Positions 1 through 64,000 of a stretch of 64,000 nucleotides of DNA are shown here, piece after piece. How positions within the stretch are numbered: the stretch's first letter is position 1; the number at the start of each line of letters is the position of its first letter. The stretch spans positions 267,344,001-267,408,000 of the forward strand of contig OZ024742.1 in NCBI GenBank assembly GCA_964016885.1. The letters are read 5' to 3'. The notes under the pieces were generated by a model. It made no database searches and was not told the origin of the DNA. It saw only the letters and a program-made list of their open reading frames with translations. This DNA comes from Eledone cirrhosa. Taxonomy: Eukaryota. A program made the translations under genes and the position numbers.

Positions 1-350
1 GTATGTTTGCCTGGGAGAATGAGATTGCCTGTTTGCGAGATAATATGCGTGCACGATTAAATACGTGTTCTTTGTTTCAAATGAGTAAGTGCATGTGTAC
101 ATGGGTTCTTGTGGGAGTGAACCAGTATTTGGTAAAGTGTGTATGTGTAAGAACTTTTGCGTGATAGTGCGTTTGTTTCTGTGTCAGTCATCATGAATGT
201 CTTTTAAAGTCTGTGTTTCTGTGTATTCTTACACAGAAGTAAAGGTTTGTCTCGTTAATAATAACCTTCTGGTAAGACGAAATGATTGATAAGTTCTGTT
301 CTAAGACATTCCAGGGTGGTGATGTTAATGAGATATATTGGATAAAATAA
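1..350 (-). pseudogene. Highly decayed PLE reverse-transcriptase C-terminal remnant
   Basis: Minus-strand pieces LYFCVRIHRNTD and FNRARILS resemble the PLE RT 'LPFLDV.I' and 'LF.RA..I.S' segments; frames are broken. Confidence 0.3.
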
Positions 351-859
351 TAATAATAGATGTAGCCATCATTTCCTTTCTTCTTGCTTTCTAAATGTTC
401 CTTGGACATATCATCGTAGATCATCCTTCGATAATTGGCCAAGTTCGTGAGCTGGCGGCAAGGAATTTATCTACGGTATAGACATTCCAACAAAGAATCC
501 CTACCAAATCATGCAATCATAACTTTCCAACTTACTGATTTGCTGAATGTCAGAGCACTTTTACTCTGGTTTTAATAATACTTCATCCGATTGCCATTTG
601 GTTACACACATCACATATACACACACGATTACACAAAATCACAATTACATACGTAATCTGACATCCATACACACGAAAACACACGTACACACTCATATAA
701 ACGAACACATTATTATGTATAGTTGTGATGTTACTAGTTAAGACCAGTAAATCCATTTTCAGCCCTGTACTTTACCCATAAGAAAGTAGAATGCAGGTAA
801 TATAACGATTTTCTGCCCTACCGTTGAGCTCTTACCGCTACAACATCAAGCAGATAATT

Positions 860-1310
860 GAAGGTGTTCCATCATTTGGTTCGTCCCAAAACTCTCATCG
901 GAGCGTGGTTATGGTTTGATTAATATTTATTGGGCGGGATAGGGAATAAAATGCACAATGGGGGAAGTAGTGAGTATGGGGGATAAGGGTTTTGAAGTTC
1001 TCAAGTTATTTTTAGTTTTAAAGTTTTGTTTTATGCTGGCTGTTTAGTGTTTATTTTAAATTGAACGAATAAAAGTTTCAAAGTTTCTGCCCGCACGAGG
1101 GAAGCAAGATGTGCTATAAACCTATTAATGTAGAAACTTTGATTTGTATTTTTTCTTGAATGAAGTGTAGTTTTGTGTGATGTATGTTTGTGCTGTGTAT
1201 ATGTCTTTTTCGTGTGGGGCGTTTACGGCCGTAAAATTCTGTGGGATTTTAATTCATCTTTAATGGATGCACCAGACGTCGGAACGGTTGAAATAATTAC
1301 ACTCGCTGAG
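860..1310 (-). mobile_element. Possible decayed PLE 3' end (GIY-YIG remnant plus hammerhead-like motif)
   Basis: Minus strand: weak GIY-YIG-like residues at about 1050-1310, then a pyrimidine-rich UTR and CCGATGA..GAAC at about 875-901. Confidence 0.25.
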
Positions 1311-1689
1311 AATAATTGTTAAGGCTAGCCAAATGACCTGCTGACATCAAGCAACCAAGGAGCTCTGTGGTGCCCGGCACGTCTTTAAAGAAATTCCTTT
1401 AATCATTATATTTTCTCTTTTCTCTATGTAAAAATATTAGGAATGCACAAATTCCAATTGGAATTTGATAGATTTATAGACACATAGATAAGTAGTCAAA
1501 TAGCTAACACCATAACATAAATACTTAGTTACCAGTGTGTAGATTTTCTATATGAATACAACCACAAGGATACGGTCCGAACGTGGAAGGGCCGAACTCC
1601 CACTGTCATCGCCTCTATCTCTCTCACCCGCCCATCTCTCTGTATGGTGAGCAAATGGGGTCCCACGTGCTGACCTTCCTACAGCTCCG

Positions 1690-2165
1690 GCGGACAGAAT
1701 GGAGAAGGATGGTAAGGGAGATGCGCTGGAAGAGCCATTCCATCTCGTGATGTTCACACCTGAGACATGGTGAGTAGGGAAGTAGACATAGGACCAAGGA
1801 CACCAGAAGTCTCCACTGCCAAGGGCACGACCGCAAACCTGTCGGAGAGCGACCGGTAGTTGGAGAGTTTCCCCTCCTCAGTCCCAAGCCCGACGTGCAG
1901 CAGAACCTGGGTTAGTCGCAGACAGCACCAGGTTGCGGCTGGAGAAAGTGTCGCTGCAAGTGGCATCCCAGACTAGGGGGTTGCCACCGCGGAACGACGG
2001 GAAGATGGTCATACGGTCTAGCCTTTTGCGGTCGCCTCAGTCCAGCACCACCTGCTCGAGCTGGGAAGGGAAGTCTGCAGCATCCAAGCCATGCTTTATG
2101 ACCTCGTTGAGGGCAGCATGGCGTGGAAGGCGGCCGGCAGTGTGGCGACAAAAAAGTGTGGCGCC
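1690..2165 (-). mobile_element. CRE-clade non-LTR retrotransposon 3' fragment (restriction-like endonuclease domain)
   Basis: Joined frames read CRHTAGRLPRHAALNEVIK...DRKRLDRMTIFP..GNPLVWDATCSDTF...EEGKLSNYRSLSDRFAVVPLAVETSGVLG...WLFQRISL, matching the RLE signature (RH, RPD, WD.T, K..KY, AVET.G, QRIS). Confidence 0.75.
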
Positions 2166-2169
2166 AAAT

Positions 2170-3908
2170 ATGACTCCCATGCTGGAGTGGCGATATTCAC
2201 AACACCCGGCTTTCAGAATGTCTTATAGACTGTATCCCATTATGAGAGAGGATTTGCCTCTTGAAACTTGGTTGAAAGATCGGTCTCTGTGGGTGTTGCA
2301 AGTTTATGCATCAAACGAGGAGTCCAAATACAGCTTCTTCTTTGATGATGTCACTGTAATGTTAGATGTAGTTAAGACTGAGTCATATATCCTAATGGGA
2401 AACATCAATGCATTTGTTGGCAATGGCCACCTGGAAGGAATGGCGACCCGAATCTAAATACGAATGAAGAGGCCTTACTAGAATTCTGTACTAGCAATCG
2501 ACTCTCTATTGAAGAGCTTCCAGCAGAGAGACATCATAAATATACATGATGTAAGGGGAATCAGGGACAGAGATAAAAAATTGTTATTATCTCTGATCTC
2601 TTTGATTGTGTGCTGGATGTTCGTGTTAAGAGAGGGCCTGAGCTATCTAATCAACATATAGTGATCTGCAACGTGAGACTACCTAGAGCCAATGAAGGTC
2701 ACAGAGCTGACAGGTCCAGATCGACCTACAGGATAAAGGTAGGAGCATTGGTAGATATGGATGTCAGGACCAGGTATGCAGTTAATATTGCATCTAAATT
2801 CAAAGAACTCCCTGAGCACAACTGAGGACATTGAGAGAGAGCGAAGATTGTTCGCGTAGATTTTCTGCCTTAGTTGATAAATGCTGCGGGTGAAAGAGGA
2901 TTTGGGTAGCGCCGGGTGGCAGGAGGAACCTTTCGGTTAACCAAGTTGTCAAAGATGCCATTCGCACAAAGGAGATTACAAAGATTGGCTCGGAAATAAA
3001 TCATCCTTCTTGCACTTGCTGTATAAGCAGGCACGAAGAATGGCAGCAGAGACAGTAAAGGCATCCTAATTTAAAATATGGAAGGACTTTGCGGTTAAGC
3101 TGGAATCTGACTACAGAACAGCAAATAAAGTGTTCTAGCAGACCAGCCAATGAATACGTAATAAGAACTTTTTCTTCCCACCTGTTACCAAGAACGCATC
3201 AGAGATTCTCCTCTCTTCAGGGACGTGCATACTCGCGAGGTGGAGAGAATAATTTGCTGAACCCCCTAAAACCGAATACAACAGCATATTCTGAAGTACA
3301 AGAGGTGCCTCCGGGAGCGGGAGTTAATGTTTCAGAGGCTGACATCACAAGAACAGTGAAAGAGTTCAAATGTGGCAATGCCGCCGGGGTAGATGTGTGG
3401 CCTGGATCTCTGGATAGGTACCTAAACAATGGCAATCGGGAGTAATAATCGCAATTTTCAAAAAGGGAGACGACAGTGATTGTTTCAAATAAGCTGGATC
3501 TCCTTGTTAAGCCTCCCCGGAAACGTCTAGGCTAAGTGCCTGGCAAAGAGATGCTGGGAGATTGTCGCGTCAAAGCTAACTCATGAAGAGTGTGGCTTTT
3601 GTCTCGTACGCAGCACAGAAGACCAAATAGGCACACTGCAGCAAGTCTTCGAGATATCATAGTAGTATAAGCAAGAGATTCATTCTCGTTTTGTTGAACT
3701 TGAAAAAGGCCACGTATCTCGGGACCGTGTGGGGAATGTGTATCGGATCGCTGATTAGCTTCTTGTTGCTCTGATATCTCCATACGTATGACTGAGTATT
3801 TGCTTTCGGATAAAAGCTGCTAAATCGAAACCATTGAATGTGGGAGTCGGACTCCGCCAGGGTTGCGTACTCTCACTTCTTCAGTAAATTATTTTCATGA
3901 ACAGGATT
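2170..3908 (+). mobile_element. Decayed RTE-clade LINE (Expander/Rex3-like), APE plus 5' half of RT
   Basis: LQVYASNEESKY...ILMGNINAFVGN (APE); LDVRVKRGPELSNQHIV; KCGNAAGVD; VGVGLRQGCVLS..IIFMNRI at 3840-3908; many stops and frameshifts. Confidence 0.8.
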
Positions 3909-5949
3909 TGGCCCCTCTTGCACTGTGGAAGAATTCTTTCGCGGTGATTGATTGGTTCAACGGCATATGTAACAAGGAACATTGCCGTTTTATCCAATTT
4001 GACATCAACAATTACTACTCCTCCATCATTTTACCACTTCTCCTTAGAGCTATCAATTTCGCTAAAACACTCACAGTGCTTAAGGATTTCGAAGTTGATG
4101 TCATCCTCAATGCCCGTAAGTCGGTGATTAATTTCGACGCCTCTATTTGGATTAAAAAAGCCAATAGTACCCCATTCGACGTGAGTATGGGCGCCAGCGA
4201 ATCTGATGAGGTTACTGATCTTATCGGCCTTTTCCTTCTTTTCTCTATCAAGAACGAATTCCCCAACGCGGCGGTGGTTTGTACCATGATGATGGTCTTT
4301 TGACCATGACTAAGTGTGGACCTCGTGCTTGCGACAGGTTCAGAAAAGAACTCACAGCCTTCTTTAAAGGCTTCAACCTCTCTATACAGGTTGAGGCCAA
4401 TCTCTCGGTCGTTAATTACCTCGACGTTACCCTCAATTTATTGAATGGGTTGTATTACCCGTACAGAAAGCCGAATGATACGCTTAATTACATAAGTAAG
4501 CATTCCAACCATCCTGCCAGCATAACCAAGAACCTGGTAAGAAACGTTTCGTTGAGGCTTTCCCGTCTATCTACTAACGAGCATATTTTCAACGACCATT
4601 CCACTTATTACAATGAAGCTCTTGCTCGGAGTAGATTTGTCGATAAGGTAGCATATACAGAGTACGGAATAGACCTAGAAGAAATAGATCCCGTCGTATT
4701 TGTTGGTATAACCCACCATATAATATGGAGGTGGCCACACCATTAGCTAAGATCTTTCTTTCCCTTATTACTAAGCATTTTCCCCCTACACATAAATATT
4801 ATAAACTTTTTAATAGAAATACTATTAACATTTCTTACTCTACAACTCCTAACCTTGCACATAACATTACAGCTTCAAATTTAGCTAAACTACCTAGCCG
4901 TAGGAACACGTGCAACCCTGTAGTTAGTACAAACTGTAATTGTAGGAAATCGGGTTGATTGCCCCCTATCCGGGAAATGCCTCTCTAGTAACTTTGTCTA
5001 CAAATGTAAGGTTGAAACACCTACGTCCCGTAGGGCCTACATAGGGTTAACCGCCAATAGATTCAAGCAGCGTCTTTACATGCATACCCATTCTTTTCGT
5101 TACCCCTAAGAAGGAATATGACGTCACTTTCAGCTTATATCTGGAGTCTAAAAGACAACCACACCCAATATAAGTTACACTGGGAGATCCTAGGTCGTAT
5201 AACGGAAATAAAAGACCGTGTGACCTCTGCGCCGCTGAGGCCCAGGAAATACTCTACGCCACAGACCACATCTTAAACAAAAAATCTGAGGCAATTTCGG
5301 CTTGTAAACATAAATTGCACAAAACTTTCCTGTATTACAGTCCCACGTTATACCCTAACGGATAGTACGAACTATACGTGGATATTTTACGTCTTGATGT
5401 GGTAGCTAAGTATATGTTTTGTTTATACCATTACTTATTTGCATGGGTAAGTATATATTACCTGTATGTTTTGTGAAGGTACGTATACCTTCTCGTACGT
5501 ATATTTGATTGTATATGTTATGGCGTATAATTTTATATTTTCTGGTACATATGGTTTGGTTATGTGTATACGGGAGTTTTGCGTCTGTGTGAGTATGCAG
5601 GTTCGTACGTATGTAGGGTGTGTGTATATGTGTACTTCATGTTTTGGTTGACTTACATCTCCGAACATTTGTGTATTTACATGTAGGCATGTGTGTGTGC
5701 TTGTTATATACGTATTTATTTATTTATATACGTTTATTTAATAATTTATTTATTTGTATACACACACGCACACATATTTATATGTGCGTGGTTTTGTATA
5801 CCTAAGGTAAGTGTTTTAGCGTATGCTTGTGTATGTACGTATTTGTATGCGTGTATGTATTTATTTAATTTCTATTACCTCTGTATTGTATTTATTTACT
5901 TTGTTCCTAACTCTGAAGCGGAGATTCTTTCGGTCTCCTAGTTAGAATT

Positions 5950-6220
5950 TTAGTCTACGACTTCTGCTATACCATTTACGTGGTTTCGTCTTTGCGTGCA
6001 ATTGTTCACCACGCTCCACATATGACGTATTATCTTCGTTTTTTCGTTCATTGCCAGAGAACGTCACTATGAACCACCTAAGAGAACATTAGTCTACGAC
6101 CTCTTTTATACCATAAACGTGGTTCTGTCTTTGCGCGTAATTGCTTTTCACCGCTCCTATTAATGACGTATTATATTCGTTTTTTCCCGTTCTTTGCCAG
6201 GGAACGTTTCCACGAACCAA
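5950..6220 (+). repeat. Diverged tandem duplication, about 138 bp unit
   Basis: ttagtctacgac...atacca..acgtggtt...tatgacgtattat...ttgccag.gaacgt occurs at about 5950 and 6089. Confidence 0.75.
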
Positions 6221-6297
6221 AGTATCGTCTTCCTGTCTTCCTCCGGTTGCAACGTTTTTTGAAATATCCACTTCTGCGTTTACAGATTGACTTTGTT

Positions 6298-6335
6298 AGT
6301 TACAGAAGATCCCGTTAAGGGTGAAAGCAGCGATT
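6298..6335 (+). ncRNA. Degenerate minimal hammerhead motif in PLE pLTR
   Basis: CAGAAGA-TCCC-gttaa-GGGT-GAAA; a related copy of this pLTR end lies on the minus strand at about 58880-59040. Confidence 0.4.
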
Positions 6336-6455
6336 CTTTGCTTAAACTTTAATCTGTTATTTTAATAAATATTTGCTCTACGGTTCTTATATATTTGATA
6401 TATATTTATCCTTAATGAGCCCTCTTTGGATTTTAGTCTTCAAATTTATTATTAT

Positions 6456-6537
<82 letters not shown>

Positions 6538-6574
6538 ATATATATGTATATATGTATATATATATATATATATG

Positions 6575-8900
6575 AGAAAATAAGGAATTTTAAAGCACTC
6601 TCTTTCCTTTACCTTTCCTATGGAAATACTTCATTTAAACAGCTCCCACCGGGAATGATCGAAGAATATTCAATATTACATATATGATGCGCACCTTCTA
6701 GCCCGATAAGTTGAGCACCCTACAGTTTCAGGAAATTAACTAACATACACCATGGACTTTTCTGGATTGGATTATTCTATCAAAACTATTCCTACTCCTT
6801 CTAACACCACTCAGATCAAATTATTAATTGACAAAATTGAACAAGTCATAAAAAGAATGAGATGGAAGGCGATGATTTTCGATGGACAATTGTGTGCTGA
6901 TTCTAATGACTACTTTGATATTAAATCACGTAAATACCCACCTAGAAGTAAGGACATGGCCAACTTGGAAATAGACCTAGTTAACATGATAAATGAATTA
7001 AAATACCGTAAGTACAAAAACAATTTTCAATCCAAACTCTTTAACGACATTTTCTAATTTTAAACACTCTAAAAATACTTTCATTTTTTCTGACAAAACC
7101 AAAAGTCTTTATGAAGTTAATGACAATTCGTATAACCAGCTATTAACAGATAGTATCACTGCTAAATACCAAAAACCTAACATTAATACTCATAATACCA
7201 TTAATAATGAAGCTAAAGCTCTAGCTAGTACTTTAAAAATTGATAACCGAAATGAAAGCCTAACCAAACGTAAATAATATATTACCCTTAAAGACCATAA
7301 ATCAGATTTACTAATCCACGTAGTTGTAGACTAATCAACCCTGCTAAATCCGAAATTGGTCTTGCGAGTAAAAGAATCCTAAGAAATATAATACTTCAAA
7401 TAAGAACTAAGACTGACTTTTCCCAATGATTAAATACTCCCTCTGTTATTTCTTGGTTTAATAATATACAAGGAAAAAATAAGTGTAGATTTACCCAATT
7501 TGATATTGTTGATTTTTAATCCTTATTAACTAAAACCTTAGATTTTGCTAGACTTTTCATTAATATTTCTAAATTAGAAGAAGATGTTATCTTACATGCT
7601 AGGAAAACACTACATTTTGCTAATGAAGGTTACAAAATCAAGCCCTGAAAACCCTTTTGATGTCGCGATGGGCTCATACGATAGCACCGATGTGTACGAC
7701 TTAGTAGGATTATTCGTCCTCCACACCCTGAAAGAGAAATTTCCTTGCCATAATATGGGTTTATACCGAGACGATGGTTTGGCAGTTTCTCATACCACAA
7801 ACGGCCATATCTTGATAAATTCCGTAAAGACTTTTCTAACACTAAACACAATAACAGGAAAAGAAAAATTATTTGCTTTACACCTCACTTCTCGCTAACT
7901 GTTAAAACTAACGTAGGAAGAACATTCCTCGAACTTCTAGACACAAAGTTTCCCCCTAATCATAGATATAATAAGATATTTAATAGAAATTTAGTTAAAG
8001 TCAGCTACTCTTGCTGCCCATCAATGAAAATTAAAATTACCAACTCAAATGGTACTGGAGGAAATCCGGGATGCAGCTGCAGGAAACCGGAAGAATGCCC
8101 ATTACATGGCAAAAGTAATACTAAATCCATTGTGTATGAGGCCGAGTTTGCAGCAATTGTTAATAACCAGCTAGCCAGAAGTGAGAAATATGTTGGCATG
8201 ACTCAGGATAGATTTAAAACCCAATATTATGCACATGCCACTACTTTCAAAGACCCTACAAAAAGAACAGCAACGGCGCTGGCAAATAAAGTGTGGGACA
8301 GAAATATTCCATACTCTATTGATTTTAAACCCCTAAAGGCAATACCAAAGGGGCACAAAGAAATATTCTTTGTGTACTACGGAAACATTTAGAACTCTCC
8401 AAAACCTGAAAACCCCTCCCACTTGCCTCGACTCTAAGACCAAGATCTTTAGATGTTGTCCGCATCTGAAATTGCATCTACCTTTTAGCTGGATTAACAC
8501 ACCAACGTTTCCTCTTTACATATCACACCTTCCACTCACTACCAACATCATCACCTTATGAACACTACTTCTTACCAAGTTTATCATATAAACACATACA
8601 TTCTACCAATATATACATTTTTTCTCCCTCATGTTTATATATTTTTTTCATTTGATTTATAACCCCCCCCCCCTTCTTTCTATCATACCTTTAACACATA
8701 CACACCCACCACCTTCATCCTGTATTCTACCTTTACCCATATCACTTTTTAACTATGTACCCTTATCCAGATCTCTCACAATTTATACACCCATTTTCTC
8801 CCTCACCTGTTTATCTTGATTTATTATATTATTTTATTTTAATTATACTCTCCCACGTCCTCACTTGCCCACAATGTTTTTAAGTCTACTCACATATGAT
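6575..8900 (+). mobile_element. Near full-length decayed Naiad-like PLE (ORF about 6752-8500)
   Basis: N-term YSIKTIPTPS..LIDKIEQVIKRMRWKA; SDKT; LKDHK..SCRLINPAKSEIG; QFDIVDF; FDVAMGSYDSTDVYDLVG; GLYRDDGL; CSCRKPEECPL; IVYEA..YVGMTQDRFK; internal deletion after the RT core. Confidence 0.9.
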
Positions 8901-8975
8901 TGTATGTGGGGGGGGGGCATATGCAGACAGGCATATGTGTACATACACATATATGTGTATTTATACATATATACA

Positions 8976-9036
<61 letters not shown>

Positions 9037-9042
9037 CTTATG

Positions 9043-9087
<45 letters not shown>

Positions 9088-9092
<5 letters not shown>

Positions 9093-9825
9093 TATTACAC
9101 AAATAAAAGTGTGTTACACAGTGAAATGTGTGTTACCGTTACTGTATAGAAAACAATATCTACAGGTTTAGCAATTAAATAGAAAAAAACCTAAGTCAGA
9201 ATTAAATCACTGAAGTAGAGTTTTAAATTACTAACCTTATAACTATAAGTTTGCTGATACGAATTAAGTTCGTTTCGCCACAGAAATGTGCAGTTTAACA
9301 GCTACAGGTTCATCAGTCAGCAAATGTGGATTCTGTTTACTACACATCTAACCTCATGGATAGAGAGAAAGCTAATATTAACGCTGCCCAGGGTAGGGCG
9401 AAATCACGTGTTATTTGCATCAAATAACGGTTCTCATGGATTGGGGAAAATGGTAGAGAGAGCAGCCCAACCATTCGAATTTATTAGCTCAACAATTTGG
9501 AACTCGTTGAGTATACTAGGAGCGGAATTAAGAGTATCAGCAAACTTATAGTTATAAGGTTAGTAATTTAAAACTCTACATCAGTGATTTAATTCTGACT
9601 TAGGTTTTTTTCTATTTAATTGCTAAACCTGTAGATATTGTTTTCTATACAGTAACGGTAAAAATCACTTGTAATAATCCTTTACACACATTTCACTGTG
9701 TAACACATTTCTATTTGTGTAATATATTTGTATCTGAGCTCAGCAGAAAATTATCTATTCTTCTTTGAGCTAATATTATTATTATTACTGTGAACTGCGG
9801 AATACTCTTAATTCCGATCCTAGTA
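9088..9825. repeat. Non-coding fold-back (inverted-repeat) element between (TA)n tracts
   Basis: About 9088-9260 is the reverse complement of about 9534-9731; 9803-9826 is the reverse complement of 9512-9537. Confidence 0.85.
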
Positions 9826-10547
9826 TATATATATATATATATAGTATTAAGGATACTATTTATGGTTATGTATATAATAAAACCTTATATGGATTGTATA
9901 ATGGACATGTAGTATATAAATTGCGTTTCCTGGATTGTGTGAGTGGTGGTGGGTGCGAGGACAGTGGTGCTGTTTTGCTTCTCATTTGTTATATTTTTGG
10001 TGTTTCTCTACAAACGGGCTTACACGTATATATCGTACAGGTGTGTGGGGAAAATGCTTTAACAATACAGACCCCATGATGCTATTGATTGCCTGCTTTA
10101 ACTGCTTGTTTTACATGTATCAATCTGCCGCACTATAATACTGTATAAATAAGACACGCGTGCATGCCACACGTGAGACTGTTTCGTACACTGACTACTC
10201 TAAACTTTCCTCTTGCTTTATCTTCATAAACTGCCAATGTTTTATTTTTATTTTTATTTATTTAAATTTTAATTTTAACTTTAATTTTGTCCTTTAATAT
10301 GAATGTATGTAAATTGGCATATTATTATATTATTATGATGGATGTCAACCCACCGTGGGTCAATATATACATATGTTTTTATATGTCTCTTGTGTTGAAA
10401 AGGAGGACAAGTATGTAAAAATCAATAAATAGTTGCTCCGAAGAATCCAAACCTCGGTTTGGAGGAAACAATTGTAAGCAAATAAATGATTTAAACTGAA
10501 CTTTGATTCATGTAATTTCTCTCTCTCTCTATATATATATATATATT

Positions 10548-10625
<78 letters not shown>

Positions 10626-10626
<1 letters not shown>

Positions 10627-10808
10627 TGTTTTTACTTTTGGCACAAGGCCAGCAATTAACCAGTGTATTACTGGTACTTTATATTATCGACCCCATAAGT
10701 ATGAAAGGTAAAGTTAACCTCGGCTGGATTTGAACTCAGAATTGAAAGGGCCGTAAGTCTTTGCGTGAAAGCATGGCGTCCGACCCTCTACCGATACTGA
10801 CAAACCGT
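10626..10808 (-). mobile_element. tRNA-derived SINE with Deu/Nin-like core
   Basis: Minus strand has an A-box-like head, B-box GAGTTCAAATCC and core CCTTTCAT.CTT..GGGGTCGATAA; same family as 15927, 47701 and 49923. Confidence 0.85.
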
Positions 10809-11011
10809 CTATAATTATAATTTTTTTGCGCGTGGATCTGTCTGTGACTATATCTTTTCAATTTTTGGCTACTCCCGTTTGTGTATAATTATCCTTACCC
10901 TTTATATACACCTACCTGCGAGTGTGTGTGTATATATAGTTTGTCTGCCTATATGTATATGCACACACACACACGCACGTGTATGTATGCATGCATGTGT
11001 TTGTGTGCGTA

Positions 11012-11057
<46 letters not shown>

Positions 11058-11101
11058 AGGAAGTTATAGTTCACTTGAAGGGTTGTGTAATGAGGTATAA
11101 A

Positions 11102-12116
11102 CGTTTGAATTTGTAAAGCCAAACAATGCAGGTATGGACATAGAATAAAAATGCAAATGCAAAAGATATTGTTGACAATTAGTCTTTTACCTTAGATTTA
11201 TTTAAATGTCCTTAATTTTCGAGATAATATCTCTTCTTCGGAGGGAAGTAAAGCGGTTAAACCAGTGTTCTAAATAGCTTGCCAAGTCATGCTGACAGGA
11301 AATGGTATAGAGTATCTTTTCTATCTCTAATGTCAAAGAGTTAAGGTTAGGTGGATAAAGAGTAGTCTCCCTTTAAAAGGGTGTTTTTTGTACATGTCTG
11401 TTTAAGTGTGTGGGAGAATGCGTGAATGAATAAGTATGTGTGTGTGTGTGTGAGTGTGAGAAGATATATCTATACGTAAATGTGGGGGATAGATGTTCTC
11501 TCGTGTTAGAACTGGTCTTGGTGTGTGTATGTGTGTGTGTGAGAGAGAATATGTGGAGGTGTAAGCGTGTGTGTGTGTGTGTGTGCGTGTGTGTGTGTGC
11601 GTGTGTATGTGTGTGGGGGTGTAAGTATGGGGCTAGATGCTCTATCAAGTGATATATTGGGTGTTGAGTTCTAGTCTATTATTGATTTGTGGTTGTGTAC
11701 GCGGACAGCTAACCAAAAGACACTCCAACAGACTTGACAACCGCTGCAGGCTAGCCGACTGCCCCATCAACGACACAGACCTATGCCACCAAGCTTACGT
11801 CGTATACAGACTAGAGTGCGACAAATGCAACAACTTCTACGTAGGTAGCACCACCAGACCACTCCACATAAGAATAAACGAACACCTCAATACTAACGCT
11901 TCCTCATTTAAGAAACACCTAGTGAAATGCAAAAAACACCGACAAAACCATCACAGTTAGGATAGAAACAAAGGAAAGAAACCTCGGCAATCTTACAATT
12001 AAGGAAGCACTAATTATAGACAAAACACAACCACCAATCAATAATAGACTAGAACTCAACACCCAATTTATAACTTGATAGAGCATCTATCCCCATACTT
12101 ACACCCCATCACACAC

Positions 12117-12207
<91 letters not shown>

Positions 12208-12646
12208 TACATCTCCACTTATTCTCTCTCTCACACACACATACACACACCAAGACCAGTTCTAACGCGAGAGAACATCTATCCCCCACATTTACGTATA
12301 GACATATCTTCTCACACTCACACACACACACATACTTACATATTCACGCATTCTCCCACACACTTAAACAGACATGTACAAAAAAAAAAACATTTTAAAG
12401 GGAGACTACTCTTTATCCACCTAACCTTAAATCTTTGACATTAGAGATAGAAAAGATACTCTATACCATTTCCTGTCAGCATTACTTGGCATGCTATACT
12501 TCCCTCCGAAGAAGAGATATTATCTCGAAAATTAAGGACATTTAAATAAATCTAAGGTAAAAGACTAATTGTCAACAATATCTTTGGCATTTGCATTTTT
12601 ATTCTATGTCCTTACCTGCATTGTTTGGCTTTACAAATTCAAACAT
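11102..12646 (+). mobile_element. 5'-truncated PLE: inverted pLTR, GIY-YIG, pLTR
   Basis: About 11102-11685 is the reverse complement of about 12040-12646; the centre encodes CRLADCPINDTDLC..VVYRLECDKCNNFYVGSTTRPLHIRINEH (GIY-YIG of a non-Naiad type). Confidence 0.9.
12500..12538 (+). ncRNA. Minimal type-I hammerhead-like motif (CCGAAGA core)
   Basis: tccct-CCGAAGA-a-GAGATA-t-TATCTC-GAAA-atta-agga; mirror copy on the minus strand at about 11208-11246. Confidence 0.55.
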
Positions 12647-13090
12647 CTCCCCCTGTTTGCTGAAATTAAAGTAAGTGAGTCTGTCACTAAAACAAGAGCA
12701 TAAGGTCTTCGAAATGCTTTTAATTAAGCATACAGTGTATTGCAAAATACACTATATATACATTGATATATATATAGCTATTTCAGAGCACCAATTCTAA
12801 TTTTCAATTTCTGCTTGACCGGCAACCGCTCTGTATAATCAGTTCCTGATTATTTACTAGAATTCTATAAGAACCAAACATCCATGATTTCAGCAAACAG
12901 GAGGAGTAGTTGGCTTTGATAAGCATCAATAAATGCGAAACAAAGCCTTGTCAGCTTTATCTCCCCCTGGTTGCTGAAATTAAAGTAAGTGAGTCTGTCA
13001 CTACTCTAAAACAATAGCATAAGGTCTTCGAAATGCTTTTAATTAAGCATACAGTGTATTGCAAAATACACTATATATACATTCATATAT
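12646..13090 (+). repeat. About 125 bp direct repeat pair with a short internal inverted copy (pLTR-like)
   Basis: atctccccctg.ttgctgaaattaaagtaagtgagtctgtcac...tacactatatatacatt at about 12645 and 12959; tttcagcaaacaggaggag at about 12888 is inverted. Confidence 0.75.
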
Positions 13091-13736
13091 ATATATATAT
13101 ATATGCACGTTTATTGATTTATGCATATATGTTTGCGTGTGTTGATATATTATTGGGTGCGTGTGTCTGCGTGTGTGTGTGTGTGTATATATATATAAAT
13201 GGTGGCTGCCAACTCGTTTTCGAGTACGGCCACTACTTTATATCCATGTAGAAGAACTCCTACCGATGCGCTGTACGAGTGTGACATTTTAGCCCAGCCA
13301 GCGACTTGAAAACTCTGGAACAAACACTACACTTGTGACAATTATTGACACATAGTGCTGGGCCCATGGTACCATGTGACGACAAGTGCAGAGAGATCTC
13401 CAGATATAAAGCAATGCCTGTGCCGTGAAGCTTTTATAGTAACCAAGATGATATTTACCTAAAAGAAGAACAAGTCAACATCATTGGATACGATCAGGGT
13501 TGCAGGTGTTATATCAGAGTTTTCCTTCTCCTAGAATTCTGCCTTGACAAAGGCTAAGGGGTCATCTCTCCCGGTGATTTTGGATGGCCATTGACTCTTA
13601 AGAGCTCCTTTGCGCTTTGACAGGTTTTGTTTTTAGTCCTGCAGGATGTCCAAAGTCACCCTCCTCACCATGAAACCTTGGTGGGGTTGCCAGTTTAGTC
13701 GCCAACGACCCGACCACGAGTATATATATATATACA

Positions 13737-13805
<69 letters not shown>

Positions 13806-14491
13806 TTTGGTTTGTCTAAGTGAATTTCATTCCTTTGTCCCAAATTTCGAATTGACCGCCGAGTAAACCAAGTGTCTATAGCTAACATTACTGCTAGAAA
13901 ACACAACTGCCGAGGTTATAGAACGCAAGACTTGTTGACGAAGTAAATCCTTTGTTCTGTCATCAAAGGCCATTAACCTGCAGACCCCTGCAAGCGGAAT
14001 TAGTCGATCTCGGATTTACAGAAACGTAGCGTGGATGTTGTATGTTATATGTGATGTATATTGTATGCTATACGTTATGCGTTATGTGTTGCATTCGATG
14101 TCCACGTCATGGTCCAGGTCTGTCAAAATCTTTTCCTGAGTCCAGTTTTTTTCGTTGGTATGGCAATGCGGCTCGACTGTCGGTCGCTATATTTGATTTG
14201 CAAAGCTGTCTAAGCGTATTGTTATAACTCTGGGCTATTATTCTCCATCGAGTGCTAAGCTGCATTCCGAATCTGCATTCGTTAGCTTAGCCGCAGCCAA
14301 AAGCTTCGTTAATGCTGTACTAAAATTTATATATATATATATATATATACAAAGATTAATATGGTTCATTGAATACTCAATGAATATAGTTTTACAATTG
14401 ATTAAAAGCACTCTACAAAGAAATTTTCTGGAGTTATTAATATTATTCAAAATATTAATAAATGAAGACGTTCACATAATTAAAATATATG

Positions 14492-14553
14492 TTTTATTAT
14501 ATATATTTCGGAGGTACTGTGCTGTTTTTTCAGTACATCCTCGTCAGATAAAA
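14492..14553 (-). ncRNA. Type-I hammerhead ribozyme motif (mirror copy)
   Basis: Minus strand TTTTAT-CTGACGA-GGATGTACTG...CAGTACCTCC-GAAA-TATATATA-ATAAAA. Confidence 0.75.
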
Positions 14554-14659
14554 TACATGAATTGATGTATGACAAACCTCAACTGTCTTGATGCTTCAAT
14601 GCCAATACTGGAATTGAACCATCAAGTCAGTTGAGGTATGTCATACATCAATTAATGTA

Positions 14660-14723
14660 TTTTATCTGACGAGGACGTACTAAACAAAAACAGCACAGTA
14701 CCTCCGAAATATATTTAATAAAA
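14660..14723 (+). ncRNA. Type-I hammerhead ribozyme motif
   Basis: Stem I TTTTAT/ATAAAA, CTGACGA, stem II GGA-c-GTACT...AGTAC-c-TCC, GAAA, short palindromic stem III. Confidence 0.75.
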
Positions 14724-15454
14724 CATCTATTTTGATTATGTGAAAGTCTTCATTTATTAATATTTTGAATAATATATATATATATATATATAATTGATTG
14801 TATATATGTGTATATATGCGTGTAGGAGTATAATATCATAAGGATTTCCTTTCTATATGTGTACACATTGTATGTATACATACACTTTTGTCTTTCACGC
14901 GTGTTTACTCATGTGTATGTATGTCTTTCTCTCTCTCTATATATATATTTTTATATATATATATGTATGTATGTATGTGTATATATATGTATATATATAT
15001 ATTTATATATATATGTGTATATATATATGTGTTTATATACAATATATATGTTTGTGTGTATATATATGTATAGGATTGTGTGGGTATGTCTGCGTGTGTA
15101 TATCTATATCTATATATATATGTATATGTGTGTGTATATGTATACATTTATTTTTATTTTTATTTATATATATATATGTGTGTTTTGTATATGTAATTAT
15201 ATATATATAAATATATATATATATCATGTGTATGCGCCTATTTTTATACGTTGTTTGCGTTTATTTTTTATTATTTAAAACACACACACACACCCCACAC
15301 ACACCTTTCGTTGTCAACACGTCCCTTTATGGCTTTATTTTTATTTTTACTTTTATTTTTTATATATTTCTTGAATTTTTTGATCTTATTTATATCTGTT
15401 CTCGAACTAATTCCCAATGGTTTGTAGATATTAATATGTGTATACGCATATATA

Positions 15455-15865
15455 TACTAGACCTGAAAAATTCGCAAGCTCAAATGTTTGGGACAAGAGT
15501 TGTTGCTAAAAATATTGTAATCATTATGTATCGTACACTCTGTAGCATCCTTTAATAAAAAAGAGACTCATAACGAACTCTAGACGACACGATAATTATT
15601 TAAGCTAATGTTCAATACCTCATATTAGATGTTTAGTAATGATTAATACGAAATACACTTAAACCGAATTCTATATTATAAATTCACTTAAATAATTATC
15701 GTGTCGTCTTGAGTTCGTTATGAGTCTCTTTTTTATAAAAGGATGCCACAGAGTATACGATAGATAATGATTACAATATTTAGCAACAACTCTAGTCCCA
15801 CACTTTTGAAGGTTTATTATAACATTCTGTGGCTCTTTTGAGCTGGCGCACTTTTCAAGTCTAGT
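15455..15865. repeat. Inverted repeat (fold-back), arms about 150-180 bp
   Basis: actagacctgaaaa...gacgacacgataattatttaag (15456-15604) versus cttaaataattatcgtgtcgtc...ttttcaagtctagt (15687-15865). Confidence 0.8.
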
Positions 15866-15926
15866 TTAATATTTTGTTACGGCAACGATTGTAATAACTC
15901 TAGTTAAAGATGATATATATTAATAA

Positions 15927-16013
15927 TTGTTTCTACTTTTGGCACAAGGCCAGCAATTACCCAGTGCATTACTGGTACTTTATTTTATCGACCTCGGAAG
16001 GATGAAAGGCAAA
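15927..16013 (-). mobile_element. SINE 3' fragment (same family as 10626)
   Basis: tgtttctacttttggcacaaggccagcaattacccagt...tatcgacc..aaggatgaaaggcaaa. Confidence 0.8.
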
Positions 16014-16703
16014 TGATATATATTAATAATAAATTATCGTTGTAATGTAATTAGATTATATAATTGTTATTTTATAAATGATCTTATAAATATTATTGTA
16101 AGATGTATAAAAATATTTTCAGACTTTTAATATACCCAACTACAAAAAACAATCAGTATTAAATAAATATATTTTACATAATAATTGTTATAGTTGAATT
16201 AATAAAAATTAAATATTACATACAAATAGTCTAACATAATAATAATAAAATATTCTAACATAAAACGAACAATAATATGGACAAATATACAAGTAAATAT
16301 GATACAACCAATATTATAAGCATGTTATAACGCACCGTAGAAAAAAATATTTAATATAAATTTTAAAAATCCTATATAAATTAACAATATAACTTACCGA
16401 AACGAGAAAAATATTTTGATGATAAAACGACGAGATACAGGAGGAAGACTCGAAAGCGAAACGACAAATAAACGTGCAAACAAAATGGCGGAGATTTTGA
16501 GCAACAATTACTCCGTTTGGTTGATGAGCCAATAAGACGATGAAATTAGCCAATAAGACTATACATTACAAAACATGTTTGGCAGTGATCACCACGGCTA
16601 GCGACACCCCTTTTTTTATTCACAAGCTACGCATATATGCCAGACACGCAGACTTAAAACATTCTGTTGTTAGTCACTGCGTGTCTAACATATATATGTG
16701 TAT

Positions 16704-16753
<50 letters not shown>

Positions 16754-18052
16754 GCCTATATATACATATACATATATATATATATATGTGTGTGTATACG
16801 TATATATATATATACATATATATATATACATATGGGTGTGTATATGTATGTGTGTATATATATTATATGTGTATATATGTATAAATATATATATATATAT
16901 ATTTGTATATATGTGTATGGAGAGATATGCATGTGTGTATATTTAGATTTTACGTTTTTACTGAGTACATGTGTGAGTCTGCGCCTCTGTGTGTGCGCAT
17001 GTGTGAGCAAAAGATCACACGTTTATATGTGTGTATTCGTATTTCCATTTAGACGCACATAAACTTATGTGAGAATGTGTATGTTTACGTACTATTACGT
17101 ATAAGCGTGTGTTTGAGTATGTGTAACTTTATGTTCTGGATATTTATTTATATATTTTTCCCCTCAATTGTTTTGCCCGTTATTTGATTTCAGCCTCACT
17201 CTCATATTCTGCTTTCAAATCCATATTTAATAAACATTCTGTTATTCATTCTGACGACTGAAGACAGATATAAATAAACCACTGGTAAATGAAATAATTA
17301 TCTTATGTTGTTTATTACATAACTAAAAAACTCTGTAGCCTACATAGAGCACTCTCTTTTACTTTACCTTTCCTACGGAAATACTTCATTTATATATATA
17401 CTTATATTCTCCGCGCTTCTTCAAAAGCCGAAAATTCGGCTTCGTGCATTCTTTGTTTACACACTGATGTCTACCTTTCAGTCTCTCTGCCTTTAGAAAG
17501 TTGTTGTCCAGTTATATATAGCTAAGATGACAGGAAGAGAGTTATCATTGGTTTCTTAGCTTAAAGGGTAAAGGATCTTGTCGATACTTGGAAGATAGGG
17601 TGTTCAGGTCCACATAGCCGTCCTTGGCAAATTATTTTTCTGTTGACTTCAAATTTACTTTGAAATATACACCTGTGCGCCTTCATGTCTAACAACAGGA
17701 ATTCTCGACAGAGGATCATGTGCTGTTCAAGAAAATTCATATCGTCATCGTTCATCTTCCGCACAATAAAATATTTGGGATAGAGCGCAACCGGAATTTT
17801 CGAACTACTTGACAACTATTCACCATTCAAGAGCGATCGTAATAACGACTATTAAGGAACTGATTAAGAAATATACCAATTGCGGTTACATCGCTATTGA
17901 TGAAACCCATCTGATAGATGACAGGAGTAGACTAAGTGTGTGAAACCTATTACTGATTTATTAATTCATAAATACCAACTGCGCACAAGTTATTAGGTCC
18001 TTTTTCTTTCATCTTTCATCTGTATAATTAAACACTTATATATATATGTATG

Positions 18053-18166
<114 letters not shown>

Positions 18167-18818
18167 AGTGTGTGTGTGTTTGTGTATGTGTGTGTACTGT
18201 AAATAAAAGCTTAATTTACAGATATTGCACATTGAAAAGTTTATTGAAAACTAATTGCGGGGAAATGTTCTGAATCAAATTAAATAACTTGTAAATTTGT
18301 TTGCTTTCTTAAAATCAATGAGACATTCAATATTTGACCTGAGCTGCCTCTTTTAATGCTTGAATTCTTCCTCATTATTTGTTATACTTGCGTCATATAA
18401 AATCTCCCATTTATTTTTCTTTTATGCTTTTCAAATGGGAGAATGTCTGTATTGGAAATCTTTCTTTGAATATTTGCTATATCTTCTCATGTATAGATTT
18501 CTTGTTCGCTATTTCAGAATATGTATCCTGTTTGCAACTCTGCTATTGAGCAATCTTTAACTAGTTTTACTTTCATCATGGTATTCGTGTTCCTGCAGAA
18601 ATTCCAAACATTCAGTCTTAATGGACCATTTCTGAGGTGGTTTAATTAAATTTGCAAAGAAAGCGGAGTATTGTTTAGTTTTTAATCATATGTTTCAATG
18701 TTACTATGTATCTATATTGAAATTTACTTTTAATGGAATAGTTAAACTACTTCTCCCCCCCTTTCTCTATGTACACACACACACAGACACACACATACAC
18801 ACACATACACACACACAT

Positions 18819-18894
<76 letters not shown>

Positions 18895-19753
18895 CTAGAT
18901 GTATTTTTTATCCATGAAAGTTGCGTAATGACTTCTCGTTGATGAACGGGTTTATGCAGGTAGAGCACTCCACGTCAAGAGCTTAAAGGTGGTGATCAAG
19001 CGTAACAAATTCATCAGGTATAAAATAAACATAAACAAAAGACAGAAGTTACCTAATCGTATTTATTATTATACGTATTTCTGTAACACTGGCATGGAAC
19101 TGTTGTACAATCATTACAACAGCGACCTGCACCAGTGTAACGTCATCAGATGTTTACACAATTATGTGGGTGGTTCGATATGTGGTTGGCTAACGCAAAC
19201 ATACAGGTGCAGACCATTTGTAACGTTTGCACAGCGGCAACATGCTGGTATCACAGGTATACGTATAATAATAAAGATGATTATGTAACGTTTGTCTTAA
19301 TTATTTCATATATATGTACATACATACATACATACATATATGTACATACTTACACCCCCCCCCACACACATATATATATATATAGGTGTGTGTGTATATA
19401 TATGTATATATAAGATATTGATTAATACGTAACATCATTAATCATATTTTCTAACAAAAGTATAGTTTAACGAAAGTGTTAAAGCTAGTCACTGTTAGAA
19501 CATAAGGTGAGCTTTACTAATATAACATTTAAGTATTTACATTAAGAGCAGTGGAATCTATGGTGACTAGTCATCTATAATGTGTTTAGTACGATGAATT
19601 TCCTACTGATGATTGAGTTTTTCATCTTATGTTGCCTTCCAGTTATCGTTTCTCTCGCCCTCGTGAAACAACTGTATAGAAATATTGACATTTCGGAACT
19701 TTACCATCTGTTTAATTTCTTCGGCTTTCTGTGAAAGATTTCTTTGGCAATGC

Positions 19754-19829
<76 letters not shown>
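19754..19829 (+). repeat. (TATC)n microsatellite at the 5' flank of Tx1 element A
   Basis: Pure ATCT repeats. Confidence 0.98.
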
Positions 19830-20045
19830 CTTTACGATGGACACATGTGCTGAGCTCGCTCGGTAAGTTTTGTTTAAATTCATCCGGAAATTGTAAACTG
19901 TGAACTTTCATTTTTGTACCATTTTGTAGAGGGACTGCCAGGTCAAACTTTGATCTGGTCAGTCTCTCAAAATATTCTACGCCTTTAGGCGAAATAGTTA
20001 AACAAAAAAAAGTTTTTTCTTGTTGAAAAGTCAATATTTTTTAAG

Positions 20046-21601
20046 ATGGCCGAAGCTTCTTCACCAAAATTCGAAGGAGGAAAGGGCAAGATAAACTTAC
20101 AGCTTCCCCCTGACACTGTCACAGTAGCAGAGGTCAAGAAGAAAGGTCAGCCAGAGGAAGAATTCTCTCCACCTGTTAACCGACAACTTGACGTTGCCAT
20201 GGCAACAACCCAAAGAACCAGCGGCACCAGCAACAGCAACAACAACAATGCGACGGACGAAAACAACACCAATAACAATAACAACAACAACAAGACCAAT
20301 AACTGTGACAACAACAACAATGATAACAACAACACCACCAACGACAACAACAACACAAACAAACAAAGTTTCTCCTTCGCCGAGACGACAAGGAAAACCC
20401 TGGACTATCTGCCAGTAGATATAACCAAAGCGAAGGAGCTACCGGCAGATGCGAAAAAATATATAGTGTACGGGGAAAATGGTTAATTCACAATCCATTC
20501 CCCCCCCCCGGAACTAAAAAGCCAGAGACTCCTAAACACGGTCATGTTTAGGACAATCTCAAATAAAAGTAAAAAACCAGCTCAACCATCACAGAGTGAG
20601 ATAGAGCTGGTTTTAAAAGACGTCATGAAGGACATCACCTTCATTCAGAAGGATAGACTCTACGAGCCTCGAACTTGTAGTTCAAATGAGGCCCGAAAGT
20701 ATCGCCCAGATGCCTGAACGCGTCATACTGGATGATCTAACCTTCATCAACATTACCGTTGAGGGTAGACGGCCCTCGTGTTACCTCTGCGGAACCAGAG
20801 GTCACCTGAGGGCTGTCTGTCCCCAACTTAATAAGAAAACCCCAATCCTGCCTACACCACCAACAACTGCACAACCAACACAATCACCACAACTACCACT
20901 ACAAAAACAACCACCACAGCTCAAACCAAAACAAAACAATGTCCAACCCATCCCCTCCACTCAAAAAACAAAAACAATTTCCAAAACACCCGCACCGCAA
21001 ACACAATCCGAAAATATACCCCTCCCCCCCAACGCGGAAGATGACTCTAGTTCGTCGTCAGACGAGGAGGAGCACCTCCACACAATCAAAAGAAAAAAAA
21101 GAAAACACACCTCAGACACACAAATGAAAACAACCCCTCCCCAAAACATAACACTGACACCAACACAAAAGAGCTCACAACAACAGCAAATAAAAAACAC
21201 CACACAAAAACAAAAACATGCATACACATACATAAACACAAGAAACAAAAAAACTGTTAAACATTGTGTACAACAACAATCTAATAAAAACACAAGGGCC
21301 TAACTTCACCCAGGCAGGGGATTTCCCCCACCTCAAAATGATTAAGGCCCCACAGGACACCTATAAAACTTTAAAAAACAATTTTAAAGAGGACGTGGGT
21401 CCCCCCTGCGTCGGGCTCATTAACCGCGTCCTCATAAAAAACTACCCTACCCCCTCCCCAAACACCCACACAACTCCAAGCTCCCCAACCACACAACACA
21501 CTGATGCCCCTACACTTCCACAAACCACCACCCCACCCAACAACCCATACCTCACCCTAATGGAAATTGTGCAGCCCGATACCCGGGACGCAGAGAGGTA
21601 A
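20046..21601 (+). pseudogene. Tx1-A ORF1 (gag-like nucleic-acid-binding protein), frameshifted
   Basis: Poly-Asn N-terminus, SFAE motif, PERVILDD, zinc knuckle CYLCGTRGHLRAVC (20779-20820), Pro/Thr/Lys-rich tail; homologous to B ORF1. Confidence 0.8.
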
Positions 21602-21625
21602 GTGCCTTTTCTCTTCACCACCAAC

Positions 21626-23998
21626 ATGGCTATGCTAAGAGCAGGCTGTTTAAGTGCGCGTGGCCTGGGCTCAACTTGGAAGCAAGCAATGCTTCTAAAT
21701 GACCTCAGGTCACAACGTATAGATGTGATGGTTATTTGCGAGGCCCGGATCAGCAACGTGCGACAGCTGGCCCCCACCTTTGATGACTTTGAGATGCACG
21801 CATCTCTCTGTCAGCCCGGAGGTGGGGGTGGAGTTGTCGTTCTGCTGCAAAAACATCTGGGTCTCGCAACACAGATGGTACATTTGGACCCGGAGGGTTG
21901 ACTAGTGGTTCTGGACCTTGGCAGTGGTAAAGGCGGAGCGTTTAGGTTGGTAGCCGCCTACGGCCCTTTCGGGTCAATGCGGCCGGACTTCTTCCATCGT
22001 CTGGAGACTTTTCTGGGGACGTCCCGCTCCTTGCTATTAGTGGGGGACTGGAATGGAATCCTAGATGCACGCTGGGACTACGTAGGGGCCTGTCCCGATA
22101 GAGAGGGGTGTAATAGCCTCAAAGGGTTAATCGGTCGATTTGACCTGGCCGATAGATATCGACTAGATTTTCCGACTGCGCCAACCTGGACTTGGGCAAA
22201 TCGTAGCGGATCATCTAGGTCGTACCTAGATAGGTTCTTAGTTAGAATTAAGGATAAGGACTTTTTAAGTTGTCCAAAAATGCGCATGGTTGGCTATTCA
22301 GACCACAAGTTAGTGAACTGCATGATCAACCTTGACAGAACTCATAGACAGGGCCCCGGTTACTGGAAGCTCAACTTGTCCTTACCGGCAAGTAAGGCTT
22401 ACAGGGACCGGATTAGCACTTTAGTTAAGGAGCGGTTGACGGGCGCCATAGTCAACAGCAGGTTGTGGGGATCTCTCAAAAGAGAGATTAGAGTAGTCTT
22501 AATAGAATTTAGTAAGGAGTTAGCCTCCAATAGAAATAGGAAGGAAAGGGAGTTGGTAGATAGTGTAGAAGAGGCAATTAGAAGCGGCGACGTGGCCAGA
22601 GTGCTAGCGTCGAGAACGGACCTGGGCCAGTTCTTCGACGCGAAACACGAAGGCTGCATGGTCCGAAGCAAAATACGTGCTCTGGGAAACGAGGGGACCA
22701 AAGCTGTTAGCTGGGCCCGCGTGACAGAAGCCAAAAGAGGGAGCAGATCCACTATCCGGTCTTTGCGAGACCAGGATGGACGGGTGATCCTTGAACCTAA
22801 GCAGATGTGCGAGGCTTTTCAAAAGCACTTTGCCGGATTGTTCGGAAGGGGCGGGGGACGGTTGGGGACGTGGACTTCGGTCCATACCTCGACGGCCTGC
22901 CGCGTCTCTCGGAGAGGGAGGCGAAGTCCTGCGAGGAGCCGATTTCAGCCGCTGAGATAGAGGACGTGCTGAGCCAATGCGGCAAACGCAAATCCCCGGG
23001 TCTCGATGGTCTTCCATACGAACTATATCTAGCTATGCCGGACTTGGAAGAAGCGGGCTCCTATGGTGAGGAGATCCATCTGCTGTCAACACCCTTCGAA
23101 AGGAGGGCTGGGGATGCCGTGGCTAATGATACGTAAACACGCATTAAGGCTACGGCACCTTCAGGTATTCCTCTCCGGTCAACCGGTGTGGGCCCCGTTT
23201 GTGAGGCGAGCCTTTCCCAGACTCGTCTCACTCACCGAGCTGCAATCCTGGGTCAAGCAAAGACCGAGAAAACTGGGCGCCTGGCACACCGAGTGTGCCC
23301 AGGCGCTCACGGTTCTCTGGCAGGCGGATCCGGCTGTCAGTGGAGAATCCACCTCGTCATTCTACAGAGGGCTGGTGGTTAGCAGGTGCGACGACGCCCT
23401 CGGAGAAGCCTTAGGCATGGAGGAAGACGAACTGGCAAACCTGTTCGGTAGGACATTCAGCCCGGGACCCATGGATAACTTCCAGAGGTCGCTGGCCTGG
23501 CAATGCTACAGAAGGGCTCTGCCCGTTCGAGAAAGGCTCTACAGACACGGGCGCCCGGGTAGGGACCCATCGAAAAAGATCTGTCCCAGATGCGTGTGCG
23601 ACGAGGAAACCGTTGCACACGCACTGGTACACTGCTCGGGCATTGCCGATCTGTGGGGCTATGTCGAACAACTGCTGTCAAGGGTGGGACCGATCCGGTT
23701 GACCACCGAGTCTATTGTAACGATCAAGCCGCCTCCCCTCTTCAAAAACGAAGGAGAGGCGGTGTTAATGTGCGTAATAGCCATGGCGAAAGAGGTTGTA
23801 TGGTGGACGCGTCTGAAAGGACTGAGGTCAGACACCTTTCTCTCTGGCCAACAACTGGTCCGTTTCTTCCGATATCATTTCGGAAGAAGGATCAGGATGG
23901 AGAGAGAGGTGCTGCACCCCAGCCGTTTCTATGAAAGATGGGTGAAAGTGGCGAGAATGGCCCGTGTGAATGGGCCTTCACTCTACATCAGACTATAG
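21626..23998 (+). pseudogene. Tx1-A ORF2: APE endonuclease plus C-terminal Zn domain, RT core missing
   Basis: GCLSARGL, ICEARI, LVAAYGP, GDWNGILD, WTW..SRSYLDRF, SDHKLV, GYWKLN, KSPGLDGLPYE, then a direct jump to KGGLGMP...CPRC. Confidence 0.9.
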
Positions 23999-24261
23999 GT
24001 GAGGAAGATGAAAGACCAAGGGAGCACCCCTTCTCTGTGCTCCTGAGGAGAAGGGTTGCACACTTTTTTCGGGGGTGTGTCCGACCCCACAAGGCGCCTC
24101 CTCTCTATTGAGGACTTTATTATAAATTATATTTTTTGTTATATTTTATTTTATTTTTATATATTGTTATTGCCTCCTCCTTATTGAGGACGCCTTGTTT
24201 TGTAAACTCCCCCATTGTACTTGTCCCACTTTTGATGCCTTGGTGGCAAATAAAAGAAACA

Positions 24262-24310
<49 letters not shown>
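24262..24310 (+). repeat. (TATC)n microsatellite
   Basis: Pure repeats after the Tx1-A 3' end. Confidence 0.98.
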
Positions 24311-24460
24311 CTTTTATTTTTTGTTATATTTTATTTTATTTTTATATATTGTTATTGCCTCCTCCTTATTGAAGACGCCTTGTTTTGTAAACTCCCCCCA
24401 TTGTACTTGTCCCACTTTTGATGCCCTGGTGGCAAATAAAAGAAACATATCTATCTATCT
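24311..24460 (+). mobile_element. Second, about 135 bp Tx1-A 3' end followed by (TATC)3
   Basis: Near-identical to about 24130-24261, ending aaataaaagaaacatatctatctatct. Confidence 0.9.
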
Positions 24461-24669
24461 CTCTGACGCGTGGAACATCGCCGGTAAGATTTTTTGTAAA
24501 TTTATATACGAAAAACAGAACAAATTGTTTGAAAAAACATATTATTTTGTAGATTAACCACCAAGCTGAATTGTCAGCTGGGTGGTAATCCCATTTTTCG
24601 CCCCTATAGGGGCGAACATTTTATTAAATTAATTGTTTTAAAATAAAAAAAATGTGCAAACTATAAAAT

Positions 24670-26584
24670 ATGAATAACACGAAGGGAACGCTGGAGAACG
24701 CCAATAGAGAAAAGAGAGAGAAAGAGGCAGATTTTAACGTTATATCTGCTTCTGCTACTATGGATGTCGCCATAGATACGACTGTCAACAAAGAGGAAAA
24801 AATGTTACCACTCGAAAATTGTACAATTTTTACCGTCGAAGCGGAGAAAAATAACACCAACTCACATGAAAACACAGAAATTAAACCTATTAACATACAT
24901 ACACATGAAAAAGACATCAACAACTCCACAGATACATCTACACATAAAGTTTCACCTCGTCAAGGAACTGAGATTTGCAACACCGAGGCTAACAACGATA
25001 ACAACAACAACAACAGCAACACCGCACAAAAAAAGAAAATGTCTTTCGCTGAAACAGTGAACAAAAAACAAGATTTTATAAATATTGACATCTCCAATGC
25101 GAGAGATATGCTCCAGCAAGGGAGAACATTTGTAACTTTCGATTTATAACTTTAAAGGTGGGTTTAGAATTAACTCAACCCTTGAAATAAAGGAAGACAC
25201 AGGTCGTAGATCAGTCACCTTTAGGACTGTGTCCAATTCCACGAGAAGGACGATATTTGTTAGTCAAGCAGATATAGAAGCTACTTTCAAGGAAATTCTA
25301 GCAAATATCGATTTTCTCCAACGAGGAAAACAGTACGGAAGTGTTTCCGTACTGTTTAAAAGCGAGGCACTCGCCCCAAAACATTCTGTGACACAAATGG
25401 TGTCAAAAGCATTCACCTTTTTCCCTACATACATGGGGAAAAGGACACAAAAAATAAAAATAAAAAATATACCCCCAAATATTAAAATCTGGTGGATCTT
25501 GGCTGGCTTCGTAGAGCCAGAAACTGATATAATTCTTTTGATACGAAAGTTTATTCGACAAAGGTGAGTGGGTACTGATTTGGAGATTCTGTTGCAAAGG
25601 AGGCCGGAGAGAATCTCCAAAATACCCGAAAGAGTCGTCATTGATGATAACAACAAAATAAACATTTCGGTGCTTTCGCTGTGGTAACACAGCACACCTA
25701 AAAGCCTCTTGTCCTTCACAAACACACAACAACAACATCATTAAAAAAACACTATTACCATCACCAACACCAAAACAACCACCACCACTACAAGTACAAC
25801 GACAGACGAAACGAGCAACCACACCAAAACAAACAGACACTCAACCAACAACAACAGAAAAAAACAGAGACAACACCCCTGAATAACACAGCCCCACCAC
25901 ATCCCACTCCATCAAACACTACCACAAACACACACACCGAAATACCACACAACATACCCCTACCCCACACATCTGACGATGATTATTCGTCGACGGATGA
26001 AGCTGTTTCTACTTCTTTAAGTGAAGAAGAGGGAGAGCAGCGGAAATCTAAAAAACAAAAAAAGAGACACCACAACACCCCCCAAAAAACCTCCAATCAC
26101 CAACACCAACACACAACCACAGACACAAACAACAACACAAACAACACCACAGTCAAACATCCCTCTATTAGCAAAACCAACATCAACAGCACCAACAGCC
26201 CCAAACACAAGCACCCACCATAAAAAGAAAACTCCCGGTCGAACAACAAACTAAAACAGCACAACAAAAACACAAACAACAATACGCATACATCAACACA
26301 AATAACAAGAATTTGATGGAGGTCATCTTCCAAAACCCCAAGGTGGAGACAGAGGGCAAAACTTTCGTCAAGGCAGAATCGTCTCCACTACCTAAACTTA
26401 TAAGGGTTTCTATGGAAACCTATATTGACCTAAAAATAAATTTTCACAGGACGTGGGCAATCCCTGCCAGAAACCCATCAAATCAACCGCGTCCTATTAA
26501 ACTGTTTCCTCACCCCACACCAACACTCCATCCAGCACCCAAATGGAGATTGAACAACCCGATCTCCATGAAACGAAAAGTTAA
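24670..26584 (+). pseudogene. Tx1-B ORF1, frameshifted
   Basis: Poly-Asn, SFAE, PTYMGKR..KIKIKNIPP, PERVVIDD, knuckle CFRCGNTAHLKASC (25671-25712). Confidence 0.8.
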
Positions 26585-26625
26585 GTGCACCGTTCGCCCT
26601 TTTTCTCCAACTCTTCTTCACCAAC

Positions 26626-29600
26626 ATGGCTGGTTTACGAGTTGGAAGCGTGAATGTGTGTGGCCTAGTGATGCCCTGGAAACAGGGTCAACTTTTAAAC
26701 GACCTTAGGTCACACGGTATGGATGCGATAGCCATCACCGAGTACAGAATCCACAACAGGCAGCAACTAATCCCCATCTTATACGACTTTGAGATCTACG
26801 CATATCTCTGTCAGCCAGGAGGTGGGGGTGGAGTGGTTGTCATGTTTAGGAAGAACCTGGATGTCGAAGTACAGCAAGTACACTTTGACCCGGAGGGTAG
26901 ACTGGTAGTCCTAGACGTCAACAGTATTGGAGGTGGAGCCTTCAGACTGGTGGCCGTTTATGCACCGACCAAGCAATCGCAATCACGGCCAGTCTTCTTT
27001 ATGCGTCTAGAGTCCTTTCTGGGAACGTCTCGCTCCTTACTTTTAGTGGGGGACTGGAATGGTATCCTAGATGCACGATGAGACTATGTGGGAGCATGTC
27101 CCAGTAGAGCGGGGTGCAACAGCCTCAAAACTTTAATCGGCCAATTCCAACCGGCCGATAGGTATCGACTGCATTACCCGACTGCACCACAGTGGACGTG
27201 GGCAAACCGCAGCGGGACATCTAGATCGTATTTAGATAGGTTCTTCATTAGAGAAAGGGACAAGGAGATGTTAAGCTGTCCACGAATGCATATGGTTGCC
27301 TATTCAGATCACAAATTAGTCGTCTGCTTAGTCAACCGTGATAGAACACATAAACAAGGACCCGGATACTGGAAGCTGAACGTGTCGTTGTCGGCACGTA
27401 AAGCTTACAGTGAATGGGTAAGTAGACTAGTCAAGCAACAATTAACGGGAGCCATCGTCAACAATAGATGGTGGTACTGTCTCAAGAACACAATTAGAAT
27501 AAAATCGATAAGGTTTAGCAGAGAGTTAGCATTAGAGAAAAACAAACTAGAAAGAGAACTAATAGCCAAGGTAGAGGAGGCACTTAGAAGTGGCAATGCG
27601 GCTAGAGTGTTAGCGTCTAGAACGGCACTGGACCAGTTCTTCGATGCGAAACCCGAAGACTGCGTGGTCAAAAGCAAAACACGTGCTCTAGGAAATGAAG
27701 GAGCGAAACCTGTCAGCTGGGCCCGAGTGGCGGAGACAAAAAGTGGCAACACGTCCACGATTCGGTCTTTGAAAGATCAAAACGGACGCGTGCTACTTGA
27801 CCCCGCGATTATTTGAGCAGAACGACGGTGAGCCGAACGGGGCAATGAACTTTAGTTCATACCTCGACGGCCTGCCGCGTCTCTCGAACACGGACGCCGA
27901 GTTCTGCGATAGACCAATCACGGATACTGAGATCCGGGACGCTCTGGGCCGCTGCGGGAAACGCAAGTCATCCGGTCTAGATGGTCTGCCCTATGAGTTT
28001 TACATAGGCATGCCGGACTTGTTCTCTGGCATCCTCGAAGCCGTCTACTGCAATTGGCAGCAGAACGGGAGCATTCCCAGTTCTGCAGGAAAGGGCGTAG
28101 TAACGCTGATCAGGAAAGACGAGAACAAGAGGGACGAAATTAACAACTTCAGGTCCATAACTCTGCTCAAATCAGAGTTAAAGATTTTGGCCAAGGTGCT
28201 AGCGACGAGGTTGGCGCTTTTCGTCGAGAACATGGTAGGGAAAGCGCAAACGTGTGCAATCCCGACCAGGTCCATACACGACAACCTCCACCTCATGCGA
28301 TACATCATAGAGAGTGTGGGTAGTAAACCCGGCTTTGGTGGGGCTCTGATCAATTTGGATCAGTCTAAGGCATTCGATAGGATCGACCATCGATACTTGG
28401 AAGCGGTTCTCAAGGAGGCTGGTTTCGGTCCCGTGTTCAGAGACTGGATCGTGGCGATGCACACCAGCATCTGCTCGAGGGTCAAGGTGAACGGCTACCT
28501 ATCGGAGCCGTTCGCAATCACGCGTTCCATTCGACAGGGGTGTCCTCTCTCCTCCATTCTGTATGTATTGACTCTAGAACCACTACTGCGGAAATTGGCG
28601 CTGTTGCAGGGCATCTTCTAGAACCGGGACTGCTTAAAGCGGCGTCGGCTTATGCCGACGACGTGACGGTAATGGTGTCGAAAACCTTGGAAATCGAGGT
28701 AATCGGCAACTTACTGAAAGAACACGAAACGCTGACGGGAGCAAAACTAAACCCAGACAAGTCTGTCGGTTTGCAACTCGGTACGTGGAGAGGCAAACCG
28801 ATGACGTCCGACAGCATCGTTGGACGCTGGACGGACGGACCGGGGAACTTGCTCGGGATCTGGTTCGGTCCGACCTCCAGGTGGAGAAAAACTGGAACGA
28901 GCTCACGGCCAAGGTGTTTGCACTCACTCAGAAGTGGGCAGAGTGCAAACTGTCCTTGAAAGGTCGAGCGGAGGTGGCGAACACTTTCATAGCGTCCGTC
29001 ATCTACTACCGCTTGACTGTCGTGCCTTGTCCCCGTGAACACCTCGCCATGATGGAACGCATGCTCATCCAGATTCTGTGGAAGAAGCAGGCTCCGCTGG
29101 TGAGGAGATCCGTCTGCTGTCAGCACCCTTCCAACGGAGGGCTGGGAATGCCATGGCTGATGATGCGCAAACATGCGCTGAGGCTGCGGCGTCTCTAGGT
29201 ATTCCTCACCGACCCCCAACCGGTGTGGGCACCGTTTGTGAGAAAGGCTATCCCACAGCTCGTCTCGCTGACGGAGCTGCAGTCCTAGGTTAAGAACAGA
29301 CCGAAAACGATGGGCGCCTGGCACATTGAATGCGCTCGGGCGCTCACAATCCTGTCAAGCGGGCGCAGCAATCAGTGGAGACTCCACTTCGATATTATAT
29401 AGAGGGAGTGTAGGTTACAAGGGCGCCGACGTGCTCGTGGAGACTCTGGGCGTCGAAGACGATGAGCTCACTAGTCTGTTTGGTAGGACTTTCCGCCCGG
29501 GACCTATGGACAACTTCCACAGGTCCCTGGCCTGGAAGTGCTACCGAGGAGCTCTACCGGTTCGCGATAAGATCTACAGGCACGGACGCCCCGGCAGAGA

Positions 29601-30033
29601 TCGTTCCAAGAGGACGTGTCCAAGATGCGCGCAGGACATTGAAAAAGTCCTGCACGCAATTGTACACTGCCAAGGCGTAATCGACCTGTGGAACTATGCA
29701 GAACAACTGCTGTCGCGTATGGGACAAATCCAGTTGACTGCCGAGTCCATAGTAAGGATCAAACCGCCAGCTTCTTTCAAAAACGAAAGAGACGCGGTTT
29801 TCCTCTGTACGATGGCTATGCTGAAAGAAGTTATATGGTGGACGAGATTGAGAGGACTAAGGACAGATGCCTTTCTCTCCGGATAACAATTGATTCCCTG
29901 CTTTAAGTATCACTTTAGAAGGAGAATCAGAGTGGCGTGAGAAGCACTGCACCCCAGTAAATTTACTGAAAGGCGAGTGAATGAAGCGAAAATGGCCCGA
30001 GTGATTGGGCCTTCTATGTTTATAAACCTGTAG
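26626..30033 (+). pseudogene. Tx1-B ORF2: APE endonuclease, reverse transcriptase and C-terminal Zn finger
   Basis: GSVNVCGL, GDWNGILD, SYLDRF, SDHKL; NNFRSITLL..ELKILAK, LDQSKAFDRIDH, IRQGCPLS, AYADDVTV, GGLGMP, CPRC..E...HAIVHC; several stops and frameshifts. Confidence 0.93.
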
Positions 30034-30248
30034 GTTGAAGAAGAGAGCAAAAGGAAGAAAGGAGCACTTGCACAACACGCTCCTTCAGTTGATGGTTGTT
30101 CTATCGACGGGGTATTAAACAACCCATATTGGGGATTTCGATTGTTGTAATTGTTTGTTTTTATATTTTTTACACGACTGTATGTAAAATCCTCGGCATG
30201 ACTTTGTATTGTCCCCTTTTCTTGTGCGCCCTTGTGACAAATAACGAA

Positions 30249-30300
<52 letters not shown>

Positions 30301-30304
30301 GTCT

Positions 30305-30340
<36 letters not shown>
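30249..30340 (+). repeat. (TATC)n microsatellite at the 3' flank of Tx1-B
   Basis: ATCT repeats with one interruption. Confidence 0.97.
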
Positions 30341-30372
30341 GCATCTCTATCTCCCCCCCTCTTTCTCTCTCT

Positions 30373-30411
<39 letters not shown>

Positions 30412-30414
<3 letters not shown>

Positions 30415-30757
30415 CATAATTAAATTTGTCAGGTATATTCATAAAATCTCAAACGAAAGAGATCACTAAAGAGAACAAATTCAGAGAAGCTAATATATAT
30501 ATAGAATATCTAATCAAAAACACTGAAGGGTAGATCCCAGTAGTCAGGCTTCCTATATTTAGGTTGTTTGACTGTGCGTATATTCCTAGGAAAAGATACT
30601 TTAGAAGTGTTCTGTAGAGTACTTTAGTGGGATCTACCCTTCAGTGATTTTGTATAATATACTCTCTCTATATATTTGCTTATCGGAATTAGCTCTTTTT
30701 AATGATCTCAATTCATTGTAATTTTATGTATATTCGTGACAAATGTTATTATGTATA
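30412..30757. repeat. Diverged inverted repeat (pLTR-like); central part repeated directly at about 31025-31105
   Basis: cactgaagggtagatccca versus tgggatctacccttcagtg, with arms extending to tatacataat/attatgtata. Confidence 0.7.
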
Positions 30758-31129
30758 ATACATACTGCTCATAATAAATGATAAGCTGTTTGACAGCCTG
30801 TTATTTCTTGTGGCTTTTTAGGCCTGTCATTTTGTATGTATGTAAAATATTTACACCATGCTAGATCGATGAGAGATGACAAAGTTTTCCCCAACAGGTA
30901 TCTATATTATTCTTATACATTATAGAATCTTTCCGATCAGGAACTGCTCTGGTAATGATGGCCATATCAATATATTGAGATGGGTAGATTTAATGCCATG
31001 GTTCAGAAACTGCAATCAAAGTGATTTTTAGGTTGCTTGACTGCGTATATCCCTAGGGAAAGATTCTTATGAAGTAATCTTTAGAGTGCTTTACTGGGAT
31101 CTACATCCCCGTCCCCCTCTCTCTCTCTC

Positions 31130-31214
<85 letters not shown>

Positions 31215-31303
31215 GGATGGTAAGAATCGATCTTGTAACACTTTTATTCTCAGATCTTCTTATATTATATGGGTAACTTTATCTAGACAATTATATATAT
31301 ATG

Positions 31304-31335
31304 CTAGCAGTGGTACCCGGCGTTGCACGGGATAA
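31304..31335 (-). mobile_element. Helitron 3' terminus (hairpin plus CTAG)
   Basis: Minus strand cccgtgcaacgccgggtaccactgCTAG; matches the terminus at 44077-44105. Confidence 0.65.
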
Positions 31336-33003
31336 AGTATTTAGGAACGCAGGCCGCCAACAGACCTAATCGTGGAAAAACTTCATGCCTGGACAATATG
31401 TAAAGAAAATAAACCGAATACTCTGATGGCTGGATAATCTTTAAGATTTTCCTCGATGAAGGAGGAAAAATGCAGGTTTTCACGTAATGCGGGCCCTTTG
31501 AAATTTTGAAATTGTTGAATATGAATTGTGCTGCAGATTTGATGAATTATAGAACCACACTCAAGGCAATGTGTGACACTAGATATTGACTTCCGGCCGA
31601 CCCAGGAGGGGTCACACCCGACTGTGAATGGATTACAGCCTCCGGATTCAGTAATCTATACGAAAACCACGTGGCGGACATATAAATAACATAGCTGTCA
31701 TTGACAGTTTTAGTCGTGAGTTTTCTATATATTCTACAGAAATTTGCTCTCACTCTAATAAACCCGCTTCTTATTGTAACCATATCTGCTTTTCCTTCAC
31801 TCTGCCATAGGTAATTCCGGAAGCGGAGTTTTCTGTATACACTTTCTCTCTATGTGAAGGGATAGCCATCACGATTTACATTAACTGTGGTATAATTGTA
31901 TACGGTATGACACTTGGTTTGATGCCGACTCGGCCATACAGTGAATTTCACTTGGGACGTTGGGTTGAGTGACCGAACGTGAGGACGTTGGGGGATGCCA
32001 GTTATTGCGGACCTGTCGTATTTTCAATTTTCAATTTCCTCACTGGTGTGCTGGCTGTACATATACCCTACCTTTCTTCAACTCATCGCACTTTATTCTA
32101 TTTTAGATTTTAGGTGTTTATCGCAGACCGCCTATGCGGGTAAATCCCCTGGGTATATGTTTTAGAAACATAGTGTTATCTCGCCTAACGCTCGGAACTG
32201 GAACCAATGGATGTGGTGCTTAGGGTGCTGACATGATACGGAGAATCGAGGTGTTACAAGGTGATATAACAGGAGTACACCATCCTTCCTATGGGCAATC
32301 ATACATATAAAGCTGCACCACCGCTAACCAACTATTCTTCTCACAGACCCATGCTTGCAAGCTCTCTTAATCTGCCTGTACGTACACCCTGTATTTGCAC
32401 TGCTTGTGCTTTGATGTATCTATACCATGCTTTGTTTTTTTGTTTTTTGTTTTTGGGGGTTGGGGTTGGGGTTGGGGGTGTTTTTTGTTTTTTTATTGTT
32501 TTTTTTATTGTTTTTGAGCATGCTGAGTAACACCTTCACTCATTCCTTGCTACCCTCTCCCAACCTCCTTATCATTCCTTGCTACCCTCTCCCAACCTCC
32601 TTACCATTTATGTGATAAATTTTTGATGTAATTTTTGATGTAATTTTTTATGACATTTTATGACATTATGTGCGTCATGTATTGTGTCTTTTTCTATATA
32701 GCGCTGGCCTCGGGACCCCCCTGCTGGTCCTTTAACCTTGTTCTGGTGACGCAGCTTGATGGAGCATGCAACTATTGATATACTCTTGTTTATAGCTCTG
32801 ATGATTCCTGCCATAGGGTATGGATGAAACACTATTAGCTAATAAAACAATGTATTTCTAAGCACTCTTTGGTTATTCCTAAAATTATAACGGCTCTGTA
32901 GTATACTAGTTATCCTACATTGGGCTAAAACCACATTGTCATACTAAGGGCAATATATCTGCGTGTCTGGGCACATTGATATATTTGTCAACGAAACTAT
33001 ATA

Positions 33004-33154
<151 letters not shown>

Positions 33155-33169
33155 TGGCTGCCTCTAGAT

Positions 33170-33850
33170 TTCAAAAACTGCCACAACCTGATCCACCGCA
33201 CACACTGGGGTCATAAACATAACCTTTTATCCCTTCAAGGATTTGCATTCCTTTCTGCATATATTATAGTGATAAACATTACTTCCATTTTGGTTCGAGT
33301 GACATTGTTTTTCACATTTCCAACAAGGAGAAATGCCAAAGAAAAGAGACCATCACCGACAACATTTTGTAAATGGCGTTATATTATGACTTCTAAGACC
33401 AGCTTTACTGAGGGAAATTCGGCCACATTCATTGCGCATAAAGTCAATTTAAGCATCTGAAAATCCACGTAAATTAATATCATGTAGACTCTTAAGCAGA
33501 CTCCTCTTTAATGTTTCATGAGATTTTTCAAATTCTTGTTTTCCATTAAACAATGTCTCCCTTCACGATGATCGCTCTAAGGCAACCTCTTCCCAGTTAT
33601 CTTCGTTTATTTTTAATTTCATCGAAGTTTTTATGATGCAGTCTTTATACCAGAGTTTTGCTTTATGCCTTGACTGTTTACCTTGACTAACTCCCCGTAT
33701 AATAACTGCTTAAGAATGCGATGATCTAGCATTCTTACATGGCCGCAAGAGCGTAATCTATATTGAATAATGAGAGATTCAATACTTTCAAATTGACTTC
33801 AGTCCAGCACTTCAAAATCACTTATACCTCTAATAGATACCAAATATTCT
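33170..33850 (-). mobile_element. RTE LINE 3' fragment with C2H2-like tail
   Basis: LRSCGHVRMLDHRILKQLLYGEL, WYKDCI, NWEEVALER, then CNECGRISLSKAGLRSH and further C..C..K.C.S repeats. Confidence 0.75.
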
Positions 33851-34538
33851 GCGAAGACGCTGTTAACGAAAATGTTAAAGCATTTTCATATTTTGCGGGT
33901 ATGTAAACCGTCACATGCATACATCAATGATGACAATACACATGGTCTGTACACATTTTACTTTGTATCAATGGAAATCACACGTCGACATTAGCGACAC
34001 CCATATACAGTATATTACCAAGAATACCACTATATTTAGTCGCAACGATATTTCATCATCAACTGCGCTGCCTAGATACATATATACATACATGTATACA
34101 TACGAACGTACGTATATACATACATACACACATACATTATTAATATTTTAAAATATATCATATGAATCGAATGCATAGTAATTACGACATGTGAACATTG
34201 TATAAAAAGAAAACATTCTTTTAAGCCCACCAAGAAGACTAAAGCTGTAAGCATTGTATCTAACCATAAGCACACGCATGTCATATACTACAGAAACACT
34301 AAAAATATATGCCAGCACAAAAAAATATATACGTCAATTTAATTGTCCCACACATGCTCTGAATTAATTGCATATAACTTTACCAAAAAATATAATCAAG
34401 AAGATCATGTTCTAGAATGCATTTGTAAAATTGGAAATATTACTTCCTTAGTAGAGTGTTTCTTAACACAACTAGGGCTAATATCTTCCCCTGTTCAAAT
34501 CCCTTTACACAAAGCTGGCTCCATCACAATTCTGATAT

Positions 34539-34573
<35 letters not shown>

Positions 34574-34590
34574 GTAGAGGTTATATTTAA

Positions 34591-35175
34591 TTTGTTGGGA
34601 TACACAACAAGCAAAATATTTTTATAACTGATAAAAAGCACTCAACAAATTATTGGAGTAAATATATATATAACCAGAATACCATTAATAACCCCAGCAA
34701 TATCCAACTGAATAATACGGCACATAGAAACTCAAATTTTGATAAATGTAACTGTAGAAATAAATCCAACTGTCCGTTAAATAACAATTGTTTAGTTCAA
34801 AATATAGTATATAACTGTAATGTAAAAACTATTTTAAATTCATTTAATTATGTAGGCTCTACCACCACAGATTTTAAGTCCCGTTTTAATAACCATAAAT
34901 GCGCTTTTACGAATATAAATAAAAAATCTTCAACTTCTCTATCTAATTTAACATGGGACCTAAAATCAAAGAACACTAACTATTCTTTACTTTGGAATAT
35001 TATCTCCAAAGCTCCTCCATTCAATTCTTCTTCTGAAAATTGTGCTCTTTGTATAGAAGAAATATTCTTTATATTAAAAAGTAAGAATTCTGTTAATTTA
35101 AGAAATAATCTTTTCAGTTCTTGCAAACATAGTTTGACTCAACGCTTAAATATATATATGAAATGTAATACATAA
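34591..35175 (+). mobile_element. Naiad-like PLE GIY-YIG endonuclease domain, stop-free but without an upstream ATG
   Basis: DKCNCRNKSNCPLNNNCLVQNIVYNCNV..NYVGSTTTDFKSRFNNH..STSLSNLTW..WNII..CALCIEE..N..CKH read in one frame. Confidence 0.9.
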
Positions 35176-35459
35176 CTCATCTTTATTAAACCTATCGATA
35201 ATTCATTAGATTCCTTCACCTGACTGCTTATAACTCTCTTAAAAAGATTTTTTCTTGAAAAACTTTTCTTGATAAACGTACTGAAAGATTTGAGGAAGGA
35301 GTTTTTTTCTGAAAATTCCTATGATGGGTACAAAGAAATTATAATTCATAATTCATATTTTAAACTGTGTATTTTATTTTCTATATTCTTATATTTTTTT
35401 AAAAATTATAATTCATATTTTATATTGTATATTTTGTATTTATGTATTTTTCAAATACT

Positions 35460-35535
<76 letters not shown>

Positions 35536-36547
35536 GTGTGTGTGAATGTATATATATCAACATTTTAAAGAATATTCTATAGATATACTCTTATGAAAGA
35601 GTTTATTTATGGTTTATACTTTGGATATATTCCTATGAATGAATTATTAAATGTTAACACGTTATAGCAAACAAATGTAGGTTTTAACAGTCATAACTGT
35701 ATAACAGCTAGAGTTATAAAATTATAACTTGCTATAAAATAACATAAGATCCATACTCTAATTATATTATTATTACGATGGAAAATTTAATTTTTTAACA
35801 TCTTAACTTTATAGCATTTAATCCTTAGAGCTATCTAAATTATTAATACATCGCTAGCGATTTGCTTTACGCTCTACTGCTATTACAAATATGGTATTAT
35901 TCTTCTGTAAACTCTCGGAAATTCCATGAACTAAGAAATATTCGGATATTTTAAACTTACAACATTTTTTAAAATAATTAATTAATAATTAATAAAATTA
36001 TATATGGTTTTGTAATAATAACATCTTTTCTAATTATATCTTTTAATAATATATATTCTTTAATAATATATAGGTCTCAACTTTAATAATATAACATACA
36101 CATTTAAACATTTAAACTACGAATTGAATTGATGAATTATTAATTAAGCATTTAATCAAATTTATTAATTAAAAATTAGATAAAATTCTTATCTTTATCT
36201 TTATTATTATTGTTTATCCATGTTACGGTATTCATCGACCCTATATTTATTTTCTTCGCCTCTTTTCTCAAAATTACGCTATTCTCTCTCACTTAAACAT
36301 ACTCAGGTTTTTTTCTCTTTCTTTTTTTATTTCTTTCGTTTTTTTCTCTTTTTTCTCTTTTTTTCTCTTTCTTTCTTTTTTTTCCCTATTCCAACGGCTC
36401 AATTTAAATATACTGTTATTTAAACCTTCCGACACTAATTTGCATAATAAACCAACAATAAATCTAATAACTCCACTATTCCAACCAGAATGGTTGCATT
36501 TTTTAAGGGTATGTCAATATTTATTTATAAAACTAACCTATATTATA

Positions 36548-36609
36548 TTTTATCTGATGAAAGCGCACCATAGTTTACTTTGGTGGCCCTTGAAATATGT
36601 ATAATGAAA
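36548..36609 (+). ncRNA. Type-I hammerhead motif in a PLE pLTR remnant
   Basis: TTTTAT-CTGATGA-AAG-cg-CACCA...TGGTG-gcc-CTT-GAAA-TATGTATA-ATGAAA. Confidence 0.6.
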
Positions 36610-38319
36610 TAAATATAGTTTTATAAATATAGTTTCCATTTGTTAATATATTGTATATATATATATGACTTATGTGTGTGTGTGCATGTGTGTGTGTATG
36701 TGTGCGCGTGCGTGTGTGTTTTCTAAATATGTAATTTATTTCAACCACTGAGCCATACTGGCACACCACCGTCATATATATTGCTTTAGAGGTTTAATAT
36801 AAAATGACAGCTTATAATGGTCGTAATATTAGCGAATAATCGTATCCAGCATGAAATGCCAGGATTTTCATTGTCTTAGTATTTTATTCTACTTGAAAAT
36901 AGCCTCCGAAAATTTGTAAATCATTTCTTTCTTACATCACTAAATTATATCTAATCCATATAGCGTGATTGTTGAAAGAACAAGTACCAGTCATATATTT
37001 GAATGAATTGCATGCAATATTTCTGCTCAAATCCTCTTTATGAAATAAGTCTTAATGGCGCCCACCAAGGAAATAAGAAGCAGGAATTAATCCGATTGCA
37101 GAAAAAACTCTAATCGGATAATAACGATAATACCTTTAGAATTGTAGATGCTTAAATTATATAATATCATATTTTATTTGCATGTCCAATAACCAACATT
37201 CGATATAAATTCTTATAGCATTTACAGCCGAAGTGGCTCCTCACTGAATAATAAGTTGAATGGCCAGCAGGTTTTAAGTTCATATACTATTGAAGATTTT
37301 ATTCCCTCAAGGCTGAATAGGTTTATCCACCTCATGAATACCTAATACAACTATAAATGGAAGATTATAGCCGCTCTATTTTTCACAAGCGCGTGTGTTT
37401 GCATATGTTTGTGTACACATGCACAAACACATACTGGTACACGCACTTACACTCAAACACATACTCTCACACATATGCACAAACTCTCTCTATTTTGTCC
37501 ACTTCTCTGCTTGTATTAATCTTTAGAAGAGTAATTAGTCTTCTTGAATTCGTAAGGTACAGATAACTACAGCAGATATCGGCGTATCATATGTTCTGCA
37601 CAGCGGCAATATTTATTATGTTGTTTGTGTCGGGGACAAACTTTGTGTTACGTTGAAAGGCCTCACTCAACTAGCTATACGGAGCTGAGTATTTTCAGTA
37701 TTGTAGATAATCACTGGAAGAAATGGAACCAAATATAAATTGTGACGGTTTTCCTCAGATAGTATAGCCGTGTTGAGAGTCTCAAGAAGATTGCATCTTG
37801 CTAAGTAGACTATACAAGTCTATTGTCTGCTCTTTATTAGCAATACTATTTCAATCCTTCTTAGAATAGCGGAGAATGCAATATATAATCGTTCCATTAT
37901 CATCCTCTATTGAAATACCAATTTAATTTGATTATTGTATCCTAAATCTTTTTCCCCCCAACTTCGAAATAGACTCAGCATACTAATATAAGTACTACTG
38001 TTTTATTAATTACTATAGACTGATGTCAAATTAGGATATTACAATATATTTATATGCATTTGGTTTGCATATAAATTGATGAGTGGAAAAGATTTTTTAG
38101 TAGCTTCATTGCATCCATGTTCAGGGAGTTTTCATGGTTAGTCATATTGCTAATATTACCAAGTCTTTCTTCAGCTATTACTTAGATTAGCCTCGTCCAT
38201 ATTAAACTGATTGTCATACTTGTGGCTGGTTGAGTACACAGCTAAGAAAATTCTAATAGTATTAATATCATGCCTGCTGTTTCATTTGCGTCATACCAAA
38301 TATATTTAGTAGAAAGCCA

Positions 38320-38510
38320 CATATATCACAAGCAAAGCAATTATATCTAAAGCTGAGATAACATCCCAAGCGCTAGGCTTAGAAGACAAGAAACGATATA
38401 TTAGTATGTGTGATGAAAACAGTAAAAACCCGTTTGTGAAATATATGTCCAGATTTAAGAATGAAGAAACAAGAAACTCCATAGATTTGTCAAAATATTG
38501 AAGAATAAAC
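38320..38510 (+). pseudogene. Decayed PLE GIY-YIG fragment
   Basis: KAIISKAEIT..KRYISMC..SRFKNEETRNSIDLSKY. Confidence 0.55.
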
Positions 38511-38562
38511 AACCAATGCGTAAACTCTTCGAAAACAAATGGTCAACAGCTTGAAGCACAGT

Positions 38563-38703
<141 letters not shown>

Positions 38704-39037
38704 AGCAAAGTAAAGAAAGGCGAAGCGATGTGAAATCATGTGCGCTACTGAGAAATACAACAATTAGTAACAATACTAAAATAAATAAATCTTGAAATAA
38801 TTTTCCAATACTGAAAATGAAATGTACCAGAGCAAATTACAACCTAATGGAGTTTTAAAACATACTGCTCGTAAACACCCGGGAACACTAAGGGATTTCC
38901 CTTGCAACATGTCAAAAATAAATCCATTAGCAACGTTAAAAACATTTCTTGTTTAAATGCTATTAGACGATTGTTTGTTTGTTGTATATTTCTGGATAAT
39001 GACAAGGGAAAATTTATCATATACATACGGACATACA

Positions 39038-39780
39038 TACGAGGTCTGTCGAAAAAGTAGCCGTTCTGAAGCTGGGACAAAACATAATTAGTGGAGTTAA
39101 TTTACCACGAAGTAGGCCACTTGTGCATCTGCACACTTATCCTAGTGATTCTTTCAATGATTGAAGCACGTCCTCAATGCCTCTTCCAGAATGGCTCAGA
39201 CCTCGTGATGTTATTACGGCCCCCAAAGTGAAACATTGAAAGGCATCTTTACTTTTGGGAAAACAAGTGATGCCTAGAGAGTGTGGAGTCTAACGAATAA
39301 GTCAAATACCTCTCTATAGCAAGAAGCTTTGGATCAGTTGCAACTAATCATCCATTGTCTGGAGGCATCTGTAAGTTTTGCGCTGAACTGCATGACGAAT
39401 ATATCGGAGGATTTCGTGATACTACTCTTTTGTAGCTGTTTGTCCTTCTAGTGTGTGTTCGCGGAGGTCAACCATTCTGTTGTCGGAGAAAACAATCAGC
39501 ATCACATTGGCTTTGCTATCCATCTGAAGTGGTTTGGCGGGTCTTGGCGACATTGGAGGTTTGCATTCTGATAACTGAGGTTTGATTTTCGGGTCACACC
39601 GGTACAAACATATTTCAGCATCTATTATCAGGAATTCAGTATCGTTGGTAGAAGTACGAGTGAAATGAAAACCCGATGAGTGTGCAACAGTACAACACAG
39701 GTGAAACTCCAGAATAACAGAATTTTTCACATCGCCATATCAAAGCACATTTACACTTTATTTCCATGTTAGTACTCATT
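39038..39780 (-). mobile_element. Mariner (Tc1/mariner) transposon remnant
   Basis: TA plus CGAGGTCTGTCGAAAAAGTAGCCG TIR-like end; DAEICLYRCDPKIKPQLSECKPPMSPRP..SKANVMLIVF..EGQTATKE is a decayed DETW..YDPE mariner segment; the second TIR was not found. Confidence 0.8.
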
Positions 39781-39931
39781 CTCACGTCCGTCATCATTAC
39801 ACGGATATATACAGTGAGGGAAATTGGGAGATAGAGAGAGTGAAAGAGACACACACAGATACAGACACACACGCACACACACGCACACACAGACACACAC
39901 TCACGCACAGACACACAGACACAGACCCCCC

Positions 39932-39971
<40 letters not shown>

Positions 39972-40623
39972 ACGGCAGAGTGAGCGGGAAAACAGTGTAT
40001 AATAAGTATGTCTGACAGACAAGCACACACATTGTTAGAAAGCATCATATGGTTTGAGACACTGAAGTAATAGCAAAAAATACGTAGATACACAAAATAG
40101 ACACAGTGAAAATATAGATTTATTAGGTGAAGTATGAGAAGTCGAGAAAAATGTATAAGAGAATAACAGTATAAGAAAAAAATTTATGAACGAAAATAGA
40201 GATCGGATACTCCATTAATTTTAAGAGGCGACTTGTGATTCAACTTTTTTGAGCTAAGGTGAAAAATCAGTAAGATAAAATGAGATCTCGTAATGCTGAA
40301 GGTATGTTTATATACATACATACATTACACATACATACATTACACATACATACATATATATATACTAAATATGTGTGTGTGTGTGTGAGTGTATGTGTGC
40401 CCGTGCGTGTGTGTGTGCGTGCGTCTGTGTGTTTGTGTGTATACGTTAATAAAGTAAAATATATTCCCCACTCAAATAACAACTAGAAAATATATAGAAA
40501 ATCGATATTGGTATCTATAATTCGACATTGGTGACTGTGACTCGGTTACTTCACTAAGGCAACAGTGCTGCTATCTGTTTGACGTATGTCTGCACAGATA
40601 TATAGTGTACGTGTAGATATTTA

Positions 40624-40685
40624 TATGTGTGTATACATACACACACACATAAACACATACGCACACACACATATATTTATATATA

Positions 40686-40753
<68 letters not shown>

Positions 40754-40921
40754 AATATATATATATATAGATAGATATATGTGTGTGTGTGTGTATATGT
40801 TTGTCTGAGTGTAAGTATGTTAATGTGTGTGTGAGATTGTGTAGTCTTATGTGTGTATACATACACACACACATAAACACACACACACATACGCCCACAC
40901 ATATTTATATATATGTGTGTA

Positions 40922-40971
<50 letters not shown>

Positions 40972-41074
40972 TATATATAGAGAGATAGATAGATATATGT
41001 GTGTGTGTATGTGTTTGTCTGAGTGTAAGTATGTTAATGTGTGTGTGAGATTGTGTAGTCTTATGTGGGTATAC
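40624..41074 (+). repeat. Tandem duplication, about 225 bp, microsatellite-rich
   Basis: tgtttgtctgagtgtaagtatgttaatgtgtgtgtgagattgtgtagtcttatgtg occurs at about 40798 and 41013. Confidence 0.85.
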
Positions 41075-41746
41075 GTATATTTTGTACGCCGTTAGAAGAA
41101 TTTTAAACATTTTAGAACGAAAGAAAACAAAATTAACGTATATCCTTATTGAGTGCATGAATTTGTGGTATCAGAATAGTGAGAGAGATTGAAGATCGTG
41201 TGAAAATGAGCACGTCAAAGAAGAGGGTGATTATTGATTAGTACAATATAGTGAGGATGGTTCAGGTCAGTTAGATTACATTTTCAGTTAATAACATAAT
41301 ACATATTTATGTTTCTACACACATAAGAGCACAAATAGGTAAGAGAATTTAATTACATTTACTTTGATACATTCTCATATCTATGTATTTATCATAAGAT
41401 AAAAACTCTTTATTACATATTCGTAATTTAAATTTTTTTCTAAATATAATTGAGCGCTTTACGAAGCGGTTGGTTTCAGTGTTATGATCTGGGCAACAAT
41501 TTCCGTATAATTATAAATAATAAACTGCAGTTGACACTAAAATTATATCGAAGTAATTTAAAGATATACCTTATCTATCAAATGTTTTCTCTAAAGTATT
41601 CTTGGTACCACCTTATTGTAGGTTTTATCAAATTGGACATCATTCCCAAACTCTTAATTTCGATTGGCACCGGATATTTCAAAATTTGCTATACTATTGT
41701 CGATATACTCTCTCTCTCTATCTCTCACTTCTCTCTCCACACACGC

Positions 41747-41849
<103 letters not shown>

Positions 41850-41855
41850 AAACCA

Positions 41856-42145
41856 AAAGATTAATATGGTTCGTTGATTATTCAACGAATACAATTTTAC
41901 AATAGATTAGAAGCACTCTTCTTTAACTTTATCATATTATTTGTGGTATAAAAATGTTGGCAGTTGGTGAAATAAATAACTGCCAATACTGGAATTGAAT
42001 AATCAAAACCGTGGCGGTATGTTGCATATAAAATATTATATTTTGTCTGATGAAAACGTACTTAAACATACCTTTGAAATATGTATAATAAAATATATAT
42101 TTTGATTATGAGAATATTTTTCATTTATTAATATTTTGAATAATA
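41856..42145 (+). mobile_element. PLE pLTR remnant with hammerhead (family of 14350)
   Basis: Shares aagattaatatggttc..., tgccaatactggaattgaa and TTTTGT-CTGATGA...GAAA-TATGTATA-ATAAAA (42041-42093). Confidence 0.75.
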
Positions 42146-42182
42146 TATATATGTATATATAAATATATTTAATATAAAAATA

Positions 42183-42232
42183 GCTTCTACAGGACTAGAA
42201 CTGTTTCATTCGGGAGAAATCATCAGGAAAGC
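42183..42232 (-). ncRNA. Type-I hammerhead ribozyme motif with full stem III
   Basis: GCTTTC-CTGATGA-TTTC-tccc-GAAT-GAA-ACAG-ttctagtc-CTGT-A-GAAGC (GUA cleavage triplet). Confidence 0.75.
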
Positions 42233-42289
42233 CAACTGATGTAATATGGTGGTATTTTATGGTGGTAGGAAAGGGTGTTGATTAAGATG

Positions 42290-44105
42290 GGTGGAGGTCA
42301 TTGGAGGTAAATGCGACTGCGATCAGGCTCCCACAGAATGCTGTGCAGACGGCAGCTGCAGGAGCGGAGGAGGATGACAGTTGGCGTGAACTTCGACGGA
42401 ACAAAGATGCTGTCGTGACTGCTGCTGCTCGCGCTTGAGAGGATGAAGGACGACGTGCTGTTCGACGAAGCAAGGACGCCACTGCAACAGCCGCTGCTCG
42501 CGTTCGAGAGGATGAAGGACGACGCGCCGTTCGACGAAGCAGGGACGTCGCTGCCACTGCTGCTGCACGAAATACTGAAACCATAGAGCAACGACGTGGC
42601 CGACTTCTGCAAAGTGAACAGCGGCGATCATCGTTACCTGGCATTTCTAGGACTTTTAATTCACGATGATTGTTGAAGGCCTTTAACTACGACCCCTATA
42701 CCGACTACGCTGTGCTTGCCTGGAAACCTGCACGTCTACAATTCGCTTAACACTATGGCTGCTCCGAACGAAGTTGTTAATTACCCCACATCATTTTTTA
42801 ACTCCCTAGACCCTCCCGGATTGCCACCACACTTACTGTGACTTAAGAAAGGTGCCCCTGTTATGCTCCTCAGGAATTTGGATCACCGAAGGCTTTCCAA
42901 CGGCATGCGTCTGGTCGTCCAATGGGCGATGTCTTATGTTATTGACGCAACAATACTTACATGATATGGTAAAAGGGATACTGTCTTTATACCAAGGATA
43001 CCTCTCATTCCATTCGGTAAAGACATTCCTTTCACATTCAGAAGGCTGCAATTCCCTCTGCGGCTCAGTTTCGCCATGTCGATTAACAAATCACGGTCAG
43101 ACGCTGACTGGCGTAGGGCTTAATTTAGAAGAACCATGCTTCTCCCATGGTCAACTATATATTGGCTGCTCTCGAGTGGGGAGCCGACATAACCTATTTG
43201 CTTTTGCAACTCACGAGAAAATCCAAAATATAGTCTATAAGGAAGTTTTGTAGGCAGCTCATCCGCCAACAAGTAATCACTGTTTTCCTTTGTATAAGTG
43301 CTTACATTTGTTGTATTCGTGTGCTATTTTTGTCCCTTTGACAATACCACGTAAGTCTCTGTGGTTGCTTTTGCTATACGTTATAAATGTTCAATGTTTC
43401 CGTTTTCCGCATGTATATGTTGCTATTACGCTTTGCTATCGATGTTCCTAATTAATCTACTTTTCCCTACATCTTATTTACACATTTTTTTACATTCCAG
43501 CTTGATCTTGCCAAGGCCGTTTTTGTGGCCACCGAGTGTTACATGCTTTTCTAGGTTACGATCTCAAATAACAAGCAAAGCAAATACGACACACCAAAGT
43601 GGTGTGAAGGACTTCTTAAGGGCCACCACCTCTAATCCGAGTCGTCTTTGCTGACAGCTCTGCCGCTGAGACTTTTAAGAGTGAACGATCCAGGGCCCTC
43701 TTCAGGGCCACCAAGTTTAAATTGTTACCATTGGATTCATCTTTTGTGGCAGCACCACCGCTTAGATATTTCAAAGTGAACGTTAAAAGGTCCTCTTCAG
43801 GGCCACCAACTATAAATTGTTATCTCTGGATTCGTCTTTGCTGGCAGAACCGCCGCTGAGACTTTTAAGACTGAACGATCCAAGGCTCTCTTCAGGGCCA
43901 CCAAGTTTAAATTGTTACCATCGGATCCGTCTTTGTTGGCACCACCGCCGCAGAGATATTTCAAAGGGAACGTTCAAAGGACCTCATTAGGGCCATCACC
44001 TATACATTGTTACTTCTATAGTCGTGTTTAACGGAAGTCTTTCGGTTCATTTGAACGACTACTCCATTGAGAGTTATACCAGGCAACGCAGGGTACCTCT
44101 GCTAG
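42290..44105 (+). mobile_element. Internally deleted Helitron
   Basis: N-terminal R/E/A-rich repeats plus AFNYDPYTDY, fused to a PIF1-helicase C-terminus (FNSLDPPGLPPH.L.LKKGAPVMLLRNL, RLQFPLRLSFAMSINKS.GQTL, FSHGQLYIGCSRV, NIVYKEVL*); 3' hairpin plus CTAG at 44077-44105. Confidence 0.88.
43616..44015 (+). repeat. Subterminal minisatellite in the Helitron, about 95 bp units
   Basis: agggcca(c/t)ca at about 43619, 43704, 43799, 43894 and 43989. Confidence 0.88.
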
Positions 44106-44106
44106 A

Positions 44107-44470
44107 ACTATATAAATGTGATGCCGTCTCAGGCATTGATGAAAATAACAAAAAACATATATCGGAATGACTTCCAACAATGTTAACACCCGGTGTTATA
44201 CCCGCACCCACTCATTCAGAAGACCGGACGAATCCAATCAAACAACATTAATCTCCTATGTCTGGATCACAAGAGGAACTCCAACCTTTACACGCTCAAA
44301 TGAAAATTACTCCAGTGAGCGCGCTCATACAAGGGAGAACACAAGTGTTGCGACCTTTGTATTTCAGAGAGCTATGAAATACTATTTGCCAATGGACCGA
44401 TACTGAACAAACTTTCTGAACACTGCCCGAATTGCATGCAGAAAAAATTCGCAACGAACAAATATTTTAA
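44107..44470 (+). pseudogene. PLE GIY-YIG fragment
   Basis: LYKC..YIGMTSNNVNTRCYTRTHSFRRP..QTTLISYVW..CDLCISESYEILF..LNKLSE. Confidence 0.8.
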
Positions 44471-44519
44471 ACCAGTCTTGCCACCAGAACAATAGTTTTA
44501 AAAAAAAAGTCACTCAACA

Positions 44520-44870
44520 AAATATCCCCTCTCTCCTCAAGGCAACCGAAACAAAGGGGCCCCCGAAAACGCTTCAAGGACAAACCCAAGTGCCAGCTAG
44601 TCCAAGGCACTATTGGTCATAGTGAATGGGAAAACCTGGCAGAAAACGAAGAGAAATGGAGAATGACCAACAAAACAGTTGCAGTTAGCTTAGAGGAGGG
44701 CAGGAAGCCGGTGGCTGAAGAGAAACATCAAAGAAGAAAGCTGTTCGTCACCCAACGAACAACTGACCAAATACAACTTACTTCAAATATACTTGAGACT
44801 GTGGGTAAAAAAATGGGCTCTACAGCCACCTTAGGTGTGCCACCGCACGGAACAGGTCAACAGTTCCATA
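44520..44870 (+). mobile_element. RTE LINE 3' fragment
   Basis: QGNRNKG.P.KRFKD..EWENLAENEEKWR..EEGR...EEK.QRRK..GLYSHLR. Confidence 0.65.
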
Positions 44871-45082
44871 TATATACATATAATTCCATATATATACATA
44901 TAATTAATGTCAATTACCACAACGTTGCCACACCTGGTACATGTGTTTCGTGTATGAAATTATTCAACCTGCGGCGATGAAAATGAAACTTTTTTCCGAC
45001 ATTAATTTTGACATTTAACGAGAAGATGGAATAGATATCCTGCCACCCTTCTAAAGTCTTCAAAAATTTAGTTAAGATTATT

Positions 45083-45858
45083 AGGGCTGCATGGCTTAAA
45101 TGAAAATCAGTGACACTCGTTCTCTCAAGGAAGCCTGGGCGGTGCACGCTGCATGTGAATGGAGTTCCACTAAAGCAGCTGGAGAAGTTCAAGTATTTCG
45201 GTGACGCGTTCACGAGTGATGGAAATCAGGAGGCTGAATTAAATGCAAGAATTTCAGAAGCTGATGCAGTAATGCGCCTGCTTCAACATTCGGTAATCAG
45301 AAGGGAGGTAGTTCTAAAAGCCAAACTCGCTATCTTTAATTCGGTATACGTGCCAACCCTTACCTATGGTCGTGAATCCTGAGCCATGAAATATTGAATA
45401 TGATCGTGAGTACAAGCTGCCGAAATGGGGTCCCTCCGAAGGTTCTATGGATTTATGTTACTCGATAGAGTGCAGAGCGAGGAGATCATAGAATAACTCC
45501 GGGTACAGCAGCTACTTCTCCGAATTGAGAGATCGAAGCTGCGATAATATGGGAATGTAGCTAGAATGTCTCAGGAAAGAATCGCAAAACCAACCGGCAT
45601 GACACCCAGGGATAACCCCCCGAGAAGAGGGGTGGATAACAGCCATGAGCTTGGCTGGTATCGCTTGGGGATACAGCCTGATATGTTGGAGATGGTTGCT
45701 TCTGACAGGACCCACTGGAAGGAGTGTTTGAAGACACTGACCACCTGACCCTCTCGCGAATAATTGGGTAAAGAAGAAGAAGAAGAAGAAGAAGAAGAAG
45801 AAGAAGAAGAAGAAGAAGAAGAAGAAGAAGAAGAAGAAGAAGAAGAAGAAGAAGAAGA
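45083..45858 (+). mobile_element. Expander/Rex3-like RTE 3' part with (GAA)n tail
   Basis: LVLSRKP..LHVNGVPLKQLEKFKYFG..FTSDG..KAKLAIFNSVYVPTLTYGRES, QAAEMG.LRR, LLRIERS; (GAA)n at 45771-45858. Confidence 0.85.
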
Positions 45859-46800
45859 TATTAGTAAGCGGATCTCTAACGTCTCTTCTAAACAAGTCAT
45901 CTCTTATAGGGTAGCCCCCATATATGATACAGCCTTACGCAATTGCCCAGGCCACACCCCTAATACAAACAGGAGAAAACCGGGAAGTAAAGCAAAAATT
46001 TGTTTCTGTCATCCTTTGTCGGTAAATGTCAAAACTAATGTCGAAAAAGAGGTTTTAGACCTCATAGCTACCCACTTCCCCCTGGACATAAATACCACCA
46101 TATCTCTAACGATCAAAATTGGATACTCCTTTGCTAGAAACATGAAATCTCACCTCCTGCATAATCAACAGAGTCCCAAAGCATATGGATGTTCTTAGAT
46201 CTACAATTCAACACCCCAGCGTATGCCAGAAAGCCCAATAAAAAATGGCTTCCTTAATCACTAAACGTCCTTCAGATACCCAAATAAAAGAAATACCACA
46301 AATTTAGCAAATAGAATGTAGCAAGTCAACGACAAGAACAGACTTCTTCATCAAATGGAAGATAGTAGGAAATTCTGGACCATATACCATATATCTCGAG
46401 GCGTGCAGATTTTTTTCAAATGACAAGAAATATTGAATAATCTCCACAATTAAATAACTAGCCTCCTTAATATTTATTTATATCTTTCTTATCGATTTTT
46501 TTTAGCGCCCTCATAATTATTAGCTAATACAACGTTTGTTAGTATATATTTTCCGTCAAAATGTCTCCCCTACATCATTCAGATTATCTACTCTTGGTTT
46601 GGGGCTACTCTCTCTTTCACCATTGTACGGTATTTTCCTTTTCGAGTAAACATTTTCCACTACATTTTTATCGGCACAAGTTGAACAAGTTGATCCTGAG
46701 GGCTAATGAAACATACGTACCTAGCAAGGAGTCGTTGTTATAACTCGCCTTAATTATTAAATTCAAACTCATCTTACGTCCTTGACTACTTACCTGTGAC
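45859..46800 (+). mobile_element. Heavily decayed Naiad-like PLE 3' part
   Basis: ISKRISNVSS..IYDTAL; CHPLSVNVKTNVEKEVLDLIATHFP; IKIGYS..NMKS; degenerate hammerhead-like ..TGAAACATACGTA at about 46705. Confidence 0.6.
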
Positions 46801-46802
46801 TA

Positions 46803-46917
<115 letters not shown>

Positions 46918-47137
46918 CATATTCATGAGTGAATAATAATAATATTATAAATATTCGATTCGTTTGCAAGCAAACAGCCTCACAGCAACGTGTTTTCTGG
47001 ATGACGAAGTCCTCATTTTTTTCCAGCGGTAGCAGAGCCAAAACATCGCCACCTAGAAAATACACAAGGTGTTTTGAGGCTATTTGCTTGCAAACGAATC
47101 AAATAATTTTAATACCATTATTATTCACTCACAAGTA
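46918..47137. repeat. Inverted repeat, about 80 bp arms, next to (TA)n
   Basis: gagtgaataataat..gattcgtttgcaagcaaacagcctca versus tgaggctatttgcttgcaaacgaatc..attattattcactc. Confidence 0.8.
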
Positions 47138-47700
47138 CGTTAGGTGTCCCCCATGTTAGAACGAAAACACATTTTATTTTTATATATTTATGTTTATATG
47201 TGCATAATAGTGATATATATGAAAACATATAATCATATCTTACGCGTATAAATACGATAAACATATCAGTAGACACCCGGGTGAAGACAAATATATTTCG
47301 AAAAAATAATTTTTTTTTTTCAAATTATCATAGAGTTTCCAGTATATTCTGACATCACTGATTCAAAATTCATTTATATTTCATCAGTGACATTACTCAG
47401 CATGGAATAGGGTGTAGTCTATCTAGTATTTTGAGTGATGATCACATGCATTATATTTAAATGTTGGGAGCACGAAGATAGCGTTTAAGTCTAATTGTGT
47501 TTGATATGAAGACATATAAACATATATATTCCAATTAAATATAAGCAGCCAAGCTTGCACTATCTTTTGTCTGAACGAATGTTCCGTCAACTGTGCCTTG
47601 ATAATGATGATGGCTATACGAGTTTTTTGTACCATGCTGACGTATGGTGGTTGGCAAAAGTCAACAGTGGTTCTGTTTGGCCGAACTGTTTGATACAATA

Positions 47701-47883
47701 ATTGTTTCTACTTTTGGCACAAGGCCAGCAATTACCCAGTACATGACTGGTACTTTATTTTATCGACCCCGTAAGGATGAAAGGCAAAGTTATCCTCGGC
47801 GGGATTTGAACTCAGAATGGAAAGGGCCGTAACTCTATGCGTCAAAGCATGGCGTCCGACCCTCTACCGATACTGCCAATCCA
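47701..47883 (-). mobile_element. Full-length tRNA-derived SINE (Deu/Nin-like core)
   Basis: Minus strand TGGCAGTATCGG A-box, GAGTTCAAATCC B-box, GCCTTTCATCCTT..GGGGTCGATAAAAT. Confidence 0.88.
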
Positions 47884-47937
47884 CGATACAATAATACATA
47901 TTATTTCCAAATCCCTCAACTATCCCCATCTTTGTTC

Positions 47938-48053
47938 AGCGTGTGGCTGAGTGGTTAGAGAATTGGATTCGCAATCGTAAGGTTGTGAGTTCGATTCCTG
48001 GACCAGGCGATGCGTTATGTCCTTGAGCAAGACACTTTATTTCACGTTGCTCC
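47938..48053 (+). mobile_element. Second tRNA-derived SINE family (CORE/Meta-like body), truncated
   Basis: A-box TGGCTGAGTGG, B-box GAGTTCGATTCC, then GTCCTTGAGCAAGACACTT. Confidence 0.75.
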
Positions 48054-49030
48054 TTCTACCTGGAGTTGCGACCGATAGATAGTATTAGCAATTGGAAAGA
48101 CCAACGGAAACATTATTCCCTCGGTCCGATTTGACGAAAGTCGATCGTTCCTTTTATATATATAAATGAAAATAGAGAAATTAATGTGAGCAAGAAGCCA
48201 ACAGTATTTCATAATATATAAGTGACTATAACGTCAAGATGGAAAATATTTAACGTAAGATATGGGAAAATAATTCAAACTCAACTAAAAAAAAGTCAAG
48301 ACAAAAGTTTTATCCACAGATTTTGTGAAAACCATGGAAAAAATCAATAGAGTCTTAAATATATATATATACAGATGTAAGGTTTCAGAACATATATATT
48401 ATGTATGATATTTGTGATTCTCATTAGAAAATCTCAATGGATATATAAGTATTTTGTACAATATACTTAATTGAAACTTTGTTCAATGACGTAAATTCCT
48501 ATGATGAATGATCCGCCTCTCCCATAACTTTACCAAAATCGATAGTTCGTAATTGATGATCGATGGCTTAGATCGATTTTAAGTTATGTTTTGTTAGAAC
48601 CATGAAATCGCGTCATCAGGAAATAAAGAGTTTTTCCAAAGAACGTATTTTCATAAATAGTATGTGCTTTTCTGTGTATACAAAATACTGTGTTCCTCAA
48701 AATATATATCTCCCTCTTTATATACACATTTCTTGAAATATTTATTATATATTTATATATTCTAAAAGTCTATGATGGAATGGAATCAGGCATAAAATTA
48801 AAGCTTTCAAGATTGACCAAATACGTGCCAAAATATGTATGAATATGTTAGAATACACACAAACACTCTCGTGTGTGCGTTTATGCATATATACTTCGGT
48901 TTTTGTATATTCTTTTGCAATATTTCTTATCTGAAAACGTGTGTTGAAACAGATATTTTTTCTAGTTTGGGAGGGTCAGGCTGCGAATAAAAAGAAAAGC
49001 ACCCGTTTTTATTGGCAGAATGAGGCTCGC

Positions 49031-49082
<52 letters not shown>

Positions 49083-49141
49083 TTCACACACACGTACACA
49101 CACACGTATACACACACGTGCACAAACACACACATAGATAG

Positions 49142-49172
<31 letters not shown>

Positions 49173-49922
49173 TGTGTGTGCATATATATATATATATATA
49201 TTATATATATGCGTGTGTGTGTGCATGTATATGTGCGCGCGCGTGTGTATGTGCGCGCGCGCGTGTGTGTGTACGTGCGTGTGTATGTCTATATGCGAGT
49301 ATCTATGTGTTAACACTAAACAGTTACTACAAAACGTTAGTTTGGTCAGCAACTGTTAGTTTGAATTTAACAATTCTGTTTCATCAAATGGAATCACAAG
49401 GTTTCATTACAATTTGGCACAACCTAAACCGATCGCCCGTTACTGTATCTTATAACATCACAACCAATAATACTGTTACTGCTGAAGTTATTATCGATAC
49501 TACTGAAATCAATAGACACATAACGGCCTGGAGATCCAATAAAAATTACTATTATCATTATCATCATTATTACCCCCACAACTAACACCACCATAAAAAA
49601 GTAGCACCAACTTCACCCCTGCCTTTTCATGTTCAACATCATTCCCTTCATTACTAGAAATACACCGACAAGAAAAATACTGATTTCATCACTACCGTCA
49701 CTCTACCGACGACGATGGTACCGACATCCTTCCAGCCCCAACCACAGCACCAGCCACAGCACCAGCCCCAGCACCAACACCACCGATATCATCACCAACA
49801 TTTGTACCTTTGCTACCACAATACACTAGACAACCTATCAATTAATTTATGGTTCATTAGCTTTCATTAAAATAACTTAGAGAGATACATTTCTTGCGCG
49901 CTCTCTGTCTCCCTCATTATAT

Positions 49923-50103
49923 GGTGGATTGGCAGTATCCGTAGAGAGTCGGACACCATGCTTTGAAGCATAGAGTTACGTCCCTTTATGATCTGTGTTC
50001 AAATCCCGCCGAGGTTAAATTTGCCTTTCATCCTTACGGGGTCGATAAAATAAAGTACACGTAATGTACTGGGTAATTGCTGGCCTAAAATAGAAACAAT
50101 TAT
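49923..50103 (+). mobile_element. tRNA-derived SINE (family of 47701)
   Basis: tggattggcagtatc..gttcaaatcccgccgagg..gcctttcatccttacggggtcgataaaat..tagaaacaat. Confidence 0.88.
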
Positions 50104-50506
50104 ATATATATATATATATTTTAAAAAAACATGAGAAGAAAGAAGAATACTGCATGGTTTGCACATGGGTGACATATGATAAAAATAGTCCTTCGTCAGT
50201 GATTTTCCAACCATCATTGGTATTTCATCGCATTAAGAATCAGATACCTCAGGTTGGTGCGAGCAATAATCTAAAAAAAGTTATTGGGACCAATAATCGC
50301 GTAAAGCGAGGGGGACAAGAGAACAACATAGAAGGATAAAAACAAATATATATATATATACACAGTTCAAGAGTAACCAGTCTTAAAGAGAGAGATGGAG
50401 ATAGGAGAGGAGATAGGAGAGGAGAGATTGTGTGAATTAGTTAGAAGCCAAAGCGTAAAAGCATGTGCTCAATGTGCAATATGCAGTGAAATGCAGCTAG
50501 GTGGCT

Positions 50507-53210
50507 GGGAGTTACTTCCCCTGAAACCACCCTCTAATTAGTAAGGTAAATATATACATTGGCGGCCATCTTGTTACACAATGCAACCTCGACAGAAGAA
50601 TACTGCTCCACTATGGCAGAGAATTGATATACCCATTATTAATAATAATAATAATGTCCGTTTAGAATTGTTTCGCTACTCCATATAATATTTCTGGATC
50701 AAATGACTATATATCATTATTCATCTGGTTCAGTTGAAAATAATTAACATAGGTAGAAATAGAGCAGCCTATCGGAACTTCAAAAGGAATATAAATTAAA
50801 ATAAGGAAAGAATGTTACATAAATGTAATGTTCCATATGTTGGTATTTGACTATGGTGTCGTGGGTATATCAATTCTCTGCCGTAGTGGAGCAGTATTCT
50901 TCTGTCGAGGCTGCATTGTGTAACAAGATGGCTGCCAATGTATATATTTACCTTACTAATTAGAGGGTGGTTTCAGGGAACGTAACTCCTCGAGAGATTA
51001 GTAATTGTGGGTATTTTATAGTTAAGTGCTAATTTTTTAATTTTTTAATTGAGAGACAATGGCTAGGCTGACCATCATTGAATTCAACGGAGCACTCTGG
51101 ACTAGAAAAGACAGAACAGGCAACTTTGACATCACGATGGGCTCAAGCTCAAGTGACTCTGCGCAAATCACCGAGAAAGTTGGAATTTACCTATTACATA
51201 ACATCAGAGCCGAAATCCAACACTTGCAAGTCGGAATATAGGACGACTCCCTATTTGCAGTCCACAATTGCACTAATCGAGGTATTGACTTGCTCAAAAA
51301 ACAATTACACAGATTCTTTAAAAATAACGGTCTCTCTATCACCATCGAGCCGAACCATAAAGTAGTAAACTTCCAAACGTTACCCTGGATCTTAACAATA
51401 ACCTATATTACCCTTACCATAAACAGGTGAACTACTTACATATATTAGCCCACACTCTAACCACCCACCAGCAGTCATCAGAGCAGTAATCAAATATATC
51501 TCATATAGGATATCCATGTCAGCAAATGAGCAGTTATTTATAAACCATGCAGCATATTATAATAAGGCTCTTGCTGAATCTGATTATGAACAGTCCATTT
51601 ACTACATACCTAAATGCCATAACACAGCAATTCACCACAACCATAATAAACTTAACACTAGAACTAGAAACATCTTAGCATATAGCCAGATTCGCCGGAA
51701 TTTTAGCAGTAACAGCACTTATACAGGGAACCTTAATGGTGGCAGTGGCCTGCTTCCCACTCCAAGTAGCAAATTAAAAATCAACCCTAGAATAGGAATG
51801 AGCAATGGAATGACAAATAACAAACGCCCAGGTAATAATAACGCTATGAAGGCCACTACCAATTCCACTAGAACCCCTAGAAGGAATAGGCCTAAAAATA
51901 TCACCTGGCTTAACCCACCACTCTCATCTAATCTAGCCACTAATATTCCTAAACGTTCTTATCTATCCTATCTAAACATTCCCCCCACCAACCATAGATA
52001 TTACAAACTCTTTAATAAAAATAACATTAAAATTTCATTCTCCACAACACCTAACCTAGCTATCCACATCGCATTCAGTAACCATCATAAACTAAGACAG
52101 TATAACTCCCACACCGCGGTACCACCACCCCATCAAATACACCACGCCACTACACCAATACTTACTCTAGTAGCACACCCCCATCTAATCCTTCTAGCAC
52201 TGACCAACCGCTTAGGTTAACCAACCCTACTCTCACTAACCGCAGAAGTAACTGCAACTACCGTTACCCTAATGCATGCCCACTAAATGGACATTGCCTG
52301 ACACCCAACATAGTCTATAGGTGCACGGTTAAAACTGCTTCGCAGACCAGCTCATATATTGGGTCTACCTCTAACCCTTTTAAGGTACGCTATAACGCGC
52401 ACTCTTTTTCCTTCCGAGACCCTAACAACAGATGTTCGACATCTCTAGCTAGGCTCATTAAAAACCTTAAATTAACCAACATTGAACACTCACTAACATG
52501 GCATATCTTGGCTAGGGACAACCGTTCAATGGACGAAGAAAATTTTGAGAATTCTGTCTTACCGAAGCATATTACATAACTCTATCACGACCTCTACCGA
52601 TTAACGATAGAACGGAGGTAACTATTAGCTGTCAACATCGAAGGGCTAATTCCGTCGCCAACAGAATATTTGACCCAACATAGTCATCTAGCCCCATTTT
52701 TACTTGTAGCTAATAAGTTAAATAGCTATAACTAACTTAGATAATTATAAGTTACCTCCCTTACATTGTCTCTCTCTCAAAAAAAAAAAAAATAGCACTT
52801 AACTATAAAATACCCACAATTTCTAATCTCTCGAGGAGTTACTTCCCCTGAAACCACCCTCTAATTAGTAAGGTAAATATGTCCATTGGCGGCCTTCTTG
52901 TTACCCATAGGCAGATATCACACAATGCAGCCTCGACAGAAGAATACTGCTCCACTATGGCAGAGAATTGACATACCCAGGACACCATAGTCAAATACCA
53001 ACATATGGAACACTACATTTATGTAACATTCTTTCCTTATTTTAATTTATATTCCTTTTGAAGTTCCGATAGGCTGCTCTATTTCTACCTATGCTAATTA
53101 TTTTCAACTGAACCCGATCAATAATGATATATAATCATTTGATCCAGAAATATTATATGGAGTAGCGAAACAATTCTAAACGGACGTTATTATTATTATT
53201 ATTATTAATA
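50507..53210 (+). mobile_element. 5'-truncated Naiad-like PLE with direct and inverted pLTR copies
   Basis: Body 51058-52683: FDITMGS..DSAQITE.VG, YRDD remnant, SNHPP, WLNPP, CN.RYPNACPLNGHCL, IVYRC..YIGSTS..FKVRY..H; about 50640-51050 is the reverse complement of about 52780-53200; 50507-50630 is a direct copy of about 52835-52978. Confidence 0.9.
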
Positions 53211-53332
53211 TTATTATTATTATTCTCTACATTCCTTACATCAAACTGAAATATGTTGTCAATCTTTCAATAATGTCTTCCTTGTGAAATCTGTGGTCTT
53301 GTTTTGCTTAACTAATGAATATATATATATAT

Positions 53333-54680
53333 ATATAGAATTCACAAGTATATAAGCTATGTTCAACGCATTTATTCACTTACAATTGTTTCATCCAAAC
53401 CTAGGCTTGGAAGTCTTCGGAGCATTTTTCAATGTTTTTACACATAATTGACCCCCTTTCCAACTCAATAGACATACAGATACATATATATATATATATT
53501 GATGTACAGTGGGTGACATATATTATACTATATAATTTTTGTATAGCAATTCAAATTCTAGATCAAAATCAAAATTACAATTAAAACAAAATTAAAACAA
53601 AATTAACATACATTCGGCAGTTAACACAGATAATGCAAGAGGATAGTTTGTTAGTCAGATGTAGTAGTTAGTGTATGCGTTCGTTACCCCTTTGGGCATG
53701 CAAGTGTGTCTCATTTATATATGATTATTGTGTGGCAGGATGTTACATGTAATACAAGCACTTTAAGCGGGTAAGTAAGAGTATTATGGTGTAAGGTATT
53801 TTTTGTATATAATAAAAAAGTATGTGTGCAGAAAAATAAAAATAAAAAGGAGAAGCAAAAGAAAGTTATGGTTTTCGTATCCACCACCATTTTCACATTC
53901 AGAAAAAGTAATTCATAGTTTTTACTTCCATCACATACGTAACGATGATTCCATATTGGATGTTTGATGCATTAAATTAAATTATTTTAGCTTATTGCGG
54001 CTCAGTGTTATTTAATCAAATAATTTAATTTAATGCATCAAACATCCAATATGGAATCATCGTTACTTATGTGATGGATCTAAAAACTATTTCTTACTTT
54101 TTCTGATTGTGAAAATGATGGTGGATACGAAAACCATAACTTTCTTTTGCTTCTCCTTTTCATTTTTATTTTTCGGCACATATACTTTTTTATTATATAC
54201 AAAAAATACCTTACCACTACAACCAACATAATACTCTTACTTACTCGCTTAAAGTGCTTGTATTACATGTAACACCCTGTCACACAATAATCATATATAA
54301 ATGAGACACACTTGCATACCCCAAGTGTAACTAACGCATACACTAACTACTACATGTGACTAACAAACTATCCTCTTGCATTATCTGTGTTAACTGCCGA
54401 ATGTATTTTAATTTTGTTTTAATTTTGTTTTAATTTTAATTTTGATTTTAATCTTGAATTTGAATTGCTATACAAAAATAATATAGTATAATATATGTCA
54501 CCCACTGTACATCCATATATATATATATGTATCTGTATGTCTCTTGAGTTGGAAAGGGGGTCAATTATGTGTACAAACATTGAAAACTGCTCCGAAGAAC
54601 CCCAAGCCTAGGTTTGGATGAAACATTTGTATGTGAATAAATGCTTTGAACATAGCTTTGATTTTTGTGAATTCTATATA
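53333..54680. repeat. About 1.35 kb non-coding palindrome (arms about 655 bp, spacer about 30 bp)
   Basis: gaattcacaa...tgatgcattaaattaaattattt versus aaataatttaatttaatgcatca...ttgtgaattc; hammerhead-like motif in each arm. Confidence 0.93.
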
Positions 54681-54838
54681 ACTGCTCTGTAGAACAACTG
54701 ATGTTATTACATTGAGCTATTTGTCTTACTGGTTATAGGGTAGTAATAAATTACTGACCTTCACTGTTTAGGGTTTAAAATATACATAACTATAAAAAGT
54801 TTTAGTATATACATAACCATTAAATAGTATCCTTAATG

Positions 54839-54874
<36 letters not shown>

Positions 54875-54885
54875 ACACACACACA

Positions 54886-54971
<86 letters not shown>

Positions 54972-55049
54972 AGAGTTATTTCTTACTAATATACTGAAAA
55001 TCTCAATAAATGATAGTTGAAAATACCAGTTAGTGAGTTATATACATAG

Positions 55050-55332
55050 AGAGAGTAACTTTTACAAAGTTAGCTATGGGAGATTCCTAGGAGAGCAGTC
55101 TAAAATAAACTTGATCTACCCTTAATCCCGCCATTACTGCACTTTCGTCTGATAACAAAATATGGATATTGAAGATCTTCATATTCGTCAGATGGCTTCT
55201 TTGAAAGTGTAAATAAATATTCATGTTACTGAATGAAAGACCGTCCATTGCTGTTCTCACATGCAGTAGATCAAGCAAACAATTGTATAATTGTATGCAG
55301 GACAAAGACGAATATAAATACCGTTAGACATA

Positions 55333-55388
<56 letters not shown>

Positions 55389-55505
55389 AACGTCAGTAAA
55401 CTCAACAATAGAGGAGTAGTAAAGCGATTAACGGCAGAGCAGGCCTAATTTAGACTGCTCTGCTAGGAATCTCCATTGACTAACTTCATTAAAGTTATTC
55501 TCTCT
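55050..55505. repeat. Short-arm inverted repeat
   Basis: gagagtaacttt..ggagattcctag.agagcagtctaaa versus tttagactgctct.ctaggaatctcc..aaagttattctc. Confidence 0.7.
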
Positions 55506-55553
55506 TTCTTTCTCCGCCATCCCCCCTCTCTCTCTCTCTCTCTCTCTATCTAT

Positions 55554-55625
<72 letters not shown>

Positions 55626-55628
<3 letters not shown>

Positions 55629-56368
55629 GCAGAGGTTGGTCGGGTATTAAATACCAGTTATGTATAGTATTCATGTCAATACTTCGGTGCTGCTTCGAAA
55701 ACTATACTTGTACAAATTCATTGGCTCTTTTCAAAAGGGTGTTCCTGCTCCCAGGAGTCCGCTACTCAATATGTGCCAATTCTGAATGTTTAAATTCATC
55801 TGTAGAACATACGAAAACTATGTGTCAAGTTTGGTGAAAATCGGTTGCGAACTCCAGAGGTTATGACGTTTTGTTTCATTGCACTGCAGTGCTTCAGTCG
55901 ACTCAAGGAAGCGGTTAAGGGCGGGTCCCTCCCCCAGTAACCTATGTCTTAAATACAACACTGCTCGTAGTTTTCTAACGCTCTTGCAGTAGCTTTACGT
56001 TCAGCATCGTGCGATCGTCTAATTGCAGCCTCCACTGACGATTCATTTGCTTTTCTTCTTTTCCCTCTATCAGCTTTCGTCCAATGGCGGATCTCTTCCA
56101 TGGAGCCATTATCTAAGGAAAGAGGACGTAACACACTCAGATGAGAAAATCGTTAACCCACAATTATTTAAGTTTTGCACATATGACGTAATTGTCACGG
56201 TGATTCAGAGACAGCGTTCGTCCACCTAGGGGCCGAATTAGACAAACACTTGAAAATTTTATGACTCCACAACATTTCTGGGAACATGTTCGTTACAAAG
56301 TTGAAGAAAATTGGTTGTAAATGACTAGAAGTTATGTGGGTACTGACATACACACACACAGATCCTCA

Positions 56369-56395
<27 letters not shown>
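55626..56395 (-). mobile_element. Probable non-autonomous Helitron
   Basis: Minus-strand 5' end (TA)nAAAACTGAGGATCTGTGTGTG..caaccaattttcttcaacttt, typical of Helitron 5' ends; RRKANES.VEAAIRRSHDAERKATARALE resembles the Helitron N-terminus; 3' ggtatt-t-aatacc hairpin plus acctctgcta(c). Confidence 0.5.
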
Positions 56396-59040
<2,645 letters not shown>

Positions 59041-59073
59041 TCTATATATAAATAGATAGATATATAGATAGAT

Positions 59074-59575
59074 TTCTATTTATTGCCACTATGGCGCAAA
59101 AGAAGGGGACAGATACAAGGGGGTAGTTTATACAAAAAGGCGAGTAAAGAAAACAAATAACAAATATAAAATTAACAATAAAGTCCTTAATAGGGAGGGG
59201 CTTTTGAGGGGTCGCACACCCCCCCGAAAAAAGTGTGCAACCCCTTCTCCTCGGGAGAACAGAGAGAGGGTGCTCCCTCGTTCTTTCCTCTTTTCCACCT
59301 ACAGGCTGATGTAGAGAGAAGGCCCATCCACACGGCCCATTCTCGCCACTTTCACCCACCTTTCATAAAAACGACTGGGGTTAAGCATCTCTCTCTCCAT
59401 CCTGATCCTTCTTCCGAAATGATATCGGAAGAAACGGATCAGTTGTTGGCCAGAGAGAAAGGTGCCTGACCTGAGTCCTTTCAGACGCGTCCACCATACA
59501 ACCTCTTTCACCATGGCTATTACGCACAGAAACACCGCCTCTCCTTCATTTTTGAAGTGGGGAGGCGACTTGATG
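59074..59575 (-). mobile_element. 5'-truncated Tx1 family A copy with ATCT tail
   Basis: KNEGEAVFLCVIAMVKEVVWWTRLKGLRS..YISL plus 3' UTR; followed on the minus strand by atctatctatatatctatct (59053-59073). Confidence 0.92.
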
Positions 59576-59749
59576 TGAGTTTGTGTGTCTGTGCGTGCGG
59601 ATATTGTAACTTCCCCGGATACACACAACCCGCACACACACACGCAATCACAGTACATCTTGGGTGAAAGAGAGAGAGAGAAAGAGACGTATGATTGAAG
59701 AAGGAGGAGTTAAACACTCCCTTAATCCACTTCACTCTCTTTCTCTCTG

Positions 59750-60043
59750 AACCCCTCTCTCTTTTTTCTAATACGCTAATTCTCTCTTTCTCTCTCTCTC
59801 ACTTCCTCTCTCTCTTTCTCTACAGAATGGTGAACAATCAACAACGCGCATTGTCGTCTGTGTATATATATATATATACACTATATAAATGTTAATTTCT
59901 GTGTATTTCATAAAGAAATTTCAAACAAAGCAGACGACAATGCGCGTTGTTGATTGTTCACCATTCTGTAGAGAAAGAGAGAGAGGAAGTGAGAGAGAGA
60001 GAGAAAGAGAGAATTAGCGTATTAGAAAAAAGAGAGAGGGGTT
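59750..60043. repeat. Near-perfect inverted repeat, about 110 bp arms
   Basis: acccctctct...gcgcattgtcgtctg versus cagacgacaatgcgc...agagaggggt. Confidence 0.92.
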
Positions 60044-60180
60044 ATATATATATAAACTTAGGGTTATTTTTGTCCGACCTACATGCTGTTGTCTTTGAAA
60101 CTATTTGGCTGTTTTAACAGCTGTTCCTTGCATTCGAGTTTTGAAATTGTTCCTATGAATATATATATATATATATATAT

Positions 60181-63100
60181 GATGGTTGTCCACTCGCCAG
60201 ACGAGAACGGCCATTGCTGACAGATTGACTCACAACTGATTGTTTCAATGATTGTGAGATCGGTAATGACTTTGAAGCCGGCGAGAGACTTACGGAATTT
60301 GTCACAAAGTCTAGGCACTAAGTTTGAATCTATATTTACAGACTGATTGTTGTGAGTTCAGAACGGCTTTTGCAGATTTTTGCACATCACACGTAAGAGG
60401 GTCTGCAATAATTCCATTGGCATACTCTGTTGGTGGGTTGTCTACATGACTCCTAATCTGGCGTTGGAGCCCTGCATTTTACAGTCATATTCGTCCACAC
60501 ATTGAAAACAAACTGAGGAACCACTGGGCCTACATTCTCTCCCTTGCGAGAATCTTTTTGGGTCTTTGTTCAGCTTATTTTCTTTGCCTGGATTAATCGA
60601 CATGATTCACATATTCTTCTTCACTAGTTTCTGTCGCCAGCCTCCAATTCTCATTGATGAAGACAGATATCAAGTTGCAACGACAAATCTTTCACACAGT
60701 CCTTGAAACGCTTCTTGGGTTTTTTTCTAAGGGCTTTTTCTTTCAAACAGCTCTCCGTAAATTACCTGCTTGGCGATACGGCTATCGTTCAGTCGTATCA
60801 GATGTTCTCTCCAGCGAAGGCGTTGCCGGTGCATAAAAGCTTCTATAATTAGTGTATCAGCTTGTTCCATTGCCTCTGTGCTTAGAACATGCGAGGACCA
60901 ATGGATTCCCACTATTGATCTCATGCAGCGTAGGTGGAAGCGCTCCAATACTTCTACGTGTTCCCTGTAACCTACCCAGGTCTCACAAGAATAAAGAAGG
61001 CATGTAAGAATACACGCATTATAAACATCTCTTTTTCAATCCACTCACGGTCTTAAAAAGCTGAAAAGGCGTTGGAGGCCTTCTTTCATCATCGAGGGAA
61101 CAGTGAATGTTTAACATACCACCGAGGTAATTAAATTTGTCAACAACATTCAGCTTCTTCCCATCGACGTAAATGGAGCATTTACATAGACTGTTCCTGG
61201 TGCTGGTTGAAAGATGTCCAAATGTTTTATTCAGACTGATTGTTAGACCTGATGTTAGGAATTACTGAGACAACCTGTTCATGAAACTCTGCATATCAGT
61301 GTCAGTGCATGAGACCATGTCACAGTCATCAACATAGAGGAAATCGCTAAAAAGAGTTAGAAAGACTTGATTTAGCGGCAAAGCGGCGTATGTTAAAAAG
61401 CTTGCCTATTCTGCGATATCACACATACACACCTTGTTTATAGTTCTTAAAGGCATCATTAAGAACAATAGAGAAGATGGAAAACAAAGGCGGTGCAAAC
61501 TGGTCTCCCTGCTAAACACCATTCTCTATGTTTATTGGTTCAGAAATAATGCCTCCAACATTGACAGAAGCTTCCATGTCATCGTTGAATGACCAACTTG
61601 ATGAAGTGTTGGGGACAGCCCAGCTTTCCCAAACCATCCCAGTCCGCTTCAGTATTGACAGTATCAAATATATCATTGATATAAGCACACTTTTCTTGGA
61701 TTTAGTGCGTTGTAAATACCATATCCATGGGTCCTCTATTTGTTGGAAATCCTCACTGCGATTCTGGTAGTACTCTGACGCAGATATAAGAGTTCAGTGT
61801 GGATAGGATTACACCAGACAAATTCTTTTCAGCTGTGCATAAAAGAGCTATGCTTCTGTAGCTCCCACAAAGTTCACGTTTGCCCTTGTACATAGGAATG
61901 ATTATAGCATCTCTCCATTCGTTTGGGACTTTTCCAGCCATCCGGACATCCGAAATACCACCATGTATAATGGCAGATAAGTGCTCTCCTCCGAACCGAA
62001 AGATTTCAGCACAGAGACCATCTTGACAAACTGCATTTACAAGATTAGCTTAACAACTAAAAAATGGAGTGTTTATTGCGTAGACTATGGGCTGCTGATC
62101 ATGAGTATCCAGAGCTGCAGCATATACATGATAATTTCTGTTCAGGTGTTCGGAAAAGTGTTCTCTGCATCCGCTGGCGATTTCGACCATAGTTGTGTAT
62201 AGGCAACTGCCATTGTTTGTCCTCATAGATGTGATTCTTGCAGCATGGAGGCCAAACGCTTGCTTTATTAAGTTTTATACCTCTTTGCTATTTTTATTAA
62301 TCACCAGCAGCCTGCATCTCTGTCCGGAGTGTGCACCGTGCATCAGACTTATTTTCCGTAAACTCATTCTTTAATTGTTTTCTTTGTACATCTGATAGAC
62401 TTTTCTGCAAGATATGTTATTGCTCTGTGTCTCGCCAGCAGGATGACTTGTGTATCTGCAGTGTGGAGTTCAGCAACATCAAGACGATTGGGAAGCTTGA
62501 CTGTTTTATGTGACCGAGCAGGAGACTTAATGAACAAACGGATCTTCGATCCAACAAAGGCATTTTCTGTCCAGCACTCTGCACCATGCAAGGAACGAAG
62601 ATTGCAAACATCTTCCATGGTCCTTTTACGGACGCTCATGGCAGGTGCCATTACTTAGACCTTGGATGCACCGATGTTGTCACGCGGTCGCATTTGTTTT
62701 CGAATTGTGTGCTGAAAATAAACAGCTTAAATTCGGTGTACAGTTCGAGCAGGAGTAAGCCGTTGTCATTTACCTGACCCACACTAATCGTACAAAGCAA
62801 CTCCATGTCTGCCAATCCTTGCCAACTGGCATTGAAGTAACCAAGAAGGATAATCTTGTCTGAATTGGGAATGGATCGCTGTAAATTTCGGATATATTCG
62901 TAAAACCTGTTCTTGTAATCCTCAGTATACTATTGGTGATATCACGGGGCAACTCACACGGATCTAAGACTTTTGTGTGACGGATTGCGAATAGAACACC
63001 AGCTTTTCTTCGATCTTCAAGCTTTCTACCTTTCCAGAAAAAGTTATAACCTCCAGGAGGTTCTTGGATTTGGCCCTCTTCAGCAAGCCGAGTCGCTGAG

Positions 63101-63500
63101 ATGGCAACTATATCGACAAAATATTTTTGGAGTTCTTTACATATCATGGAATTTCTTCATGCAGGTGAAGGTATCTCTGGATTGTCCTCCCATTCTAACA
63201 GAATATATTTAGTTTCATATTGAATCTTTTAGACATTTTGTTGTTTCGAACACATTGTGGACATCCAGCAGCCGCGCTAAACTAGCCAGAAGTATTAAAG
63301 AAGCAGGCAATGTTTGGGTCAACGTTTCTAAACCACTTCAGATTAACTGGTGGGCAGTGCCATCTTCAAAAGAACTGCTCAGTCAGCCTTGGAGTAAACC
63401 GAAAGTCATCTCTGCCATAAATCGATGAACTATCAACTTTGTATCTACCAAGGGCCGCTTGTATGCAGGTTGTCAGCTGCGTACCTCTAGCCCTTCAGAC
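60181..63500 (-). mobile_element. Near full-length decayed RTE LINE (APE, RT, C2H2-like tail)
   Basis: ELQKYFVDIVAISATRLAEEGQ..YNFFWKG; GAECWT; VPNEWRDAIIIPMYKGKR..YRSIALL..LPESQ; FLYVDDC; FNYLG; RLRW..H..R..DSRIAKQVIYGEL. Confidence 0.9.
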
Positions 63501-64000
63501 TTGTACGCGTCACCACCTTCATATCGCCACCGGATCTCAAAAGTTAAGATCACGAAATACTAAGTATCAAGAATCAGAAATGCCCGTCCAAGGAATTAAG
63601 TCGAATGTGGCTTGGATGAAACCACAACTCGCACTGACAATACCAAGAAGCCTAGAGACAAGCAAGTTGTAAGGGATGCCTTGAAAAAGACCAGCCGTTC
63701 CTCACTTTCAGTGGGATTAGAGCCATCTCGGACACCAAGCCGAGTAATTTCAATGATCCAGCACATATAGGTAGATTAAAAAATAATAGTAATAATAAAT
63801 ATTAACTGGCGTTTGTACATAGATTAAAACGTAAAAAGGTGTAATAGGTTTAAAGTTTAAGGTATATGTAAAACTATAAAATATATTAAAATATAAAAGA
63901 TTAAGATCTAAAAAAATAACACTCTCACAATTCACACATTCACATAGCCACACAATATATACATATGCACACAATATTGGAAGGCCGTTGAATCTCATGA

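Follow-up and report, generated by a model that had tools for sequence, protein, structure and literature searches.

Head-to-tail stacks of L1/Tx1-group retrotransposons behind TATC tails in octopod DNA and their possible re-insertion at their own 3' junctions

Three copies of L1/Tx1-group retrotransposons (element A, a truncated copy A' and the full-length element B) lie head to tail in the window (the whole 64-kb stretch of octopod DNA that was analysed), and stacking of this kind recurs at other loci. We consider it somewhat better than an even bet (probability about 0.55) that these retrotransposons, which lack poly(A), re-insert at their own 3' junctions. The data suggest that they aim at the end of their own tail and not at GATA microsatellites as such.

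Anatomy and coding domains of the stack

The stack lies on the forward strand and begins with the left copy of a target-site duplication (19750..19831), composed of ATGC, an expanded (ATCT)19 and CT. It is followed by element A (19832..24261), in which the 5' end is present and ORF1 is broken, and whose ORF2 (21626-23998) is interrupted by a single stop (21899), is shifted in frame near 22835-22870 and has lost some 1.03 kb of RT core sequence at 23045/23046. The tail of A (24262..24312, 49 nt of TATC plus CT) leads into A' (24313..24447), a 5'-truncated family-A 3' UTR that is 96.7% identical to A, and the tail of A' (24448..24462, 13 nt of TATC plus CT) leads into element B (24463..30248), which is full length and decayed. 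ORF2 of B (26626-30033) encodes APE, RT and zf-RVT and has five stops and about four frameshifts. The TATC tail of B (30249..30340, interrupted at 30301-30305) runs into the right-hand copy of the duplicated site, ATGCATCTCT (30339..30348), and then into a compound C/(TC)n/(TA)n microsatellite (30349..30418), at the edge of which the stack was founded. The TATC runs themselves were found at 19754-19829, 24262-24310, 24448-24460, 30249-30300 and 30306-30340. A and B are 71-74% identical, and the original prediction of two diverged families in one stack was borne out in its anatomy and all its coordinates. A further 5'-truncated copy, element C, is located on the minus strand (59074..59574), is 82% identical to A and has a short imperfect TATC tail (59073-59052, minus strand).

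The assignment to APE-RT non-LTR retrotransposons of the L1/Tx1 group was supported by matches to an N-terminal APE endonuclease in ORF2 (PF03372, E = 1.2e-7 in B and 9e-4 in A) with the motifs DWN, LDR and SDH in both elements, to RT in ORF2 of B (PF00078, E = 6.5e-18) and to a C-terminal zf-RVT (PF13966, E = 5.8e-6 and 4.7e-5, both falling slightly short of the curated cut-off). A profile built from 21 relatives matched human L1 ORF2p with an E-value of 4e-140, as compared with 5e-45 for R2. A CCHC zinc knuckle is a feature of Tx1-type ORF1; here the signs of a possible knuckle were a zf-CCHC match below cut-off in A (E = 0.016) and a motif visible in the ORF1 region of B. Two U2-inserted Keno-like loci (L004 and L009) were placed on another branch in two quick trees built without named Tx1 references, the backbone of which was weakly supported. 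When solved structures were searched with single endonucleases no retrotransposon match under E = 0.1 was obtained, matches in the protein atlas were to generic RT clusters only, and Argonauta hians was the only organism named in the cluster look-ups. The endonuclease hairpin loops of A and B share 17 of 18 residues at an overall endonuclease identity of 68%, and this common loop differs from that of the sister clade; the near-identity also fits a TATC preference encoded in the protein.

Tails, founding site and 5' UTR

All four 3' ends pass from AATAA into TATC without poly(A), as had been predicted, with AATAA(A/C) followed by TATC within 3-7 nt, and a microsatellite is present at the 3' end of 4/4 copies, as in microsatellite-seeding LINEs. 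The claim that long (TATC)n arrays are confined to the elements also held, in that all four perfect AGAT-class runs of at least 16 nt in the 64 kb touch elements. Away from the elements four other TATC runs of 10-13 nt each were found in the window, and the 146 TRF rows of the window were mostly (TA)n and (CA)n. The predicted folds of the 3' UTRs of A, B and C were no better than those of shuffled sequences (z = -0.2 to -1.6), and the eight Rfam matches on the cluster were all far under the gathering score and included no ribozyme.

The 5' junctions in the cluster have a common phase (ATCT|CT in 3/3), which had been taken to mean that (TATC)n is cut in one set register. A direct repeat encloses the entire stack; its core, ATGCATCT, is present at just two places in the window (19750 and 30339), and ATGC did not precede any of the window's 475 background ATCT sites. 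The right copy of this outer duplication has one ATCT unit only, and the founding site reads ATCTCTATCT and adjoins a (TC)n tract. Given that the stack is bounded by the duplicated ATGCATCTCT, the empty site held about one to three ATCT units and was not a long TATC array. The C of the CT that precedes A' is absent from A at the corresponding place. The outer ATGCATCTCT and the common CT represent duplicated target at the junctions and ends, and A' has an independent 5' truncation, both of which are features of double-insertion arrays. The CT at the three junctions is most likely duplicated target, derived from one duplicated site.

The part of the first interpretation that was not supported in its original form is the fixed register in (TATC)n, since the three CT junctions come from one duplicated site and CT is absent in three read joints with inserted letters (among 12 of 179 such rows listed). 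A (TATC)n array as the cut target is likewise argued against by the short empty site and by element C, whose 5' flank holds no TATC, so that one of the two independent insertion sites in the window has a TATC 5' flank. Membership of the L1/Tx1 group, stacking and the regeneration of a usable target at the 3' end of the element were upheld. Element B was probably inserted first, into ATGCATCTCT at the edge of the (TC)n(TA)n tract, and the same cut later received A' and A; this order is based on stop counts (five in B, one in A), and mismatches at conserved residues (9 versus 7 of 94) do not separate the ages of A and B.

Both long elements carry a splice-donor-like GTAAG in the 5' UTR, in a segment that extends to TTTTGTAG (67 nt in A, 69 nt in B). 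It is accompanied by a 40-nt hairpin at 19929-19968 in A (5' UTR 19863..19968, forward strand) and by hairpins at 24552-24590 and 24596-24618 in B (5' UTR 24484..24618, forward strand). In stacks the donor motif lies 40-130 nt behind the AATAAA of the upstream copy. A 5' UTR intron was considered, and this reading was weakened in that the sister clade preserves the donor but shows no clear acceptor at a like distance. In the HIV-1 5' LTR, U1 suppresses polyadenylation. By analogy, the conserved donor motif may bind U1 and suppress polyadenylation at the AATAAA of the upstream copy, and suppression of this type would account for both the missing poly(A) and read-through.

Stacks at other loci and in the sister clade

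Head-to-tail stacking behind TATC tails was also found in sequencing reads of other genomes, where at least four joints between a tail and a truncated copy were seen at other loci (among 15 of 480 joints listed; 24 of 6046 loose ends were also listed, and a joint is detectable only if both its sides are in the reference). These joints connect 24460 to 28953, 24464 to 28968 and 24464 to 28989 (in RAD run X5, with X3, a different sample, contributing a contig) and, in X2, 24459 to 30207, which indicated that stacking is not peculiar to this locus. Among the joints listed, the 5' truncations (28953, 28968, 28989 and 30207) are independent, TATC is present at the joint in all other-locus stacks, and three of the four joints show 2-3 nt of microhomology to the tail.

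In the sister clade (SH-aLRT 99 and 95), another copy followed within 60 nt after 60 of 65 distinct 3' ends; the contigs behind this count are host sequence that had been grouped into a single bacterial MAG, a source biased towards arrays and against dispersed copies. None of these 65 ends had poly(A) or TATC, and the spacer begins 0-3 nt past AATAAA. In array C17, and likewise in the lone copy L122, the spacer equals the duplication in the flank. Array C17 is surrounded by an 18-nt duplication, but duplicated target is weak at arrays C19, C4 and C3; the outer 5' flank matched the spacer over at least 16 nt in 3/6 cases, and weakly at the same three arrays. The flanks of the sister arrays have only microsatellites in common with the window. 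Since this clade stacks with non-repetitive spacers, TATC appears to be the version of the spacer in the present branch and not the cause of stacking.

Eight sister families have unrelated spacers, and the same endonuclease hairpin loop was found in 10 of 11 representatives. These young families have intact ORF2s and endonucleases that are 90-96% alike, their spacers differ, and their arrays each consist of one family; no neighbouring copies of mixed family were found in 34 overlapping sister-clade loci. In array C19 the spacers differ at 2-3 of about 17 nt, as compared with 0-2 of 3465 nt for the ORF2s, and this excess of spacer variation points to separate insertion events. One spacer precedes two different 3' flanks in arrays C9 and C19, which implies that spacers travel between loci. 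Two copies in array C9 share one truncation, representing an exact block duplication, some arrays hold near-identical copies, and unequal exchange is another way in which arrays of one family can grow. A metagenome scan gave 79 loci at 23-46% identity, too distant to inform, none with a TATC-class run of at least 14 nt, and none of 72 pattern matches in viral contigs was confirmed.

Mechanism, alternatives and relation to known elements

Under re-insertion at the element's own 3' junction, the RNA would extend a few bases beyond AAUAA into the spacer (here (UAUC)n), the APE domain would nick with loose preference and target-primed reverse transcription would start best where the nicked strand pairs with the RNA end. 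Every insertion would then duplicate the target and add a new tail, the best target for the next copy, and slippage would extend the tail and seed (GATA)n microsatellites. A and B would be able to mix because the TATC spacer is common to both. Element C is at odds with this model, as it has a TATC tail, a 5' flank free of TATC and no visible duplication. A bolder version, which we regard as possible and put forward tentatively, is an APE lineage with a heritable, RNA-encoded and changeable target, in which each family would have captured a past target duplication as its RNA 3' end and would use it as a short priming guide. The octopod guide would be TATC, spreading GATA microsatellites, and families with nearly the same endonuclease would be directed to separate sites, each forming arrays of its own.

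It is rather doubtful, though well worth weighing, that the endonuclease itself recognises and nicks TATC/ATCT repeats, as in Kibi and Koshi, and that the tail is mostly duplicated target. Known Tx1 families target similar pyrimidine-rich repeats ((TC)n, (TTC)n, (TTCC)n and (TTTC)n, as far as PMC4494074 describes them), the loop is shared by A and B at 68% endonuclease identity, TATC is at every other-locus joint listed and ATCTCTATCT adjoins (TC)n. Set against this are the few units at the founding site, a CT register local to the window stack, the repeat-free 5' side of C and the nearest clade with visible flanks, which stacks without a microsatellite and whose families share the loop and not the spacer. 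The absence of TATC upstream of C agrees with TATC as a mere encoded 3' repeat that seeds microsatellites, as in snake CR1-L3, and no target preference, the stacks having arisen by template jumping or read-through concatemers in one event or by later unequal exchange. The single outer duplication around the whole stack and the block duplications and near-identical copies of sister arrays also agree with it, but A and B are different families with different decay, truncation points vary among stacked copies, spacers within one array vary far more than ORF2, and a concatemer would not give target-derived CT at all three internal junctions; we consider it improbable. Chance nesting in a repeat-rich region could draw on the abundance of L1-Tx1 elements (56 Mb and 80 families in Octopus vulgaris in the part of PMC13282606 seen). 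It would have to explain one cut common to three copies, to the base, and at least three further tail-to-copy joints that lie next to a single restriction site, inside a stretch of about 40 nt of the reference. If a genome of 2.5 Gb, 1e4-1e5 tails and about 25 visible truncations are assumed, at most 0.05 such joints are expected by a rough estimate, making chance very improbable.

Several known systems share traits with the present elements. Like Kibi in (TC)n, Koshi in (TTC)n and crocodilian Tx1 families in (TTCC)n/(TTTC)n (described in part in PMC4494074 and PMC3812793), the present APE-RT elements lie in pyrimidine-rich microsatellites. Microsatellite specificity has there been assigned when the target is in >20% of flanks (PMC4494074, in the text available). 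Kibi and Koshi have the target on both flanks by their descriptions, whereas here the unit is TATC, the founding site holds about one to three units beside (TC)n and C has no 5' repeat; unlike the microsatellite families as described, the present elements have a sister clade with non-repetitive spacers. Head-to-tail copies with duplicated target between them and independent 5' truncations are shared with the tandem R1 arrays and the jockey and P dimers formed by double insertion (bioRxiv 10.1101/158386) and with SINEU-3, in which tandem copies surround a TSD (PMC4494074). In those cases, as far as described, insertion is into a fixed host sequence or weak motif, whereas the families here each seem to have a spacer of their own, and two of them with a common spacer mix. 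For SART1Bm and R1Bm it has been proposed that the RNA ends in a short stretch of target-like bases, which anneals to the nicked strand and primes (PMC7265360), but these, by the account available, are R1-clade elements whose targets (rDNA or telomeres) are fixed and whose endonucleases are highly specific, and SART1 also needs poly(A). Snake CR1-L3 and Rex LINEs likewise spread a microsatellite from the 3' tail; they belong to another clade, their unit is AATAG, and for ATAG, which is the unit of the present tails, the text seen of PMC6050309 reports no adjacency to TEs; it describes no self-stacking of the kind observed here. Among the literature matches listed, no description of a TATC/GATA-targeting or self-stacking Tx1 lineage was found; Repbase or Dfam may already list such a family.

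How retrotransposons gain microsatellite targeting is poorly understood (PMC3812793, in the part available), as are the gain and switching of target specificity by APE-type retrotransposons in general. If the present elements are merely a TATC-cutting Tx1, they would add one further entry among known microsatellite targets. The sister families, with intact ORF2s, like endonucleases and unlike spacers, make it directly testable, by swapping about 17 bases, whether the protein or the RNA end decides. Should insertion be steered by the RNA end, the lineage would offer a simple natural way of retargeting that is of interest for RNA-based gene insertion. The elements may also be a source of the (GATA)n microsatellites and satellite-like retrotransposon arrays in these genomes.

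Anatomy of the stack and its insertion site

Three retrotransposon copies were found arranged head to tail on the plus strand, with element A at 19832-24261, the 135-nt truncated copy A' at 24313-24447 and the full-length element B at 24463-30248, while a fourth copy, C, lies outside the stack on the minus strand (59574-59074); the anatomy and coordinates of the original prediction are thereby confirmed. A and B are 71-74% identical, and A' and C are 96.7% and 82% identical to A, respectively. At all four 3' ends an AATAA(A/C) motif passes within 3-7 nt into TATC repeats (the spacer) without poly(A), as also predicted, and all four perfect AGAT-class runs of at least 16 nt in the window abut one of these elements. 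The link of the elements to TATC is genuine.

The 8-mer ATGCATCT marks both outer edges of the stack, at 19750 and 30339, and is found nowhere else in the window; two occurrences are unremarkable by chance and it is their position that carries evidence. Once its array is reduced to a single unit, the left edge has ATGCATCTCT at its end; this sequence recurs at 30339-30348, and ATGC precedes ATCT at none of 475 background ATCT sites in the window. On this comparison the repeated outer-edge sequence reads as the target duplication of the stack. If the duplication was 10-18 bp long, about 1-3 ATCT units would have stood at the empty site, next to a (TC)n(TA)n tract; the (ATCT)19 on the left was probably lengthened after insertion. 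The CT at the three 5' junctions may be read as the end of the duplicated target, handed on with each insertion (the C of the CT ahead of A' is absent from A at the corresponding place), and the three junctions thus count as one observation of register.

Several other repeats were observed in the window. A dispersed repeat starts about 10 nt past the tail of C (58881-59041) and recurs at 6298-6457 with 91% identity, both copies having a (TA)n end. Long MITE-like inverted repeats that end in (TC)n or (TA)n lie at 59750-60043 and 30404-30764 (87% and 72% self-match), and tandem repeats of 69 and 95 nt at 42392-42566 and 43642-44013, in G+C-richer surroundings. On the minus strand (58555-56976) lies a Penelope-like element in which a frame of 347 aa, carrying an RT-like YRDD motif, precedes one that weakly matches GIY-YIG (E 0.0026).

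Coding capacity, relatives and 5' UTR

ORF2 contains APE, RT and zf-RVT domains, and a profile from 21 relatives had a far stronger match to human L1 ORF2p than to R2. The elements belong to the L1/Tx1 group and are possible members of the Tx1 clade proper. In two quick RT trees B clustered with proteins of Argonauta hians, the closest named ones (63-66%), with an SH-aLRT of 99, and this group adjoined a clade of 1150-residue ORF2s, the sister clade (SH-aLRT 99 and 95); two U2-inserted Keno-like loci fell on another branch, the backbone being weakly supported in both trees. The likeness to the Argonauta hians proteins points to an octopod as host. In these Keno-like elements (L004:4675-4885 and L009:5815-5977) the A-rich tail continues into U2 snRNA, the junction sequence containing TATCT by coincidence. 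Element A has one stop, one frameshift and a 1.03-kb RT deletion; in B, five stops and about four frameshifts were counted. At 20640-20700 the ORF1 of A apparently lacks about 100 codons present in B ahead of the zinc knuckle, so that this element appears to have undergone a second internal deletion.

Common to both elements is a GTAAG...TTTTGTAG stretch, 67 nt long in A and 69 nt in B. These are the sole two such pairs in the window, and each is directly followed by hairpins (z -5.9 and -6.9) in whose two-sequence consensus both sides are changed in 4 of 9 pairs. This conserved 5' UTR with a splice-donor-like motif and hairpin (19863-19968 in A, 24484-24618 in B) is also found in the sister clade (e.g. 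L087:10474-10590). There GTAAG lies 48-129 nt past the upstream AATAAA at 54 of 60 junctions (near-copies from about nine families) and the hairpin is kept; in some families the donor motif is paired within its own hairpin, and no clear splice acceptor was found in the sister-clade 5' UTR.

Arrays of the sister clade and joints at other loci

A scan of prokaryote genomes gave 44 loci. Of these, 39 come from a single MAG (G001) into which host-like contigs had been binned, and they code for the sister clade, which is about 42% identical to the octopod query. More than a dozen contigs in this bacterial MAG (L080-L116, L119, L120) consist largely of arrays of eukaryotic retrotransposons whose ORF2s are intact; misbinned host DNA is their most likely source. 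The 3' ends were counted in the 39 loci and 13 of 18 further regions (five with 5' ends only, or duplicates, were excluded). Sixty of 65 distinct 3' ends led to a same-strand copy within 60 nt, one to a rearranged copy and four to unique flank, in a sample where binning favoured arrays over dispersed copies; poly(A) or TATC was found at none of the 65. One array spans about 70 kb, and all 20 ORF2s checked were without stops.

The sister spacers start 0-3 nt past AATAAA. Array C17 is flanked by an 18-nt duplication of its own spacer. L122, a single copy from a different MAG, has a 16-17-nt duplication beginning directly after AATAAA. Three of the six outer 5' flanks seen matched the spacer over at least 16 nt and three weakly. 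One spacer stands ahead of two different 3' flanks, indicating that spacers are able to move between loci. No mixed-family neighbours occurred in 34 overlapping loci. The spacers of array C19 vary at 2-3 of about 17 nt, its ORF2s at 0-2 of 3465 nt.

Reads of four of the seven listed runs, which contain at most 0.31 of the words and may be from another species, were aligned to 24296-30264 of the window, and copies were present along the entire length of B. The listing covered 15 of 480 joints, 12 of 179 rows with inserted letters and, of 6046 loose ends, 24. Among the joints listed, which are detectable only when both sides lie inside the reference, at least four led from a TATC-tailed 3' end to a truncated copy: 24460 to 28953, 24464 to 28968, 24464 to 28989 and 24459 to 30207. 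The third was seen both in a RAD run and in a contig from a different sample, and the last could instead stem from the likeness of the A and B 3' UTRs. Microhomology of 2-3 nt to the tail was present in three of the four, and CT was absent from all three listed joints with inserted letters shown.

Proposed re-insertion at the 3' junction and its alternatives

The data from the window and the sister clade can be joined by re-insertion of an element at its own 3' junction, steered by the 3' end of its RNA, to which we assign a probability of 0.55. From the element and array anatomy we infer read-through, RNA pairing and loose nicking: the RNA would continue beyond AAUAA into the spacer, and the spacer-bearing end would pair with the loosely nicked strand and prime reverse transcription, for which R1Bm and SART1Bm offer a precedent (excerpts of PMC7265360). 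Every insertion would deposit a duplication and a fresh spacer. Families with unlike spacers would remain separate, as in G001, families with a common TATC spacer would intermingle, as A and B do, and slippage of the TATC spacer would also seed GATA microsatellites.

The original prediction was that two Tx1-like families cut (TATC)n in a fixed register and rebuild the target at their 3' end. Its TATC link stands, and its claim of a dedicated fixed-register GATA-cutting system is weakened, given that the three CT junctions amount to one observation and that the three read joints with inserted letters shown are without CT. Cutting of TATC encoded by the protein itself seems less likely than re-insertion. 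Microsatellite-targeting Tx1 families are described for (TC)n, (TTC)n, (TTCC)n and (TTTC)n (excerpts of PMC4494074 and PMC3812793). In eight sister families the spacers are mutually unrelated with endonucleases differing at 9-24 of 235 residues, the hairpin loop grafted in L1 endonuclease specificity studies (excerpts of PMC1950540) being identical in 10 of 11 representatives. That TATC is a tail only, with stacks formed via concatemers or exchange, is improbable. The short TATC tail of element C goes with a 5' flank that is not TATC and with no visible target duplication, and exact block duplications in the sister sequences show that unequal exchange acts there too. Double-insertion tandems are described for R1, jockey and P (excerpts of bioRxiv 10.1101/158386). 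Chance is very improbable.

In snakes, LINE seeding of AATAG is known and ATAG seeding was not found (excerpts of PMC6050309). Cephalopod repeat studies list L1-Tx1, with no target named in the excerpts available (PMC13282606, PMC8967140), and a literature search, with Repbase/Dfam and the original 2004 description of Kibi/Koshi outside its scope, gave no account of the present lineage or of a TATC target. We consider the more interesting result to be the self-stacking across this lineage with family-specific spacers.

Follow-up and report, generated by a model that had tools for sequence, protein, structure and literature searches.

Background

Elements that are copied through RNA normally lose introns, and a segment retained through such copying is odd. 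The described precedents are Penelope of Drosophila virilis and Chlamys-3_cRei, in which a short, non-coding GT-AG intron lies in the promoter region, tens of bases past the 5' end, and is kept in copies; its splice sites are conserved between families that are about 67-70% identical (PMC2377424, PMC8557442). The 75-bp 5' UTR intron of Penelope is spliced out of most transcripts although copies keep it, and its deletion abolishes protein output (PMC2377424). Human L1, an APE-RT LINE, also has a conserved UTR donor, which is kept by an overlapping RUNX3 site rather than by splicing, and most L1 template RNA escapes splicing. Its sites are cryptic, its introns span 500-900 nt and its spliced copies (SpIREs) amount to ~1.8% of full-length copies (PMC5860796). 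The Tx1-clade elements Kibi and Koshi combine a Tx1-type ORF2 with insertion into the simple repeats (TC)n or (TTC)n, and the sections consulted of the report on them make no mention of a leader intron (PMC4494074). Finally, the Ty1/Copia element EVD balances spliced and full-length RNA by means of a conserved donor and U1, although it is an LTR element with a coding-region intron and RNA packaged in particles (PMC5580714). Our literature search found no report of a leader intron in an APE-RT LINE, and PMC7998251, PMC13282606, PMC9977147, PMC7140322, PMC13148404 and PMC10294476 yielded nothing relevant.

Results

The window, i.e. the whole 64,000-nt stretch of DNA analyzed, probably octopod in origin, contains two Tx1-type LINEs, A and B, both dead and both seated in an (ATCT)n microsatellite. 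A slash within a splice site marks the exon-intron boundary. The features are:

19754..19829, + strand: (ATCT)19 microsatellite, target of element A
19830..19862, + strand: 5' exon-like leader of A, 33 nt (repeat boundary uncertain by a few bases)
19863..19929, + strand: intron-like segment of A, GTAAGT...TTTTGTAG, 67 nt (no ATG; no internal AG other than that of the donor)
19929..19968, + strand: hairpin 1 of A, 18 predicted pairs, the first being the G of the acceptor AG (z -4.5)
19980..19991, + strand: hairpin 2 of A (CGCC with GGCG)
20046..21303, + strand: ORF1 of A, broken, with a CCHC knuckle
21626..23998, + strand: ORF2 pieces of A, APE-type endonuclease and zf-RVT (stops; ~1 kb of RT deleted relative to B)
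23999..24310, + strand: 3' UTR of A with AATAAA and an (ATCT)12 tail
24311..24460, + strand: 5'-truncated copy of the 3' end of A with (ATCT)3, 96.7% identical
24461..24483, + strand: 5' exon-like leader of B, 23 nt, without ATG
24484..24552, + strand: intron-like segment of B, GTAAGA...TTTTGTAG, 69 nt
24552..24590, + strand: hairpin 1 of B, 16 predicted pairs, the first being the G of the acceptor AG (z -5.8)
24597..24616, + strand: hairpin 2 of B (TTCGCCCC with GGGGCGAA)
24670..30030, + strand: ORF1 and ORF2 pieces of B, endonuclease, RT and zf-RVT (stops, frameshifts)
30031..30338, + strand: 3' UTR and (ATCT)n tail of B
59044..59574, - strand: 5'-truncated A-like fragment with an ATCT-type tail

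The ORF2 pieces matched Pfam PF03372, PF00078 and PF13966, with most of the RT of A lost to its deletion, and thus carry the APE-type endonuclease, RT and C-terminal zinc-binding domain of the Tx1 clade. ORF1 is separate and upstream, and gave no match in a Pfam search. Unlike Penelope-like elements, which have a GIY-YIG nuclease and pseudo-LTRs, A and B have the two ORFs of a LINE, an APE-type nuclease and a repeat tail. Tx1 elements commonly, though not universally, prefer a target; an ATCT-type repeat ends all four element pieces in the window and also the flank of another locus. In a tree built without named Tx1 references, the RT of B fell into a 50-row group (support 98/91) with elements flanked by U2 and 5S; to judge by their targets, these resemble Keno and Mutsu. 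No relative was found in scans of metagenome contigs with the RT of B, of viral contigs with alignment A1, or of prokaryote genomes with the octopod alignment A3. The ORF2 DNA of A and B is 71-74% identical, making them sister families.

A sequence-only reading of the window had described conserved intron-like segments in both leaders, and its coordinates and motifs were exact: CG/GTAAGT at 19863 and ATTTTGTAG ending at 19929 in A (67 nt), and CG/GTAAGA at 24484 and ATTTTGTAG ending at 24552 in B (69 nt). The donors lie 33 (A) and 23 (B) nt past the (ATCT)n run. Over the whole UTR, 107 of 205 positions are identical (52%), compared with 7/7 at the donor, 10/11 at the acceptor and 11/35 in the intron middle; the longest exact runs shared by the two UTRs are the acceptor (10) and then the donor (7). 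The middles are thus as dissimilar as had been stated, but the first 17 intron bases are not (13/17 identical). The donor and acceptor are indeed conserved in A and B. Since these are sister families, the two sightings are not independent, and the proper test is how well the sites are conserved relative to the rest of the UTR; by the figures above, it holds.

Dinucleotide shuffles of each UTR (20000 each) were searched for GTRAG as a relaxed donor within 10-40 nt of the 5' end, followed by a relaxed acceptor 55-85 nt after the donor. The relaxed pair arose in 65 (A) and 10 (B) shuffles and the strict pair in none of either set. Elsewhere in the window (128 kb over both strands) the strict pair occurs once, at 39371-39435; this unrelated instance bears no similarity to A or B and was taken as chance.

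Several properties of U2-type introns are present. The GT donor conforms to GTRAG and matches 8 of 11 positions of a U1 consensus, a score reached by 116 of the 7655 GT sites in the window. The acceptor is a YAG preceded by a pyrimidine tract, short in A and B and long in group I of the lineage described next. Inspection by eye gave no branch point motif shared by A and B and none that was convincing. AG was absent downstream of the donor in 8 of 11 stretches, with ~2 expected in each, which is only suggestive of depletion. The intron is non-coding: none of eight introns contains an ATG, nor is ORF1 lengthened by splicing in both families. A coding role was rejected on the lack of an ATG in these introns and in the leader of B. 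The leader of A has two upstream ATGs.

The same leader layout was found in a sister ORF2 lineage from a second host, in eukaryotic arrays inside the metagenome-assembled genome G001. This lineage forms a 32-row clade (support 100/100), and its RT identity is only ~50%. Its layout comprises CG/GTAAGAC, a U-rich intron of 175-197 nt, YAG, a predicted hairpin that involves the acceptor G and, in most cases, a donor-masking hairpin. The donor is present in 43 of 47 junctions. In group I (14 junctions in 6 leader families), GTAAGAC is followed by U-rich sequence, a long pyrimidine tract and YAG/G, and intron length was 175-197 nt in the 12 distinct junctions measured. The donor 7-mer is invariant in all six families, with the exon side changed in one, and the acceptor is YAG at 17/17 sites (16 CAG, 1 TAG). 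Group II, the other 29 junctions with a donor, keeps AA/GTAAGT and the U-rich stretch without a fixed acceptor; its largest family (15 copies) had no acceptor passing the search filter. In family f10 the GT donor is absent from 3/3 copies (L128), which means that a close relative can do without the module. As the copies are tandem and partly duplicated, the 47 junctions represent about three independent leader types. The donor and acceptor recur in a sister lineage of another host, which passes the conservation test set by the sequence-only reading; the conservation of length that it proposed is confined to the A/B lineage.

More distant Tx1/L1-like loci speak neither for nor against the module. 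An initial scan of 40 yielded only weak donor-acceptor pairs, and a looser rescan found the pattern in 9 of the 30 in which 180 nt or more precede ORF1, which makes the loose pattern weak by itself. ARAGORN detected no tRNA at L020, L024, L028 and L029, whose tRNA/5S flanks are therefore putative. Another account is chance together with shared descent, whereby sister UTRs would simply have inherited a few AT-rich words. The kinship of A and B, the single strict pair elsewhere and the nine loose matches would fit that account. It is largely refuted, however, by the rarity of the pair in the position-matched shuffles and by the same layout in so divergent a lineage.

Group II raises the question of whether the donor alone matters, as a docking site for U1 snRNP close to the 5' end that would raise transcription or prevent premature polyadenylation, with the segment (almost) never excised and the acceptor an accessory or relic where a conserved hairpin begins. 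U1 binding had been offered earlier as an alternative, and it gains some support from the 29 copies in which a donor is kept but no acceptor stands at a fixed place. The donor in the G001 arrays also lies 51-156 nt after the AATAAA of the upstream element, intronless copies are lacking, and U1-dependent suppression of premature termination is described for EVD (PMC5580714). On the other hand, the acceptor forms the longest stretch shared exactly by A and B and is YAG with a long pyrimidine tract at every group I site; its A and the tract are unpaired in predicted folds and hence not explained by the hairpin; and A has no AATAAA just upstream. We consider U1 docking alone rather unlikely.

Predicted RNA structure overlaps the splice sites. 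In single-sequence folds, on which all stem claims rest, a hairpin of 16-18 bp begins exactly at the acceptor G in both A and B. Pairing of the acceptor G and of the exon bases just after it was predicted in 8/8 modules folded (less firmly in B), and the A of the AG was predicted to be unpaired in 7/8, so that the stem does not explain retention of the AG. Full pairing of the donor was predicted for 5 of the 6 group I leaders, and in A a small predicted hairpin covers CG/GU, pairing positions -3 to +3. About half of the stem bases differ between A and B, yet 18 and 16 predicted pairs are kept; a consensus fold computed automatically from the two sequences had slipped register and contained only 9 pairs, 4 of them changed on both sides. 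The sequence-only reading had not mentioned these hairpins. In a sister copy of A (a loose end at 19975, read contigs), hairpin 2 is GCCC with GGGC.

Rfam gave no match at gathering score in the window or in six G001 loci; E-value matches on the A and B leaders were at chance level, far below gathering and different between the two. A 5' self-cleaving ribozyme (hammerhead or HDV-like) was rejected on the gathering-score result. For a hammerhead, with two hairpins and then GAAA, the core is absent and a G is missing in a sister copy; the CUGANGA core does not precede hairpin 2 in A or B. The motifs might instead be internal-promoter DNA elements, or parts of an RNA structure, that merely resemble splice sites. 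They sit where LINE internal promoters lie, palindromes flank them, and the human L1 donor is inside a RUNX3 site (PMC5860796). A promoter would not predict that two separate motifs match first a donor and then an acceptor, spaced by 67-69 as well as by 175-197 nt, with a C/T swap at the Y of YAG, and no Rfam family was matched at gathering score; this explanation appears very improbable.

Intronless copies, for which a census had been proposed, were not seen in three read runs or in G001. The joint of 19862 to 19930 was absent from 401 + 43 contigs and from 1267 raw reads, a search that did catch one low-depth (6.7) deletion elsewhere. Precise loss was found at 0/17 acceptor sites in G001, and seven junction patterns had no match at loci L081-L128; genomic copies of the SpIRE type, precisely lacking the intron, are thus missing from these sets. 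A contig from organism B spanning 19841-19960 has three differences, none at the splice sites, and two loose ends among the copies in run X1 have other middles in the same 30-base register. Summed contig depth in run X1 was 7610 for the leader, 1092 for the intron middle and 16452-31961 around the acceptor. This dip is not a copy count, and in X17 a CATG site at which reads end confounds it.

A division of labor might also account for the missing intronless copies: most transcripts would be spliced and translated and the proteins would copy unspliced RNA only, as Penelope and retroviruses do, in breach of the cis-preference known for L1. The strong-looking sites and the Penelope precedent speak for such an arrangement. 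Against it, the proteins of L1 work in cis, and retrotransposition of its spliced RNAs does occur (116 of 6609 full-length copies; PMC5860796), and the predicted hairpins over the sites suggest weak splicing. We regard it as improbable.

Discussion

The leaders of A and B carry splice signals that are conserved above the surrounding UTR and recur at another length in one leader type of a sister lineage from a second host, and the segment is kept in all copies examined. A hairpin is predicted at the acceptor G, and in most copies another over the donor. From sequence and predicted folding, we lean towards a real, structure-attenuated and only partly spliced 5' UTR intron, with unspliced RNA serving as the template. 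It would operate in the manner of the Penelope leader intron, but in an APE-RT LINE. The conserved GT-AG signals would make the segment a spliceosomal intron, and hairpins overlapping its sites would allow splicing only part of the time, leaving unspliced RNA to be copied back into DNA. A template role for unspliced RNA, as had been proposed, fits genomic copies that keep the segment and a donor and acceptor that recur in the sister lineage. The sites may be kept because spliceosome engagement near the cap raises output through transcription, anti-termination, export or translation. In cells that support copying, structure would keep down the share of spliced RNA, in agreement with cis-preference and with the absence of intronless copies. 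A spliced copy that managed to insert would lose part of the internal promoter region and be a dead end.

If splicing were common, cis-preference would lead one to expect intronless copies, and their absence counts against an attenuated intron. Also counted against it were group II without a fixed acceptor, f10 without a donor and the loose pattern in 9/30 distant loci, as was the human L1 donor kept by a RUNX3 site (PMC5860796).

A further, doubtful possibility is that an ancient Tx1 branch has two retrovirus-like RNA classes, with spliced mRNA giving the proteins, unspliced RNA alone being reverse-transcribed and the hairpins at both splice sites acting as the switch.

A and B share with Penelope and Chlamys-3_cRei the position, brevity and conservation of the putative intron, although splicing has been demonstrated for Penelope (PMC2377424) and the A/B intron is predicted from sequence; splice-site hairpins are not described in the parts consulted of the reports on those leader introns (PMC2377424, PMC8557442). 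Unlike human L1, the A, B and G001 elements have a compact donor-acceptor-hairpin module that recurs across hosts. Their target, (ATCT)n in A and B, sets them apart from Kibi and Koshi (PMC4494074), and an EVD-like balance of RNAs is for A and B a proposal. New here are the predicted hairpins that begin at the acceptor G and the recurrence of this layout in a sister lineage of a second host.

Conclusions

If the attenuated-intron reading is true, a leader intron in APE-RT LINEs of two hosts would mean that this solution is not tied to the mechanism of Penelope. The module is small and mutable (donor, acceptor, two hairpins), so that weak splicing, U1 docking and template choice could be tested as the basis of retention, and the natural G001 variants (full module, donor only, neither) on nearly the same ORF2 provide a ready-made comparison. 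Should two RNA classes exist, this would be a LINE that escapes cis-preference, with its template sorted by intron retention.

Elements and their targets

Elements A and B are sister Tx1-type LINEs, and the single microsatellite in which they lie has received three insertions. Coordinates are those of the window.

19830-24262: element A, in the ATCT microsatellite shared with B
24311-24460: shortened copy of the A 3' end (138 nt) with its own ATCT tail, between A and B
24461-30248: element B, in the ATCT microsatellite shared with A
59044-59574: fourth piece, also terminating in an ATCT-type repeat

The ORF2 pieces have matches to endonuclease, RT and zf-RVT families. Stops and frameshifts show that both copies are dead, and A also lacks roughly 1 kb of its RT. 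Among named proteins, those of Argonauta hians come nearest (63-66%), which makes an octopod the probable host; in a tree that had no named reference sequence, the B RT groups with Argonauta hians proteins in a 50-row group (98/91) that includes U2- and 5S-flanked elements. PMC4494074 describes Tx1 families that target U2 and 5S, and also Kibi and Koshi, whose targets are microsatellites. Elsewhere in the window, GC-richer tandem arrays with 69-nt and 95/190-nt units occur at 42392-42566 and 43642-44013.

A conserved intron-like segment in both 5' UTRs

The sequence-only reading had claimed a GT-AG intron-like segment in both 5' UTRs, and re-checking placed it at 19863-19929 in A (67 nt) and 24484-24552 in B (69 nt), starting 33 and 23 nt, respectively, 3' of (ATCT)n runs. 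In position-matched dinucleotide shuffles, a relaxed donor-acceptor pattern arose in 65/20000 (A) and 10/20000 (B), and the strict pattern in 0/20000 for each. One additional strict pair, unrelated to the elements, lies at 39371-39435; the surroundings of this chance pair (39020-39700) resemble a decayed mariner-type transposon.

Because A and B are sisters (71-74% ORF2 DNA identity), relative conservation is the test that counts. Against a UTR identity of 107/205, the donor is identical at 7/7 positions and the acceptor at 10/11, and these form the two longest exact runs between the UTRs. The initial 17 intron bases agree at 13/17 positions and the middles at 11/35. None of the introns examined contains an ATG, and the segment is therefore non-coding.

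Other copies of family A

Region 19818-20260 was compared with four of 19 sequencing runs, yielding 401 contigs from X1, 43 from X4, none from X6 and 1267 raw RAD reads from X17. Summed depth in X1, which does not equal copy number, fell from 7610 immediately 5' of the donor to 1092 midway through the intron, and reached 16452-31961 across the acceptor region; the RAD reads cover few loci, and their depth dip is confounded by CATG read ends. Two loose ends show different middles in an unchanged register, indicating that the middle drifts while ends and length hold. Among the UTR substitutions listed, 8/15 fall in the intron middle and 0/15 in splice sites.

The segment is kept in every copy examined, and no intronless joint (19862 to 19930) was found in the X1 or X4 contigs or the X17 reads. 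The sole joint seen, an unrelated one that skips 63 nt, comes from a single contig at a depth of 6.7, so a rare deletion is detectable. Every copy in the genome represents one draw from the pool of templates, and since none of those examined is intronless, that pool would be mostly unspliced. Combined with an L1-type cis-preference, this makes a small spliced share somewhat the likelier state of the RNA. Lacking cis-preference, spliced and unspliced RNA could divide their labour as in retroviruses, which we consider improbable. In human L1, UTR splice sites are conserved and spliced copies make up 116/6609 full-length elements, as dead ends (PMC5860796).

A second host lineage

An ORF2-alignment search of prokaryote genomes returned 47 loci, 41 of which are eukaryotic Tx1 tandem arrays in one MAG, G001. 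Their ORF2 falls in a sister clade of A and B (32 rows, 100/100), with about 50% RT identity between the lineages. Many contigs of this prokaryote MAG (loci L081-L119, L123, L127, L128) carry intact elements head-to-tail, with a period of 6.4-6.9 kb and neither microsatellite nor RNA-gene target between them; 5'-truncated members adjoin the preceding element's 3' end, suggesting self-targeting. Such truncations are evidence that retrotransposition accounts for part of the growth of the arrays, and two identical ones show that duplication contributed too, which leaves about three independent leader types.

GTAAG occurs soon 3' of the upstream element's AATAAA in 43 of the 47 junctions with enough sequence. 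Three of the others are 5'-truncated neighbours and one is f10, a leader family whose GT donor is absent in 3/3 copies. Group I leaders (14 junctions, 6 families) have the donor CG/GTAAGAC (AA/ in one family), then a U-rich stretch of 175-197 nt, a long pyrimidine tract and YAG/G. Acceptors of this type read YAG in 17/17, and spliced junctions were found at 0/17 acceptor sites. The conserved donor and acceptor recur here at another length, in a lineage this distant.

Group II (29 junctions) has AA/GTAAGT and a U-rich stretch, with no fixed acceptor position: in 6/7 representatives a candidate AG of some kind lies at 64-241 nt, and in a 15-copy family no candidate AG passes the filter used. Such donor-only leaders lend some support to U1 docking at the donor, a reading that we hold to be unlikely overall; the LTR element EVD is under U1-dependent control (PMC5580714). 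Preservation of the donor by a promoter site, as in human L1, appears very unlikely here.

At least two very different leader types (groups I and II) sit on near-identical ORF2 (e.g. L081, L093, L105, L085), as if 5' UTR/ORF1 modules had been swapped on one ORF2 lineage. Within the last 25 nt of the leaders, both groups have a conserved hairpin ending at the ORF1 ATG, with either TAG or TGG at its foot, depending on the family.

A loose donor-acceptor pattern occurs in 9/30 distant Tx1/L1-like loci, a background-like frequency. In two distant 5S-flanked loci (L029, L030), about 103 nt 5' of ORF1, GTAAGT is followed by 72 U-rich nt and TGTTAG, possibly another leader intron or chance. Matches to U1 snRNA flank a Tx1-like element on both sides (3036-3199 and 9961-10137) in L120, a contaminant contig that is rich in microsatellites and belongs to a different MAG.

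Predicted structures at the splice sites

Stems are predicted to cover the splice sites. In the A and B UTRs, a predicted hairpin starts precisely on the G of the acceptor AG (18 and 16 pairs; z-scores -4.5 and -5.8); the two stems have only 18/38 bases in common. The stem predicted in G001 likewise begins at the acceptor G, leaving the acceptor A and the tract unpaired, and a 12-bp stem is predicted over the donor in 5/6 group I families. A short second hairpin is predicted 3' of the first in both UTRs, and a sister copy has an altered stem with pairing kept. The window gave no Rfam match at gathering score, and a hammerhead ribozyme was rejected, its core being absent.

Discussion

The feature is real and conserved, and its splicing, judged from sequence, is putative. 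Introns feature in the annotation of some algal LINEs. In a literature search that did not reach most subscription papers and Repbase reports, no conserved leader intron came up for Tx1 or L1-clade LINEs. Closest in working is the 75-bp intron of Penelope, although A and B are not Penelope-like elements. According to PMC2377424, that intron lies 46 bp from the start, is spliced in most transcripts, is kept between families and is required for protein output; the Chlamys-3 leader intron (PMC8557442) invites the same comparison. In the Tx1 elements, the spliceosome would use the donor and acceptor sites, RNA structure would hold splicing partial, and unspliced RNA would serve as the copied template, while spliceosome engagement close to the cap may raise expression.
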